Below are positions 1-48,999 of a stretch of DNA of 48,999 nt, one piece after another (the first letter of the stretch is position 1; every line of letters begins with the position of its first letter). Both the position numbers and the translations under genes were made by a program. Source of the DNA: a virus; IMG/VR virus record IMGVR_UViG_3300001348_000001, one strand, 5' to 3'. The notes under the pieces are model-generated. The model saw only the letters and a list, made by a program, of their open reading frames with translations. It had not been told where the DNA came from and did no database searches.

Positions 1-264
1 AATGTTACTTTAGCTGTTAAAGCGTTAGACCTTTATAAGTTAGAAACTGGGAAAGGACAGAATACTCAAAAAAGACGTTCAAATCGTAAGCAGCCACAAA
101 GTTCTGCTGCTGATATGGTATCTACTAAAACAACCAATATAGATGCTAAGGAAGCTAAGATTTGGACAGAAAGTGAAATTGCGAAAATGTCCCTCGACCA
201 ATTTGATAGACACGAAGAAGAAATCAATATTGCGATGATTGAGGGAAGGGTTCGTAGAGGATAA
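1..264 (+). CDS. Scaffolding protein, C-terminal fragment (duplicate of 48597-48860 created by the terminal redundancy)
   Basis: Same sequence and frame as the end of the 287-aa ORF 47997-48860; the stop taa ends at 264. Confidence 0.6.
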   Translation, partial: NVTLAVKALDLYKLETGKGQNTQKRRSNRKQPQSSAADMVSTKTTNIDAKEAKIWTESEIAKMSLDQFDRHEEEINIAMIEGRVRRG

Positions 265-403
265 TCTTTTCTACTTAGGAGTAATATAATATGGCTTTTA
301 ACCAATCAGACGCTCTATTTGAGCAAGGTACAGACACTAACGGTAACTTTGGTAATTCAGTAGCAGGTCAAACGAACTCGTTTTTCCTACCCAAAGTATA
401 TTC
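1..403. repeat. Terminal redundancy of the window; bases 1-403 are identical to 48597-48999 (unit genome 48,596 bp)
   Basis: Direct reading: aatgttactttagctgttaaagcg starts at 1 and again at 48597, and identity runs to the last base. The ORF track shows identical antisense ORFs at 66-305 and 48662-48901. Confidence 0.97.
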
Positions 404-1280
404 TAAACAGGTACTCAACTTCTTTCGGAAGTCTTCAGTAGCAGAAGCTATTACGAACACCGATTATGCTGGTGAGATTTCTGGTTATGGTGACACTGTA
501 CGAATCATCAAGGAACCTGTCATCACTGTTTACCAGTATGAGCGTGGCGCAGATATAACTAAAACAGCTTTGACTGACCAAGAAGTTAGTCTTGTTGTTG
601 ACACTGCTAACGCATTCAAGTTCATCGTTGATGATATTGAAACTAACATGTCGCATGTAAACTTCCGCGATGTAGCAACCTCTTCAGCAGCTTACGCTTT
701 GCGTGATGCTTTTGACGCAGGTGTAATTGCTACGATGTTCGCTGGCGTTTCTGCTGCAACCCCTAACCACATCCTTGGTTCTGACAATGCAACTGACCTT
801 GCTGCTGGTACTTTTGACGGTACTGGTAACTTGGACATTGGCTTTGGCTCATCTGAGCACGATCCTATTGACGTTCTTTCTCGTATGGCCCGTCTTCTTG
901 ACGAGCAAAACATCCCTGAAGAAGGTCGTTGGTTCTTGGCTTCACCTGAGTTTTACGAAATTCTCGTACAAAGCTCATCTAAGCTTTTGTCAGTAGACTA
1001 CAACGCCGGTCAAGGCTCCATCCGTAATGGTTTGGTAAGCTCTGGCAAGCTGCGTGGCTTTGACATGTATAAGACTAACAACATTGCTGCAACGTCTAAC
1101 GCTGCTGGTCAATGTCTTGCTGGTCACATGTCTGCTACTGCTACGGCTCAGACCATTACTAGCACTGAAGTCATTCGTGACCCAGATAGCTTTGGCGACA
1201 TTGTACGTGGTCTTCACGTATATGGTGCTAAGGTACTGCGGCCAGATGCTATGGTTTCAGCGTTTTATGGTATCGACTAA
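291..1280 (+). CDS. Major capsid protein (329 aa)
   Basis: AGGAG RBS about 10 nt upstream. Sits directly after the scaffold gene and is followed by a strong intrinsic terminator. Size and position are typical of a T7-supergroup/HK97-fold capsid gene. Confidence 0.8.
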   Translation: MAFNQSDALFEQGTDTNGNFGNSVAGQTNSFFLPKVYSKQVLNFFRKSSVAEAITNTDYAGEISGYGDTVRIIKEPVITVYQYERGADITKTALTDQEVSLVVDTANAFKFIVDDIETNMSHVNFRDVATSSAAYALRDAFDAGVIATMFAGVSAATPNHILGSDNATDLAAGTFDGTGNLDIGFGSSEHDPIDVLSRMARLLDEQNIPEEGRWFLASPEFYEILVQSSSKLLSVDYNAGQGSIRNGLVSSGKLRGFDMYKTNNIAATSNAAGQCLAGHMSATATAQTITSTEVIRDPDSFGDIVRGLHVYGAKVLRPDAMVSAFYGID

Positions 1281-1287
1281 ACTGAAC

Positions 1288-1316
1288 GGGGGCCGTAAAA
1301 AGCCCCCAATCTTTTT
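1288..1316 (+). terminator. Rho-independent terminator after the capsid gene
   Basis: Stem gggggc (1288-1293) / gccccc (1302-1307), 8-nt loop, then aatcttttt. Confidence 0.75.
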
Positions 1317-1331
1317 ACACAGGATTTATGT

Positions 1332-1520
1332 ATGCCACAAATAGGAAGTAAAGATAAGCCAGTAATGTTTAGGAAAGCGATTGTTTCTCAAGAAAGTCGT
1401 TTTCGTAAGGGTTTTGACAAAGATAAATATCAAAGCAACTATGATCGTATCTTTGGTAATAAAAATGAATTAGAAATAGCTAGAGAGACTTCTAAAACTT
1501 TTAGCATGGAGCAAGAATAA
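1332..1520 (+). CDS. Hypothetical small basic protein (62 aa)
   Basis: ORF in the late-operon orientation with a TAATG junction to the next ORF. RBS is weak. Confidence 0.45.
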   Translation: MPQIGSKDKPVMFRKAIVSQESRFRKGFDKDKYQSNYDRIFGNKNELEIARETSKTFSMEQE

Positions 1521-1720
1521 TGAAAGATAAATATATGCGTGGCGGTTATATGGGTGGAAGCATGGTAGATCAAATGCAAGGCCAGATGAAAAAGAAAATG
1601 ACCGAACCTCGTGGTGGCTATGCTCATGGTGGTAAAGCTATGGGCGGTAAAGCTGATATTGCTGCTATGGAAAAAGCTTGTAGCGCAATGGCCGGTAAGA
1701 ATAAAAGCGTAACTTACTAA
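1520..1720 (+). CDS. Gly/Met-rich small protein (66 aa) with repeated GG motifs
   Basis: GGAG upstream, TAATG coupling on both sides. Contains RGGYMGG, RGGYAHGGKAMGGKA. Confidence 0.5.
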   Translation: MKDKYMRGGYMGGSMVDQMQGQMKKKMTEPRGGYAHGGKAMGGKADIAAMEKACSAMAGKNKSVTY

Positions 1721-1860
1721 TGAAAGTAGACGCCCCTAAAGGTTATCATTGGATGAAGGTTGGTAAAATTCAGAAACTAATGAAAGATCCTAAAGAAGGG
1801 TTTAAGCCTCATAAAGGTGCAAGCAAAAAAGCTAACTTCACAATTCAAAAGGCACACTAA
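1720..1860 (+). CDS. Hypothetical small protein (46 aa, MKVDAPKGYHWMKVGKIQKLMKDPKEGF...)
   Basis: Hand-translated ORF below the 60-aa track threshold. It fills the gap exactly, with TAATG coupling at 1718-1722. Confidence 0.45.
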   Translation: MKVDAPKGYHWMKVGKIQKLMKDPKEGFKPHKGASKKANFTIQKAH

Positions 1861-1862
1861 TA

Positions 1863-2630
1863 ATGGCAACATTTCTTACGTTAACAAATGAGCTACTGCG
1901 AGAGCTAAATGAGGTTGCTTTAACTTCAGCTACTTTTGCAAATGCTATCGGTGTTCAGCAACACGCTAAAGACTGTATTAACAGAAGCTATTTAGACATT
2001 GTTAACGAAGAACCTCAGTGGCCTTTTTTAGCTACTGATGAAAGCGGTGCTACAGATCACATGTACGGAAATGCGTATGTAGAAACAGTAGCTGGTACTC
2101 GTTGGTACGAGTTAAAACCTTCTTCTAGCAGCGTGACAACTGATTATGGTTACATTGATTGGGATAATTTCCTATTAACAACTGTTGATGTGTCTGGAGA
2201 AACAGCGCCGCATACTATTCGTAACCTCAAGTACACAACTACTGAAGAGTGGAAAGACTTCTTTAGAGTCTCGCAGAACAAAGACGCTTCAGACACCCAA
2301 CAGTATGGTGTTCCTTCTCGCGTAATACGCAGCCCAGACAGTCGTAAGTTTGGTCTAAGCGCCATACCTGACAAAGTATATCGTATTTGGTTCTATGCTT
2401 ACGACCTTCCTACAGAGCTTGATGCTTTTGGAGATGCTATTGTATTTGCAGACACTTACAAGCCTGTGCTGTTAGCAAGGGCTAGATACTACATGCACCA
2501 GTTTAAAGAAAACTCACAAGCTGCTGCATTTGCACTAGACGATTATAAGCGTGGTTTAAAACTTATGCGCCTTCATCTTATGGAACCAGCTCCCGGTTAT
2601 TTCAAAGATGACAGAATGAGATTTGTGTAA
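1863..2630 (+). CDS. Head-tail adaptor / tail tubular protein A-like (255 aa)
   Basis: Position after the capsid gene and before the nozzle-size gene, as in the T7 gp11/gp12 order. Stop overlaps the next start (TAATG). Confidence 0.5.
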   Translation: MATFLTLTNELLRELNEVALTSATFANAIGVQQHAKDCINRSYLDIVNEEPQWPFLATDESGATDHMYGNAYVETVAGTRWYELKPSSSSVTTDYGYIDWDNFLLTTVDVSGETAPHTIRNLKYTTTEEWKDFFRVSQNKDASDTQQYGVPSRVIRSPDSRKFGLSAIPDKVYRIWFYAYDLPTELDAFGDAIVFADTYKPVLLARARYYMHQFKENSQAAAFALDDYKRGLKLMRLHLMEPAPGYFKDDRMRFV

Positions 2631-4225
2631 TGTCTCAGCCTTGGGGATATTCTTGTAGAGGCGGTTTAAACGTCAACCTAAACCAGCTTGAAATGCTTCA
2701 GCAGCCGGGACAAGCCACAAGACTTCGTAACTTTGAAGTAGATCCTGATGGCGGCTACAGGCGCATTGATGGCTTTACACCCTTTGGTGACACAAAACCA
2801 AATGGTAGTGAAGCAGTATTAGGCATGGCTGTTTACGCTGATGGCGTTATTGTATGTTCAGGCACTGGTATATTCTTCAGTGTTGATGGTGAAGAAACAT
2901 GGATGCAAATAAACAAGGCTTCTGTTCATAGTAGCGGTGATGACTACGGAACTTTTAACAGCCGTGCAAATGCCGATAGAACAAATCAGGGACGCTGTAC
3001 TTTTGCAATCTATGAAGGTACTTCAGATTACGGGCAAATTGTAATCTGTGACGGGGTCAATGAGCCATTTTTATTTCAAATGACAGGAACAGCGGGTTTA
3101 AGCTCTAGAACCTTTTTTGCTAAAGAAATTACTGTAAGTAGCACTGTAGGCCCTGCAATAGCAGTTATACACGATAAACACCTTGTGGTTGCTGGTGATG
3201 CGTCATCTAAAAATACTGTGTACTATAGTGGTACAAATGATATAGATAGCTTTAGTAGTACAGGATCAGGCAGTGTAGTAATTTCTGATGCTGTTGTAGG
3301 ACTAGCAAGCTTTCGTGGTGATTTAATTATTTTCTGTAAAAACAGTATTCACAAGCTTTCTAACATTAACGATGCTGCTAGTATATCAGTTACGCCTATT
3401 ACAACTAACGTAGGTTGTTTATCTCACGGCAGCATACAAGAAATTGGTGGTGATATTTTATTTCTTGCACCTGATGGTGTGCGTACTGTGGCAGGCACAG
3501 CGCGTATTGGTGACGTAGAGTTAAGCTCTGTTAGTAGACAAATACAAGAAATATTAAAAGATGTAGCGGCTAACTCTGGTTTTATTATTACTAGCGCAGT
3601 TTTAAGAAGTAAGTCTCAGTACAGATTATTTTATAGTACTAATACTGAAAGTCCTTCAGTTGCTAAAGGTATTATTGGAACATTAACCTCTAATGGTTTT
3701 GAATGGTCAGAAACACTAGGCATTCAAGCACTGGGTATTATTTCTGACTTAGATGCAAATGGCGTAGAGCAAGTATATCATGGTGACAAAGATGGTTATA
3801 TTTACAACCATACAACAGGTACTTCTTTCTATAATGCAGGAGCGGCTACTAATATTTCATCAGTTTACCAAACTCCTGACTTTGACTTTGGTGACGTAGG
3901 AACTAGAAAAACTTTGAAGTATGCTAGAGTTTCTTTTAGTCCTGAAGGAGAAGTTCTTCCTAGTTTTAGGGTGCGTTATGATTATGAAGATCCTAACATA
4001 CCTCAACCAGAACCTTTTTCTATAGCTACAATTGCTTTACCAGCTATCTTTGGAACAGCAACATTTAATGCTGTAACCTTTGGAGCAACCAGTGATCCTA
4101 TGGAGCGTCTTACATTGGAAGGCTCTGGACATACATGTAGCTTTAGAATTTTTAGCGACGATCAAAAACCATCATACGCTGTAAACGGTATTTACATAGA
4201 TTATATGCCTTCAGGCAGGAGATAA
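2630..4225 (+). CDS. Tail tubular protein B / nozzle-like (531 aa)
   Basis: Synteny (T7 gp12 position) and size. Translationally coupled to the upstream gene. Confidence 0.5.
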   Translation: MSQPWGYSCRGGLNVNLNQLEMLQQPGQATRLRNFEVDPDGGYRRIDGFTPFGDTKPNGSEAVLGMAVYADGVIVCSGTGIFFSVDGEETWMQINKASVHSSGDDYGTFNSRANADRTNQGRCTFAIYEGTSDYGQIVICDGVNEPFLFQMTGTAGLSSRTFFAKEITVSSTVGPAIAVIHDKHLVVAGDASSKNTVYYSGTNDIDSFSSTGSGSVVISDAVVGLASFRGDLIIFCKNSIHKLSNINDAASISVTPITTNVGCLSHGSIQEIGGDILFLAPDGVRTVAGTARIGDVELSSVSRQIQEILKDVAANSGFIITSAVLRSKSQYRLFYSTNTESPSVAKGIIGTLTSNGFEWSETLGIQALGIISDLDANGVEQVYHGDKDGYIYNHTTGTSFYNAGAATNISSVYQTPDFDFGDVGTRKTLKYARVSFSPEGEVLPSFRVRYDYEDPNIPQPEPFSIATIALPAIFGTATFNAVTFGATSDPMERLTLEGSGHTCSFRIFSDDQKPSYAVNGIYIDYMPSGRR

Positions 4226-4229
4226 ATTA

Positions 4230-7200
4230 ATGGCTCAGAATTATACAAGACAAAGTTCGTTTGCTGATGGCGATACAATTACAGCGGCTTTATTTAACAA
4301 TGAATTTAACCAAGTAGTAAACGCTTTCGCATACTCTGCAAGCAGTGACAGCTCTACTGGACACAAGCACGATGGTACTAGCGGTCAAGGCGGTAACATT
4401 CCGCAGATTGGTGACATAGACTTTTTAAACAAGATTGTTGTAGATAACACAAACAACAGGTGGGGTTTTTATGTACAAGTTTCAAGCGGTACAGTTGAAC
4501 AGCTTCGTATCCAAGATGGTGCTATTGTTCCTGTTACTAACAATGATATTGATCTTGGGACATCCTCACTGGAGTTTAAAGATTTATTTTTGGATGGAAC
4601 AGCTCACATTGATACTCTGGATGTCGATGTCAACGCCACGGTTGCTGGAACTCTAGGCGTTACAGGTGCTTCTACACTTACTGGAAATGTAACGGCTACT
4701 AATGATCTTAGCGTAGGTGGCAATCTTACTGTTACAGGCAACGCAACTATTGCAGGTAACTTAACCTTTGGTGATGCTGCTACGGATACAGTAGCCTTTA
4801 GTGCTGACGTAGCTTCTAATCTTCTTCCTAGCGTAGACAATACTTATGACTTAGGCGCAGCAGGTTCTGAGTGGAAAGACCTATACATTGACGGTACTGC
4901 AAACATTGATAGCCTTGTAGCTGATACCGCAGACATTAATGGCGGAACTATTGATGGGGCAACTATTGCAACATCAGACATTACAGTAGGATCAGGAAAA
5001 ACTTTAAATGTTTCAGCGGGTACATTAACTCTTGCAGACGATCAAATCTCTGGTGACAAAGTTGAAGGTGGCACTATTGCCGCTACTACTATTACTACAC
5101 TTACATCAACTACAGGTAACATTACATCAGTTAATGCAACTACAGTAGATACTACAAATCTTGAAGTAACTACTTTAAAGGCTAAAGACGGCACTGCCGC
5201 AGGTTCTATTGCAGACTCTACTGGTGTTGTAACACTAGCAAGCTCTGTACTTACCACTACAGATATTAATGGCGGCACAATTGATAGTGCTGTTATTGGT
5301 GGCACAACTCCTGCGGCTATTACGGGTACAGCCATTACAGCAACAGGCATAATGACGGCTACAGGAACTTCAGTCTTTGCAAGCCTAGATATTTCTGGAG
5401 ACATTGATGTAGACGGCACAGCTAACCTTGATGTCGTGGACATTGATGGCGCTGTGGATATGGCGAGTACTCTAGCGGTTGGTGGTGTTGTTACAGCCAA
5501 CGCAGGTGTAGTAGTAGATAACATCACAATAGATGGCACTACGATTGCCCTAAGCTCTGGCGACCTAACACTAGATGTTGCAGGAGATTTGATTCTTGAT
5601 GCAGATGGCAGTGATATATATTTCAAAGATGGTGGTTCAGAAAGATATAGATTTAGGCTCGATGTCACGCCAGAATTTATAGCAACAGGCGGAAATTTTA
5701 GAATCTCCAACGCTACTTCAGATGCTGATATATTATTTGTCGGCAACGATGGTGGTTCAACTATCACAGCCCTTACCCTTGATATGTCAGCGGCAGGTGA
5801 AGCCACATTTAACGCAGGAATTAAATTAAGTGATGGTAACGCGGCAAGTTTTGGAGCAGGTGGAGATTTACTTGTTTATCACTCAAGCAATGAAAACATA
5901 ATACAAACTAATACTAGCGACCAAGATTTATTATTCAAAGGCAAAGATGGCGCCTCAACCATCACAGCCCTCACCCTTGATATGTCAGCGGCAGGTGCGG
6001 CTACGTTTAATGGCACTATTGCAGGTACGCGAATCAGCTTGTCCGACGGTGTAGATGACGCAGGGTCAGCAGGGTCTGAATCAGTCTTTAATAACGGACA
6101 AACCACTGCTAATTTTAGAGTGGCTACTACTGGCAACGCGAATACGCTGTTCGTTGACGGTGGTACTAATAACGTGGGAATAAATGTCGCAGACCCGACT
6201 CACAGGTTGGAAGTAGTAAAAGACAACACCTATGCAGTTAAGTTTGGCGGAGATGGCGGTGGCTTAGACGCTTCTATCGAAATCGGACAGTCTGGTACAA
6301 GTGCTAGTCCGGGCTTTAACGCAACTGCGGGTAGTATGCTGTTTTCCATAGCTGGCTCAGAAGCCATGCGCATCGATACCAGCGGCAACTTGGGGATTGG
6401 TGTCACTCCTGCAGCGGGTGTACGACTAGACGTTAGGAGCAATGCGGCGGCTACTATAGGTGACTTTAGAAACGCATCAGCTACAGGCTTCGGATTATAT
6501 GTTGCCGCAGGAGACACATCGTCTCAATACGCGTTTAGGGCGGCTGACTATCAGAACAATTTGTTGTTTACTGTTCAGGGTGACGGCAACGTGGGTATTG
6601 GTACGAGTTCGCCAGCTACGCAGTTGCATGTAGCAGATGCGTCTGACTCAAACGCTCAAATTAGAATTAATGGCAGCACAAGCACCGTGTATTCGCGTCT
6701 CTATTCTGACAATAACGGCGTACTGGCAATCAGCACTGACGTAGGAAATCAAGTTGCTGGTAGCTACATGATGTTTGAGGTAAAAGGCACAGAACGCATG
6801 CGCATCGACAGCCTTGGAGGTATTACTGCCGCATCACAGGCTGGTGGGCATGTGGTTTTCAACAGCAACACAGTTGATGCCGATTTCAGAGTAGCGCACA
6901 ACGGCGGGACACACGCTCTATACGTTGATGGGGCTACGGGCAAGGTGGGTATTGGTGCTAGTAGTCCACGCTCCTTAATTAACGCATCGTCTGCAACAGG
7001 TGCAGTTCTTACTTTAGAAAGTAGCGATACAACTCTAGGTGAAAATGACGTTGTAGGTCAGATTGATTTTTATGCCAATGATGCTTCAACCAACTCAACA
7101 GGTAACAAGGCATTCATCAAGGCTTACTCAGAAACAGCAGGTGGCAACAAAGTAGGTCTTGATTTTGCAACGTCTGGTAGCGATTCAGCTACTGGTGTTG

Positions 7201-8042
7201 TCGCTATGACGATTGATTCGTCTCGAAACGTGGGTATTGGTAATTCTGGTGTAGTCAGCACAAGACTCGCTGTAACTGGTGCAGTAGTTGGCGCAAACAT
7301 TGAGACCACTTCAAGCAATACGGGTCATGAAGCCCTAATCGTCAACCGCCAAAACTCATTCGGTACGTCTATTTCTATCAACAAGGCGGGAACAGCCATA
7401 GGTGGTATCAGTGTAGTAGATTCAGATCCAACTGGTGGTGGCGGCGAGCTTCTTATTGCATCTGGAAACACAGGGCTAAAATTTGATGACCAAGCTAATT
7501 ACATTCGCCCCTCCAATGCGGCAGGAGCCTTGCGAGACAACATTATTGATTTAGGCAAGTCTGATTCACGCTTCAAATACCTCTACCTATCAGGCGGTGT
7601 TGTCTTCGGAGCCACAGGCGGCAGCGTATCAAGCAAAACGCTGGATGACTATGAGGAGGGGACTTGGACTCCTGCTTATGAAGCGGTTAGTGGCGCGGCG
7701 ACATACGGCACACAAGAAGGTTCGTATACAAAAATTGGCAACAAGGTAATGGTCACAGGTGTATTACAAGCTCAAAGAGGAACTTTAAGCGGTACTACAG
7801 TTATCACTGGGCTACCTTTCTCAGTAAACGGTAATGGGGGTGGCGTTCATATTAATTTTGCGCTGAACTTCGCTACTGATATGCCAAATTTAAAAGGGTA
7901 CACAAGCGGCAATCAAATAAATTTTAGAACACAGGCGACTAACGCTTCTGCTTCAAGCCCGCTGGTTCCAACAAATCTAAGCGATGCAGCAACTACACAT
8001 AATTATATGTATTTCACTGCCCATTACTTTACAGCAGCATAA
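4230..8042 (+). CDS. Tail fibre/spike protein (1270 aa) with repeated modules
   Basis: The N-terminus QSSFADGDTITAALFNNEFNQVVNAF is typical of fibre anchor domains. Long G/T/A/V/D-rich beta-repeat region. Recurring (R)MRIDSxGNVGIGTxxP-type motif at least 5 times. Confidence 0.8.
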   Translation: MAQNYTRQSSFADGDTITAALFNNEFNQVVNAFAYSASSDSSTGHKHDGTSGQGGNIPQIGDIDFLNKIVVDNTNNRWGFYVQVSSGTVEQLRIQDGAIVPVTNNDIDLGTSSLEFKDLFLDGTAHIDTLDVDVNATVAGTLGVTGASTLTGNVTATNDLSVGGNLTVTGNATIAGNLTFGDAATDTVAFSADVASNLLPSVDNTYDLGAAGSEWKDLYIDGTANIDSLVADTADINGGTIDGATIATSDITVGSGKTLNVSAGTLTLADDQISGDKVEGGTIAATTITTLTSTTGNITSVNATTVDTTNLEVTTLKAKDGTAAGSIADSTGVVTLASSVLTTTDINGGTIDSAVIGGTTPAAITGTAITATGIMTATGTSVFASLDISGDIDVDGTANLDVVDIDGAVDMASTLAVGGVVTANAGVVVDNITIDGTTIALSSGDLTLDVAGDLILDADGSDIYFKDGGSERYRFRLDVTPEFIATGGNFRISNATSDADILFVGNDGGSTITALTLDMSAAGEATFNAGIKLSDGNAASFGAGGDLLVYHSSNENIIQTNTSDQDLLFKGKDGASTITALTLDMSAAGAATFNGTIAGTRISLSDGVDDAGSAGSESVFNNGQTTANFRVATTGNANTLFVDGGTNNVGINVADPTHRLEVVKDNTYAVKFGGDGGGLDASIEIGQSGTSASPGFNATAGSMLFSIAGSEAMRIDTSGNLGIGVTPAAGVRLDVRSNAAATIGDFRNASATGFGLYVAAGDTSSQYAFRAADYQNNLLFTVQGDGNVGIGTSSPATQLHVADASDSNAQIRINGSTSTVYSRLYSDNNGVLAISTDVGNQVAGSYMMFEVKGTERMRIDSLGGITAASQAGGHVVFNSNTVDADFRVAHNGGTHALYVDGATGKVGIGASSPRSLINASSATGAVLTLESSDTTLGENDVVGQIDFYANDASTNSTGNKAFIKAYSETAGGNKVGLDFATSGSDSATGVVAMTIDSSRNVGIGNSGVVSTRLAVTGAVVGANIETTSSNTGHEALIVNRQNSFGTSISINKAGTAIGGISVVDSDPTGGGGELLIASGNTGLKFDDQANYIRPSNAAGALRDNIIDLGKSDSRFKYLYLSGGVVFGATGGSVSSKTLDDYEEGTWTPAYEAVSGAATYGTQEGSYTKIGNKVMVTGVLQAQRGTLSGTTVITGLPFSVNGNGGGVHINFALNFATDMPNLKGYTSGNQINFRTQATNASASSPLVPTNLSDAATTHNYMYFTAHYFTAA
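5763..5997 (+). repeat. Internal 66-aa duplication in the tail fibre (37-nt cores at 5763-5799 and 5961-5997 differ at 1 nt)
   Basis: atcacagccct[t/c]acccttgatatgtcagcggcaggtg occurs twice, 198 nt apart. Protein level: DGGSTITALTLDMSAAGEATFN / DGASTITALTLDMSAAGAATFN. Confidence 0.9.
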
Positions 8043-8088
8043 CAACCATACGCCTAGTGGATTCTAGGCACAGACAGGAGCAATACAA

Positions 8089-8340
8089 ATGGCTTTAGAA
8101 AAAGTAATATCAGAAGACAAGATTGAAATAATTGGCCCATACAAGGCTGTTCAAATCAGGACTTGTACGCAGGTATTAGAGGACGGCGTAGAGCTATCCT
8201 CTGGCTACCACAGGCACGTCATCACGGCTGGTCAGGACTACAGCGGCGAATCAGCAGAAGTACAAGCGATTTGTGCAGCGGTTCACACTGCTGAAGTCAT
8301 CGCAGCATTTGAAGCATCACAAGAAGGAGACGCACCATGA
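8089..8340 (+). CDS. Hypothetical protein (83 aa), downstream partner of the tail fibre
   Basis: AGGAG RBS. GC-richer than flanking genes. ATGA overlap with the next ORF. Confidence 0.6.
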   Translation: MALEKVISEDKIEIIGPYKAVQIRTCTQVLEDGVELSSGYHRHVITAGQDYSGESAEVQAICAAVHTAEVIAAFEASQEGDAP

Positions 8341-8660
8341 CAACAGTATGGCAAATCAGCCAAATGGAACGAACGCTTGCAGACGGTGGCGTTATCGTAT
8401 GTCACTGGCGAGCTAACGCATCAGAGACTGTAGGAGAAGGCGATGACGCTGCGACCTACTCAGCGACTAACTACGGCACTGCTGGTTTTACACCAGATCC
8501 TTCTGCTTCAGACTACGTTCCTTACGACGACATCACAGAAGAAGTAGCTTTAGGTTGGTGCTGGGCTAACGGTGTTGACAAGGACGCTATTGAAGCAAGC
8601 CTACAGGCTTCCATTGACCTCCAGAAGAACCCAACGCAAGCATCAGGAGTTCCGTGGTAA
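8337..8660 (+). CDS. Conserved phage protein (107 aa; WQISQME...VCHWRA...PYDDITEE...GVPW)
   Basis: The motif pattern resembles a widespread small phage protein family often found next to fibre genes (recognised from memory only). Confidence 0.6.
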   Translation: MTTVWQISQMERTLADGGVIVCHWRANASETVGEGDDAATYSATNYGTAGFTPDPSASDYVPYDDITEEVALGWCWANGVDKDAIEASLQASIDLQKNPTQASGVPW

Positions 8661-8821
8661 TGACTAATGCACTAGATTATATTAATGCTTTAACGGCTCT
8701 TGTAACAGCTTGTAGCGCTATCACGGCTTTAACTCCTACACCAAAAGATGATAAAATTATAGGTAAACTATATAAGTTCTTAGAAATGTTTGCATTGGTT
8801 ATTGGTAAGGCTAAAAAATAA
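8660..8821 (+). CDS. Small membrane protein (53 aa; one hydrophobic helix then TPTPKDDKIIGKLYKFLE)
   Basis: Hand-translated. TAATG coupling at both ends (8658-8662, 8819-8823). Confidence 0.5.
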   Translation: MTNALDYINALTALVTACSAITALTPTPKDDKIIGKLYKFLEMFALVIGKAKK

Positions 8822-8991
8822 TGCAAGAAGAAACTAAAGCAGTTATAGACGCAATAGCGGTGGGTGGCACAGTAGGTACGTTAGCTGGTTGGCTACCACC
8901 TTTAGCTGCTTTAGCAACCATTATTTGGACTTGTATTAGGATCTTAGAAACAGAGACTGTCCAGAAACTTTTTAAAAAAGATAAAGAGTAG
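8821..8991 (+). CDS. Small membrane protein (56 aa; AIAVGGTVGTLAGWLPPLAALATIIWTCI)
   Basis: Hand-translated, coupled to the upstream ORF, hydrophobic core of about 30 aa. Confidence 0.5.
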   Translation: MQEETKAVIDAIAVGGTVGTLAGWLPPLAALATIIWTCIRILETETVQKLFKKDKE

Positions 8992-8996
8992 ATATT

Positions 8997-11900
8997 ATGA
9001 GCAATAAAAATAAAGCCTTGACTGCTTTGAAGCGTAAAAAGTTTAATACTGGTAGTACTGCTACAGCCGATACTACTACTAGTCGTGGCCCCGGAAGTCC
9101 CGGATATGTAGGCCCTGTTGTTAACCCTCTAGACGATGTTGAAATTGATGATCCTGCAAAAAATAGTTTAGCAATTCAGCCAGAGCCTTTTGAAGTTACG
9201 GCTGCTAAAGTAGATAAAGCTGGTGTGGCTTTTAATAATAAAGCACTGGATAAAATATTAGCGCAGAAAAGTATAGACGCTACTTATGATCCTGAAACAG
9301 GTAACTACTCTTATAATGCTTTTGGAAATACTTTTGAAAGAACTCCAGCACAAATGGCACTTGCAGCAGGTTATAAAAATTTAAGCCCTTTTATGGGAGG
9401 TCAAAGTTTTCAAACTCAAAACGAAGACATATCAAAACTTGATACAGGAACTCCTGCAGTAAACACAAAAGCTGCTATAGGGGCTTCTGCTACAAAAGGA
9501 ACTGCTACAACTAGCACTGCGGACACAGCAAAATCACCGTTGGGTTTTGATGCTCAGAATGTTGCGAGAGCTTTTAAAGAAAAAACAGGTTTTAATTATA
9601 AGGTTAGTAGTGACGGTAAAATTAGATTTCAGGACGGTGCAGGTAGATCATTTACAAGAGATCCTGAGGACTTAGCTGAAGAGTTTAAGTTAGAGGGAGA
9701 CTTTGGAACAAGTTTAAAGGCATCTACCTACACTGCCGGTGAAGTAAAAGAAAGTGAGTTTGTTAAAGCCGCTGGTGCTAAAAGAGATAAAGACCCTATA
9801 ACAGGTTTACCTATTGAGCCAACAAAAGCCGAAGCTGGTAAAGCAACTCTTACTGATGCGGCTGTTGCAGCAGAGCGTGATAGTTTTGAAGAAACACTTG
9901 CTAAAGGTACTGCGGCTCAAAGACCCACCGAAGAACCCCGTGTACTAAGCGATAAACAGGCTAAAGTAGAGTACAGCCAGTCTGAAGCAGGTAGAGCTGT
10001 CTATACTGCAAAAGCTCAAGCAGAGCAACAATATGCTAATAAAGAAAGATCTATAAGAGAGCAAATACGTAGAGCAGCTACACCAGAAGAACGTGATAAG
10101 TTAAATGATGAGCTTGTTGCTAACAGCAGGAACAGATCAAAAATGCTTTCTGATTTTAGCCTTGCAGTTAAAGAAGGAGCAGCATTAACAAAACAAAACG
10201 CAGCCTCTGGAATAAAGCAATACGCAGAAGGTGTAACCACAGCTCAAACACAAGAAGTAGCTGATGTAGCTGGCCCCGCTGTTACGACAAGCGAAGGCGT
10301 TACTATTAGTGCAGATGATATAACTAAGTTAAAACTAGAGGCTGATAAGCGTGGCGTAGGCGTTGAAGAATTAAAAGAGTATCAAGATTTAATTGCTACT
10401 AAAGATCGTACAGAACAATCAGGAACTGCCGCTACAAGGGTTGATCCTGTTACAGGTCAGCCTATATCTCAAGCTTTAGATGTTACAGAAGAGGGTTTAC
10501 CTACAGCCGAAGCCGCTACGGCTGCTTTTGTTGCTTCTGATTATACACCTGATGGTGGTAATACTACTATAGATAATACACCGGCTTATAAAAAAGCTGC
10601 GAGCCGTGAAGCACAGGTAGGCACAGCAGCAGAGCGTACAGCAGCAGACCTTGGTACGGCTCCTTCAGTAGACTTTGAAAGCCGTGAAGCTATTACAGGT
10701 ACAGCACCTCAAGGAGATGCTTCTCAGATTGGTGGTGTCCCTACAATGGCTGCTGCAAGTCGTAACGCTGTACAGGGCAAAGAAAGAAAAGTAGCTGCCG
10801 CAGACATGATGGCAGTTGTTGCTGGAGTTCCTGAAGAAGTTACTGCTGCAATCTCTGAAGACCCTGCAACTGTACAGGCTCAAATAGATGAAGGAGCTGA
10901 TCCACAAGTAACCGCAGCGGTAGCAGCTTTACCTGAAGAAGCCCTTGTTTCTGTACAGATGGAGAACCTCTTAGCCGGTATGGAAGACGGTGAAACTCCT
11001 GCGTGGGCTAGACCTGCGGTAGCACAGATAGAGCAGATGATGGCTCAGAGAGGCTTGTCAGCGTCTACTGTAGGTCGTGATGCTTTGTTTAATGCTATTA
11101 TTCAAAGTGCTTTACCTATGGCTCAGAGCAATGCTCAAGCTCTTCAGCAGAGAGCACAACAAAACCTTAGTAACGAGCAGCAAGCTAACTTAGCATCTGC
11201 TCAAAATACTATGACTGTGCGTATGCAGAACCTTGCTAATCGTCAGACTGCTGCTTCTCAGACAGCTTCTATGGCCCAAGAGATTAAAGTACAACAAGGC
11301 AGCTTTAAGCAGCAAGCAACTATTACTACAGCGCAGCAAGAACAACAAACTGAGATGGCTACTTTTCAAGCTGCTCAACAGAAATCACAACAAGAGTCTG
11401 CACAGCGTCAACAAGCTGCTATAGCTGAATTAAATACTAATGCTCAAATGGATCTAGCAAACCTGCAAGCCATGAATGCTGCTGATTCCGAAAGCATGAG
11501 TGCTGAACAACAAGCTCGTTTAACTGGTTACAATGCTCAGATTGCTAAGGTTATGCGTCAAGCAGACTTAAAGCAGGACATGGAAAAAGCCAACTTAAAC
11601 GCTTCTTTACAGCTAGAGCTTTCTAATTTATCAGAAAAGAATGCTGCTGCTAAAGATACAATGACAGCAGAAAACCAAGAAAAGCTGACTAACCTACAGA
11701 CTCTTGTAGAGTTTAGAAAAGGAGATGCACAGTTTGCTCAACAGATGGATATGGCTAACATGTCTAATGAGCAGCAAATGGAATTAGCTATGTTGCAAGA
11801 AAGGGCAGCTACAGACGCCGCTAACTTTACAGCAGACAATCAATTTGAACTAACTCGCTTAAATAATGTAGTAGCTAGATCAATAAGACAAGCTGAACTT

Positions 11901-13328
11901 AATCAGCGTATGGAAGAAGTAAATCTTGATGCAAAGTTAAAATTAGAATTATCTGAATTAACTGAAGCAAATGCAACTTCTAGAGCTAACATGAGTGCTG
12001 AACAGCAAACGCGATTAGCTAACTTAAATGTTTTAGTAGACTTTAAAAAGACTAATGTAGCTATGGCCCAGCAAATGGACTTAGCTAACCTAGGCAACGA
12101 GCAACAGATGGAGCTTGCTAACCTAGCTGAAAAGGCCGCTACAGATTCAGCCAACATGACTGCTGAGAATAAACTTAGATCTCAAAAGTTAAATAACTAT
12201 GTTCAAGTTATGTCTCAAGATGAGCAGCTTAAAATGCAAGCAGATCTTGCTAATCTTTCTATGGAAGAAAAGATCTCTTTAGCAAATCTAAGCAATCAGC
12301 AACAGTCTGACATGGCCTCTATGAGTGCTGAGAATGTAGCTGAACTACAGCGTTATGAAAAACAAATGGGTGCTGCACAGCTTAATGCTAACTTAGCACA
12401 GCAAATGGGCTTGGCTAACCTTAGTAATCAGCAACAAGCATCTATGTTTAATGCTCAAATAGACGCTAATTTAGACATGAAGCAGTTTGATGCTAATCAG
12501 CAGATGGCATTAGCTAATAGTCAGTTTATGCAATCAATGACTATGAAAAACCTAGACAACAAACAGCAAGCGGCTATGCAAAATGCTACTGCAATGGCTT
12601 CTATGGATCTACAAGCGGCTGATAATTTAACTAAAGTGTCTATTGAAAATGCTAGGAACTTTTTAGCTATGGACATGGCTGAGTTAAATAATGATCAGCA
12701 GGCTGCTATGTTAAACGCACAGCAAGCCCAGCAAACTTTGTTATCTAATTTTGCAGCCGCTAATGCCTCAAAACAATTTAATGCTACCTCTGAGCAGCAG
12801 ACAAATCAGTTTATGGCTAATCTTGGTCAGACAATGAATCAGTTTAATGCTTCACAGGCTAACGCCATGACGCAATTCAATGCTTCAGAAAAGAATAGGT
12901 TGGCTGCTATAGACGCTGGCAATGCTTTAGAAGCTGATAAAATGAATACTCAGATTAATGCACAAGTTGATCAATATAATGCTGACAATGAACTTAAAAG
13001 AGAGCAATGGAATGCTGCGAATGAACAGGCAGTAGAGCAATCAAATGTTGCGTGGCGTAGACAGGCTAATACTATAGACACTGCGGCTCAAAATGCTGCA
13101 AATCAATTAGCAGTTCAACAAGCTTTTTCGTTAAATGCTACAGAGCAAAACATGTTATGGCAGCAATTAAGTGATGAGCAAAATTATTTAAGGCAGGGTT
13201 ATGAAAACGAGCAGCAAAGAAGAACTACTTTGTATGCTACAGCTTTAGCTAATGAAAGTGCCACAGGCCCTTCTGGGACTGTAAATTCAATTGTTACTGC
13301 AATCTTAAAAGCAATGGGAGGAACTTAG
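8997..13328 (+). CDS. Large internal virion/ejection-type protein (1443 aa), Q/A/N-rich coiled-coil repeats
   Basis: Size and position in the block between fibre and lysis genes. The C-terminal two thirds is made of degenerate (L/M)AN(L/M)SNEQQ(M/A) repeats. Confidence 0.55.
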   Translation: MSNKNKALTALKRKKFNTGSTATADTTTSRGPGSPGYVGPVVNPLDDVEIDDPAKNSLAIQPEPFEVTAAKVDKAGVAFNNKALDKILAQKSIDATYDPETGNYSYNAFGNTFERTPAQMALAAGYKNLSPFMGGQSFQTQNEDISKLDTGTPAVNTKAAIGASATKGTATTSTADTAKSPLGFDAQNVARAFKEKTGFNYKVSSDGKIRFQDGAGRSFTRDPEDLAEEFKLEGDFGTSLKASTYTAGEVKESEFVKAAGAKRDKDPITGLPIEPTKAEAGKATLTDAAVAAERDSFEETLAKGTAAQRPTEEPRVLSDKQAKVEYSQSEAGRAVYTAKAQAEQQYANKERSIREQIRRAATPEERDKLNDELVANSRNRSKMLSDFSLAVKEGAALTKQNAASGIKQYAEGVTTAQTQEVADVAGPAVTTSEGVTISADDITKLKLEADKRGVGVEELKEYQDLIATKDRTEQSGTAATRVDPVTGQPISQALDVTEEGLPTAEAATAAFVASDYTPDGGNTTIDNTPAYKKAASREAQVGTAAERTAADLGTAPSVDFESREAITGTAPQGDASQIGGVPTMAAASRNAVQGKERKVAAADMMAVVAGVPEEVTAAISEDPATVQAQIDEGADPQVTAAVAALPEEALVSVQMENLLAGMEDGETPAWARPAVAQIEQMMAQRGLSASTVGRDALFNAIIQSALPMAQSNAQALQQRAQQNLSNEQQANLASAQNTMTVRMQNLANRQTAASQTASMAQEIKVQQGSFKQQATITTAQQEQQTEMATFQAAQQKSQQESAQRQQAAIAELNTNAQMDLANLQAMNAADSESMSAEQQARLTGYNAQIAKVMRQADLKQDMEKANLNASLQLELSNLSEKNAAAKDTMTAENQEKLTNLQTLVEFRKGDAQFAQQMDMANMSNEQQMELAMLQERAATDAANFTADNQFELTRLNNVVARSIRQAELNQRMEEVNLDAKLKLELSELTEANATSRANMSAEQQTRLANLNVLVDFKKTNVAMAQQMDLANLGNEQQMELANLAEKAATDSANMTAENKLRSQKLNNYVQVMSQDEQLKMQADLANLSMEEKISLANLSNQQQSDMASMSAENVAELQRYEKQMGAAQLNANLAQQMGLANLSNQQQASMFNAQIDANLDMKQFDANQQMALANSQFMQSMTMKNLDNKQQAAMQNATAMASMDLQAADNLTKVSIENARNFLAMDMAELNNDQQAAMLNAQQAQQTLLSNFAAANASKQFNATSEQQTNQFMANLGQTMNQFNASQANAMTQFNASEKNRLAAIDAGNALEADKMNTQINAQVDQYNADNELKREQWNAANEQAVEQSNVAWRRQANTIDTAAQNAANQLAVQQAFSLNATEQNMLWQQLSDEQNYLRQGYENEQQRRTTLYATALANESATGPSGTVNSIVTAILKAMGGT
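11556..12215 (+). repeat. Tandem 330-nt (110-aa) duplication inside the 1443-aa protein
   Basis: RQADLKQDMEKANLNASLQLELSNLSEKNA...QQMDMANMSNEQQMELAMLQERAATDAANFTADNQ aligns with RQAELNQRMEEVNLDAKLKLELSELTEANA...QQMDLANLGNEQQMELANLAEKAATDSANMTAENK. Unit starts at 11556 and 11886. Confidence 0.85.
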
Positions 13329-13329
13329 G

Positions 13330-14553
13330 ATGGGATTTTTTAGTAAGCTTTGGAAGGGCGTTAAGAAAGTTGTTAAAAAGATTGGCAGGGGCATTAAAAA
13401 AGTTGTAAGCAAAGTTGGTAAGTTTGTAGGTAAACTTGGCATTGTAGGGCAAATAGGAATGTTTTTTCTCATGCCCCATGTGGCTGGTTTTCTTATGAAG
13501 GGACTAGGCGCAGCCGCAGGTGGACTATTAAATGTGGCTGGTCAAGGCTTAGGCGGTACTTTAGCTAGAGGCTTAGGAACTGTATTAAAAACAGCTCATA
13601 GTTTTGCAGGAACTGTAGGAAATGTTTTTGGTACTATTACTGAAGGAGTAAGTAATTTTGCTAAAACAGCCCTAAATAAAATCCCCGGTATTACTATTGA
13701 CGGAGCTGCTACAAACTTTTTTGGTAATGATAGTGCTTGGTCTAGGACTCTAGATACAGGTTCTAAAATTCTTGATCCCTTTAAAGGTCAAACTAATTTT
13801 GGTAAAGACACTACTTTTGCAGATGCCTCTAAAGAAGTTGGTATTAAAGAAAGTACATTGCGTGAATTAAATCCACAGTTTGGGGGAGATGTAATTCCAG
13901 CAGGTGCTAATATGAGTACGGACTTTAGCTCAAAAGGTTTTAAAATAGCTGATGCTTATAGATCTGGTTTAGAAGTAGCGCAGCCTAGTTTTAGTATTAC
14001 AGAAGATTTTATCAAAAGCTCTACTCCTAATGTTTATGGTGGGGCAGAAGATAGTATAATTCCCACAAAAGATAGCTTTAGTTTACAAACAGCTCCTGCT
14101 GTTGAAGCAGCACAGCCTTTAGATGTTTTTGGCAATGTACTTCCTGAAACAGGTTATCAATATGATCCAACAACAGGTACAAGAGTGCCGGGATCTACTG
14201 AATATGTTTTCCCTGCTGCTAGTTCCGAAGCAGTAAAAAAGGGGACAGCAAGCTCTATACTAAGTAAAACAGCCAGTACTGTAGGAGAGCGTTTTTCTGC
14301 AGACCCTTTAGGTACAATATCCGCAGGTTTAGACATAGCACAGCAGGGTAAAAACTTAGTAACTGATGAGGATTATTACCAACCACAGCGAGGTCAAGTA
14401 ATGGATTTTGGCAACGCTCCTACCATACAAAGTCGCCAAGTGGCTGGTGTAGATACTTCATGGATGCAGTTTGGTACTCCTGCTTATCAATCAGGCTACT
14501 CAAACTATGATCCTTTTGCTTATTTACAATTCATGCAATCACGGACAGCTTAA
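13330..14553 (+). CDS. Internal virion/ejection protein (407 aa) with cationic amphipathic N-terminus and a hydrophobic segment
   Basis: GGAG RBS. N-terminus GFFSKLWKGVKKVVKKIGRGIKKVVSKVGKFVGKLG, then IVGQIGMFFLMPHVAGFLMKGLGAAAGGLL. Confidence 0.55.
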   Translation: MGFFSKLWKGVKKVVKKIGRGIKKVVSKVGKFVGKLGIVGQIGMFFLMPHVAGFLMKGLGAAAGGLLNVAGQGLGGTLARGLGTVLKTAHSFAGTVGNVFGTITEGVSNFAKTALNKIPGITIDGAATNFFGNDSAWSRTLDTGSKILDPFKGQTNFGKDTTFADASKEVGIKESTLRELNPQFGGDVIPAGANMSTDFSSKGFKIADAYRSGLEVAQPSFSITEDFIKSSTPNVYGGAEDSIIPTKDSFSLQTAPAVEAAQPLDVFGNVLPETGYQYDPTTGTRVPGSTEYVFPAASSEAVKKGTASSILSKTASTVGERFSADPLGTISAGLDIAQQGKNLVTDEDYYQPQRGQVMDFGNAPTIQSRQVAGVDTSWMQFGTPAYQSGYSNYDPFAYLQFMQSRTA

Positions 14554-14555
14554 TT

Positions 14556-15080
14556 ATGGATGAAGAATACAGAAAAGTAATAACTAAAATGGACAGGCCT
14601 ATTCCGGGGTCTTCGTTAACGGTTCCTGTAGAAGAAGCTACTTGGCGTAAGCCTCCTGAATATACATCTGTCCATAAAGCTTCAGAGTTTATTTTTGAAA
14701 AGGTTACAGAAGAAGAAACGTATGTAAGCTTAATGAATGCTATTGATGATGGAACTCCTATTATGGATGTTGTTCAAGTTTTAGCCTTTCAAGGTTTTAA
14801 CCAGAACAAGTGGAACCCTGATTTAATGATGCTTATCATTGAGCCAACTGCGTATATTTTAATGGCCTTGGCAGAAAGAGCTGGTATTGATTATACAATC
14901 TACCGTGGCGAAGAAGAAGATGAGCCTTCTGTAATGGGTGTACAGTTACCTAAAGATAGGGTTGATAAGCTTAAAAACGCTCAAGAGACTTCTCAAATTC
15001 CTGACAATGCTATACCGCAAGGTATTCAGGAAAAAATAGAAGAAATGCCAGAACCTAAAAGTTTACTAGCGAGAGATTAA
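14556..15080 (+). CDS. Virion-module protein (174 aa), function unknown
   Basis: ORF tightly packed in the structural operon. Confidence 0.55.
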   Translation: MDEEYRKVITKMDRPIPGSSLTVPVEEATWRKPPEYTSVHKASEFIFEKVTEEETYVSLMNAIDDGTPIMDVVQVLAFQGFNQNKWNPDLMMLIIEPTAYILMALAERAGIDYTIYRGEEEDEPSVMGVQLPKDRVDKLKNAQETSQIPDNAIPQGIQEKIEEMPEPKSLLARD

Positions 15081-15082
15081 TT

Positions 15083-17128
15083 ATGGGTATTGAATCATTA
15101 GGTGAAAGCCTGTTAGCAGGCCGTAGAAAAACACGTAAGAAAATGCGTAAAGAAGAAAACTTAGGTGCTCTAATAACTGGCGGGTTAACTATAGCTAATG
15201 CTATGTTAAAGAAAAAGTCAGACGATTTTTTACAGAATGAAAATGTTCTTTCTCAACAAATGGCATATGAAAAAAGTGCTGCTTCAGCGGCTCAAACACA
15301 AAAAGATTGGGAGAATGCTAACAATCATATAGGAGGCGTTAATGGCTGGTTTAAAGACAAGCTACGTCCCCAAGTTAAATCACAAGCCGATCTGTTAATT
15401 AGAGAAGAACGTCTGTCTAATATGGATGAGTATAATCAATATATAGAAGATCAGTTAGACACTTTAATAGGTGAAGAAGATGGTGATGGTTTGTATGGTA
15501 AATTTTCTACAGCCTTTAAAACTGCTTCTAGTTTAGCACCTACCTCTCAGTTTAATGATTATATTAAAAATAAAAATCCAGCTTATAGGAATGTAGGTAG
15601 TGCTGTTGCTGGCTGGTTGCGTAAAGAAAATCCTAGTACTGAAAGAGCTTTAGAAACTATTGCATCTAGTAGATATGTACAAAATCAACAGGCTTATACT
15701 ACAGCTTTGGAAAGTTATCGGGGTGGTTTATCTGCAACTGCTAGTCTTGAACTTGCTGATATAGCAGCGCAAGAATTTAAACAAAAGCCTGAAGAAGTTA
15801 TAATAAAGTCAGAAATAATTTATATCGATCATGGTAAAGAAGGGTCTAGGGTTAAAATCCCTGTTATGCAAAAAACAGCTAAAAATAGAGATGGCAGTGT
15901 GCGTACATTTCAAACCGCAGTCAAAGATAATCCACTTAGTAAAAAGTTTTTTGATAATAAACCTATACAAGTAGCACAGCAAGTTGAAATAGAAACTGTA
16001 AATGCTTATACGGGTGAGAAAATTAAATCAAAAAGGACTTTAGTAACTGATCCTTTTGGGGTTCCTATAAATAATGGAAAGCCGTATCATTTAGACGCAC
16101 AAAAAACAGGCACAACAATTGATTCTCCACCTACTATTAGTGCTATTAATATAAAGTTTGCAGAAACTATGATGTCTCCTATTGATAGTAGTTTTAGTTT
16201 TAGATCACCAGACGATAAAGCCCTTTTAAAAGCAGCTATTGCAAGCACAGACGATACTGAAGCAGGTAAAAGAAAAGCAGTAACTTTTCAAAAACTTACT
16301 TACGGGGTTTCTCAACGCTTACAAGAACAAGTAATGGGAGGCCCTTCAGACACAAGAGTCCCTTTACGTTCGCCTAAGACTAGCCCTTTTTCTAAAAACT
16401 TAGCTTCTGATTTAGCGGCTGAAATAACGACAATGGGTCTTTTGTATACACAGAAAGCTTCTGCTGACGAAGCGCCCGGAACCCCTTTAATTCAAAATTT
16501 ACAAGGGGTTGTAACAGATGGTCAAGACGTTAACGGAGTTTTAGTAGCTTTAGGTTTAGAATCTTTAAATGGTAGAAGTAATTATAACGCTTATCAGTTA
16601 CCCGGACAAGCTACTGTTTCTTTATTTAATTCCGCACTGTCCCCAAAAAACTTAGAAGTTTTTAATGAGTCAGCTTCTGAACACGCTAAAACTTATGTTA
16701 AGGATATGATTAAGGCCAGCTTAGAGGCTGGTAGAGTAGACGGTGGTAATCGCTCTTTATGGGCTATGCCTTTAACTGGGACAGGCGTTACAGGGGCTGA
16801 GTTGCTAGGTGTTATGTCTAAGCAAGAAGAAGAAGAGCAAACGCAAGAGCAAGAACTTTTAAGTACTTCAAATGATTTTTTAGGCTTTGGAAAAACTTTT
16901 ACTCCTAGAGACAAAGAGAAAGAGCTAACTGAGCCAGATCAACGCAAAAGAACAAACTTAGATGATAAATATGATCAAGCTTTAAGGCAGTTAAAGGGAG
17001 CAGCTAAATACCCAAACAGATTTCCAGAGTTATATGCTAGAGCAGTTAAAAAAGAAGAGCGGCTAAGAAATACTTTGGGAACAAGGTATCCAAGACCCGA
17101 TAGTTTATTGGACCTAAACACTAAATAG
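15083..17128 (+). CDS. Internal virion protein-like (681 aa)
   Basis: Size and synteny only. Confidence 0.5.
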   Translation: MGIESLGESLLAGRRKTRKKMRKEENLGALITGGLTIANAMLKKKSDDFLQNENVLSQQMAYEKSAASAAQTQKDWENANNHIGGVNGWFKDKLRPQVKSQADLLIREERLSNMDEYNQYIEDQLDTLIGEEDGDGLYGKFSTAFKTASSLAPTSQFNDYIKNKNPAYRNVGSAVAGWLRKENPSTERALETIASSRYVQNQQAYTTALESYRGGLSATASLELADIAAQEFKQKPEEVIIKSEIIYIDHGKEGSRVKIPVMQKTAKNRDGSVRTFQTAVKDNPLSKKFFDNKPIQVAQQVEIETVNAYTGEKIKSKRTLVTDPFGVPINNGKPYHLDAQKTGTTIDSPPTISAINIKFAETMMSPIDSSFSFRSPDDKALLKAAIASTDDTEAGKRKAVTFQKLTYGVSQRLQEQVMGGPSDTRVPLRSPKTSPFSKNLASDLAAEITTMGLLYTQKASADEAPGTPLIQNLQGVVTDGQDVNGVLVALGLESLNGRSNYNAYQLPGQATVSLFNSALSPKNLEVFNESASEHAKTYVKDMIKASLEAGRVDGGNRSLWAMPLTGTGVTGAELLGVMSKQEEEEQTQEQELLSTSNDFLGFGKTFTPRDKEKELTEPDQRKRTNLDDKYDQALRQLKGAAKYPNRFPELYARAVKKEERLRNTLGTRYPRPDSLLDLNTK

Positions 17129-17138
17129 GAATTATTAA

Positions 17139-20100
17139 ATGCTTTATGATGAAAACGAAGAACTAAGCACTTTTAAACGTGTAGAGCCTACCTATTCTGA
17201 AAAGTATGTTGCTTCAGATAATAATAAACTTAGTGTTACGCAGTTTCAAAATGACCCTGAAGTTCAAAAACAAGGTCAAGTATATTTAGAGTGGGTAGCT
17301 CAGAATCAAGCGCTAACCCCCGGAAGTATTGGTGGCTACGAAGATCTTACAGAAACTCTACGAGATGAAGATTATCGTCTTGGCGATATTATTGGTAGAG
17401 CCGCTGTTTCTAAAGACATGCCTGAAAATGTTAAAAAAGCATACTCATTTTTAAGAGATACTTGGGACACTAAAACAGAAAGCAAGGGCTTTAGGGAGCA
17501 CATGGAATCTGTTGCAGATATAGGAACAGACATTATTGCAGACCCTTTAAATCTTTTAAGTCTTATTTTTACAGGCGGTTCAGGAACCGTAGCATCTAAC
17601 GTAGTTGCTAAAGAAGGTGTAAAAGCCACTCTTAAAAGGTTAGCAGTTTCCGATAGCACCTCTGACACGTTAATTAGGGGCGCTATTTCAGGGGCTACGT
17701 GGACAGGCGTTGATGACTTTGCGCGTCAAAATGTAGAAGTTGATGCTAACATGCGCGACGAGGTTTCTTATGGACAAACAGCAGGAGTTACAGCATTAGG
17801 CGCAGGGCTTGGTGCAGGTATGGGTGCCTTGTTTGTAAAAGCAAGAGGCTCTAAAGATTTAACAGAAGCTATTGATGAAAATAACATTGCACAAGCCAGA
17901 AAAGAATATGCAGATGTAGATACAGATGCTGTTATTGATGCAGATGTAGAAACTATAGTGAGCAATGCTGAAGCCAGAGGGGTATCTACCAATGTTAAAG
18001 ATGACTCTTCTGTTGTGCTTGAAGGCGATTTTAATGTTATAGATGATGAAATAGTAACAGTTAGTTCTAAAGCAGGTGGTGGCACTAAAACCTCAGAAGA
18101 GCTTCAAGATACTGTAGATGAAATTGTTAGTGAAGGTGGGCCAAGCTCTGTTATTAAAAATAAAATATTATTTGAAATAAAAAGGATGGGTAATACCTTA
18201 GCATCTAAGGTGGCTTTTAAACCTGCTTCTTTGTTAGATTCATATACAAAATATTCCCCTGCGGCTGCACAGCTACAGAAAAAATTTAGATACGATTTAG
18301 GTAGAAATATTTGGGGAGACAGAAAGTACGATGCACAAGATTTTAACGAGGTTTATAAAGAAACCGCAGGAGGCTACTACGTTGACATTAAAACAGCTAT
18401 GGAGCCAATACAGAAAAATGTACGAGGTGATTTATCAAAAGAAGTAAACTTAGATCTTATAAGAGCTTTAAGGGGTGCAGAATCTAAAGATGTAAATGTT
18501 AATAGTATTGCTGCTACGCTGCGTGAATCTGTATTAGATAAACTTGGAGTAGAATTAAGTGCTAGAGGTTTCATAGATACTCCCGTAGATAAATATTTTC
18601 CCCGCTCTTGGGATCGTAAAGCATTAGAAAATAAACCTGAAGAGTTTGTTGCAAAGCTTAAAAAAGCTGGCGAGGTAGAAACAGACGAAGAAGGCTTTGC
18701 TGTTATAAAAGAAATGTTAGATAAGAAAAATCAATTAGACAATGGTAGTGGTGCTGGGTCACGTTTCTTCTCTAAAAGAGTCTTTAAAAATATAGATGAT
18801 AATGACTTTGAAGAGTTTTTAAACAACGATGTTAATACCGTTCTTATTGATTATGCTTTTCAGGCTTCTAAGCAACTAGCTAAGAAAAAAGTATTTGGCG
18901 TAAAGAACCAAACAGAGTTTGAAAATCGTTGGCTAAACCCCATCGTAAAAGAAATGGATCAAGCCGGGAAAACTTTAAGTTCTGGAGACAGGAAAAACAT
19001 TTTAAAATTATATCAGACAGCTACTGGAGAAGGCGTGTCACGTTTTGAAAGCGAGGCTGTCAATAATACAGTAGATATCTACTCTACTGCCAACAGACTT
19101 GCTTATCTACCACTAGCTACCGTATCTAGTTTAACTGAAATATTTATTAATGTACAAAAAGCAGGACTTCTAAAAACTATCAAAGGTTTCACAAGCGCAT
19201 CTAACACTGCACGAAAAACAATTCAAACTGATTTGCTTGATAAACTAACAAAGCAGCAGGGTCTTACTGAGCCAGAAGCTTGGAAAGAATTAAACCAGTT
19301 TGCAATGGCTCTAGATCCAGCAACAGGTGATGTAGCAGAGCGTTTGGCAGGTGATGCACTTACAAGCGGCACAACTAGAAAAATTAACAATGGTTTCTTT
19401 AGATTTACCATGCTAGATCAGTGGACAAAGCTTGTTCAGCTAACTTCTTTTACTGTAGGTAAAGATTTAATTACTGATAACCTACAGAAAATAGCAGCTC
19501 GCGGAAGTTTAAAAGACTCTAGAAGAATTAAAAATATGCGCGGCGAGCTTAACGAGCTAGGTGTAGATATAGATAAAGGACTAGCTTGGATTCAAGGAGG
19601 CTCAAAACAAGATGATCCTTTTTATAAAGAAGTTATGCGGGGAGCATCCCGCTATACTAACGAGGTTATTCTTACTCCTACCGGCGAATCTGGTATGAAA
19701 CCTTTGTGGATGAGCAGTCCTAAAACATCTATTTTATTTCAGTTTATGGGCTACCCTGCTGCTTTTACAAATACTATTCTTAAAAATGCAGCTACAGCTA
19801 TGATTAAAGACCCTGTAGGTAATGTTCCGAAGACCTTAGCTGCTGGTTTAATTATGACAGAAATGGCTCGTTGGACCAACTACTCTAGGTCTTATGGCAA
19901 AAGCGAAGAGAATAAAACAGAAGAAGAAATATATGTAGAAGCTATTAAGCGTTGGGGTGGTAATGGTTTAACCGCTGATATGCTTTCTAGAGGTAGAAAA
20001 GCAGCAGAGATTTATCAAGATCCAGTTGCTTATGCAACGGGCTTCGGAGGCCCTATTGTTCAAGATGTTTACAAGCTTGGTAAACGCGGTGATGTTGTAA

Positions 20101-20966
20101 GATTTTTAGGTGAAAAAGTTCCTTTTTATGGGGCTTTAAATACCGTAAGCCCAGAGCTTAAGAAAGACTATGCAGCCAAGCTAAAAGAAATGGACAAGTC
20201 TTTTAAAAAAGCAGTCGTGCCAGAAAGACAGGAAGAGCCTTATAGGTATTTTTCTAAGGGCGGTGAAGTTCTAAACGTGCCTAATGCTCCTAAAGAGCCT
20301 GACCAGCGTATAGATAAAATGACGGGTAGGCCCTATGACCAGCAAGCGGGTGCAGCCTTTACTGATCAAGAAGATCGTCAAGACCCACTACAGCGCATGG
20401 GTTTTGGGGCTGGCGGTAAAGTGCTTAGACAGGCAACTGAAGCTATATATGATATGCTAAGTAAAGACTTACCGTACATAATTAAAACCCATAGCAACAG
20501 AAATGTTTCAGATGATGAGGCTAAAGAAGCAGCAGAAGAAATCTATTCTAACTTTAGGGGAGATCCTGATATGCCTTCTGAGCTAGATGATCTAGACTTT
20601 GAAGACTTTATTAAGCTAGAAACTAGAGCCTTGCTAGAAGAAAAGCATGACCTAGAAGATCCTATAGTGGCTGCTCAGTTCAGTAAAGACTTTCCCGGTT
20701 TAAAACCTGCTGGAGAAGATTTTAGCAGAGCGCGTGATTATACAGAAGAAGCTATAGTTAATTTTAAAATGTCTGGTAAACAAGCAGATCTTTTAAGAGA
20801 GTTAGGATTAGAAAGCGACCCTCAAGATGTAACATTTTTATTACAAAAAATATTAGATGAAAGGAAATTAACTCAAAAAGTACCGACCAGCAAGAGTGTA
20901 AGAGCACCTAAGAAAAGAGGTGGTAAAGTTGTAAACTCTTTAAGGAGCAAGTTAAATAATGTATAA
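17139..20966 (+). CDS. Large internal virion/ejection protein (1275 aa; T7 gp16-position analogue)
   Basis: Largest gene of the block. The C-terminal region carries GG(K/E)V motifs. No lytic transglycosylase motif recognised. Confidence 0.5.
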   Translation: MLYDENEELSTFKRVEPTYSEKYVASDNNKLSVTQFQNDPEVQKQGQVYLEWVAQNQALTPGSIGGYEDLTETLRDEDYRLGDIIGRAAVSKDMPENVKKAYSFLRDTWDTKTESKGFREHMESVADIGTDIIADPLNLLSLIFTGGSGTVASNVVAKEGVKATLKRLAVSDSTSDTLIRGAISGATWTGVDDFARQNVEVDANMRDEVSYGQTAGVTALGAGLGAGMGALFVKARGSKDLTEAIDENNIAQARKEYADVDTDAVIDADVETIVSNAEARGVSTNVKDDSSVVLEGDFNVIDDEIVTVSSKAGGGTKTSEELQDTVDEIVSEGGPSSVIKNKILFEIKRMGNTLASKVAFKPASLLDSYTKYSPAAAQLQKKFRYDLGRNIWGDRKYDAQDFNEVYKETAGGYYVDIKTAMEPIQKNVRGDLSKEVNLDLIRALRGAESKDVNVNSIAATLRESVLDKLGVELSARGFIDTPVDKYFPRSWDRKALENKPEEFVAKLKKAGEVETDEEGFAVIKEMLDKKNQLDNGSGAGSRFFSKRVFKNIDDNDFEEFLNNDVNTVLIDYAFQASKQLAKKKVFGVKNQTEFENRWLNPIVKEMDQAGKTLSSGDRKNILKLYQTATGEGVSRFESEAVNNTVDIYSTANRLAYLPLATVSSLTEIFINVQKAGLLKTIKGFTSASNTARKTIQTDLLDKLTKQQGLTEPEAWKELNQFAMALDPATGDVAERLAGDALTSGTTRKINNGFFRFTMLDQWTKLVQLTSFTVGKDLITDNLQKIAARGSLKDSRRIKNMRGELNELGVDIDKGLAWIQGGSKQDDPFYKEVMRGASRYTNEVILTPTGESGMKPLWMSSPKTSILFQFMGYPAAFTNTILKNAATAMIKDPVGNVPKTLAAGLIMTEMARWTNYSRSYGKSEENKTEEEIYVEAIKRWGGNGLTADMLSRGRKAAEIYQDPVAYATGFGGPIVQDVYKLGKRGDVVRFLGEKVPFYGALNTVSPELKKDYAAKLKEMDKSFKKAVVPERQEEPYRYFSKGGEVLNVPNAPKEPDQRIDKMTGRPYDQQAGAAFTDQEDRQDPLQRMGFGAGGKVLRQATEAIYDMLSKDLPYIIKTHSNRNVSDDEAKEAAEEIYSNFRGDPDMPSELDDLDFEDFIKLETRALLEEKHDLEDPIVAAQFSKDFPGLKPAGEDFSRARDYTEEAIVNFKMSGKQADLLRELGLESDPQDVTFLLQKILDERKLTQKVPTSKSVRAPKKRGGKVVNSLRSKLNNV

Positions 20967-21327
20967 ATATTTTAGCATGGATGAGCTTAAATGTCAACAC
21001 TGTGGTGAGCAAGGCATGGATGAAGAGTTTATGACCAAGGTAGAAGCCTTGCGACATGAACTAAAGTTTCCTTTTACTGTTACATCTGCTTACCGCTGCA
21101 AAGACCACATCATAGAGCGCAAGAAAAAAACACCCGGAGCACATGCTTCTGGACATGCTATAGATATTGCTGTTACTGGCAACCAAGCCCACAGGCTCTT
21201 AGAAGCTGCACTAAGTATGGGCATGACAGGTATAGGCGTTAATCAGAAAGGCGCTAATAGATTTATCCACCTTGACGATCTTGAGTGGGCTGAGAACCGC
21301 CCTAGACCTTGGGTATGGAGTTACTAG
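20959..21327 (+). CDS. Zn-dependent peptidoglycan peptidase, Peptidase_M15 (M15A/PF08291-like) endolysin
   Basis: FSMDELKCQHCG, SAYRCKDH, HASGHAIDI and RFIHLDD match the H-x6-D ... H zinc-ligand pattern of this family. An 8-nt overlap couples it to the upstream gene. Confidence 0.8.
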   Translation: MYKYFSMDELKCQHCGEQGMDEEFMTKVEALRHELKFPFTVTSAYRCKDHIIERKKKTPGAHASGHAIDIAVTGNQAHRLLEAALSMGMTGIGVNQKGANRFIHLDDLEWAENRPRPWVWSY

Positions 21328-21717
21328 ATGACTGTCTTAAACGCTCTCATAGGGCCTGTGACGGGCTTGTTAGACAAGTTCATAGAGGACAAAGACCAGA
21401 AGAACGCCTTGGCGCATGAAATTGCAACAATGTCGCAGAAATACGCGCAAGAAATTGCTCAGGGTCAGATGGCTATCAATGAGGTCGAGGCGGCTCACAA
21501 GTCGCTGTTCGTGTCAGGCTGGCGACCGTTTATTGGCTGGACATGTGGCTTGGGCATGTTTGGTAACTTTATTACCATCCCGTTTAGTAACTTTGTTTTG
21601 GCTCTACTTGAGTTAGACATAGTTATACCTCTCGTACCCTTGGAAACTATGATGCCTGTGTTAATGGGTATGCTTGGGCTAGGTGCAATGAGAACCTTTG
21701 AAAAAACAAGAAAATAA
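21328..21717 (+). CDS. Holin, 3-TM GTA-type (PF11351-like)
   Basis: N-terminal soluble helix, then SGWRPFIGWTCGLGMFGNF and two further hydrophobic helices. Adjacent to the endolysin. Confidence 0.7.
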   Translation: MTVLNALIGPVTGLLDKFIEDKDQKNALAHEIATMSQKYAQEIAQGQMAINEVEAAHKSLFVSGWRPFIGWTCGLGMFGNFITIPFSNFVLALLELDIVIPLVPLETMMPVLMGMLGLGAMRTFEKTRK

Positions 21718-21726
21718 GTTACTTAA

Positions 21727-22446
21727 ATGCGTTGGTTATTACTTATACTTATGTTGCCTTTGCTATCCTTTGCAGCCGACGAGGCTATCATGGGAGACAC
21801 AACTGATAGCACAAATAATCAAGAAGGCAGTTTAAATACTAATACAGTAGGAAGCGTTGTTAGCAGTAACAATCAATCAGAAGATAAGTCTGTTAGCAAC
21901 ACGTACAACGGAGCAGGAAGCTCCTCAGATATGCCTGTAGGCTCTGCAATAGCACCTACATACATGTCTAATGGTATAGAAACCTGCTTGCAAGGACAAG
22001 GTTCTAGTCTTCAAACAGGTATTGTAGGCATTACAAGAGGTAATTACAAAGCTGATGAGGACTGTAACAGGCGTAGAGACTCTAAAGTTTTAAGTGATTT
22101 AGGTATGAAGGTCGCGGCTATTGCTAGAATGTGTGAAGACGTACATGTATGGCGCAGTATGTTTGTTTCTGGAACGCCTTGCCCTATTCTTTCTGGTAGT
22201 AAACTTGTAGTAGGTAAGAGAGCTTTCTTGCTTATGAAGCGTGAGCCAGAATTATATATACCAGACTACGGAAAAATTAAAATGCGGGTACATGCTACTT
22301 ATAGTAGTAAGCCTTCTTACCCTACATACACAGAAAACCAGAAATGGTATAACCAGATATTAAAAATAGGAGAAACTATTAATGATGAAGAGAGCACTGA
22401 TGACGTTATCTCTATATCTGTTAAGTTCCGCAGCTCACTCCAATGA
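21727..22446 (+). CDS. Secreted protein (239 aa) with Sec signal peptide, S/N-rich linker and a Cys-containing domain
   Basis: MRWLLLILMLPLLSFA/ADEA signal peptide without a lipobox Cys. Five Cys in the mature part. Confidence 0.6.
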   Translation: MRWLLLILMLPLLSFAADEAIMGDTTDSTNNQEGSLNTNTVGSVVSSNNQSEDKSVSNTYNGAGSSSDMPVGSAIAPTYMSNGIETCLQGQGSSLQTGIVGITRGNYKADEDCNRRRDSKVLSDLGMKVAAIARMCEDVHVWRSMFVSGTPCPILSGSKLVVGKRAFLLMKREPELYIPDYGKIKMRVHATYSSKPSYPTYTENQKWYNQILKIGETINDEESTDDVISISVKFRSSLQ

Positions 22447-23227
22447 GTTAGATCAGTTAATTAATGCAAGCTCTGCAATAGTTAGTCAAATTGATAAAGG
22501 TATTAAGATGGCAGGTGCTGGTTATGGCTATGCTAATCAAGGAGGTGCTTTATCTAATGGTCAACTAGCAGGTACTGCCCATATAAGTACAGAACAATTA
22601 AACGCATACAATTCTGCATTATCTAATATGTCAGGCTATGAAGCATACGGAAGCGTACAGGCTCTGTTAGAAACGCAAGCCGCTACAGAACTACAGCTAA
22701 TGGATAGTGCTATAGAAACTTTTACAGAAGTTGTCGTAGACATGATTGCTGTTGTAGAGGTAGCAGAGATAGCAGCAGAAGCAGAAACACCAGAAGATAA
22801 GGCAGAGGTACAAACCTATGTTTCTGAAAATGAAGCAGCTTTAGTTATTACTCAAGCAGAAGTAGAAACATATAATCAATCTTTAGATGATATTGAAGCG
22901 CATGGTAACAAGGCCAGTGCTTATTTAGGGGTAGCTGCTAACACAGAAGCAGTAGCTTTTTTACAAGAAGGTGCAGAAGAAAATAATAGCAATGCTGACT
23001 TTGCTACTTTAAGTTATGATTCAAATCAACAATGGGTTGCTATAAACTACCAAGGTACTGCTAACTCAAATTCAGTGTTTGTTAACGGACAAGACGCTTT
23101 TAATATGAACTTTTATCTTACTGAAACAGAAATACTAGCAGCAGGAGCAGAAAGCGAACTGTATTTAACAGGCCCTACAGCTTTAGGCTATCGTTGCTTT
23201 ATGTACAATGAGGATTGTGATCCATGA
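22382..23227 (+). CDS. Secreted helical A/E-rich protein (281 aa) with signal peptide
   Basis: AGGAGA RBS 8 nt upstream. MMKRALMTLSLYLLSSAAHS/NE signal peptide. C-terminal CFMYNEDC. Overlaps the upstream ORF by 65 nt. Confidence 0.6.
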   Translation: MMKRALMTLSLYLLSSAAHSNELDQLINASSAIVSQIDKGIKMAGAGYGYANQGGALSNGQLAGTAHISTEQLNAYNSALSNMSGYEAYGSVQALLETQAATELQLMDSAIETFTEVVVDMIAVVEVAEIAAEAETPEDKAEVQTYVSENEAALVITQAEVETYNQSLDDIEAHGNKASAYLGVAANTEAVAFLQEGAEENNSNADFATLSYDSNQQWVAINYQGTANSNSVFVNGQDAFNMNFYLTETEILAAGAESELYLTGPTALGYRCFMYNEDCDP

Positions 23228-23733
23228 GCCTAGCTGAAACAGAACTAACTATTGGTGGTACGTCTTTTAAAGGCGTGTACATCGCTATATTACTTAGCCT
23301 AGCTACAACACTAGGAGGCGGTGTATGGACTGCCAGCAGCTTGTACAGTCGTCTAGAGGCGGTAGAAGCCTTGCAGATACCAGAGCTTGCGCCATTAGAA
23401 GAGCAGCTTTTAAAAGTAAGGCAAGACTTAAAAACTAAAATTGAACTGATTGAGCAAGAGTTAACGGCTAATGATGTTAGTCAGCTTCAAGGAAAACTAG
23501 CTACACTTGGTGTTAACCTAGAAACTATTGCAACGCAACAATCCAAGCTACTTACAATTAACGACAAGGTAGTAGAGCTTGAAAAAGAAGTAGAGTCTAT
23601 GCGAGTCACTGTAACACAGGCTGAGTTAATAACAAAAGATTTACAAGACGTAGATTCTAAAATTAAAAAAATTGATACAGAAATAGAAGACCTTTGGTCA
23701 GGTATGGACTATCTTTCTAATCCTTTAAACTAA
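23224..23733 (+). CDS. Type II membrane protein with periplasmic coiled coil (169 aa), i-spanin-like
   Basis: N-terminal TM VYIAILLSLATTLGGGVWTA followed by heptad-rich sequence. ATGA coupling to the upstream gene. Confidence 0.5.
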   Translation: MSLAETELTIGGTSFKGVYIAILLSLATTLGGGVWTASSLYSRLEAVEALQIPELAPLEEQLLKVRQDLKTKIELIEQELTANDVSQLQGKLATLGVNLETIATQQSKLLTINDKVVELEKEVESMRVTVTQAELITKDLQDVDSKIKKIDTEIEDLWSGMDYLSNPLN

Positions 23734-23745
23734 ACGGAGTTTGCA

Positions 23746-23913
23746 ATGTCAACAGTTAATAAAGCAGGTAACTATACTAAGCCTACCATGCGTAAGAATC
23801 TTTTTAATAAAATTAAAGATGGGACTAAGGGCGGCAAAGCCGGTCAGTGGTCAGCACGTAAGGCTCAGATGTTAGCTAAACAATACAAAGCTGCCGGTGG
23901 AGGGTATAAGTAA
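23746..23913 (+). CDS. Small Lys-rich protein (55 aa; GGKAGQWSARKAQMLAKQYKAAGGGYK)
   Basis: Hand-translated, GGAG RBS 7 nt upstream, TAATG junction with the next ORF. The motif resembles a small family seen in phages and giant viruses (memory only). Confidence 0.6.
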   Translation: MSTVNKAGNYTKPTMRKNLFNKIKDGTKGGKAGQWSARKAQMLAKQYKAAGGGYK

Positions 23914-24158
23914 TGGCTATTAGGAAACCACAGAAGTCTTTAAAAGCTTGGACAAAGCAAGACTGGGGTACAAAGTCTGGTAAAAAGTCTAGCGAAACAG
24001 GTGAGCGATATTTACCTAAAAAAGCTAGAGAGTCTCTAAGCTCTGCTGAGTACGCTCAGACAAGCGCAAAGAAGCGTAAGGATACTAAGGCAGGTAAGCA
24101 GCACAGTGCACAGCCTAAGAAGATTGCAAAGAAAACTAAAAAGCATAGAAAGGTATGA
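23913..24158 (+). CDS. Small Lys-rich protein (81 aa; KAWTKQDWGTKSGKK...RYLPKKA)
   Basis: ORF coupled to the upstream gene. About 30 percent K/R. Confidence 0.6.
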   Translation: MAIRKPQKSLKAWTKQDWGTKSGKKSSETGERYLPKKARESLSSAEYAQTSAKKRKDTKAGKQHSAQPKKIAKKTKKHRKV

Positions 24159-24230
24159 TACGTTTTATTGGTGTAACATTTTTATTATTTATACTGTCTT
24201 GGATGACTAAGAAAGAAGAGGAGATTCTAA

Positions 24231-24521
24231 ATGGCAAAAGGTAAAGATCCTAGACTAGAACGCGCAGGAGTCAGCGGTTTTAATAAGCCTAAAAGAACTC
24301 CTAAGCATCCTAAAAAATCTCATGTTGTTGTAGCTAAAGAAGGCGACAAAATAAAAACAATCCGTTTTGGTGAGCAGGGAGCCAGCACAGCCGGTAAACC
24401 TAAAGCAGGTGAATCTGATCGTATGAAAGCAAAACGTAAATCATTCAAAGCTAGGCACAGTAAAAACATAGCTAAGGGAAAAATGTCTGCGGCTTACTGG
24501 GCTAATAAAGAAAAATGGTAA
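24231..24521 (+). CDS. Small Lys-rich protein (96 aa; KIKTIRFGEQG...RKSFKARHSKNI...AAYWANKEKW)
   Basis: GAGGAG RBS, strongly basic. Confidence 0.6.
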   Translation: MAKGKDPRLERAGVSGFNKPKRTPKHPKKSHVVVAKEGDKIKTIRFGEQGASTAGKPKAGESDRMKAKRKSFKARHSKNIAKGKMSAAYWANKEKW

Positions 24522-24775
24522 AAATATATAAAGTTACGTGGTTTGATGCAGCAGGCGGTGGCAACATAGGCTGGAGAGCTTTGGAGGATTTAGTAAAAAC
24601 TAAACCTGCTCGCGTTGTTTCCTGTGGTATCAAGCTGCATGAAGATGACATATCTTTAATTATCTGTCCTCATTTTATCTTAGATGAGAGCGGTCAAGTA
24701 GAGCAAGGAGATGCTGAGATTGTTATACCTAAGCAGTGGCTCCTAGACTGTCAACTTCTTACCAGTTATAGTTAA
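24515..24775 (+). CDS. Hypothetical protein (86 aa), last gene of the rightward arm
   Basis: ORF with a 7-nt overlap to the upstream gene. Confidence 0.5.
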   Translation: MVKIYKVTWFDAAGGGNIGWRALEDLVKTKPARVVSCGIKLHEDDISLIICPHFILDESGQVEQGDAEIVIPKQWLLDCQLLTSYS

Positions 24776-24985
24776 TTATCTAACCACCTTTACATCTAGG
24801 CGTTCTGCCTGTACTGCTTTTTGAGAAACCTCTAACACAAAGGATGAGTGCTGATGTAGAAGGGTTGTAATTACTTCAATGTTTTCTTCAGCCAGCTCAA
24901 CGCTGGCTAAGGCTGCAATAATTTCTGAGTTTATTCGCAAGGTCATTCCCAACCTTGTTTCTGGTGTAAAAAATAATTCTTCCAT
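24776..24985 (-). CDS. Hypothetical protein (69 aa), last gene of the leftward arm
   Basis: ORF. Its stop codon abuts the stop of the convergent plus-strand gene. Confidence 0.45.
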   Translation of the reverse strand: MEELFFTPETRLGMTLRINSEIIAALASVELAEENIEVITTLLHQHSSFVLEVSQKAVQAERLDVKVVR

Positions 24986-24986
24986 G

Positions 24987-25196
24987 TTATAGCGCCTGTA
25001 ATTGTTTTTCTAAATGCTCATGTAAAGGATCTAACTTAACGTGTGCCTCTCTTAATATATTACGAATATAACTTTGAGTATATATATCCGAAAATACGTT
25101 TGTAATTTCAGAGTCGGGAAAAAAACTAAGCTCTGTACTTAGCCTTCCCCGCTCATCAATTATAACCTTGAAGGAAATTAAGTTACCTTCCTTCAT
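24987..25196 (-). CDS. Hypothetical protein (69 aa)
   Basis: ORF with a 4-nt overlap to the RNR gene stop. Confidence 0.5.
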   Translation of the reverse strand: MKEGNLISFKVIIDERGRLSTELSFFPDSEITNVFSDIYTQSYIRNILREAHVKLDPLHEHLEKQLQAL

Positions 25197-27076
25197 ATCT
25201 CACATACTCCTGCAACACAAGCAAGTGTCTGAGTGCCTTCAGTGTTGTCATCTGCTTCTTCAATGTCCCACTCCATGTCTTTGGGCATTTCTTTTAAAAG
25301 CTTTTGATATGTATCCTTATCTATCTTCTGGTACGGAGCTTGTTTATATACGTGCTCTGCTTCAGGAAGAAAGCTAATGCCGCTGACGCTATCAAAGTTT
25401 TCCCAGATCCACTGACACACAGAGTAGAAGTTATCGTCGTTATAGTAACAAGTCATAGAAGGTTTATGCTCGCACCAATAATCTTGGTAAGTCTTCCAGA
25501 GCCTAAGCTGCTCCATAGCTCCCATGCTTTCTACTGTTATCGCTTTGTTAGGGGCCTTCTGAGGAAAGCTGAATACCCAGTTAGAGTTATTCATTACATC
25601 TTCTTCGTGAGGAAAACCCTTGTCAATCATTGCTGTAGCCAGAGGATCTTTCTTATCAGCTCGTACAGTCCTAATGTAGTAATCACTAAACCTTGGATGA
25701 ATACCGCTGGCGCTGTCAGTCAACTGAGATACAGTCCCTGAAGGCTTAACACAAGTAATAGCAACTGATGGATTAACTCCTAGCTTATTTGCCCAATCCT
25801 TGTTGGTAAGTATTGCAACGTCTCTAAGAGTTTCTAAGAGCCGCCCTAAAGCCTCTTCACCTGTTGACCCATTAGTTAGCTTGCAGTCCATGATGCCCGT
25901 CATAGACACCCCTAGAAGAGCCTCTTCCTCTGTGTTCTTTTTCCAGATGTTACGTAGGTAACGGAAGTCAGTCATGGTGGATTGAAGAGTTCCTAAGATT
26001 GTAGCAACCCGCACCTTTTCTACAAGGGTATCTTCTGTATCATCTGCTCTAACAATAACTTCTGATAGATTACAGAACTGATAAGGGCGTAGGATAATCT
26101 CAGAGCATGGATTAGTACCAAACTTATATGTAGCGTCACGCCTTTCGTTACGCGCTGCTACTTTCTGAGCTGCAATACGGCTGAAGATACCACGTTCACC
26201 AGACTTAGAATCATACAGACGCTTCATTTCAGAGGAGTAAGTATCAAAGTCAGGCTTCTCAGAGTACACAGCACTGTTGTTAGCCAATGCACGTTGACCG
26301 TTACCCAAGTACCACTCACCGTTCTTAGCGTTAGCCATGCGGTTATCAGTTACGTTACTCAGTGAAATCAGAGCAGAGCGTCTTACGCCACCTACAACAA
26401 CGATGTCAGCAATCTTACACACTAAGTCATGACACTCTAGTGACGTTAGCTTGCGACCTGTAGCAACTTTAAACAGATCAACAGTAAAATTAAACAAGTC
26501 AGCCAAAGGCTGTGGGCCGCTGGCTCTGCCGCCAAAGGTCTTCAGTCTAGCTCCAGCAGGACGTACCCTAGTCAAGTCACACTTAGGAATCTTACCGGCG
26601 TACAAGAGGCTGATAAGCTCTCTGAAGGCACTTGCCCAGCCTACCTTGCTGTCAGAAACCACAACCGTGGAGTCAGTCTCATGGAAGCTGTCGGCTACTT
26701 CTGGTAATTTGTTTACGTAATCTCGCTCAACACTAAATCCTACTCCTGTACCACACAACAAGATATACATAAGCTCGTCAAAAGAGCGAGGGCTGTCGAT
26801 AGGAAGATAAGAGCAGTTAAAGCCTGCAACATTGTCACGGTGTAAGGCTGGCCCTGCTGTCATCATACAGCGCATAGAGGGCATTACTTCTTGATCAGCG
26901 ATAGCATTGAAAAGCTCTTCGGCTTCTGAAGCACCTAGTTGATTACGCTCTACAAAGAAAGAAAGATAACGGTTGACTGTCTCAGCCCACGTTTCTCTGC
27001 GTCCTTCCTCATCTAAGTAACGTGCGTATCTACTCTTGTGTATGTATTGTTGATATTGATCCATTTCTTTTTTCAA
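25193..27076 (-). CDS. nrdJ: Ribonucleotide reductase, class II (B12-dependent, NrdJ-like), 623-627 aa
   Basis: Active-site block GTNPCSEI. C-terminal redox pair CVAGVCEI. Single-chain size. The track start at 27076 is TTG only 1 nt after GAGGAG, so the ATG at 27064 is an equally plausible start. Confidence 0.8.
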   Translation of the reverse strand: MKKEMDQYQQYIHKSRYARYLDEEGRRETWAETVNRYLSFFVERNQLGASEAEELFNAIADQEVMPSMRCMMTAGPALHRDNVAGFNCSYLPIDSPRSFDELMYILLCGTGVGFSVERDYVNKLPEVADSFHETDSTVVVSDSKVGWASAFRELISLLYAGKIPKCDLTRVRPAGARLKTFGGRASGPQPLADLFNFTVDLFKVATGRKLTSLECHDLVCKIADIVVVGGVRRSALISLSNVTDNRMANAKNGEWYLGNGQRALANNSAVYSEKPDFDTYSSEMKRLYDSKSGERGIFSRIAAQKVAARNERRDATYKFGTNPCSEIILRPYQFCNLSEVIVRADDTEDTLVEKVRVATILGTLQSTMTDFRYLRNIWKKNTEEEALLGVSMTGIMDCKLTNGSTGEEALGRLLETLRDVAILTNKDWANKLGVNPSVAITCVKPSGTVSQLTDSASGIHPRFSDYYIRTVRADKKDPLATAMIDKGFPHEEDVMNNSNWVFSFPQKAPNKAITVESMGAMEQLRLWKTYQDYWCEHKPSMTCYYNDDNFYSVCQWIWENFDSVSGISFLPEAEHVYKQAPYQKIDKDTYQKLLKEMPKDMEWDIEEADDNTEGTQTLACVAGVCEI

Positions 27077-27209
27077 ACTCCTCTTTTAAAAACGTGTTAT
27101 ATAGCTTTGTATATTCTAGGTATCTCATTTGCTTGGTGTCTGACTTATGTTCATCACAGTATTCAGCGTACATCATACCACTAAAAATTTCAAACTCTTT
27201 CTTTTGCAT
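27030..27209 (-). CDS. Hypothetical small protein (59 aa, MQKKEFEIFSGMMYAEYCDEHKSD...)
   Basis: Hand-translated base by base. AAGAGGA RBS 8 nt upstream. Overlaps the RNR start by about 35-47 nt. Confidence 0.4.
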   Translation of the reverse strand: MQKKEFEIFSGMMYAEYCDEHKSDTKQMRYLEYTKLYNTFLKEEFEKRNGSISTIHTQE

Positions 27210-27357
27210 CTTGTATATCCTCTTTAGCTTCTTGCTGATTAAGCTCGTCAGTTCTTAAACTTTTAAAGTTTTTCTGAGACTTTGTAGCCTTGCCCTTGTA
27301 TTTTTTATTATACCTGTCGCGGCGTTCAGATTTTCTGTCTAGGTAATTTTTATCCAT
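27190..27357 (-). CDS. Hypothetical small basic protein (55 aa, MDKNYLDRKSERRDRYNKKYKGKATKSQ...)
   Basis: Hand-translated. Its ATG overlaps the stop region of the upstream gene. Confidence 0.4.
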   Translation of the reverse strand: MDKNYLDRKSERRDRYNKKYKGKATKSQKNFKSLRTDELNQQEAKEDIQDAKERV

Positions 27358-27658
27358 CACTCCCTAAAACCTCTAGCAATTTATTTTCGTACCAGTCTGC
27401 TTTTTTTAAATCTTCTATTCCGTTTTTGTACGGAAATCTCCAGCGGTACTTCAGACTGTTCCCGCGTAAGTAGCCTATAAATTCTTCTTTTGTCAGCATT
27501 GCTTGAATTCCGTCTATACATTCTATACCACCCTTATTGTAATGAGCAGGGTTATTAACTAAATCTTCTCTTTTTTCTTGTTGCAGCCACCTAGTATTGT
27601 TCCACTCTTCTGGCTTGACATCGTCTACACTTATTTTTTTCTTAGTGCTTTGTTTCAT
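27350..27658 (-). CDS. DUF3310-like protein (102 aa)
   Basis: NPAHYNKGGIECIDGIQAM ... GNSLKYRWRFPYKNG matches the pattern I recall for DUF3310 (PF11753). Confidence 0.65.
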   Translation of the reverse strand: MKQSTKKKISVDDVKPEEWNNTRWLQQEKREDLVNNPAHYNKGGIECIDGIQAMLTKEEFIGYLRGNSLKYRWRFPYKNGIEDLKKADWYENKLLEVLGSDG

Positions 27659-28149
27659 TCCAACTCCTCCGGGTAGTCTGGGTTTTCAGTTATGACACAA
27701 GAGCTGTCAATCCATTTTTTAGGGATGCTATAGACACTGTACCATCTAAATCCATTGGCTTCTGCCCACTCTGCATGAGATCTTTTAGTGCCATCCTTTC
27801 TTCTCTTAGCTTGCGGCATAGGTGCTGAAGGATCTGCAAATAAAAAGACCAGCTCTATATTCTTAGGCAGGGCCTTCTTAACCCATACATATTTGTTGTG
27901 CTCTGCATGATCCCAGAAACGACCCTTAGCTTCTAAGAAGATTGTATTCTTACCAATCTTTTTTATGAAGTCAGGGTGATAGGTATGTTTAATAATGTAG
28001 TCAACTGTATCAGAGTGTATGTCCCATTCTTTTAAGATACCAGTATGTAGTTCGTACTCCCAGTTAGAGTCATATCCTTTAATGACACCTTTCTCGGCAG
28101 GTCTAACAACTCTACGCTTACGTGCTCCTGATTTTATTTTCCCGACCAC
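27655..28149 (-). CDS. T7 endonuclease I-like Holliday junction resolvase (164 aa)
   Basis: YHPDFIKK ... IFLEAKGRFW aligns with T7 gp3 YTPDFLLPNGIFVETKGLW. Similar length. Confidence 0.75.
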   Translation of the reverse strand: MVGKIKSGARKRRVVRPAEKGVIKGYDSNWEYELHTGILKEWDIHSDTVDYIIKHTYHPDFIKKIGKNTIFLEAKGRFWDHAEHNKYVWVKKALPKNIELVFLFADPSAPMPQAKRRKDGTKRSHAEWAEANGFRWYSVYSIPKKWIDSSCVITENPDYPEELE

Positions 28150-28418
28150 TCTATATCCTTCAGGGTTATGGATGAAACATCGTAGCCCTTGTTCATTAAA
28201 TTTTTAATATTCTTTTTAGCCCAGCGTACTGTATAAAAAGAAACCCACTTTGATTTTTTAGCAATAAAATATTTATCTTCTGGTAGAAAATTACTGAAGT
28301 TTTCAGCAGTAATCTTGTGTGCATCTTCTTCAGGTACAACACTGATAAGCCAGTCTATAATAATTTCTTTTGCTTTTACATTAGCTTTCTTTGATTGTTT
28401 ACCATTCATGTATTTCAT
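28134..28418 (-). CDS. Hypothetical protein (94 aa)
   Basis: ORF overlapping both neighbours in operon fashion. Confidence 0.5.
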   Translation of the reverse strand: MKYMNGKQSKKANVKAKEIIIDWLISVVPEEDAHKITAENFSNFLPEDKYFIAKKSKWVSFYTVRWAKKNIKNLMNKGYDVSSITLKDIEWSGK

Positions 28419-29247
28419 CTACCTTTGGTTGCGCTCGTACCTTAGTAAAGTATACAAGACCTTTAGCATACCTAAAAGCCCTCAATCCTTTACCGTTATT
28501 AGAATCTTTATGGCATTCTTTTTTATGAGGACAGTAAGCACAGTTCTTAGCTATTCTCATATTGCCTGACTTACCTTCAGCCACTGGTGGGTAACAAAGT
28601 TCAGGGGGTTTGCTCAAGTCTAATTTGTGCTTAAGATCTTTGATGTGTTGTGACATATTTGGTTTGTCTAAATCTTCAGGTTCATGAAAACAAAGCTCAC
28701 CTGTTTCTTTATTGATAACTAAAAAACCAGAGTTAGCAGTGCCTTCTGCCTCTTCATAAGCAGCCAATTGAGCTATGTAACCAAAAGGATCATCTTCTCT
28801 AAGGATACCCTGCCTAAACTTACTAAAAGAAAAGCCAGAGGCAGATTTAATATCCACCACTTTACCATCAATTTTACAATCCATGTGGCCCTTGATGCCC
28901 TCAATGTCTACTTCTTTTTGTTCATCAGAAACTTTGTGTCCCGACATGCGGACTAACAAAAGTAATACTTCTTCTAGTAGGTGGCCGTACAAAAACTTAA
29001 TAAACAAAGAAGGTTCAAGTCTTTTGGCTGTTAGTTGATTTTTTTTATCAAACCACAACTGCCTAGAAGGTTTACCAATGTTAGACATTCTAAGATAAAA
29101 ACCTTCCTTTCTTTTCTGGGGCTGCGCCCAAGACTTAATGGCTGCTTTAATATCCTCACCAAACTTATCTATAATTTCATCAGATAAATCTAAAGGACCG
29201 TCATTAAGACCATCTAGTTTTGTATAAATATCTTCTACTATATTCAT
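28399..29247 (-). CDS. PD-(D/E)XK exonuclease, Cas4/RecB-like with C-terminal Cys cluster (282 aa)
   Basis: HMDCKIDGKVVDIKSASG (D...D-x-K) and C-terminal CAYCPHKKEC. Confidence 0.65.
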   Translation of the reverse strand: MNIVEDIYTKLDGLNDGPLDLSDEIIDKFGEDIKAAIKSWAQPQKRKEGFYLRMSNIGKPSRQLWFDKKNQLTAKRLEPSLFIKFLYGHLLEEVLLLLVRMSGHKVSDEQKEVDIEGIKGHMDCKIDGKVVDIKSASGFSFSKFRQGILREDDPFGYIAQLAAYEEAEGTANSGFLVINKETGELCFHEPEDLDKPNMSQHIKDLKHKLDLSKPPELCYPPVAEGKSGNMRIAKNCAYCPHKKECHKDSNNGKGLRAFRYAKGLVYFTKVRAQPKVDEIHEW

Positions 29248-29552
29248 TTCCTGTGCCTTACAAATCTACATTTGCGTGTGAGGGAGTTATAGTGGAGGTA
29301 CTGTACGTTAAGTTCTTTTTGAAGCGGTGTCTTTCCTGCCAGCCTACCATCCTTGTAAGACTTAACATCTATCAGTGTTACTTTCCCTCGTGGGTCTAAG
29401 GCAACAATGTCGATAGGGCCTGTGCATCCGCAGTTCTTGAATACGTGGTATCCATTATCCCACAGCCAAGTAACGGCGTAGTGCTCTGCTAGATCTCCGA
29501 TCCTGCTTGAATCGTGCTGAGGTTTAGCATTTGTTATTTTAGTTGGTTTCAT
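29244..29552 (-). CDS. Small PD-(D/E)XK nuclease-fold protein (102 aa; PDDEXK_5/YraN-like)
   Basis: GDLAEHYAVTWLWDNGYHVF ... GPIDIVALD ... LIDVKS. Confidence 0.55.
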   Translation of the reverse strand: MKPTKITNAKPQHDSSRIGDLAEHYAVTWLWDNGYHVFKNCGCTGPIDIVALDPRGKVTLIDVKSYKDGRLAGKTPLQKELNVQYLHYNSLTRKCRFVRHRK

Positions 29553-30063
29553 TATGTAATTCCTCTATACCTTTTAACTCTGATATTGGAAGGTTATAAC
29601 AGTCGGTACTAACTGTCCATCCATTAGAAGGATCTACCATTCCTTTTTTAAGGAAGGTTGCTTTTTTAAAATAATCTTCTTTTGAAAGATACCCTAGTAT
29701 CCAACCTGATTCCATGGTTTTTAAAATTCTTGTGAAGACATAGAAGTCACATTTTTGTTTTGTGTTTAGCGCTGCTATTGAGCATTCATAAAAACTTTTA
29801 GGAGGGGTGGTTACTCTTTTAGTTTTAACGTCAATTGTTAAGCTGTTTAGTTTTATATCATAATCGTAAGTATTACTTTCTTCAGCTTTTAATTCTTGGG
29901 CAGTAATAATCTCCCCTAAAAAGCCGTGGATATTTCCTGCTCCTTTTGTTATAGAGTTTCTTAGCTGACCCATCTGATTAGATTTAATTTTAGCTTTGTC
30001 TATAAAAGACTTAGAAATTTTAATGTGTTTCACTCCAGTTATCTCCTGTCTTATACTCCCCAT
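29539..30063 (-). CDS. Putative PD-(D/E)XK-like nuclease (174 aa)
   Basis: GFLGEIITAQEL ... YDYDI ... TIDVKTK ... CDFYVF pattern. Start uncertain: no RBS, and a 44-nt overlap with the polymerase gene. Confidence 0.4.
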   Translation of the reverse strand: MGSIRQEITGVKHIKISKSFIDKAKIKSNQMGQLRNSITKGAGNIHGFLGEIITAQELKAEESNTYDYDIKLNSLTIDVKTKRVTTPPKSFYECSIAALNTKQKCDFYVFTRILKTMESGWILGYLSKEDYFKKATFLKKGMVDPSNGWTVSTDCYNLPISELKGIEELHNETN

Positions 30064-31765
30064 CTAGTGGGCATTTAAGTTCAAGAACCTTACCGGCTTC
30101 AATGATTGCCTCAACACCAAGCCTACCAACCTCGTCAGCTTGGTCTTCTCTTACTTCTATTTGCCACTCATCGTGTACGTTAGCAACAAAGTGGGCATCT
30201 AAATCTTTAATCTTATCGTTAAGTATAATCAACGCTTGCTTCATTACAATAGCACCAGCCCCTTGTAATAATGTATTAAGTGCAGAATGTTCAGACCTAA
30301 TGTAAAGCTTACGACCATCTAGTGCTTTAAGATAGCCCTTTGCTGAAGCTCCAGCAACTCTATCTTTAAGAGCCTTGAATGATGGGAGATTACTAATAAA
30401 TGATTTTCTAAGGTTCCTTCCAACACTCTTACCTCCTCCAGCCACTGTTCCAAGCTTTGCATCTCCTGCTCCGTATAGTAGTGCATAGATGAAAGTCTTA
30501 GCCTGATTTCTTGATTCAAGTCCTGCAAGTTTTTGATTAGTGGTGTGTATGTCTCCATTAAGGATTTCATTTGTGTACTCCTCATCATTCATATAGTGGG
30601 CCAGCATTCTTAATTCTAACCCTGAAGCATCAATTCCTACAAGCTTATATCCTTTAGGTATTGTCCAACATGCTCGACACTCTTTACCGTAGCTAGAACT
30701 AGAGCTGGGTATCTGTGCCATATTAGGATTACGGTGTGTCATGCGCCCTGTAATAGTGCCGTTATGATTAACGAACCCATGAACCCTAAAGGTATCTTCA
30801 TCTAGTTCTTTGAACCAAGAACTAATTTGAGATATTCTTTTCTGGATCATAAGAAACTCAGAAATTACTTCTGCTTCAGGGATGCCTTTGATCTGCGACA
30901 AAATCTTTTCATCTATCTTAGGCTGTCCTGTAGGGGTATGCTCTAAAGGTTCCCATCCAAAGTCTTGTAGGTACTCTCCTATCTGTTGTCTAGAGGCTGG
31001 ATTAAAATCTTTAACATATACCCTTTCAACAAATGCTTCTGTTTTAAGGGCAGTATACTCTTCGTCTGTAACCCTAGTATTTTTTCCGAAGTTATCTACA
31101 CCTGTTTTCAACAGTTTTTTCTGAGGACTATACCTCCGAAATATTTTTCTTACTTCTTGCTTGGGCTTAAAGCATTCATTAATTTTATTTACAATCTCAG
31201 CAAGTCTGCTGTTCAAGACACCCAATAGCTTTGTAGCTTCTTCAACATCAAACAGGAATCCATGATCTCTTTGCTGAGATAATATCTTATTTGTTTCATG
31301 CTCAAGCACAACGCTTTGACGAGAGAATCCTTTAGACTCTTTTTTTAAAGCTTTATAAACTTGATAGTTAAGATATACATCCTGCTCACAATACTTGAGC
31401 ATCTCAACACTGTAACTATCATACTGATCAAACTCAATCTTAGGAGATCCTAAAGCATAGCCCCATCTTTCTAAGCCATGATTCCCCTCACGAACTGGAT
31501 TAAATAATCTTGAAAGAACAAGTGTGTCTACAAGTTCTTTGTCCATTAAGTTTAAGCCAGTTAGCTTATTGATTACTGGAATATCAAAACCAATAATGTT
31601 ATGGCCTATTAGCTTGTCTGCTTTTAAGAGCAGCTCAAAACCATCAGATAATTCTGACGGGCCATACGAGTATTGTTGTTCTGTATCTACATCAAGGGCA
31701 GATATGCACCATATTTTTTTGGCATCTAGCCCATCCGTTTCTATATCAAAGACTAATGATTTCAT
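30020..31765 (-). CDS. DNA polymerase, family A with 3'-5' exonuclease (581 aa)
   Basis: ExoI VFDIETDGL. Motif A DASGLELRMLAH. Motif B RNQAKTFIYALLYG. Motif C NVHDEW. Confidence 0.92.
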   Translation of the reverse strand: MKSLVFDIETDGLDAKKIWCISALDVDTEQQYSYGPSELSDGFELLLKADKLIGHNIIGFDIPVINKLTGLNLMDKELVDTLVLSRLFNPVREGNHGLERWGYALGSPKIEFDQYDSYSVEMLKYCEQDVYLNYQVYKALKKESKGFSRQSVVLEHETNKILSQQRDHGFLFDVEEATKLLGVLNSRLAEIVNKINECFKPKQEVRKIFRRYSPQKKLLKTGVDNFGKNTRVTDEEYTALKTEAFVERVYVKDFNPASRQQIGEYLQDFGWEPLEHTPTGQPKIDEKILSQIKGIPEAEVISEFLMIQKRISQISSWFKELDEDTFRVHGFVNHNGTITGRMTHRNPNMAQIPSSSSSYGKECRACWTIPKGYKLVGIDASGLELRMLAHYMNDEEYTNEILNGDIHTTNQKLAGLESRNQAKTFIYALLYGAGDAKLGTVAGGGKSVGRNLRKSFISNLPSFKALKDRVAGASAKGYLKALDGRKLYIRSEHSALNTLLQGAGAIVMKQALIILNDKIKDLDAHFVANVHDEWQIEVREDQADEVGRLGVEAIIEAGKVLELKCPLDGEYKTGDNWSETH

Positions 31766-33408
31766 AACTCCAACTCTTCAGATGACTCATCTACAAATAC
31801 TTCCCTGAGTCTACCACTATCTTTATCATATAACAAGTGTGTTGCCATCCCTACATCTCCTGTGTATCTAGATTTAAGTACACGCATGTGTGTTGTGTTT
31901 GCCTCTTGCGGATCTTCTGATTGTTGATCACGTTCCAGTGCAATAACACAATCAGATACCTGAGCAATACTTGCAGAGCCTCTGAGGTGAGACAGTCCTA
32001 CAGTAACGCCTTGCTCATGTCCCTTGTTTCCTTCTACTCTACGTAGATGTGATACTAATATCATACCTACATTTGTTTCTTCAACAAGCCTACTAAGGGA
32101 ACCCATGATGTTATCAATGGTAGTTCTTTCATCACCAAAGGCAGCACTCATAACTAACATGTGCAGATGGTCTACGACTATCCACTTACAGTTACAGCCT
32201 ATAATCATGTACCGAATCTTAGATAAAATATCATCAAAGTCGGTTGCCCCATAGTGAGCATGAATCCATAAACGATTTTCATTGTCTCCTTTAAATACTT
32301 TATTAGCAAGCTCTGTATACTTATCGTCTCCGTACTGCTCCCTAATTTGTTCTATGTACAATCTTTCATTGGCTTCAATAGACAATATACCATCTGCTGT
32401 TCTTTTCCAGTTCTCTTCAAGGGCAATAATACCTACGTTATCTTGTGTCTCGTTGAGTAGCCAGTGCTCAAGCTCTCTAGTAATACTAGACTTACCTAAG
32501 CCAGTACCACCTGTTAAAGTAATAAGCTCTCCTCGCCGCATACCATACAACTTTTCATTAAGGCCGCTCCAAGGATAAGGTACTGACTCTATCTTTTCAC
32601 GATTAATTAATTTTTCTAGGTTATCAGTTAAGTTAAGTACACCTGCTGGTGTATAGATGTTAGAGGCCCACCAAGCAGTCACATAGTTTTGATGAAGTCC
32701 CTGCCTTAGCATGTCATTAGGATCTTTGTAGTCCTCTGACAGTGTTAATATCCTAGCCTTACCGGGAGTTAAAAGCTTTGCTACTTTACGAGCAGCCTCT
32801 TTACCTACCTTGTCATTGTCAAATGATATGACTACGTTATCAAACTTTTCTAGGTACTCTAGATTTTGCTTGACATCTTTAACAGAACCACCAGCACCAT
32901 TCTTTACTGATAGCACAGGCCACTTAGAACCAAGTAGTTCATAAGCTGCCATAGCATCACACTCGCCCTCTGTTAAGGTGACGTACTTACCCCCAGAGTT
33001 GAATGCTTGCTGACCAAAAAGGCCAGACTCTTTTGCCTGACCCTGCCATGAGAATAGTTTATTAGGCTCTCTTACCTTGTAGCCACTGATCTCGTTTGCT
33101 GTGTAGTAAGGATAGTAATGTTTAACTATTTCTCCTTTACTATTTACTACTGCCTTAACACCGTACTTCTTTGCTGTTGCTAAAGAAATCTTACGATCTC
33201 TTAGCTCCAAGTATTCTCCATCTATATTATTCATTGAGTTATTCTTATAGGTTTTAAAATCGCTAACGGGTTCACCATTCATGGCTTTCTCATAGTCTCT
33301 AAAATAAGTTTGACAACTAAAACATTTAGCTGATCCATTGTCATTTATCTGAACGGGGTCACTGCCACCACATTCAGGGCAAGGCTTTCTAAAGGCAACA
33401 AAAGACAT
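31762..33408 (-). CDS. Bifunctional primase-helicase (T7 gp4-like, 548 aa)
   Basis: Zn finger CPECGG...CFSC. TOPRIM LTEGECDAMAAYE. Walker A GGTGLGKSS. Walker B WIVVDHLH. Confidence 0.9.
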   Translation of the reverse strand: MSFVAFRKPCPECGGSDPVQINDNGSAKCFSCQTYFRDYEKAMNGEPVSDFKTYKNNSMNNIDGEYLELRDRKISLATAKKYGVKAVVNSKGEIVKHYYPYYTANEISGYKVREPNKLFSWQGQAKESGLFGQQAFNSGGKYVTLTEGECDAMAAYELLGSKWPVLSVKNGAGGSVKDVKQNLEYLEKFDNVVISFDNDKVGKEAARKVAKLLTPGKARILTLSEDYKDPNDMLRQGLHQNYVTAWWASNIYTPAGVLNLTDNLEKLINREKIESVPYPWSGLNEKLYGMRRGELITLTGGTGLGKSSITRELEHWLLNETQDNVGIIALEENWKRTADGILSIEANERLYIEQIREQYGDDKYTELANKVFKGDNENRLWIHAHYGATDFDDILSKIRYMIIGCNCKWIVVDHLHMLVMSAAFGDERTTIDNIMGSLSRLVEETNVGMILVSHLRRVEGNKGHEQGVTVGLSHLRGSASIAQVSDCVIALERDQQSEDPQEANTTHMRVLKSRYTGDVGMATHLLYDKDSGRLREVFVDESSEELEL

Positions 33409-33420
33409 ATTAACTCCTGA

Positions 33421-33451
33421 TATAAAAAGAAAGGGGGCTTTTACACCCCCT
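33421..33451 (-). terminator. Intrinsic terminator-like hairpin between the 75-aa gene and the primase-helicase gene
   Basis: Minus-strand aggggg-tgtaaaag-ccccct followed by ttctttttat. Confidence 0.55.
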
Positions 33452-33456
33452 GTTAT

Positions 33457-33684
33457 TTAAGACTCTGCCTGATCCTCTTCGGCTATTAAAGCTTCGGGAT
33501 CTAGATTCTCTTGCAACATGCCATTGTATGTTTTAGCTGCTGCGTTGAGAACGTCAATCTTTTTACTAAGCATTTGAACTTCAGACTGTACTTCAGCAAG
33601 ATAATTAAAAGCTACTTTACCAGCATCATTTAATTTTTCTACATCATACAAACCATCATCAGTTTTATATGTGAACTGTGTCAT
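33457..33684 (-). CDS. Hypothetical acidic protein (75 aa)
   Basis: ORF with ATGA overlap to the SSB gene. Confidence 0.55.
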   Translation of the reverse strand: MTQFTYKTDDGLYDVEKLNDAGKVAFNYLAEVQSEVQMLSKKIDVLNAAAKTYNGMLQENLDPEALIAEEDQAES

Positions 33685-34112
33685 AGTTCATCTACCTCCT
33701 CTTCATCTTCAATGATATCAAACTCATCTAAACCGCCCTTACTGAAAGAGACTAAGCTTTTAACCTGTACAGCTTGTAGGTCTAGTCCTTTATACAAAGT
33801 ACCTTGGCGAGTGATTTCCCACTCTTTATACTGGACACGTACAGTAGATCCATTACCGATCTGACAGTCCATTTCATTTTTCATATTGTCAATTAACTTA
33901 GGTGCAGTTCTAATCATACCATTAGGTCCATGCACTTTACGTTTAACAACAATGGTTGGGCCTTCTTCTTTATCTTTAACAGTAAAGCCTCGGCTCCTGA
34001 AGTCATTAGCAACTTCATTATCTACTACTACATTAATACTGTAGACAGGTTCATAGGTTGTGTTGGGGGTAGTGACACTAGCCCAGTAAGCAACTCCATC
34101 AACAATAGCCAT
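33681..34112 (-). CDS. ssb: Single-stranded DNA-binding protein (T7 gp2.5-type, 143 aa)
   Basis: AGGAGA RBS 7 nt before the ATG at 34112 (the track start at 34160 has no RBS). Acidic C-terminal tail DEFDIIEDEEEVDEL. Located in the replication module. Confidence 0.6.
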   Translation of the reverse strand: MAIVDGVAYWASVTTPNTTYEPVYSINVVVDNEVANDFRSRGFTVKDKEEGPTIVVKRKVHGPNGMIRTAPKLIDNMKNEMDCQIGNGSTVRVQYKEWEITRQGTLYKGLDLQAVQVKSLVSFSKGGLDEFDIIEDEEEVDEL

Positions 34113-34169
34113 CGTATTTTCTCCTATAGGTTTATGGTTTGGGAAGTATAAGCGATGCAAAACTTCTTG

Positions 34170-34454
34170 TCAAGCGTACAAATTCTTCCAGTTTCTAGGG
34201 CGTTTGCCCTGCCTACTAGAATGCCATGTCGCAGCACTCCAGTAAGTTTCTTTAAGCTCTTGTTTAAAAGAACTTAATCTCTTCTTGCTCCTGTTACCTC
34301 CTACAAGGGGTGTTAAGAAACAATACTTGTTACCTACTTTTACTTTAAAGTATCTCCAACCTTCAATGTATAAGGGTACAATAAACTCATCACTTCTTTT
34401 AGGATTTAACAGTTGTTCTTTTAGTTGTAAAATATCTTCTACAAACATTACCAA
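34170..34454 (-). CDS. Hypothetical basic protein (94 aa)
   Basis: ORF in operon context. Confidence 0.5.
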   Translation of the reverse strand: MVMFVEDILQLKEQLLNPKRSDEFIVPLYIEGWRYFKVKVGNKYCFLTPLVGGNRSKKRLSSFKQELKETYWSAATWHSSRQGKRPRNWKNLYA

Positions 34455-34690
34455 TCTCCTAAGTATTCAATAAAGTCAGGGATCATGTTGATGATGTCAT
34501 CGGTGCTACAAGAAAGGTCATCGTTTACACTCATAATAGTATCTGAAACAAACTCAATAAACTTTTGTTTCGTAACATCATTAGGAGTACGAGTACCTAA
34601 GCTCATAACAAAAGCATAAGCCCATGCGTCATCTACTGCTGAGTAGAAGTCTGCCATCCCTTCAATCCAACCTTCCTCGTCTGCTGTCAT
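34448..34690 (-). CDS. Hypothetical strongly acidic protein (80 aa)
   Basis: ORF, D/E-rich, coupled on both sides. Confidence 0.5.
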   Translation of the reverse strand: MTADEEGWIEGMADFYSAVDDAWAYAFVMSLGTRTPNDVTKQKFIEFVSDTIMSVNDDLSCSTDDIINMIPDFIEYLGDW

Positions 34691-34890
34691 ACACCTTCTC
34701 CTGTAAGATCTCCCGTAAGTATAGCATCATCGCCCCAACAATAGATAGTCACGTTCTCACCTCTATCATCTGTTATCGTAATGTCCCAAGTATCTTTAGA
34801 CTGTTTGTCATCCGCTAAAGATCTTTTGATATTAATTTTAACAGTATCGTGTACAAAAATCCTAGTGCCTATTGACATAATTCTCTCCAA
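34687..34890 (-). CDS. Hypothetical protein (67 aa)
   Basis: ORF in operon context. Confidence 0.5.
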   Translation of the reverse strand: MERIMSIGTRIFVHDTVKINIKRSLADDKQSKDTWDITITDDRGENVTIYCWGDDAILTGDLTGEGV

Positions 34891-35522
34891 GAATACTCAA
34901 TTTGTGGGGTGTTGTCTAACTCTTTTTTAATCCTATTTGCTATGTGCTGACACTCATACTGTGCATCAGGACTAGATCTTAACTTAACTACCCTAGCAAA
35001 TGCAACCAGTGATCCTGTCCATATCCACTCAGTCATCATAGACTGCGGTAGAATCATACGAGCCTGTTCAGGGGCTACACCAGAAGCAATCATGATATCG
35101 TAGATAGTCTTACAAGTTTCCATGTGGCCCCAATATATTGTATCCCAATGCTCCTCATCTATCCCTGTAAATGTTTCTAATAGTGAACCTTGTTTCTTAT
35201 CTGGCGCACGTTTCCTCCAAGCTTCGGGGGCATGAAACTCTGGCTCGCTATCTACATACCTACGACTCGTCTCGTTCCAGACCATGCCCACCTGATGCTT
35301 AACCAACTGCCTTGCGACAAAGACCGGAGCCTTAATCCTGAACTGTACTTGAACGTGTCCAAAGGGAGTCCAGTGGTCGTGTGCTGCTAGGTATCTAATT
35401 AACTTCTGGTCTGACTCCTTAACTTTAGATGCTATCTTATCAAAGGAAACTCTGGCACTGTTTACAACAGTCAAGTCCCCGCCCATCAAATCAATCAATT
35501 CTACTTTCATATTGTCACCCAT
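34869..35522 (-). CDS. thyX: Flavin-dependent thymidylate synthase ThyX family (217 aa), atypical signature
   Basis: LIDLMGGDLTVVNSARVSF, HWTPFGH and ARQLVKHQ-x8-SRRY. The canonical RHR is KHQ here. Confidence 0.75.
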   Translation of the reverse strand: MGDNMKVELIDLMGGDLTVVNSARVSFDKIASKVKESDQKLIRYLAAHDHWTPFGHVQVQFRIKAPVFVARQLVKHQVGMVWNETSRRYVDSEPEFHAPEAWRKRAPDKKQGSLLETFTGIDEEHWDTIYWGHMETCKTIYDIMIASGVAPEQARMILPQSMMTEWIWTGSLVAFARVVKLRSSPDAQYECQHIANRIKKELDNTPQIEYSWRELCQ

Positions 35523-35618
35523 ACATAAAGAAATAATAAAAATATAACGGCAGATGTTTTAATATAAGTTCTTTCGTTCTCACTTAACTCACCTGCTGTC
35601 ATGTCTTCCCAAACCCCT

Positions 35619-35876
35619 TTAATTAAAGAGGTCAATCTGGCTAAGGTGTTTTTGCCTTTGTCCCGCAATAAACGCATGTGCTTCTCCTTTAGGTAGTATG
35701 TATTTTAAAACAGTTTCAAAGCATTCAACCCTCCACTCATCGTCATAAAAATCTTCTTTATGATCAGCGTTTTCAGGATCATACCCACTGAATGTTTCAA
35801 GTAATCCCGCATAGGATTCTTTAACAAACTCTATACCGATTGCATCTATTGTGTCCCAGTCTATATCAAATTTCAT
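35619..35876 (-). CDS. Hypothetical acidic protein (85 aa from MKFDIDW)
   Basis: The track ORF extends to 35942, but the ATG at 35876 is coupled to the stop of the upstream small ORF. Confidence 0.45.
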   Translation of the reverse strand: MKFDIDWDTIDAIGIEFVKESYAGLLETFSGYDPENADHKEDFYDDEWRVECFETVLKYILPKGEAHAFIAGQRQKHLSQIDLFN

Positions 35877-36009
35877 TTTCTTCCCTTGCTTTATAAATTT
35901 CTTCCCATGTAAAAAACTTCCCAGTCTTATCGTTGTAAACACCTTCTAAGTCTGTTGTTCTTTCAGCGGTATCAATTAAACAATCAATAATATCTATATT
36001 AAATTTCAT
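35866..36009 (-). CDS. Hypothetical small protein (47 aa, MKFNIDIIDCLIDTAERTTDLEGVY...)
   Basis: Hand-translated. ATGA overlap with the upstream 84-aa gene. Confidence 0.4.
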   Translation of the reverse strand: MKFNIDIIDCLIDTAERTTDLEGVYNDKTGKFFTWEEIYKAREENEI

Positions 36010-36260
36010 CCGTTTACGAGCTCCTCTTTAATAGTTAACTTAACAACCACATCACCATCGGGATGATAGCGGTATGCTACAGTAAGCGCATCTTTTAAAG
36101 CTAGTATTTCCTCAAGCTGCCCCGAAGGATCTTCATATTCTTTATAACATGCTATACAAGCTAACATATGTTTCTTCTTACGTTTAACTACATTGTCTAC
36201 TAGCTTGTGCTCCCACCAGTAAGCCTCAAGTACATAGTCTGCATCGGTATCTATATTCAT
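36006..36260 (-). CDS. Hypothetical protein (84 aa)
   Basis: ORF, coupled. Confidence 0.5.
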   Translation of the reverse strand: MNIDTDADYVLEAYWWEHKLVDNVVKRKKKHMLACIACYKEYEDPSGQLEEILALKDALTVAYRYHPDGDVVVKLTIKEELVNG

Positions 36261-36577
36261 TACGCTTCCTCCATAATATTTTTTTCAAACTCTTTTGCCG
36301 AACTTTCTAACTCTTTAAAGATCTTTCTCAACATAGAATATTCTATATTACAATACGTGCAGTCTTCTAATAATTCTATTTGACCTCCTTCTGTTTCATA
36401 AATTTCAGAGTACCCTTTAATTAACAAGGCTCCTCCATCTGCATCTGTATAAATACAACCATCGCAATCGTACCCATTATTAAAAAATCTATAGCCACTC
36501 CTTTTAAGATTATTAATCCAGCTCCAAAGCTCATCTTCTGTTTGATCTAAATATCCAGCAGCTTCACTGAGAGTCAT
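36260..36577 (-). CDS. Hypothetical protein (105 aa)
   Basis: ORF, coupled. Confidence 0.5.
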   Translation of the reverse strand: MTLSEAAGYLDQTEDELWSWINNLKRSGYRFFNNGYDCDGCIYTDADGGALLIKGYSEIYETEGGQIELLEDCTYCNIEYSMLRKIFKELESSAKEFEKNIMEEA

Positions 36578-37518
36578 TACGCTGCCTCCCGAAAGTTAGA
36601 AATAATTGTATCACGAACAGTCTCACCACGCTTATAAGATATAGAAGCAATGTTTACCTGAGAAGATTCCCTTGCTGCTGGAGCATGAGTAGACCAATCA
36701 GTAAGTGTATTGTATACAGCCCATTGATTCGTACCCATTTTCTTAGAGTAATGTGTAGTATATTTATCCCACATATACATCAGAGCAGTATTGCTATATA
36801 TCTTAGGTTGTAAAAGCATCTCGCTTATAGGGGATGTTGGGTATTCCTTACGCCAAGCAAACACTGCCTTTGCATTAGCTGCTTTAGCAAAAGCAAAGAA
36901 GGCATCCATATTATGTACACCAATCTCAGACCAGACAAACCACTTGTCTACCTCATCTTTAAATATATCTACAGCTTGATACATAATCTTAGCGGCATGA
37001 TCTACATCTAATTTCTTAGTGTGTCTAGATTTATACATGGTAGCTGCACCATTAGTAAATACTTGACCATTCATACAGGCCCACTGATTGGCTCCTGTTG
37101 TAGATATAAAGGGGAAGGTGCCATCTAGGCTACTAACAGTTAAGAATGTTAGGGCTGCTTGATCACCATCTGGAGTTCGTAGTTTTACATCTGGTAGGGT
37201 ATGTTTAACAAAGCACTTAGCACCGTTATGTGATACTTGTATGTCTTCGCTAAGACCTCCGAGGTCTAAACCAGATTTATTAATACAATCTCTTTGGTTA
37301 TCTATCATTCTCTTATAAGATAAATTATATAAGTCTGAGTACCGTGAGCCGTGTATACCTAACTCTTCTCCAGTATCTGTTCTATATATTACATGCTTGG
37401 ATGCTTTCTGAATACCAGACTCAGTAATATAAGTAAGAGGCGCTTGATCAATATCAAAATCAGCAGGGCCGTAGTCAGCAACTTTGGCGTTTTCAAACAT
37501 ATTAATTACGTTGTTCAT
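36577..37518 (-). CDS. DUF932-like protein (313 aa)
   Basis: The length and the YRTDTGEELGIHGSRY ... pattern resemble the DUF932 (phage/plasmid) family as I recall it. Confidence 0.45.
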   Translation of the reverse strand: MNNVINMFENAKVADYGPADFDIDQAPLTYITESGIQKASKHVIYRTDTGEELGIHGSRYSDLYNLSYKRMIDNQRDCINKSGLDLGGLSEDIQVSHNGAKCFVKHTLPDVKLRTPDGDQAALTFLTVSSLDGTFPFISTTGANQWACMNGQVFTNGAATMYKSRHTKKLDVDHAAKIMYQAVDIFKDEVDKWFVWSEIGVHNMDAFFAFAKAANAKAVFAWRKEYPTSPISEMLLQPKIYSNTALMYMWDKYTTHYSKKMGTNQWAVYNTLTDWSTHAPAARESSQVNIASISYKRGETVRDTIISNFREAA

Positions 37519-37697
37519 ACTATTACTTCCTTTTGTTTTACAGTGATTGTGTAACCTAGTTCTTTAATATACTTTAGTACCTGTACCGATAAAGTTTTTG
37601 TGGCAGCTATCTGTGCAAACTTACAAGCGTTTGTACAGGCTGGGTAATATAAAGTATTACCGTAGCTGTTTCTTACGTCTATTAATACTTGCTTCAT
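37515..37697 (-). CDS. Hypothetical protein (60 aa)
   Basis: ORF with AGGA upstream. Confidence 0.45.
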   Translation of the reverse strand: MKQVLIDVRNSYGNTLYYPACTNACKFAQIAATKTLSVQVLKYIKELGYTITVKQKEVIV

Positions 37698-37917
37698 TGT
37701 CTATCCTATGTAATCTATTACCTGAGAAATTATAAACTCCATGAAGGTGATCAGGTTTAACTCCCTCATATATATAATAGTTGTCACTGTTTTTTTCTAG
37801 TTCCTCCTGTGCTTGTGCTAGTGTATTAAACTTTTTAAACCTCCTTATAGTGTGTTCTTTATAGCCTTTAAAATGAATAACTTCTATGTCTTGTGTAACC
37901 CAAAGTGTTAAGCTCAT
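37657..37917 (-). CDS. Hypothetical protein (86 aa)
   Basis: ORF, coupled. Confidence 0.5.
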   Translation of the reverse strand: MSLTLWVTQDIEVIHFKGYKEHTIRRFKKFNTLAQAQEELEKNSDNYYIYEGVKPDHLHGVYNFSGNRLHRIDNEASINRRKKQLR

Positions 37918-38183
37918 TAATAATCTCCATAAGCTAAGTAGTCTTTTTGTTCTTGTTCAAAAGCTTGTTCCATAATTCCAAATAAAACATCATTAATACT
38001 TTCAAAAGGTATTAGTTTATTATTAACATCTACATGAGAGAACTCAATATACTGTTGTTGAATCATGTTGGGTGGCTCGTATTGAGGAGGCTCATAATAA
38101 ACAAGGCAAGAACCTTTTACTTTACCTACATTAAACTCTAATATTTTATTATACCTCATAGTCCTAACTCCCTTTTCATCCAC
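37917..38183 (-). CDS. Hypothetical protein (88 aa)
   Basis: ORF, coupled. Confidence 0.5.
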   Translation of the reverse strand: MDEKGVRTMRYNKILEFNVGKVKGSCLVYYEPPQYEPPNMIQQQYIEFSHVDVNNKLIPFESINDVLFGIMEQAFEQEQKDYLAYGDY

Positions 38184-38383
38184 ATTACATTAATTGCTTT
38201 CTTAGGGTGGCGCTTAACCTTTCCATCTATTACTGTATAATAATAACCGTAGTCGGCAGTGTCTGGTTTTTTCTTACAGATGAGAATCTCGTCGCCATCA
38301 TGAAATTTCTTGACAAAGCCTTTTAAAGTTTTATTAACAAACCAAATCCCGCTACATGAATCAACCCTAGTTGCGTAATACAT
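38156..38383 (-). CDS. Hypothetical protein (75 aa)
   Basis: AGGAGG RBS upstream of the ATG at 38383. Confidence 0.55.
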   Translation of the reverse strand: MYYATRVDSCSGIWFVNKTLKGFVKKFHDGDEILICKKKPDTADYGYYYTVIDGKVKRHPKKAINVMWMKRELGL

Positions 38384-38384
38384 C

Positions 38385-38558
38385 TTATAACCTCCTTAAA
38401 AAGGCGTCTATGTTTGTTGACCTATAATCAGAACCTTCACTACTATACCGACGAATCAAAGAGCCGTTTTTGGCAGTCTCATCAATGCAAATATGGTAGT
38501 CACAGTTGCCCACAGTTTTTACATATACACAGTTTTTACAGTCATGTTTGTATAACAT
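38385..38558 (-). CDS. Small Cys-rich protein (57 aa, MLYKHDCKNCVYVKTVGNCDYHICIDE...)
   Basis: Hand-translated base by base. AGGAGGG RBS 5 nt upstream. Fills the gap exactly. CxxC...C...C pattern suggests a Zn-ribbon. Confidence 0.6.
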   Translation of the reverse strand: MLYKHDCKNCVYVKTVGNCDYHICIDETAKNGSLIRRYSSEGSDYRSTNIDAFLRRL

Positions 38559-38559
38559 C

Positions 38560-39180
38560 TCAGCCCTCCTGAGTCAGATAAGTATAGTGTACTTCCGAGG
38601 CATGGAACCCGTCAACCCATTTACTATTAGATCCTGAGTCGTTAGCCAAAAATTCACACCAATTATTCCAAAGAAATTCTGTGCCATACTCATGGCAAAT
38701 CTTAATATAATTCCTTTTCTTTTCAATAAGTAACGCCTCCTTCTTAATATTTTTATCATACTCTAAACACTTTGGCTCAATGCCAAATAACTTTACATTA
38801 TGGCTATCCATACACCCAACTAATCCAGCAGTTAACTGACAAACAAAGCCAGCTTTAGCTAATCCAAGCCCCGGAATCCTAATGAATATTTTCATAAGTG
38901 ATAATGCTTTCTCGTCATCGTTCTTATGTGAGTTAATTACTGCCAGCATCTGGCTATAAATTTTATGCTTGTGAGTCATAATATACATATAACCTTTGGC
39001 CCTAGTTTTGTTTTTAAGAAACCTAGAGTCTAATTTAAACTTTTTAATATCCGTTAACTGAAAACCTACGGTTAACCAATTCATTCTGATTGAACAAATA
39101 ACCATAATAACAACCCATGCCATGTTATCGGCAGATCTTTGTGCATAAGATTGAACTTTAGTAGCGTGAGTTTTATACAT
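38560..39180 (-). CDS. HhH-GPD DNA-glycosylase-superfamily-like protein (206 aa)
   Basis: IPGLGLAKAGFVCQLTAGLVGCMDSHN aligns by eye with E. coli EndoIII [27 protein letters not shown] (helix-hairpin-helix plus conserved Asp). Confidence 0.45.
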   Translation of the reverse strand: MYKTHATKVQSYAQRSADNMAWVVIMVICSIRMNWLTVGFQLTDIKKFKLDSRFLKNKTRAKGYMYIMTHKHKIYSQMLAVINSHKNDDEKALSLMKIFIRIPGLGLAKAGFVCQLTAGLVGCMDSHNVKLFGIEPKCLEYDKNIKKEALLIEKKRNYIKICHEYGTEFLWNNWCEFLANDSGSNSKWVDGFHASEVHYTYLTQEG

Positions 39181-39419
39181 TATATTGTCTCCACATTTAA
39201 TTCAGTTTCTATCCAGACCTTGGCACCACAGGACAGTGGCTTGTCTGGACTATATACTAACTTAGCAACTACGTTACCTTCGGCATCTTTAATTAATGCC
39301 TGATTACATTTCCTATTTTGTTTATAATCTTTAACAGTAAGTACTGGTAGATCCTTTGGGTAAGCCCCTTTACTATTAGCTCTAATGTTATGCTGATTAA
39401 CATGTAATATAGTTTTCAA
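39180..39419 (-). CDS. Conserved hypothetical phage protein (79 aa)
   Basis: ORF, coupled. Confidence 0.5.
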   Translation of the reverse strand: MKTILHVNQHNIRANSKGAYPKDLPVLTVKDYKQNRKCNQALIKDAEGNVVAKLVYSPDKPLSCGAKVWIETELNVETI

Positions 39420-39628
39420 GTATTTCTCCTTTTATTTAACTCCATAGCACAATAAAGAATCTCATCTTGATATTGTCCTGCCTTTGGATTGTCAGGCATA
39501 GCCTCTAAAGCTCTGCTACAATCAAACATAATATATTTTAATGACTCAGTTTCTAAGTCATTGAATCTCTTTATGGTTTGGCTATGCCACTTACCAGACC
39601 CATCGCCATAAGAATAATACATATTCAA
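39416..39628 (-). CDS. Hypothetical protein (70 aa)
   Basis: ORF, coupled. Confidence 0.5.
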   Translation of the reverse strand: MNMYYSYGDGSGKWHSQTIKRFNDLETESLKYIMFDCSRALEAMPDNPKAGQYQDEILYCAMELNKRRNT

Positions 39629-39643
39629 TCTCCATTATGAATT

Positions 39644-39841
39644 TTATTCATCTCCAAATACACTATCCCACTCATCTTTAGTAATACCCGACACAATAAA
39701 CTCTCTTTCATCCGATGTTAAATTAGGCATAGCATCCTGAATTAACATACCACAACGCCAAGCCTCAATTTGCCTAGGGGTTACATCTAGATCTAAAGTA
39801 TTTTCTTTCTTACTAATCATTGATACTCTGGTAATTTCCAT
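39644..39841 (-). CDS. Hypothetical protein (65 aa)
   Basis: AAGGAG RBS upstream. Confidence 0.55.
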   Translation of the reverse strand: MEITRVSMISKKENTLDLDVTPRQIEAWRCGMLIQDAMPNLTSDEREFIVSGITKDEWDSVFGDE

Positions 39842-39842
39842 A

Positions 39843-40010
39843 CTAAAAACTCCTTAAACTTTCATCCCAAACTATTGTAAACAACATCATCAGTGGTACT
39901 GTGATTGGTAATAAATATATATTAAATACACTCACACAAAGCAGCGAGATTATTAATAATAAATATATTAAAAATATAAATACACTAACCATAAAATCTA
40001 CAAACCACAT
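39843..40010 (-). CDS. Small two-helix membrane protein (55 aa, MWFVDFMVSVFIFLIYLLLIISLLCVSVFNIYLLPITVPLMMLFTIVW...)
   Basis: Hand-translated. GAGGTGG upstream. Its stop lies 1 nt before the next ATG. It replaces the implausible plus-strand ORF 39901-40239. Confidence 0.5.
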   Translation of the reverse strand: MWFVDFMVSVFIFLIYLLLIISLLCVSVFNIYLLPITVPLMMLFTIVWDESLRSF

Positions 40011-40076
40011 AAACCACCTCGTAATATTAATTAAATTCAGGCGAGTAGTTTATTCACATACTCAGGTGACTCAGGA

Positions 40077-40535
40077 TTACTTCGCAGTTAGAATTTCTAA
40101 GATTTTATCCATCTTAGATTCTAAGGAATCTACCCGTTGCTCTAAAGTCTCTGGAGACTTCGTAGTCTCTTTTGCTTTATTCTTAGACCCTTTGGGTCTG
40201 CCTCGGCCCTTCTTAGGAGCCTCTGCAACCTTTGGTTGAACCTTGGGTGTAGCCTTCGGCTCAACACTAGGAATCTTAATAGTAATTAAGATGTCTGAGG
40301 GAACCACAGTGGCTTGAAAAGCCAATTGCACATCGCCATGAGTCATCTTAGAGTTCAATACTTCTCCGAAGTAATGACCTACAGCACCTCTCATCCTGTT
40401 AAACAGGACATAACGGTCCTGTGAAGTTAAATTTAACTTCGTGGCGAGTAGGTTAGTGTAGTGTGAGCATACAGCGTTGAACTGCTTGCCAGATGCCAGC
40501 TTGTTGTCGTCGATGTTGTATGTGAATGTCGCCAT
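40077..40535 (-). CDS. First early protein (152 aa) with HMGA-type AT-hook and C-terminal coiled coil
   Basis: AGGAG RBS 7 nt before the ATG at 40535 (the track start at 40637 has none). KKGRGRPKGSKNK is encoded at about 40172-40214. The C-terminus LEQRVDSLESKMDKILEIL is heptad-like. Confidence 0.65.
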   Translation of the reverse strand: MATFTYNIDDNKLASGKQFNAVCSHYTNLLATKLNLTSQDRYVLFNRMRGAVGHYFGEVLNSKMTHGDVQLAFQATVVPSDILITIKIPSVEPKATPKVQPKVAEAPKKGRGRPKGSKNKAKETTKSPETLEQRVDSLESKMDKILEILTAK

Positions 40536-40675
40536 GATAAAACTCCTGAGTTGCCAAGCAGCCGAATTGCTGGAGGCCATATCAAGGTGCTGGAATCCGA
40601 TTTGATTGTCAAGGCTTTCTGGTGCGCGATTAATCATGATCGCATTATGCGCCTGTTAACACGCGAAGAAAGCCT

Positions 40676-40940
40676 GCATCATGTGCACATGTCATCAGTG
40701 CATGTTGTGATCGTCCCTAGCAGTTGCCGAAACCCTTGTCAACACTTATTTTTTAGAACGTAGTTCTAGGGGTCGTGTGCATGTGCGGCCATGCGCGATG
40801 GCAAACTTTTTGAGCTTTGTCACATGAATTATTTTCATAATCATAGATTATGATGGGGTTGTGCATGTGTATATACCTGCGCGATTGGCAGCTTTTTGGC
40901 GGGTCTGTCAAGTATTTTTTAACTACTTTGTAGTTAGTTC
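40676..40940. repeat. Three degenerate direct repeat units of about 80-85 bp
   Basis: gtgcatgt at 40698, 40777 and 40861. tgcgcgat(t)ggca..ttttg at 40792 and 40878. tgtca[a/c] plus a T-tract at 40737, 40818 and 40906. Confidence 0.7.
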
Positions 40941-41134
40941 TGGAATTCTCATAGTATTATTATACTATGGATAGAAATACTCGTAAGTCTCTGAAAATCC
41001 TCGGAGAGTTTTAAAGAATCTTTAAAACTAACACACTAGGGAGTCCTCTGGGACTCTATCAAGTACATAAGAATTACAAAGTAATTTTATTTAATATTAC
41101 TTTAAAGAACTTTAAAGTATTCTGGAGTACTCTG

Positions 41135-41196
41135 GAGTTTCTTAAGAAACTCTGAGGCTTGGACTCTGGAAATCTTTAGAGTTTCTTAGGAAACTC
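41135..41196. repeat. Two near-identical 18-bp palindromes (gagtttcttaagaaactc at 41135-41152; gagtttcttaggaaactc at 41179-41196)
   Basis: Read directly. They differ at one central base and sit 44 bp apart, embedded in ACTCTGGAG word repeats. Confidence 0.85.
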
Positions 41197-41321
41197 TGGA
41201 GTCCTTGGAGGGTGGGCAGGAGGCCAGTACCCCCCACCCCCATATATACTAAATGTTATACATTTTTGGAAACTCTGGAGTGTCAAGCAGGTACTTCTGG
41301 GCGGGGCTAATAGACCCACTA

Positions 41322-41408
41322 AGGGCGGGTATTTAAAGACCCACTAACCGGACAACATCCTATAAGGATCTTATAGCTTCCTGTCCGGTTAGGGCGGGTA
41401 TTTAAAGA
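41322..41408. repeat. 18-bp direct repeat agggcgggtatttaaaga (41322-41339 and 41391-41408) flanking a nested hairpin
   Basis: Outer stem aaccggaca (41346-41354) / tgtccggtt (41382-41390). Inner stem ctataag (41360-41366) / cttatag (41370-41376). Confidence 0.85.
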
Positions 41409-41458
41409 AGATAAACTTATACATATATCTATATGTAACCGGGGGGACCGATTACGTT

Positions 41459-41487
41459 AGTATATAGCTGAAAGTGCGTTTTGTCAA
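41459..41487 (-). promoter_or_regulatory. Leftward sigma70-type promoter TTGACA-17 nt-TATACT
   Basis: Minus strand: -35 at 41487-41482, -10 at 41464-41459. Confidence 0.55.
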
Positions 41488-41501
41488 GTTAAATTTACTA
41501 C

Positions 41502-41529
41502 TTGACAAAATGGCTATAAGCTCTATAAT
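41502..41529 (+). promoter_or_regulatory. Rightward sigma70-type promoter TTGACA-16 nt-TATAAT in front of terS
   Basis: -35 at 41502-41507, -10 at 41524-41529. Both hexamers are consensus. Confidence 0.6.
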
Positions 41530-41536
41530 GATAAGT

Positions 41537-41926
41537 ATGAATAAAGAACTGACAGATAAACAACACTCTTTCTTAGAACACCTAGTGGAACAAGGAGGTG
41601 ATCCGAAGAAGGCAGCGGAGTTGGCTGGGTACAATAGTGGTCATTATCAGGTTGTAAAATCATTAAAAAAAGAAATATTAGACATAGCTGAAGGAATCCT
41701 AGCCCAGTCAGCTCCAAAAGCTGCTTTAAAACTTGTAGAAGTCATGAACTCTGATGTGCCTATTCCACAGGCTAACATGAGGCTACAAGCAGCACAGACA
41801 ATCCTAGACCGTGTAGGCTTAGGTAAATCAGAACGTATAGATGTAAGTCATAAGGCTGAAGGAGGTTTATTTATACTACCTTCTAAACAAGAGGTTATTA
41901 TTGATGGAGAATACGAGGAAGCTTAG
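41537..41926 (+). CDS. terS: Terminase small subunit (Terminase_2-like, 129 aa)
   Basis: MNKELTDKQHSFLEHLVEQGGDPKKAAELAGYNSGH matches the N-terminal HTH pattern of this family. Located upstream of terL. The track start at 41474 lies upstream of the promoter, so the ATG at 41537 is preferred. Confidence 0.65.
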   Translation: MNKELTDKQHSFLEHLVEQGGDPKKAAELAGYNSGHYQVVKSLKKEILDIAEGILAQSAPKAALKLVEVMNSDVPIPQANMRLQAAQTILDRVGLGKSERIDVSHKAEGGLFILPSKQEVIIDGEYEEA

Positions 41927-42137
41927 GGGACATGTACCTTTCGGCTATAAGAAAGAAAAAAAAGAATTAATACCTGTGCCTCTAGAACTAGAAGCATTAG
42001 AAGATATTAAACAAGCAGTAATTAATAAGCAGTTATCTTTACGTGATGGCTCTATGTGGTTAGAGCATAAAACAGGTCGTAAACTAAGTTATCAAGGTTT
42101 AAAGAATATAATTGACAATGAAAGATTGGGAAATTAA
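41901..42137 (+). CDS. Small DNA-binding protein resembling the Recombinase-domain HTH of serine recombinases (78 aa)
   Basis: GHVPFGYKKEKKELIPVPLELEALEDIKQAV...SLRDGSMWLEHKTGRKLSYQGLKNII follows the PxGY ... helix ... pattern. No catalytic domain. Confidence 0.45.
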   Translation: MMENTRKLRGHVPFGYKKEKKELIPVPLELEALEDIKQAVINKQLSLRDGSMWLEHKTGRKLSYQGLKNIIDNERLGN

Positions 42138-43794
42138 TCCAGATAAGTATCTTAAAGATGAAGATAATAACTTTATCTTTAAGGTAGACGGTACACCTAG
42201 ATTAAAAGGTGGTAGACCTAAAGGCTCAAAAGGCAGAGGATATAATTATCATAGTCAAACTAAGGCTAAGTTAACTGCTAACCGAGTTATAAAAGATAAA
42301 CAAAAGAAAATAGCTAAGACTGAATCTAAGCTACATGCTTATAAAGAATCTTTAAAAAACACAAAGCAAACAATAAAAAAGCTAGAAAACTCAGACTCCG
42401 ATAAAATTATAACCCCCGAAGAGCTATCAAACACCCCCAAGCAAGTTCAACAAGAAGCAAAAGAAAATGTTATCTTTGCTCCAAATGAAGGGCCTCAGAC
42501 AGAGTTCCTTGCAGCAGCCGAGACAGACGTTCTGTACGGCGGAGCAGCAGGGGGTGGTAAGAGCTATGCAATGCTCGTAGATCCTCTCAGATACGCTCAC
42601 AGAGCCGCACACAGGGCCTTAATTATTAGACGGTCTATGCCAGAGCTACGAGAGCTAATAGACAAAAGCCGAGAGTTATATCCCAAGGCTTTTCCCGGTT
42701 GTAAATACCGTGAAGTAGAAAAGCTTTGGAACTTCCCCAGCGGAGCTAAGATAGAGTTCGGCTTCCTTGAGCGTGATGCAGATGTATATCGTTATCAGGG
42801 ACAAGCATATAGTTGGATAGGTTTTGATGAAATTACTCACTTACCCACAGAATTCTCTTGGAACTACCTAGCTTCAAGATTACGTACTACTGATTCAGAA
42901 ATTGTTCCTTACATGCGTTGCACTGCTAACCCCGGCGGCGTGGGCGCTCACTGGGTAAAGAATAGATATATATTACCATCAGATCCTGATACAAGCTTTG
43001 TAGGCAAAGATGGCCTTACAAGAAAGTTTATACCGGCTCGTTTAGAAGATAATCCTTTCCTAGCAATGGATGGTCGTTATGAAAAGATGCTTAAAGCCTT
43101 ACCTCCTACACAACGTAAGCAATTACTAGAAGGTAACTGGGATGTTAATGAGGGCGCAGCCTTTACTGAATTTAGTTTAGAAGAACATGTAATACCGCCA
43201 TTTCAAATCCCGATTCACTGGGATAGAGTTAAAGGAATAGATTATGGCTACGCTAGTGAGTCAGCCTGTGTTTGGGCTACTATAGACCCAAGTGATGGCA
43301 CCCTCATTGTTTATAGAGAATTATACCGTAAAGGCTTGACAGGACAGGATTTAGGCACTATAATAACAGAGATGGAAGTAGAAGACCCCTTCTCAGTTCA
43401 AGGTGTACTAGATACAGCAGCATGGTCCCGTACTGGGACTACAGGCCCTACAGTCGGTGAAACATTAGTAAGACAGGGCCATAAGCTGCGTAGAGCAGAT
43501 AAAAACAGAATACAGGGCAAAATTCAAATCCACGAATACTTGAGGCTTCAGCCAAGCGGACGACCAAGATTACAGATTTTCAGTAGCTGTCCTAGCCTGA
43601 TACGCGAGCTTCAAAGTATTCCTCTGGATAAGACTAATCCTGAAGATGTCAATACTCATGCGCCTGACCACGCCTATGATGCCTTACGGTATCTTATTAT
43701 GTCAAGGCCAAGAGTAAATGACCCACTAGCACAAATGCGGCACTTACGTATGGAACAGGCTTATACACCAGCAGACGCAGATTTCGGATATTAA
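42112..43794 (+). CDS. terL: Terminase large subunit (560 aa) with a basic N-terminal extension of about 130 aa
   Basis: Walker A YGGAAGGGKS, Walker B WIGFDEITH, nuclease GIDYGY ... PDHAYDALRY. There is no in-frame ATG/GTG/TTG between codon 3 and the Walker A, so the extension belongs to TerL. Confidence 0.9.
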   Translation: MTMKDWEINPDKYLKDEDNNFIFKVDGTPRLKGGRPKGSKGRGYNYHSQTKAKLTANRVIKDKQKKIAKTESKLHAYKESLKNTKQTIKKLENSDSDKIITPEELSNTPKQVQQEAKENVIFAPNEGPQTEFLAAAETDVLYGGAAGGGKSYAMLVDPLRYAHRAAHRALIIRRSMPELRELIDKSRELYPKAFPGCKYREVEKLWNFPSGAKIEFGFLERDADVYRYQGQAYSWIGFDEITHLPTEFSWNYLASRLRTTDSEIVPYMRCTANPGGVGAHWVKNRYILPSDPDTSFVGKDGLTRKFIPARLEDNPFLAMDGRYEKMLKALPPTQRKQLLEGNWDVNEGAAFTEFSLEEHVIPPFQIPIHWDRVKGIDYGYASESACVWATIDPSDGTLIVYRELYRKGLTGQDLGTIITEMEVEDPFSVQGVLDTAAWSRTGTTGPTVGETLVRQGHKLRRADKNRIQGKIQIHEYLRLQPSGRPRLQIFSSCPSLIRELQSIPLDKTNPEDVNTHAPDHAYDALRYLIMSRPRVNDPLAQMRHLRMEQAYTPADADFGY

Positions 43795-43799
43795 TATAT

Positions 43800-45974
43800 A
43801 TGTCAGATGAAAATAGTTTAACAGCCAATGGTCTATACTTTGAACAAGTAGAAGACGAGCAAGGTATGCAATTGACTTTAGAAGAGTCCTTGCGTAATAA
43901 CTTTGTTGGTCTTCTTATGGATCGTTACGAACAAGCTGAAAGCTCTAGAGACATTGATGAACAGCGTTGGTTAACTGCATATCACAATTATCGCGGTTTA
44001 TACGACAAAAATGTACGATTTAGAGAGTCAGAAAAATCTAGAGTTTTTGTTAAAGTAACAAAGACAAAAGTCCTCGCAGCTTTTGGACAGCTTGTAGATG
44101 TTATATTCGGAGCTAACAAGTTTCCTATTGGCATTTCAGAGACTAAAATACCAGAAGGTATTAGCGAGTATGCCCATTTAGACCCTCAAAATCCTTTGCC
44201 CGGTATTGAAACTTCGGCAGAAGAAAACCCTGAAGGTAAGGAAGAGAAAAAAGATAATCCATTTGATGTGGGTTTTGAGGGTGATGGTAGAGTATTAAAG
44301 CCCGGAGCTACTTACGGGTCTGGAAAGTTTGACGAAATTTCTATTGAGGCACAAGGAGCAGACAAACTTGTAGATGGATCTAGTCCTAACCCAGCAGTAA
44401 TGGAAGTTAGTCCAGCAAAAGAAGCTGCAAGACGTTTAGAGAAGCTTATTCATGATCAAATTGAAGAATCTAACGGCGCTAGTGAAATACGCAACGCTCT
44501 TTTTGAGTCTGCTCTATTTGGAACAGGCATCGTAAAAGGCCCATTTAACTTTAATAAGACATTGAGTCGCTGGGAAGAAAATGAAGAAGGATCTAGGAGA
44601 TATTCTCCAATTGATGTGCGCGTCCCTCGTATTGAGTTTGTTAGCATTTGGGATTTTTTCCCTGATCCAAACGCTACAAACATAAACGAAGCAGAATATG
44701 TATTCCATCGCCACCGTATGAACCGCACTAAGCTGCGTTCGTTGGCTAAAATGCCATATTTTAACAAAGACGCTATTCGTGAAGCCTTAATGCTAGGGCC
44801 TAATTACGAAGAAAAAGACTATGAACAAGAGCTGAAAGATGACCATCGCACAGGCGAAGAAGGGTCAGGACAGTTTGAAGTTCTAGAGTATTGGGGAGTA
44901 ATAGACGCTGAGTATGCTCGCCAAGTTGGTATGGATATTCCAGATGAAGTAGATGACCTAGATGAAGTACAAGTTAACGCTTGGATCTGCAATGGTCAAA
45001 TGTTACGAGCAGTAATAAATCCCTTTACGCCTTTCAGATTGCCTTATCATGCCTTCCCATACGAAAGAAATCCTTATAGTTTCTTTGGTATTGGCGTTGC
45101 AGAGAACATGGATGACTCTCAAAAGATCATGAATGGTCATGCACGTATGGCAATTGACAATCTAGCGTTGTCAGGGTCATTAGTCTTTGATGTAGACGAA
45201 ACTGCTCTTGTGGGCGGTCAAAGTATGGAAATATTTCCGGGTAAAGTATTCCGAAGACAAGCAGGAGTACCGGGACAGGCAATTAACGGCTTAAAGTTTC
45301 CTAACACCTCACAAGAAAACATGATGATGTTTGATAAATTCAGACAGCTTGCAGATGAACAGACAGGTATCCCAAGCTATTCTCATGGTCAGACAGGTGT
45401 CCAGAGTATGACGCGAACTGCTTCAGGAATGTCCATGCTACTTGGCGCAGCATCCCTTAACATCAAGACTGTTATTAAAAACCTTGATGATTTCTTGTTA
45501 AAGCCTATGGGCGAAGCATACTTCCAGTGGAACATGCAGTTCTTAGAATCTAAGTTAGATGTTAAAGGTGACTTAGAAGTAAAAGCCACAGGTACTAATA
45601 GCTTAATGCAGAAGGAAGTACGTAGCCAACGCTTGACTATGTTCTTACAGACTGCTCAAAACCCTGCTATTGCACCATTCATTAAAATGAACAAGCTAAT
45701 TAGCGAGCTTGCTTACAGTCTTGACCTTGATCCAGATGAATTGATCAACGATCCAGAAGAAGCAGCACTAATGGCTCAAATTATAGGGATGCAAAATAAT
45801 GTTGGACAGGCAACTGGCCCGGAAGCTGGCCCCACTGGTGAACAACCCGGACCTATGGCTCCCCCTGAAGGAGCACCTCAGCAGCCTCAAGAGCTTGGAG
45901 CTACAGGTACTGGCGGTGGCAACATCGGAACTGGAGCTGTACCGCAGTCAGGGGAGGCTGAGTTCTCTGGCTAA
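43800..45974 (+). CDS. Portal protein (724 aa)
   Basis: Immediately downstream of terL, with portal-typical size. Low-complexity G/P/Q-rich C-terminus. Confidence 0.8.
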   Translation: MSDENSLTANGLYFEQVEDEQGMQLTLEESLRNNFVGLLMDRYEQAESSRDIDEQRWLTAYHNYRGLYDKNVRFRESEKSRVFVKVTKTKVLAAFGQLVDVIFGANKFPIGISETKIPEGISEYAHLDPQNPLPGIETSAEENPEGKEEKKDNPFDVGFEGDGRVLKPGATYGSGKFDEISIEAQGADKLVDGSSPNPAVMEVSPAKEAARRLEKLIHDQIEESNGASEIRNALFESALFGTGIVKGPFNFNKTLSRWEENEEGSRRYSPIDVRVPRIEFVSIWDFFPDPNATNINEAEYVFHRHRMNRTKLRSLAKMPYFNKDAIREALMLGPNYEEKDYEQELKDDHRTGEEGSGQFEVLEYWGVIDAEYARQVGMDIPDEVDDLDEVQVNAWICNGQMLRAVINPFTPFRLPYHAFPYERNPYSFFGIGVAENMDDSQKIMNGHARMAIDNLALSGSLVFDVDETALVGGQSMEIFPGKVFRRQAGVPGQAINGLKFPNTSQENMMMFDKFRQLADEQTGIPSYSHGQTGVQSMTRTASGMSMLLGAASLNIKTVIKNLDDFLLKPMGEAYFQWNMQFLESKLDVKGDLEVKATGTNSLMQKEVRSQRLTMFLQTAQNPAIAPFIKMNKLISELAYSLDLDPDELINDPEEAALMAQIIGMQNNVGQATGPEAGPTGEQPGPMAPPEGAPQQPQELGATGTGGGNIGTGAVPQSGEAEFSG

Positions 45975-46021
45975 GTTAGAGAGTTTAAAGGACAGCGTTA
46001 AAGAAGCAATGGAGAGAAAAG

Positions 46022-47890
46022 ATGCCTAAAAGTATGTTAAGCAGAGAGAAAAAAGCTATTGGTGGACAATTAGCTTCAAAACTAATTAAAGTTCTCAAAC
46101 CTGCACAGAAAAAAAAGTTACTTGATGTTGCTGAAGAACTAGAGTTTGTAGACAGTCCTGAAGGACGTACTGCTGCACAGTTTAAACAAGATTTTAAAGA
46201 TTTTGCAGAAGAAAAAACACCGTTAATGGAACAGTTATCTAAAGACTATGATCCAGAAACAGAAATGTTGGATATGGTTGATGATTACTTTATGGGTCTA
46301 AAACAAAGTAATAATGGAGAAGTTATAAAAAGTTTTAAACCTTTAGAACGTCTTGAACAAAAATCAAAAAGTACTACAGCCCCTGTTAAAAAAATAAGTC
46401 CTGTTAACGCAGCTCAAAACCTTGAATCCTTTGATGGCGTTGATGACATTGAAAATTATATGGATTCTTTAAGCACTAAAGATTTAGAAAAATTTAAAGA
46501 CTCATTATCAGAAGATGACTTTGCAGCTCTTGAATCTTTTTTACCTAGGTCTACTTTAAATCGCAGAGAGCAAAAATCATTGGGTGGTAAATTAGCAAAG
46601 CCTCTTCTAAAAAGGGTGGCTAAATTTTTTCCTGATGCAGAAGAAAAAGAAATTAAAACTACGCTAAAAAAAATAAATACTGAACTAGAAGCTGCTTCAC
46701 AAACAATGAAAAAAGAAGATGCTATTATAAAAGTAGCAGAAGATAATGGTGTAACTCCCGGCGCAGTTAGAGATATGGCAAAAGTAGAAGCTAGAAAACG
46801 CGGTGGAGGTAAAAGCGACAATACTTTAGAACGAATTGTACAAATAGGAAGAGCAGCTTTTACAAAACCTACTGCTGGTCAATCCCTTTTAGAGGGGGTT
46901 GGCGATCAAACTAGAGCGGCTAATGTTTTAGCAGGAAAAACTGCTTTAGTTGGTACAGGTGTAGGCTCTTTATTAGGGGCTGGTGCTATGAAAGCTTGGG
47001 ATTCTCAAAACGACTCCGCACCCACAAAAAAAGAATCTACAGCTTTTGAAAAAGCTTTTAGTAAAGCTCATAACGCAGGTAAAAAAACTTTTAAGTTTGA
47101 AGGTAAAGAATACACTACTGACGTTAGAAAAGGAAAAGCAGAAGGCGGTGAAATATCTGACGAAGATAGCTTTCGTATGATGTATAACTCATATAAACAA
47201 GAAATGGAAGCGGCTGAGTCACCTGAACAACAAGAACGTATTCAGCAAAACTTTCAAAAACAGACACAAAACGTAGATCAAGAAGTAAAAATGTCTGTGT
47301 TTAAAGAACAGGACAGGACTATGAAAGCTGAAGGCGGTTCACTGCTTGTACCCCCTGAAATGGGTATGGAAGAAGAAATGCCTGTAGATACTTTTACACC
47401 TGAAGAACAAGCAATGGCAGAAGAGTCACAGGTTCCAGACGATCAAATGGAAGATGACTACATGGGCTTTGTGCTTGATGAGTCTTTAGACGAAACAGAA
47501 CAACAATATTTAATGGGAGCTTTGGAATCAGATTCAAGGCTTAGTGAAATCTTTGATAAAGTCATTATGACTGCATCAGAGTTTTCGGGAGCTGGAGAAG
47601 TTGAAGGCCCCGGAACAGGTGTATCAGATTCTATTCCTGCGCGATTGAGCGATGGAGAGTTTGTAATCACCGAAGAAGCCACCAGTGAAATCGGAGCAGA
47701 CAACCTTCAAACAATGATGGATGATGCAGAACGAAAAGCTAGTGGAGGTAAAGTCGGATACGCAGAAGGCGGTTTATTAAGTAATCCTTATGGGATGCCT
47801 AATAAACAAATGGAAGAAGAGGAAAACCGCATAGAGCAATCTATGTTGGGTGCTAATCAAATGCCAAGCCTAATGGGAGGAAGACGCTAA
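46022..47890 (+). CDS. Virion/head-associated protein (622 aa), acidic with repeated AEGG motifs and an SDGEFVITEEA segment
   Basis: Sits between the portal and scaffold genes. Internal duplication REKKAIGGQLASKLIKVLK / REQKSLGGKLAKPLLKRVAK. Function not assignable. Confidence 0.5.
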   Translation: MPKSMLSREKKAIGGQLASKLIKVLKPAQKKKLLDVAEELEFVDSPEGRTAAQFKQDFKDFAEEKTPLMEQLSKDYDPETEMLDMVDDYFMGLKQSNNGEVIKSFKPLERLEQKSKSTTAPVKKISPVNAAQNLESFDGVDDIENYMDSLSTKDLEKFKDSLSEDDFAALESFLPRSTLNRREQKSLGGKLAKPLLKRVAKFFPDAEEKEIKTTLKKINTELEAASQTMKKEDAIIKVAEDNGVTPGAVRDMAKVEARKRGGGKSDNTLERIVQIGRAAFTKPTAGQSLLEGVGDQTRAANVLAGKTALVGTGVGSLLGAGAMKAWDSQNDSAPTKKESTAFEKAFSKAHNAGKKTFKFEGKEYTTDVRKGKAEGGEISDEDSFRMMYNSYKQEMEAAESPEQQERIQQNFQKQTQNVDQEVKMSVFKEQDRTMKAEGGSLLVPPEMGMEEEMPVDTFTPEEQAMAEESQVPDDQMEDDYMGFVLDESLDETEQQYLMGALESDSRLSEIFDKVIMTASEFSGAGEVEGPGTGVSDSIPARLSDGEFVITEEATSEIGADNLQTMMDDAERKASGGKVGYAEGGLLSNPYGMPNKQMEEEENRIEQSMLGANQMPSLMGGRR

Positions 47891-47905
47891 AAACAACAAT
47901 AGTAC

Positions 47906-47978
47906 GGCTACCTTGTATTAACAAGCCCCAGATTTTAAAGACGTTTTAAATTGGCTACCTTGCAAGAAAACAAGCCCC
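47906..47978 (+). repeat. Two copies of GGCTACCTTG-N5/7-ACAAGCCCC (47906-47929 and 47953-47978) upstream of the scaffold gene
   Basis: Read directly. Each copy can form a short cttg(t)/(a)caag hairpin. Confidence 0.8.
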
Positions 47979-47996
47979 GTAGAAAAGGAGAGTATT

Positions 47997-48860
47997 ATGT
48001 CCGAACAGGCATACGAAGAGGAAGAAGTCGCAAACCCGTATAATGCACGTAAACCTTGGCACACACAAGATCGCAAACAATCTTTAAATGCTGCTGAAAG
48101 TTTGTATTACCCGGAAGATGAAGACGAAGAACCTCAACAGAAAAAGGCTACCCGCAAAAAGGCCCCTTCTTCTGAGGATGAACCCAATACTAATTATAAA
48201 AAACGCTATGATGATTTAAAGAAACATTACGATCAGAAGCTTTCTGAATTTAAACGTAAAGAGCAAGAACTATTGGATCAAGCTAGAGTAGCTGAACCCC
48301 AATACCAAGCTCCTAAGTCTCAAGAGGACTTAGATCGTTTTAGGCAAGAGTATCCTGATCTATATGATACGGTAGAAACTGTAGCTCACATGAGGAGCCA
48401 GCAAGAAGTAGAAGCATTGCGATCTAAGCTTTCTGTTATTGAACAGCGGGAAGCAGAAATTGCAGCGCGAGAAGCTGAGACGGCTTTACAGGAACGTCAT
48501 CCTGACTTTGATCAAATCAGAGGAGATGATGGGTTCCATGAATGGGCGCAGGAACAACCGGATCAAATACAAGATTGGATTTATAACAATCCAAACAATG
48601 TTACTTTAGCTGTTAAAGCGTTAGACCTTTATAAGTTAGAAACTGGGAAAGGACAGAATACTCAAAAAAGACGTTCAAATCGTAAGCAGCCACAAAGTTC
48701 TGCTGCTGATATGGTATCTACTAAAACAACCAATATAGATGCTAAGGAAGCTAAGATTTGGACAGAAAGTGAAATTGCGAAAATGTCCCTCGACCAATTT
48801 GATAGACACGAAGAAGAAATCAATATTGCGATGATTGAGGGAAGGGTTCGTAGAGGATAA
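47997..48860 (+). CDS. Scaffolding protein (287 aa)
   Basis: AAGGAG RBS. Highly charged, helical, E/Q/K-rich protein directly upstream of the capsid gene. Confidence 0.65.
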   Translation: MSEQAYEEEEVANPYNARKPWHTQDRKQSLNAAESLYYPEDEDEEPQQKKATRKKAPSSEDEPNTNYKKRYDDLKKHYDQKLSEFKRKEQELLDQARVAEPQYQAPKSQEDLDRFRQEYPDLYDTVETVAHMRSQQEVEALRSKLSVIEQREAEIAAREAETALQERHPDFDQIRGDDGFHEWAQEQPDQIQDWIYNNPNNVTLAVKALDLYKLETGKGQNTQKRRSNRKQPQSSAADMVSTKTTNIDAKEAKIWTESEIAKMSLDQFDRHEEEINIAMIEGRVRRG

Positions 48861-48999
48861 TCTTTTCTACTTAGGAGTAATATAATATGGCTTTTAACCA
48901 ATCAGACGCTCTATTTGAGCAAGGTACAGACACTAACGGTAACTTTGGTAATTCAGTAGCAGGTCAAACGAACTCGTTTTTCCTACCCAAAGTATATTC
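48597..48999. repeat. Second copy of the 403-bp terminal redundancy
   Basis: Identical to 1-403. Confidence 0.97.
48887..48999 (+). CDS. Major capsid protein, N-terminal fragment (duplicate of 291-403)
   Basis: Same sequence as 291-403, truncated by the window end. Confidence 0.6.
   Translation, partial: MAFNQSDALFEQGTDTNGNFGNSVAGQTNSFFLPKVY

Follow-up and report, generated by a model that had tools for sequence, protein, structure and literature searches.

The 1,001 bp between the ATG of the first leftward gene (40535) and the terS ATG (41537) constitute the sole large gap (40536-41536) of a 48.6-kb HTVC103P-type marine podophage genome, and the reading we favour, as about an even prospect, is a combined transcription-start and packaging-start region made up of a pac module and a promoter pair. 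As well as two consensus promoters placed back to back, the gap contains an element, here called block A, which, judged by its distribution among genomes, is conserved across a phage supergroup and stays with the packaging and structural module where the replisome has been swapped. The window, meaning the whole stretch of DNA analysed (48,999 nucleotides), has ends that overlap by 403 bp inside structural genes, and the assembly of the genome is circular. The most abundant viruses of the sea include HTVC103P-type and HMO-2011-type podophages, and the papers on them that we examined do not discuss non-coding DNA.

The first-pass annotation had described a gene-free region of about 1 kb, and this description held exactly. 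Small conserved ORFs were ruled out, because indels (1, 12 and 17 nt) and losses of whole modules separate the relatives in the gap, leaving no reading frame conserved; ORFs of 25-70 aa are present (for example, 40551-40763). The runner-up intergenic gap in the genome measures 336 bp (8661-8996). In all of the ~30 IMG/VR relatives checked, 520-1,160 bp lie between the first leftward gene and terS, and unannotated stretches of ~590 and ~800 bp precede terS in Pelagibacter phage HTVC115P and in HTVC103P, respectively. The proposed ribosome-binding-site-supported start at 40535 was borne out by a well-placed AGGAG (CTCCT on the + strand, 40543-40547), and tblastn alignments of relatives to this reading frame start at residues 1-8. 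At the nucleotide level the gap matched no GenBank phage in searches of either near or distant mode, and a search for tRNA and tmRNA genes found none. Rfam 15 gave zero matches at the gathering threshold; the matches below it, at 41125-41206, were only to generic long hairpins (miRNA precursors). The T7-type replisome without an RNA polymerase gene noted earlier agrees with our protein scan, in which PHROG matches identified a primase-helicase, a family A DNA polymerase and a gp2.5-like SSB, and none of the proteins scanned matched an RNA polymerase. Proteins of 1443 and 681 aa had no match whatsoever in that scan.

Two sites at the right-hand end of the gap, P_R and P_L (Table 1), form a divergent pair of bacterial sigma-70 type by their hexamers and spacing, the type being defined as TTGACA (-35) and TATAAT (-10) hexamers 16-18 bp apart. 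Only five sites in the whole genome score at least 11/12 by this measure. Both promoters are near-perfectly conserved across relatives whose TerS proteins are 54-100% identical: of 86 distinct relatives, 77 have a P_R of 12/12 and the other 9 one of 11/12, 85 have a P_L of 11-12/12, and P_R is found in HTVC115P and HTVC103P too. Such an invariant, perfect consensus pair would mean that both arms rely on unmodified host RNA polymerase. In the window the terS ATG comes 7 nt after the P_R -10 box, and the distance is 6-8 nt in 79 of the 86 relatives, too short for a Shine-Dalgarno sequence. Because P_R ends so close to the start codon, the terS mRNA is probably leaderless, presuming the usual distance from -10 box to transcript start. 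Divergent promoters and a leaderless cI mRNA are found at lambda PRM/PR, which shares with the window its back-to-back promoters and short control region, and whose mRNA starting at the initiation codon would have a predicted counterpart in terS. Unlike in lambda, both promoters here are perfect or near-perfect matches to consensus, no repressor/operator set was identified, and the putatively leaderless gene is the small terminase gene heading the late operon. A leaderless small terminase gene would offer a concrete handle on timing in phages of streamlined hosts.

The predicted P_L start lies at ~41452, and transcription would proceed leftwards across the gap. Neither strand of the 900 nt leftwards of P_L has another conserved strong promoter, and the 900 nt leftwards of block A hold no alternative strong one, so that a P_L transcript would span a leader of ~0.9 kb before the first early gene, and most of the gap would be the palindrome-rich leader of the early operon. 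Repeated TGTCAAG words (TTGACA on the - strand) were considered as extra leftward promoters and rejected, as they have no usable -10 box at 16-19 bp and no promoter is conserved there family-wide; a by-eye check against the consensus of sigma-54 promoters, DnaA boxes, CtrA sites and IHF sites gave no consistent match. Ten A+T-rich bases lie between the -35 boxes of P_R and P_L, and the inverted repeat that contains the boxes has conserved arms and a variable spacer among relatives. Immediately past the P_L start, a conserved block contains a palindrome, TACATATA-TC-TATATGTA, and an inverted repeat, GTAACCGG-N5-CCGATTAC; it shows one compensatory pair change and an unexceptional fold energy (z -0.9), and could be an operator or the 5' stem of the leftward RNA. 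The first-pass annotation had placed both the point of transcriptional divergence and an early/late switch in the gap. The gap does hold divergent promoters, but the pair is confined to the last 80 bp before terS; a switch is a plausible reading of how the promoters are arranged, although no regulator or operator for it emerged.

Table 1. Features of the gap between the first leftward gene and terS (window coordinates)
Feature	Position	Strand	Details
RBS region of first leftward gene	40536-40560	-	AGGAG 7 nt 5' of ATG 40535
Left-hand modules	40600-40940		
Composite palindrome	~40606-40686		TGTCAAGGCTTTCTGG...CGAAGAAAGCC
Left-hand hairpins	40754-40768 and 40835-40853		
Two degenerate ~84-bp tandem modules	~40770-40853, ~40855-40938		Each with GTGCATGTG, TGCGCGAT(T)GGCA, TGTCA(A/C)
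Palindrome array	40920-41205		CTYTRRAG-type words
Array members	40920-40936, 40950-40969, 41007-41029, 41041-41056, 41078-41103, 41098-41119, 41135-41152, 41178-41197		
Inverted repeat	41126-41160 and 41171-41205		35-nt arms
Block A	41205-41291	+	Proposed pac element, recognised by terminase; ~90 bp, ~260 bp 5' of P_R
Three direct repeats	41299-41322, 41323-41347, 41392-41408	+	GGGCGGG-(N9)-AGACCCACTAA or GGGCGGGTATTTAAAGA
49-nt hairpin unit	Arms 41344-41366, 41370-41392		Enclosed by GGGCGGG direct repeats
Block just downstream of P_L start	41420-41455		Conserved across groups
P_L	41459-41487	-	TTGACA 41487-41482, 17-nt spacer, TATACT 41464-41459; score 11/12
11-bp perfect inverted repeat	41479-41510		TTTTGTCAAGT / ACTTGACAAAA; contains both -35 boxes
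P_R	41502-41529	+	TTGACA 41502-41507, 16-nt spacer, TATAAT 41524-41529; score 12/12

Block A is built, in order, of a G-run, the 12-mer GGCAGGAGGCCA (41215-41226), a G/C-only core (41227-41241), an A+T-rich stretch of 26 nt (ATATATACTAAATGTTATACATTTTT, 41242-41267) and GAAACTCTGGAGTGTCAAGCAGG. It was aligned from 64 sequences; the 12-mer is conserved across the group, the 15-nt core is variable in sequence, and the G-run switches strand among relatives. The exact pattern matches more than 117 IMG/VR contigs, invariably 219-483 nt upstream of terS and in one orientation. Homologues occur in HMO-2011 (E 2e-4) and in five Roseobacter CRP phages, including CRP-1 (E 7e-6), all in unannotated gap DNA; terS is downstream there and not adjacent, at ~8 kb in HMO-2011 and ~5 kb in CRP-1. 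A conserved RNA helix was rejected as an identity for block A, since what follows the 12-mer is C-rich, G-rich or a palindrome depending on the relative and the fold z-score is ~0 on both strands, as was a sigma-70 promoter, there being no acceptable hexamer pair on either strand. The G/C-only core between conserved flanks resembles a cohesive-end segment in composition only, and many contigs cross the site freely.

The gene at 41537-41926 was identified as TerS by PHROG 2538 (E 1.8e-4) and by the PaP3 and NV1 TerS structures (6W7T, 7JOQ), the resemblance to the PaP3/NV1 type being the nearest, but weak. Its orthologues include CRP-1 TerS (37% identity, E 6e-23) and, in Sinorhizobium phage PhiM6, the product of gene 1 (38%, E 2e-20), and the TerL proteins of the window phage and PhiM6 are 43% identical. 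TerS, TerL, portal and capsid of HMO-2011 are 39-51% identical to those of the window phage; the primase-helicase and SSB of the window phage have no match in HMO-2011, and the DNA polymerases share only 24% identity. That packaging and structural genes are common to HMO-2011 and the replisome is different has been stated previously (bioRxiv 10.1101/2019.12.14.876532). Across the HTVC103P-type, HMO-2011-type and PhiM6 lineages, which differ in their replisomes, block A co-occurs with orthologous TerS and TerL, the pattern of co-inheritance to be looked for in a pac element with putative binding by TerS.

Position 1 of the PhiM6 genome represents the pac cleavage of a terminally redundant genome, as predicted from reads by PhageTerm (PMC6256558). 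The CRP-1 copy of block A aligns to PhiM6 positions 50-93 (score 35 versus 23.0 +/- 2.1, with 0/300 shuffles as high), placing the PhiM6 copy 50-93 nt from the predicted cut. This link is a single 44-nt alignment: a family profile built from HTVC103P-type block A sequences did not detect PhiM6, and in a many-query alignment test for block A in PhiM6 the result was not significant, significance being reached only between CRP-1 and PhiM6. From the PhiM6 read-terminus result and the co-inheritance with the packaging module we infer that block A is a candidate pac site, and the packaging signal suggested for this region by the first-pass annotation is where the comparative evidence points.

In the model that we propose, P_R would start the late arm at the terS ATG or within 1-2 bases of it, producing a leaderless mRNA as the 6-8 nt spacing suggests, and P_L would fire leftwards through the palindrome-rich leader into the early genes. 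A TerS ring would bind block A, and perhaps the direct repeats too; TerL would make the initiating cut some tens of bp to the left of block A, at ~41160 by distance mapping from PhiM6, and headful packaging would run rightwards from the cut into terS. PhiM6 itself resembles the window in its orthologous TerS and TerL, in having terS first in the late arm behind a large gene-free divergent gap, and in the strong sigma-70-like promoters between the block A-like sequence and terS. It differs in the size of its gap (~2.5 kb), in its terS, which starts at TTG behind a Shine-Dalgarno sequence and not at a putatively leaderless ATG, in the two promoter-like sites noted between cut and terS, both rightward, and in that dense CTYTRRAG palindromes are not evident. 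In better-known systems, lambda cosQ-cosN-cosB lies upstream of Nu1, and SPP1 pacL-pacC-pacR is arranged around gene 1 and its promoters, with the terminase-operon promoters inside the pac region. In both, as proposed for the window, a recognition element and repeated sites precede the small terminase gene by no more than a few hundred bp, and packaging heads towards the terminase genes; unlike them, the window has a weakly PaP3/NV1-like TerS, and there is no sequence similarity. Current ideas are not overturned by this model, which fills in the control region of an important and poorly characterised group. If block A is a pac site, it would be a one-line sequence marker with which to orient thousands of metagenomic contigs and locate their packaging start, and would predict which host or phage DNA is transducible.

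The gap is also dense in symmetric and repeated sequence. Perfect hairpins (stem >=7, loop <=8) number 34 in the genome and nine in the gap, versus 0.62 +/- 0.81 (maximum 4) in dinucleotide shuffles of the gap, an excess of ~15-fold that upholds the earlier impression of more symmetric sites than two promoters would need; the first leftward gene, adjoining the gap, has seven further perfect hairpins. All of the sites quoted in the first-pass annotation are present, namely GAGTCC-TCTG-GGACTC (41041-41056), GGGTGGG (41210-41216) pairing with CCCACCC (41233-41239), and AGTTTTAAAGA/TCTTTAAAACT (41007-41029), but the arms of the last are 11 nt long and not 10. Its repeat families, too, are real and confined or nearly confined to the gap when gap and genome counts are compared: ACTCTGGAGT (three copies), GTGCATGTG (two) and AGACCCACTAA (two) are found in the gap only, and GGGCGGG and TGCGCGAT each have three of their four copies there. 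With regard to conservation among related phages, block A is conserved, but the hairpin units are found in only a few related lineages and in differing numbers, with one repeat-plus-hairpin unit in the window and up to four in otherwise near-identical contigs. Direct repeats of the GCGGGTATTYTAAAG type recur in other groups, not universally, and direct repeats adjoining block A family-wide, as universal iterons, were not clearly above shuffles. Comparable palindrome arrays lie to the left of block A throughout the family, and in the window array dyad symmetry is kept by double changes at 15 pairs, versus 7.5 +/- 1.5 in shuffles and <=3 in slid controls.

The palindromes are maintained as dyad-symmetric DNA, and most likely they have a structural or architectural role in packaging or transcription complexes, or serve as leader hairpins. 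It is rather improbable that the folded palindromes themselves constitute a structure-specific pac site, in which hairpins or cruciforms of the late-sense strand, anchored by TerS on block A, would be cut by the terminase nuclease, an enzyme with a resolvase-like fold. This possibility is hinted at by the strand-specific wobble asymmetry (64 G.T versus 26 A.C mismatches), by flips in hairpin-loop orientation between relatives, by the PhiM6-mapped cut falling in the loop of the inverted repeat with 35-nt arms (~41161) and by an unusual rate of assembly breaks, 15 of 112 contig ends lying in the palindrome array versus 3.7 expected. If true, a phage group that ranks among the most abundant in the sea would share such a site.

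In an unlikely case, block A and the elements around it would serve transcription only, as operators or enhancer-like sites where the late arm begins, timing P_R against P_L with no packaging role and bound by, for example, the AT-hook product of the first early gene, a 78-aa recombinase-domain-like protein or a host factor. Consistent with this, block A is always upstream of the late-arm promoter, even where terS is 5-8 kb off (HMO-2011, CRP-1), regulation would suit two consensus promoters whose upstream regions overlap, and genes on either side of the gap encode AT-hook motifs. However, no regulator was identified, the PhiM6 pac cut adjoins the block A homologue, the 12-mer is unlike any testable known host-factor site, and the hosts of phages bearing block A are diverse (SAR11, SAR116, Roseobacter and Sinorhizobium). 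The origin of replication that the first-pass annotation had also placed here was unsupported, and we regard it as quite improbable. It would consist of a G/C clamp and A+T-rich unwinding element (41227-41267) with iterons, activated by P_L transcription; the T7 primary origin is a promoter followed by an A+T-rich stretch, and in the window direct repeats adjoin the A+T-rich stretch ~200 nt downstream of a strong promoter, in a phage with a T7-type replisome and no dedicated initiator. The cumulative GC skew has its minimum at ~40,000-40,500, but this coincides with the coding-strand switch and is therefore not origin-specific, and the skew keeps its sign within the gap in the window and 81 relatives. 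Conservation of block A in phages with a different replisome argues against an origin, as do the strand flips of the G-run, which would not suit a strand-specific R-loop primer. Repeats and an A+T-rich stretch of the kind found in iteron- or DnaA-dependent origins are present, but there is no initiator among the scanned proteins and no DnaA-box array, the best word by eye (8/9) being confined to HMO-2011 and CRP-1.

A further reading, to which we assign a low probability, is that the gap contains the physical ends of the genome, which would carry short terminal repeats in direct orientation, in the style of T7 or MQM1, with block A as repeat boundary or concatemer-processing site. For MQM1, with a TerL 42% identical, PhageTerm predicts 327-bp direct terminal repeats and not headful packaging, and a hot spot of contig ends lies just left of block A. 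The gap also resembles T7-like left ends, which are typically large non-coding leaders with repeats and host promoters: that of T7 has a terminal repeat, short repeat arrays and host promoters A1-A3 in the ~0.9 kb before gene 0.3, and the T5 injection-stop region is rich in repeats and palindromes, so that both share with the window a ~1-kb gene-free stretch of a compact lytic genome, with strong host promoters and repeats or palindromes ahead of early genes. In the window, unlike T7 and T5, the repeats lie between the promoter and the early genes, and the T7 and T5 regions are at fixed physical ends, whereas the circular assembly of the window closes inside structural genes and PhiM6, which is the nearest analysed relative and, with its detectable block A, a better analogue than MQM1, has a predicted terminally redundant genome packaged from a pac site. 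Contig ends near block A share no common sequence, and physical ends were rejected as an explanation of them, repeat-caused assembly breaks being simpler. Very unlikely, in our view, is a gap that acts mainly as RNA, whether as a structured leader or ncRNA whose hairpins are RNase III-type processing or stability signals, or as a decoy. P_L would transcribe the gap, compensatory changes occur, G.T mismatches exceed A.C, and the 49-nt hairpin unit (-30.6 kcal/mol as RNA, z -5.8) consists of a lower stem, internal loop and upper stem, the layout of T7 RNase III sites. However, the wobble asymmetry favours the + strand, opposite to the P_L transcript, and there is no promoter to make a + strand RNA; hairpin loops flip orientation between relatives, many perfect palindromes have loops of 0-2 nt, as expected of duplex DNA sites, and no Rfam family matched beyond the sub-threshold generic ones.

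Other identities for the repeats were considered and set aside. A CRISPR-like array was rejected because its 'spacers' are related palindromes, and N4-type hairpin promoters for a virion RNA polymerase because no scanned protein matched such an enzyme, TerL is not N4-like, and the units are lineage-limited, variable in copy number and subject to orientation flips. The sole candidate for an intrinsic terminator in the gap (+ strand, 40788-40802) loses its T-run in relatives, and helical phasing of AA/TT was not significant. Among relatives, the CTTTCT...AGAAAG element keeps its outer stem, with its interior replaced and its loop flipped.

The stretch between the first leftward gene and the small terminase gene terS is a real, conserved and densely structured control region. 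The first-pass annotation had described a gene-free gap of 1,001 bp at this position, and its bounds and size are confirmed; the second-largest intergenic gap in the genome is only 336 bp. Short ORFs in the gap were rejected as genes because they are not conserved, being broken in the relatives by frame-breaking indels and whole-module differences. A gap of 520–1,160 bp was present in every relative fetched, and the equivalent stretch measures approximately 590 bp in HTVC115P, 800 bp in HTVC103P and 2.5 kb in PhiM6. Every palindrome quoted in the annotation was found where it had been placed, the repeat words proved essentially restricted to the gap, and the claimed density of symmetric sites is borne out by the perfect hairpins, 9 of the genome's 34 falling here against 0.62±0.81 in shuffles. 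Comparison with relatives, proposed in the annotation as a way of seeing which repeats are conserved, gave a divided answer: the gap, the promoters and block A (an element of approximately 90 bp) are kept, but the palindrome arrays are lineage-specific, and the direct repeats beside block A, which in the window include exact repeats of 18 and 11 nt, are not clearly above shuffles family-wide. Phages lambda, SPP1 and T7 have the same general kind of region; the novelty lies in block A and in an invariant promoter pair with a putatively leaderless terS, in a very abundant, little-studied phage group.

Coordinates of features in and around the gap
Feature	Coordinates	Strand	Description
Gap	40536–41536		Left bound, ATG with AGGAG ribosome-binding site; right bound, terS ATG
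Block A	41205–41291		(1) G-run; (2) 12-mer GGCAGGAGGCCA; (3) G/C-only core of 10–15 nt, free in sequence (C-rich, G-rich or palindromic, e.g. GGGGTACCCC); (4) TATATATACTAAT-N3-ATACATTTT; (5) GAGTGTYAA..AG; (6) usually GGGCGGG-type repeats
Repeat and hairpin units	41299–41408		A single hairpin in the window, as many as four in other contigs (loci L003, L006, L007, L008); flanking genes 99–100 % identical
P_L, leftward promoter	41487–41459	-	TTGACA-17-TATACT
P_R, terS promoter	41502–41529	+	TTGACA-16-TATAAT
Sigma-70 match inside terL	43336–43364	+	TTGACA-17-TATAAT (12/12)
Sigma-70 match in early arm	34173–34145	-	TTGACA-17-TATACT (11/12); immediately ahead of the gp2.5-like SSB gene
+ strand gene arm	41537 round to 24775	+	TerS, 78-aa protein, TerL, portal, capsid, tail, internal proteins
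− strand gene arm	40535 down to 24776	-	Small early genes, then ThyX, gp2.5-like SSB, T7-type primase-helicase, family A DNA polymerase, Cas4-like exonuclease, RNR
78-aa protein	41901–42137	+	Between terS and terL
1443-aa protein	8997–13328	+	Structural arm
681-aa protein	15083–17128	+	Structural arm
GRPKGSK motif (AT-hook type)	~40180–40215	-	First early protein; KKGRGRPKGSKNK
GRPKGSK motif (AT-hook type)	~42205–42237	+	N-terminal extension of TerL reading frame; GGRPKGSKGRG

The 403 bases at the two window ends are identical (1–403 and 48597–48999) and lie inside structural genes, so the window is a 48,596-bp genome assembled as a closed circle rather than one with terminal repeats here. Its TerL shares 63–68 % identity with the TerL of Pelagibacter phages HTVC115P, HTVC103P and HTVC104P, 42–47 % with that of Roseobacter CRP phages and SAR116 phage HMO-2011, and 43 % with that of Sinorhizobium phage PhiM6. 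The gene at 41537 encodes the small terminase: its product matches PHROG 2538 as well as the TerS structures of PaP3 and NV1, and it has orthologues in the annotated TerS of CRP-1 and the product of PhiM6 gene 1. The 78-aa protein has a PHROG 95 match (E 4e-5), to the recombinase domain of large serine integrases; it is kept beside terL in HMO-2011 (42 % identity) and could serve the packaging module as a third component for DNA recognition. Relatives' TerL alignments begin only at residue 44–49, so the TerL start and its motif-bearing extension are only putative. The annotation's statement that the phage lacks an RNA polymerase gene holds for the proteins scanned, among which none was detected, but two large proteins remain without any family match (no PHROG match at E 1e-5); these 1443-aa and 681-aa products are the only remaining places that could hold an unrecognized enzyme, such as a virion polymerase.

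The promoter layer of the gap is well supported. Strong matches are confined to the last 80 bp, where both −35 boxes lie inside a perfect 11-bp inverted repeat. Across 86 distinct upstream regions, from relatives with TerS 54–100 % identical to that of the window, P_R scored 12/12 in 77 and 11/12 in the remaining nine, P_L scored 11–12/12 in 85, and the cultured pelagiphages have an identical arrangement. The divergence point, which the annotation had implied to be mid-gap, is sited at the right edge. In 79 of the 86 relatives the terS ATG follows the P_R −10 box after 6, 7 or 8 nt, which leaves no space for a leader or Shine–Dalgarno sequence and makes a leaderless terS mRNA most likely. Within 900 nt to the left of block A there was no conserved promoter: matches of at least 10/12 occurred in 7 of 82 relatives on the + strand and 12 of 82 on the − strand, at no conserved position. 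This leaves P_L as the sole conserved candidate for the early arm, and with transcription starting at the right edge most of the gap would be the 0.5–1 kb leader of the P_L transcript.

Alignment of graded relatives showed that block A stays recognizable while its surroundings change. The exact pattern GGCAGGAGGCCA-N8-30-TATATAC was found in more than 117 IMG/VR contigs among the matches listed, compared with approximately 10 expected by our own estimate. In every terS-carrying locus, block A lies 219–483 nt upstream of terS in the same orientation, and the first leftward gene differs among loci. Searching with a profile of 64 sequences uncovered block A homologues in CRP-1 (E 7e-6) and HMO-2011 (E 2e-4), in both cases within the divergent gap, and blastn of the CRP-1 element against all 50,697 GenBank phage records gave significant matches only in CRP-345, HMO-2011, CRP-2, CRP-603 and CRP-13, all within unannotated DNA. 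An RNA element was considered and rejected: on neither strand does block A fold more favourably than its shuffles, and its variable core has no consistent complementarity to the G-run. By these measures, block A behaves as a duplex DNA site.

The annotation had proposed origin, packaging signal and early/late switch combined. For an origin of replication the anatomy is permissive, as the repeats adjoin A+T-rich DNA that lies downstream of a strong promoter, an arrangement resembling the primary origin of T7, but nothing specific supports it. The GC skew minimum falls where the coding strand switches, and the skew never changes sign within the gap. Neither an initiator gene nor an array of DnaA boxes was detected, and the conserved element persists across different replisomes. 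Between HMO-2011 and the window, TerS, the 78-aa protein, TerL, portal and capsid are 39–51 % identical; HMO-2011 has no match to the window's primase-helicase or SSB, and its polymerase matches at only 24 %. The same pattern of shared packaging genes and different replisomes is reported in the description of HTVC103P-type phages (bioRxiv 10.1101/2019.12.14.876532). In this distribution, block A goes with the packaging module. A sequence-specific site kept through replisome exchange should have a conserved reader, and among the proteins that handle DNA it is the terminase subunits that are conserved, which makes them its putative readers.

A packaging role for the gap is the best-supported inference, by analogy with one relative, PhiM6, whose record begins at the predicted pac cleavage position set by its authors (PMC6256558). 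A block A-like sequence is present there, recognized independently of the published cut. The CRP-1 element aligns to PhiM6 50–93 on the terS-sense strand with a score of 35, a value reached by none of 300 dinucleotide shuffles of the 6-kb junction (23.0±2.1). Transferred by distance, the cut would fall near 41161, in the loop of a 35-nt-arm inverted repeat (41126–41205), a position that is only a guide because the PhiM6 and window flanks are non-homologous. This reading calls for caution: the PhiM6 element was not significantly detected by the HTVC103P-type profile or a 67-query alignment test, and MQM1, as distant as PhiM6, has predicted 327-bp terminal repeats. A late-operon control site fits equally well, since the late arm of HMO-2011 and of CRP-1 has block A at its head, 5–8 kb away from terS.

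To the left of block A, each lineage has its own array of CTYTRRAG-like palindromic words. The gaps of HMO-2011 (L197) and CRP-1 (L195) have a repeat set unlike the window's: the first late gene starts with TTGACAATG, and upstream of it, downstream of a consensus promoter, are several CACTTAAGTG- or CACTTTAAATG-type words. Across 13 palindromes and seven graded relatives, 93 % of cells remain paired, and 15 pairs changed on both sides, a number that none of 500 shuffles reached (7.5±1.5); slid controls gave three at most. Symmetry is therefore maintained while sequence drifts. Between near-identical genomes, the sole difference in gap length is the count of units made of a 25-bp repeat and an approximately 44-nt hairpin, with two hairpin types whose stems differ (CCGGACA... 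and GGTGTCAAGAT...). From one relative to another, the interiors of hairpins are substituted and their loops inverted end to end (for example, GTCCTTCGGAC and GTCCGAAGGAC), which argues against a strand-specific loop function.

The palindromes are nevertheless asymmetric between strands. Among 116 distinct imperfect hairpins in the 450 nt left of block A of 101 relatives, G.T mismatches outnumber A.C on the late-sense strand by 64 to 26; the long inverted repeat (within 41122–41208) has a fold energy of −43.7 kcal/mol on the + strand against −27.9 on the − strand; and in 84–94 % of relatives the gap is rich in G+T on its + strand. Yet the sole conserved promoter across the palindromes would yield − strand RNA, and the favoured strand has no conserved promoter to transcribe it. 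Contig ends are enriched four-fold on the left flank of block A: of 112 IMG/VR contigs that carry it, 15 end within 300 nt on that side, where 3.7 would be expected, and only one within 300 nt on the right. The left-hand ends lie 25–285 nt from it (window ~40930–41190) and have no sequence in common, which makes failed assembly in repeats the simplest cause. Symmetric words also occur in the first leftward gene (40077–40535), where seven perfect hairpins with stems of at least 7 lie within 40096–40440 of the 460-bp coding sequence. Among these hairpins, AAGTCTCTGGAGACTT (40145–40160) belongs to the word family of the gap palindromes, and an 18-bp perfect palindrome, GAAGTTAAATTTAACTTC (40423–40440), has 12 nt in common with the spacer between the −35 boxes (41486–41497).

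Follow-up and report, generated by a model that had tools for sequence, protein, structure and literature searches.

The locus examined here lies where the two gene arms of a viral genome diverge, and carries two near-consensus promoters that point away from each other and whose -35 boxes are embedded in a perfect inverted repeat. The question it raises is whether this arrangement constitutes a switch between the two directions of transcription, operated by a regulator bound to the repeat or by the polymerase itself, or whether two separate promoters simply stand side by side. The window, by which the whole analysed stretch of 48,999 nt is meant, begins and ends with the same 403 bases and thus represents a genome of 48,596 bp that was assembled as a circle. 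The elements at the promoter pair and terS are as follows.

41502-41507, plus strand: -35 hexamer TTGACA of the predicted rightward promoter P_R, at least 98% conserved at each hexamer position among 88 distinct relatives
41524-41529, plus strand: -10 hexamer TATAAT of P_R, following a 16-nt spacer; TATAAT or TATACT in all relatives
41487-41482, minus strand: -35 hexamer TTGACA of the predicted leftward promoter P_L, at least 98% conserved at each hexamer position in relatives
41464-41459, minus strand: -10 hexamer TATACT of P_L, following a 17-nt spacer; TATACT, TATAAT or TACAAT in relatives
41479-41489 and 41500-41510, no strand: arms TTTTGTCAAGT and ACTTGACAAAA of an 11-bp perfect inverted repeat, 100% complementary, separated by a 10-nt gap
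41488-41501, no strand: A/T-rich segment between the -35 boxes, probably UP-like for both promoters
41536-41539, plus strand: predicted start site of P_R, at or 1 nt before the terS AUG, placed by the gap between the -10 hexamer and the ATG
41537-41926, plus strand: terS, small terminase subunit, first gene of the packaging and structural arm (PHROG 2538, E = 1.8e-4)

A search for near-identical DNA in the phage collection gave no match, after which relatives were gathered through the TerL and TerS proteins; the TerS-based set comprises 34 IMG/VR loci, 80 metagenome loci and cultured phages. TerL is 63-68% identical to that of the Pelagibacter phages HTVC115P, HTVC103P and HTVC104P and 42-47% identical to that of HTVC033P, the roseophages CRP-1/2/3 with related CRP phages, and HMO-2011, and on these identities the window is placed as a marine podophage of the HTVC103P / HMO-2011-related assemblage. 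The rightward genes run from 41537 through the window end to approximately 24.5 kb and include terS, terL, portal and large virion proteins. The leftward genes, from 40535 to 25193, comprise small unassigned ORFs, DUF932, ThyX, a gp2.5-like SSB, a primase-helicase, a family A DNA polymerase, an exonuclease, an endonuclease and ribonucleotide reductase, and a tRNA scan found no tRNA genes. Strand use and GC skew both flip at the same two places, one of which is the promoter pair, located at the right-hand end of the 1.0-kb intergenic region 40536-41536, exactly at the divergence of the arms.

The initial annotation had described both promoters from the letters of this DNA, and their coordinates, strands and spacers are all confirmed, with consensus scores of 12/12 for P_R (TTGACA-16-TATAAT, plus strand) and 11/12 for P_L (TTGACA-17-TATACT, minus strand). 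Sites of at least 11/12 number five in the whole window as against 1.6 ± 1.2 in shuffles, and four of the five share the orientation of the surrounding genes. Such matches could nevertheless arise by chance in A/T-rich intergenic DNA and have no promoter function, and simple consensus scans do yield many of them (25 versus 19.3 expected between 38000 and 45000). Here, however, the 12/12 and 11/12 sites adjoin at the arm junction, with invariant hexamers and variable spacers, and a rightward and a leftward promoter of at least 11/12 within 260 nt of the terS start were both found in 85 of 87 distinct homologous upstream regions, compared to none of 87 control windows of equal length inside terS or terL. 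Chance is thus hardly credible as an explanation, and it is this conservation that speaks against it.

The pattern of conservation is itself informative. Among 88 distinct promoter pairs the -35 positions are 98-100% conserved, T1, A2, A4 and T6 of the -10 hexamer are fully conserved, and each hexamer position reaches at least 97% except for the fifth base of the -10, which is either A or C. Spacers of 17 nt are found in 77 of the 88 rightward promoters and in 86 of the 88 leftward ones, all others having 16 nt, while the sequence of the spacer is variable. Invariant hexamers, a fixed spacer length and a free spacer sequence are together the signature that selection on promoter function would leave. 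Among the cultured phages, HTVC115P has 12/12 promoters in both directions at terS, HTVC103P has a leftward promoter of 12/12 and a rightward one of 11/12, and HTVC033P has the reverse (leftward 11/12, rightward 12/12). No such pair is present in the region preceding terS in HMO-2011 and CRP-1, where terS is not located at an arm junction.

All sequence characteristics of primary-sigma (sigma-70-type) promoters are found at both sites: the -35, the -10, a spacer of 16-18 nt, and elements that are kept while the flanks drift. Further upstream, A+T reaches 83-98% at several positions from about -38 to -45 of both promoters in the 88 pairs, and the DNA preceding the extended -35 is A/T-rich with A favoured at alternate positions, resembling the proximal UP-element subsite. 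The A/T-rich DNA between the promoters is therefore best described as probably UP-element-like for both, and the two elements, as far as activity can be read from sequence, are very probably primary-sigma promoters placed back to back. A literature search for transcriptome or other transcription data on this phage group found none, and a text search of three papers on the group (PMC9038755, a 2019 preprint on new pelagiphages, and PMC6918029) did not find the word "promoter".

A consensus host promoter on a late structural operon had been regarded as unexpected in the initial annotation, yet it is the rule within this phage group, with promoters of 11-12/12 also located before portal genes and inside terL. 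In the window, terL itself contains a 12/12 promoter (43336-43364), which is kept at synonymous codon positions in every compared relative of the same clade and is missing in the clade whose terS is 70% identical. Consensus promoters of 11-12/12 precede the portal gene in both HTVC115P and HTVC103P as well as a further structural gene in HTVC103P, and an 11/12 promoter on the minus strand of the window (34173-34145) precedes the SSB gene. The strong consensus-like host promoters of well-studied phages, such as T7 A1-A3, T5 N25 and lambda PL/PR, serve early genes only, and the late genes are expressed via a phage polymerase, activators or antitermination. The promoters described here are similar to these in their near-perfect boxes, A/T-rich upstream DNA and presumed use of the unmodified host holoenzyme, but differ in that terS has an equally good promoter, as do the interior of terL and, in cultured relatives, the portal genes. 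Comparison of all large and all early ORFs with Pfam, PHROGs and PDB sequences revealed neither an RNA polymerase of the phage nor a sigma factor or regulator; for many ORFs no function could be assigned, and a very divergent protein of one of these kinds may be among them. As a genome-wide late-promoter motif, TATATACTAA is not enriched (13 matches with at most one mismatch versus 7.9 expected). Evidently, the phage would rely on the host polymerase throughout.

The inverted repeat around the -35 boxes is likewise present as originally reported, perfect over 11 bp, and it is the sole perfect inverted repeat of at least 11 bp with a loop of 3-20 nt in the window. Shuffled sequences contain 0.52 such repeats on average and at least one in 29.5% of cases, so the repeat alone is not significant. 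Its origin becomes apparent from the relatives, in which each promoter separately carries the extended consensus aCTTGACAAAa. In the 88 pairs, C occupies position -36 in 86%, the TTGACA is followed by A in 80-85%, A in 78-96% and a weaker A in 46-63%, and A is also frequent at -37. Two opposed copies of aCTTGACAAAa necessarily form an inverted repeat of 9-11 bp, and the repeat is, on this reading of the alignments, a by-product of the two opposed extended -35 consensus copies with no function as a unit. The flanks of the -35 (C before, AA after) are kept more tightly than would be expected of a typical sigma-70 promoter from general knowledge, and a factor may exist that recognises CTTGACAAA singly at each promoter; genome-wide, CTTGACAAA is not enriched.

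It had been proposed that a single dimeric regulator could make the two directions mutually exclusive, forming a compact switch. In this reading the repeat is an operator, and a dimer of phage or host origin binds both its arms and controls the two promoters jointly. The perfect 11-bp repeat does cover both -35 boxes, it folds as single-stranded DNA (z = -4.9), and the bases flanking the -35 are unusually well conserved, C and AA at 78-96% on each promoter separately. The spacing of the half-sites is, however, difficult to reconcile with such a function. The gap between the -35 boxes is 14 nt in the window, 17 nt in HTVC115P, 19 nt in HTVC103P and 40 nt in HTVC033P, and the 88 distinct relatives cover almost all values between 3 and 47 nt, with further gaps of 60, 96, 97 and 104 nt, whereas at three loci (L073, L090 and L107) the promoters overlap, with the leftward -35 inside the rightward spacer. 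A dimer of fixed geometry would not tolerate this range. In addition, the arms of the repeat vary between 6 and 11 bp beyond the hexamers, and the boxes of HTVC103P repeat in the same direction instead of being inverted (TTGTCAACT twice). Finally, no ORF of the window was recognised as coding for an HTH protein, a repressor or a sigma-like protein, Pfam and PHROGs placed none of the early ORFs in a regulator family, and, on its own, the repeat is not rarer than one would expect by chance. The variable spacing and the lack of a recognised regulator therefore make a dimeric regulator of fixed geometry very unlikely, and this part of the initial proposal is not upheld.

Two structural roles of the repeat were also considered and rejected. 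As an intrinsic, possibly bidirectional, terminator it would have an A/T-rich stem and no T run on either strand, and it is absent from the terminator scan. Against a cruciform or hairpin, despite the z-score of the single-stranded fold, speak the position of the repeat upstream of both start sites, its lack of conservation and a frequency no lower than expected by chance.

The second form of switch that had been suggested is one in which the RNA polymerase itself makes the two directions mutually exclusive. In the form considered here, its occupancy of one promoter excludes or slows the other, and this interference is selected as a toggle of direction. The full footprint of RNA polymerase extends from -55 to +20, and at predicted start sites approximately 85 bp apart two such footprints would overlap by about 26 bp. 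Some relatives have gaps of only 3-10 nt, and the promoters at the three loci mentioned above truly overlap. The nearest phage analogue, the PR/PRM pair of lambda, likewise consists of two sigma-70 promoters set back to back within the control region of a phage, with starts at a similar distance (approximately 82 bp in lambda, approximately 85 bp here), and in both cases one of the transcripts is leaderless, the cI mRNA from PRM in lambda and, probably, the terS mRNA from P_R here. Since PR-bound polymerase inhibits the activity of PRM in lambda (PMC3167631), some interference is conceivable in the window as well. The similarity has clear limits. In lambda, three operators lie between and over the promoters, repressor genes flank them, and the weak PRM needs activation, whereas here no operators are conserved, no repressor is recognisable, both promoters are near consensus, the distance between them can be anything from 3 to 104 nt, and the genes served are those of a terminase and structural arm and a replication arm.

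More specific evidence also points away from exclusion. According to Bendtsen et al. (PMC3167631), divergent promoters overlap when the reverse start is located within -80 to +20 of the forward start, and the predicted starts at about 41537 and about 41452 give a value of -85, which falls outside this interval by a small margin between sites that are themselves predictions, and an overlap is not retained in relatives. The core contacts of the polymerase in the window do not overlap, the gaps in most relatives are 20-104 nt, and in the many with 40-104 nt contact is impossible. Strong divergent promoters can, moreover, stimulate each other via negative supercoiling (PMC5175336). As the geometry of the relatives extends from overlapping promoters to a separation of 104 nt, exclusion cannot be what the arrangement is conserved for, and a switch operated by polymerase occupancy appears improbable. 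The two promoters most likely fire independently, and any polymerase interference or supercoiling coupling would be incidental to the 14-nt gap of the lineage to which the window belongs.

Back-to-back promoters are the commonest divergent arrangement in bacteria (Beck and Warren 1988, cited in PMC5175336), and the pair described here shares with them a common upstream region, promoters pointing apart and a possible coupling through negative supercoiling. In contrast to the general bacterial case, both promoters here are of consensus strength, they serve two halves of a genome, one of them abuts a start codon, and no regulator gene is present.

Taken together, the reading to which a probability of roughly 0.8 is assigned is that P_R and P_L are independent main promoters, situated back to back at the arm divergence, and that the repeat has no function of its own. 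Both would be read by the host RNA polymerase with its primary, sigma-70-type sigma factor. P_R (41502-41529) would start on the terS AUG or 1 nt ahead of it and produce a leaderless mRNA for the packaging and structural arm, while P_L (41487-41459) would start near 41452 and give an RNA consisting of a small stem-loop, an ORF-free stretch of about 0.9 kb and then the early and replication genes. Counting against this explanation is the G+C content of the window (approximately 40%, compared to the 30-35% reported for pelagiphages). Furthermore, P_L is always within approximately 100 nt of P_R, yet 0.5-1 kb away from the early genes, and simple independence of the promoters leaves this adjacency unexplained.

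On the rightward side, the protein of the first gene is 57% identical to the annotated terS product of HTVC115P. The terS ATG at 41537 follows the -10 hexamer of P_R by 7 nt, and the annotated ATG is found 7 nt after the -10 in HTVC115P and 6 nt after it in HTVC103P, whereas HTVC033P has a 156-nt leader instead. Among the 88 pairs the distance is 6-10 nt in 76, the intervening sequence being variable, and it stays short while the length of the TerS N-terminus differs between clades. The gene has no Shine-Dalgarno sequence and no room for one, compared to SD-like motifs, often AGGAG or GGAGG, in 26 of 36 genes of the window. This geometry and the missing Shine-Dalgarno sequence point to a start at or one base before the AUG, and the terS mRNA is thus probably leaderless. 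A literature search for leaderless terS or for SAR11 start-site maps gave no match.

The leftward transcript would be of a very different kind, with the following elements between P_L and the first early gene.

41435-41455, minus strand: hairpin at the predicted 5' end of the leftward RNA, GUAAUCGG-ucccc-CCGGUUAC
40536-41451, minus strand: repeat-rich stretch of about 0.9 kb with no ORFs, transcribed by P_L if that promoter is active, before the first early gene
40077-40535, minus strand: first gene of the leftward, early and replication arm, preceded by AGGAG

From the predicted start of P_L at about 41452, the first leftward gene, which begins at 40535 behind an AGGAG and received no family assignment from Pfam or PHROGs, is approximately 915 nt away. 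The untranslated leftward leader of about 900 nt that had been predicted agrees with the sequence, which is ORF-free over some 0.9 kb in the window, and this ORF-free stretch proves to be a trait of the whole clade, as the first ORF of at least 60 aa is found 450-1040 nt downstream of P_L in nearly all relatives. A terminator scan of the minus strand between P_L and the first gene found no terminator-like site, and read-through into the early genes is hence expected. When 40300-41700 was compared with Rfam, no family reached the threshold, the only sub-threshold hits being microRNA-precursor look-alikes on a long hairpin at 41125-41206. The leader region also contains a conserved module (41215-41286) of the form TTGACA-N17-ATGTAT-N6-TAGTATATATA-(G/C-rich)-TGGCCTCCTGCC. 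Readings of other conserved leader blocks as sigma-54, sigma-32 or T7-type promoters, made by eye, were rejected, their key bases being unconserved across the relatives.

The hairpin at the predicted 5' end of this RNA is present in nearly all of 75 distinct relatives in the form of 41 different 5'-arm sequences, with C-rich loops and frequent G.U pairs, and its stem begins at a median of 8 nt after the -10 hexamer in these 75 sequences, which corresponds to the predicted RNA 5' end. Measured by per-sequence folding and a loop-anchored hairpin count, the mean folding energy is -8.1 kcal/mol for the transcript strand, -6.9 for its complement and -3.5 for shuffles, with Wilcoxon p-values of 2e-6 against the complement and 9e-14 against the shuffles that are inflated by the relatedness of the sequences. 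RNAalifold on a MAFFT alignment of the region downstream of P_L returned no pairs, because the register of the hairpin shifts between clades. A small inconsistency is that the outer stem at 41453-41455 is upstream of the predicted P_L start. The evidence favours the hairpin being an RNA-level feature of a real leftward transcript, and the simplest reading of it would be a stabilising stem-loop at the 5' terminus.

The distance between P_L and the genes it is presumed to serve allows for another view, in which P_L mainly transcribes the conserved non-coding region, for activation or priming of a replication origin or as a functional non-coding RNA, and the early genes use weaker promoters closer by. 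Several features of the region agree with it. In almost every relative, 0.45-1 kb separates P_L from the first ORF, and conserved modules, direct repeats and A/T-rich tracts recur in the region throughout the clade. Over the 700 nt that follow P_L, the leftward strand is approximately 9-fold enriched in TTGACA (1.49 per 700 nt, versus 0.12 on the other strand), although most of these extra boxes lack an acceptable -10. The replication genes are T7-like (primase-helicase, family A polymerase, gp2.5-like SSB), and the primary origin of T7 consists of promoters next to an A/T-rich stretch. The cumulative GC-skew minimum is also located here, but the skew turns where the gene orientation changes and so does not constitute independent evidence. 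The missing Rfam match and the read-through expected in the absence of a terminator-like site on the minus strand before the first gene also weigh against a mainly non-coding purpose, which as the principal role of P_L seems rather unlikely. Such a role is compatible with P_R and P_L being independent main promoters and does not exclude it.

A more far-reaching possibility is that the pair belongs to a larger, hitherto undescribed control region, of which it is the part that shows, and which a very abundant group of marine podophages has in common. Equally strong host promoters would in that case drive both arms from the start of infection, the timing of the packaging and structural genes would be set post-transcriptionally, for example through the leaderless terS mRNA, and the leftward RNA, with its 5' hairpin and conserved module, would act in the start of replication, in packaging or in antitermination. 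This is a speculative proposal and probably not the correct one.

If P_R and P_L are indeed independent host-type promoters, the element is ordinary in kind, back-to-back sigma-70 promoters being textbook biology, and its value is one of annotation: host polymerase, consensus promoters on both arms, a probably leaderless terS and a distant P_L in front of a conserved non-coding region. This would be the first sequence-level picture of transcription in the relatives of HTVC115P, HTVC103P and HTVC033P. The group consists of globally abundant and ecologically important marine phages, for which the architecture offers a useful and testable annotation, and since cultured members share it, the predictions are directly testable.

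The leader, an ORF-free stretch of about 0.9 kb (40536-41451, minus strand) that lies between the leftward promoter P_L and the first early gene, carries a number of recognizable sequence elements:

40613, 40742, 40911 and 41286, leftward strand: copies of TTGACA
about 41054: CTTGATAG, accompanying the TTGACA copies
41126-41205: long hairpin whose 35-nt arms pair imperfectly (80% complementary), made of AACTCTGGAG-type repeats
41215-41286, minus strand: conserved module, found clade-wide 70-330 nt downstream of P_L
41322-41339 and 41391-41408: direct repeats of AGGGCGGGTATTTAAAGA, flanking the dyad
41344-41392: dyad with 23-nt arms, between the direct repeats
41415-41434, minus strand: motif CATATAGATATA, immediately 3′ of the 5′ hairpin of the predicted leftward RNA

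Within the 700 nt downstream of P_L, in the window and in the homologous leaders of the relatives (L002-L127), TTGACA is enriched approximately 9-fold on the leftward strand, where it occurs 1.49 times per 700 nt, compared with 0.12 on the opposite strand and an expected 0.17. A usable -10 hexamer is missing for most of these copies. The copy at 40911 has an A-tract upstream, and a similar motif is found in the Pelagibacter phage HTVC115P. The conserved module is present in 46 distinct relatives representing all clades and follows the pattern TTGACA(c/t)TC-N10-AAAATGTAT-N6-TAGTATATATA-(G/C-rich, 12-16 nt)-TGGCC(T/A)CCTGCC. Its -35-like box has the correct spacing of 17-18 nt, but the partner hexamer is a poor -10, and its TATATACTAA segment is the P_L -10 region copied in inverted orientation. 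Possible identities for the module are a second promoter, an origin and a pac site.

The AGGGCGGGTATTTAAAGA repeat is found in 2-4 copies in the relatives, and the locus L002 has additional copies of the whole unit. Together, the repeats and the dyad (41322-41408) resemble iterons or sites for terminase binding. Visual comparison suggests that in the relative L014 the dyad centre is inverted with respect to the window. The CATATAGATATA motif is kept in many clades, and the bases adjoining it vary. As for the long hairpin, its only Rfam matches, to microRNA precursors, are sub-threshold and spurious.

Outside the leader, the following features are located in the terminase region and the replication arm:

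33681-34112, minus strand: gp2.5-like SSB gene, with AGGAG preceding its ATG at 34112
34145-34173, minus strand: promoter TTGACA-17-TATACT (11/12 match to the consensus hexamers), upstream of the AGGAG and ATG of the SSB gene
41901-42137, plus strand: small ORF (…GHVPFGYKKEKKELIPVPLELEAL…) between terS and terL
43336-43374, plus strand: promoter TTGACA-17-TATAAT (12/12) with the following ATG, within the terL coding sequence (42112-43794)

The element ahead of the SSB gene is likely an internal promoter of the replication arm. The terL-internal promoter is followed after 7 nt by an in-frame ATG at 43372, corresponding to TerL residue 421, in a TATAAT-N7-ATG geometry identical to that at terS. 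Its hexamers occupy synonymous positions (TTG ACA; ATA ATA) and are kept in all own-clade relatives compared; in a clade with 70% terS identity they are missing and the Met alone is kept. The portal gene and those downstream of it are probably transcribed from this promoter, and a leaderless 140-residue C-terminal fragment of TerL is a possible product.

The small ORF partially matches an integrase PHROG (phrog_95, E = 4e-5) and has a sub-threshold winged-helix match; its product may be a small protein that binds DNA. The ORF extends over the TTG that was called mechanically as the start of terL; the true start of that gene probably lies further downstream.

The 403-bp identity between positions 1-403 and 48597-48999, both within a gene, is a circular-assembly overlap, and the true genome length is therefore 48,596 bp.

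Finally, in three metagenome relatives (L073, L090 and L107), the spacer of the rightward promoter contains the leftward -35 hexamer (TTTGTCAAGCAATATAAT). Because the two promoters truly overlap in this subclade, polymerase binding to them should be mutually exclusive.
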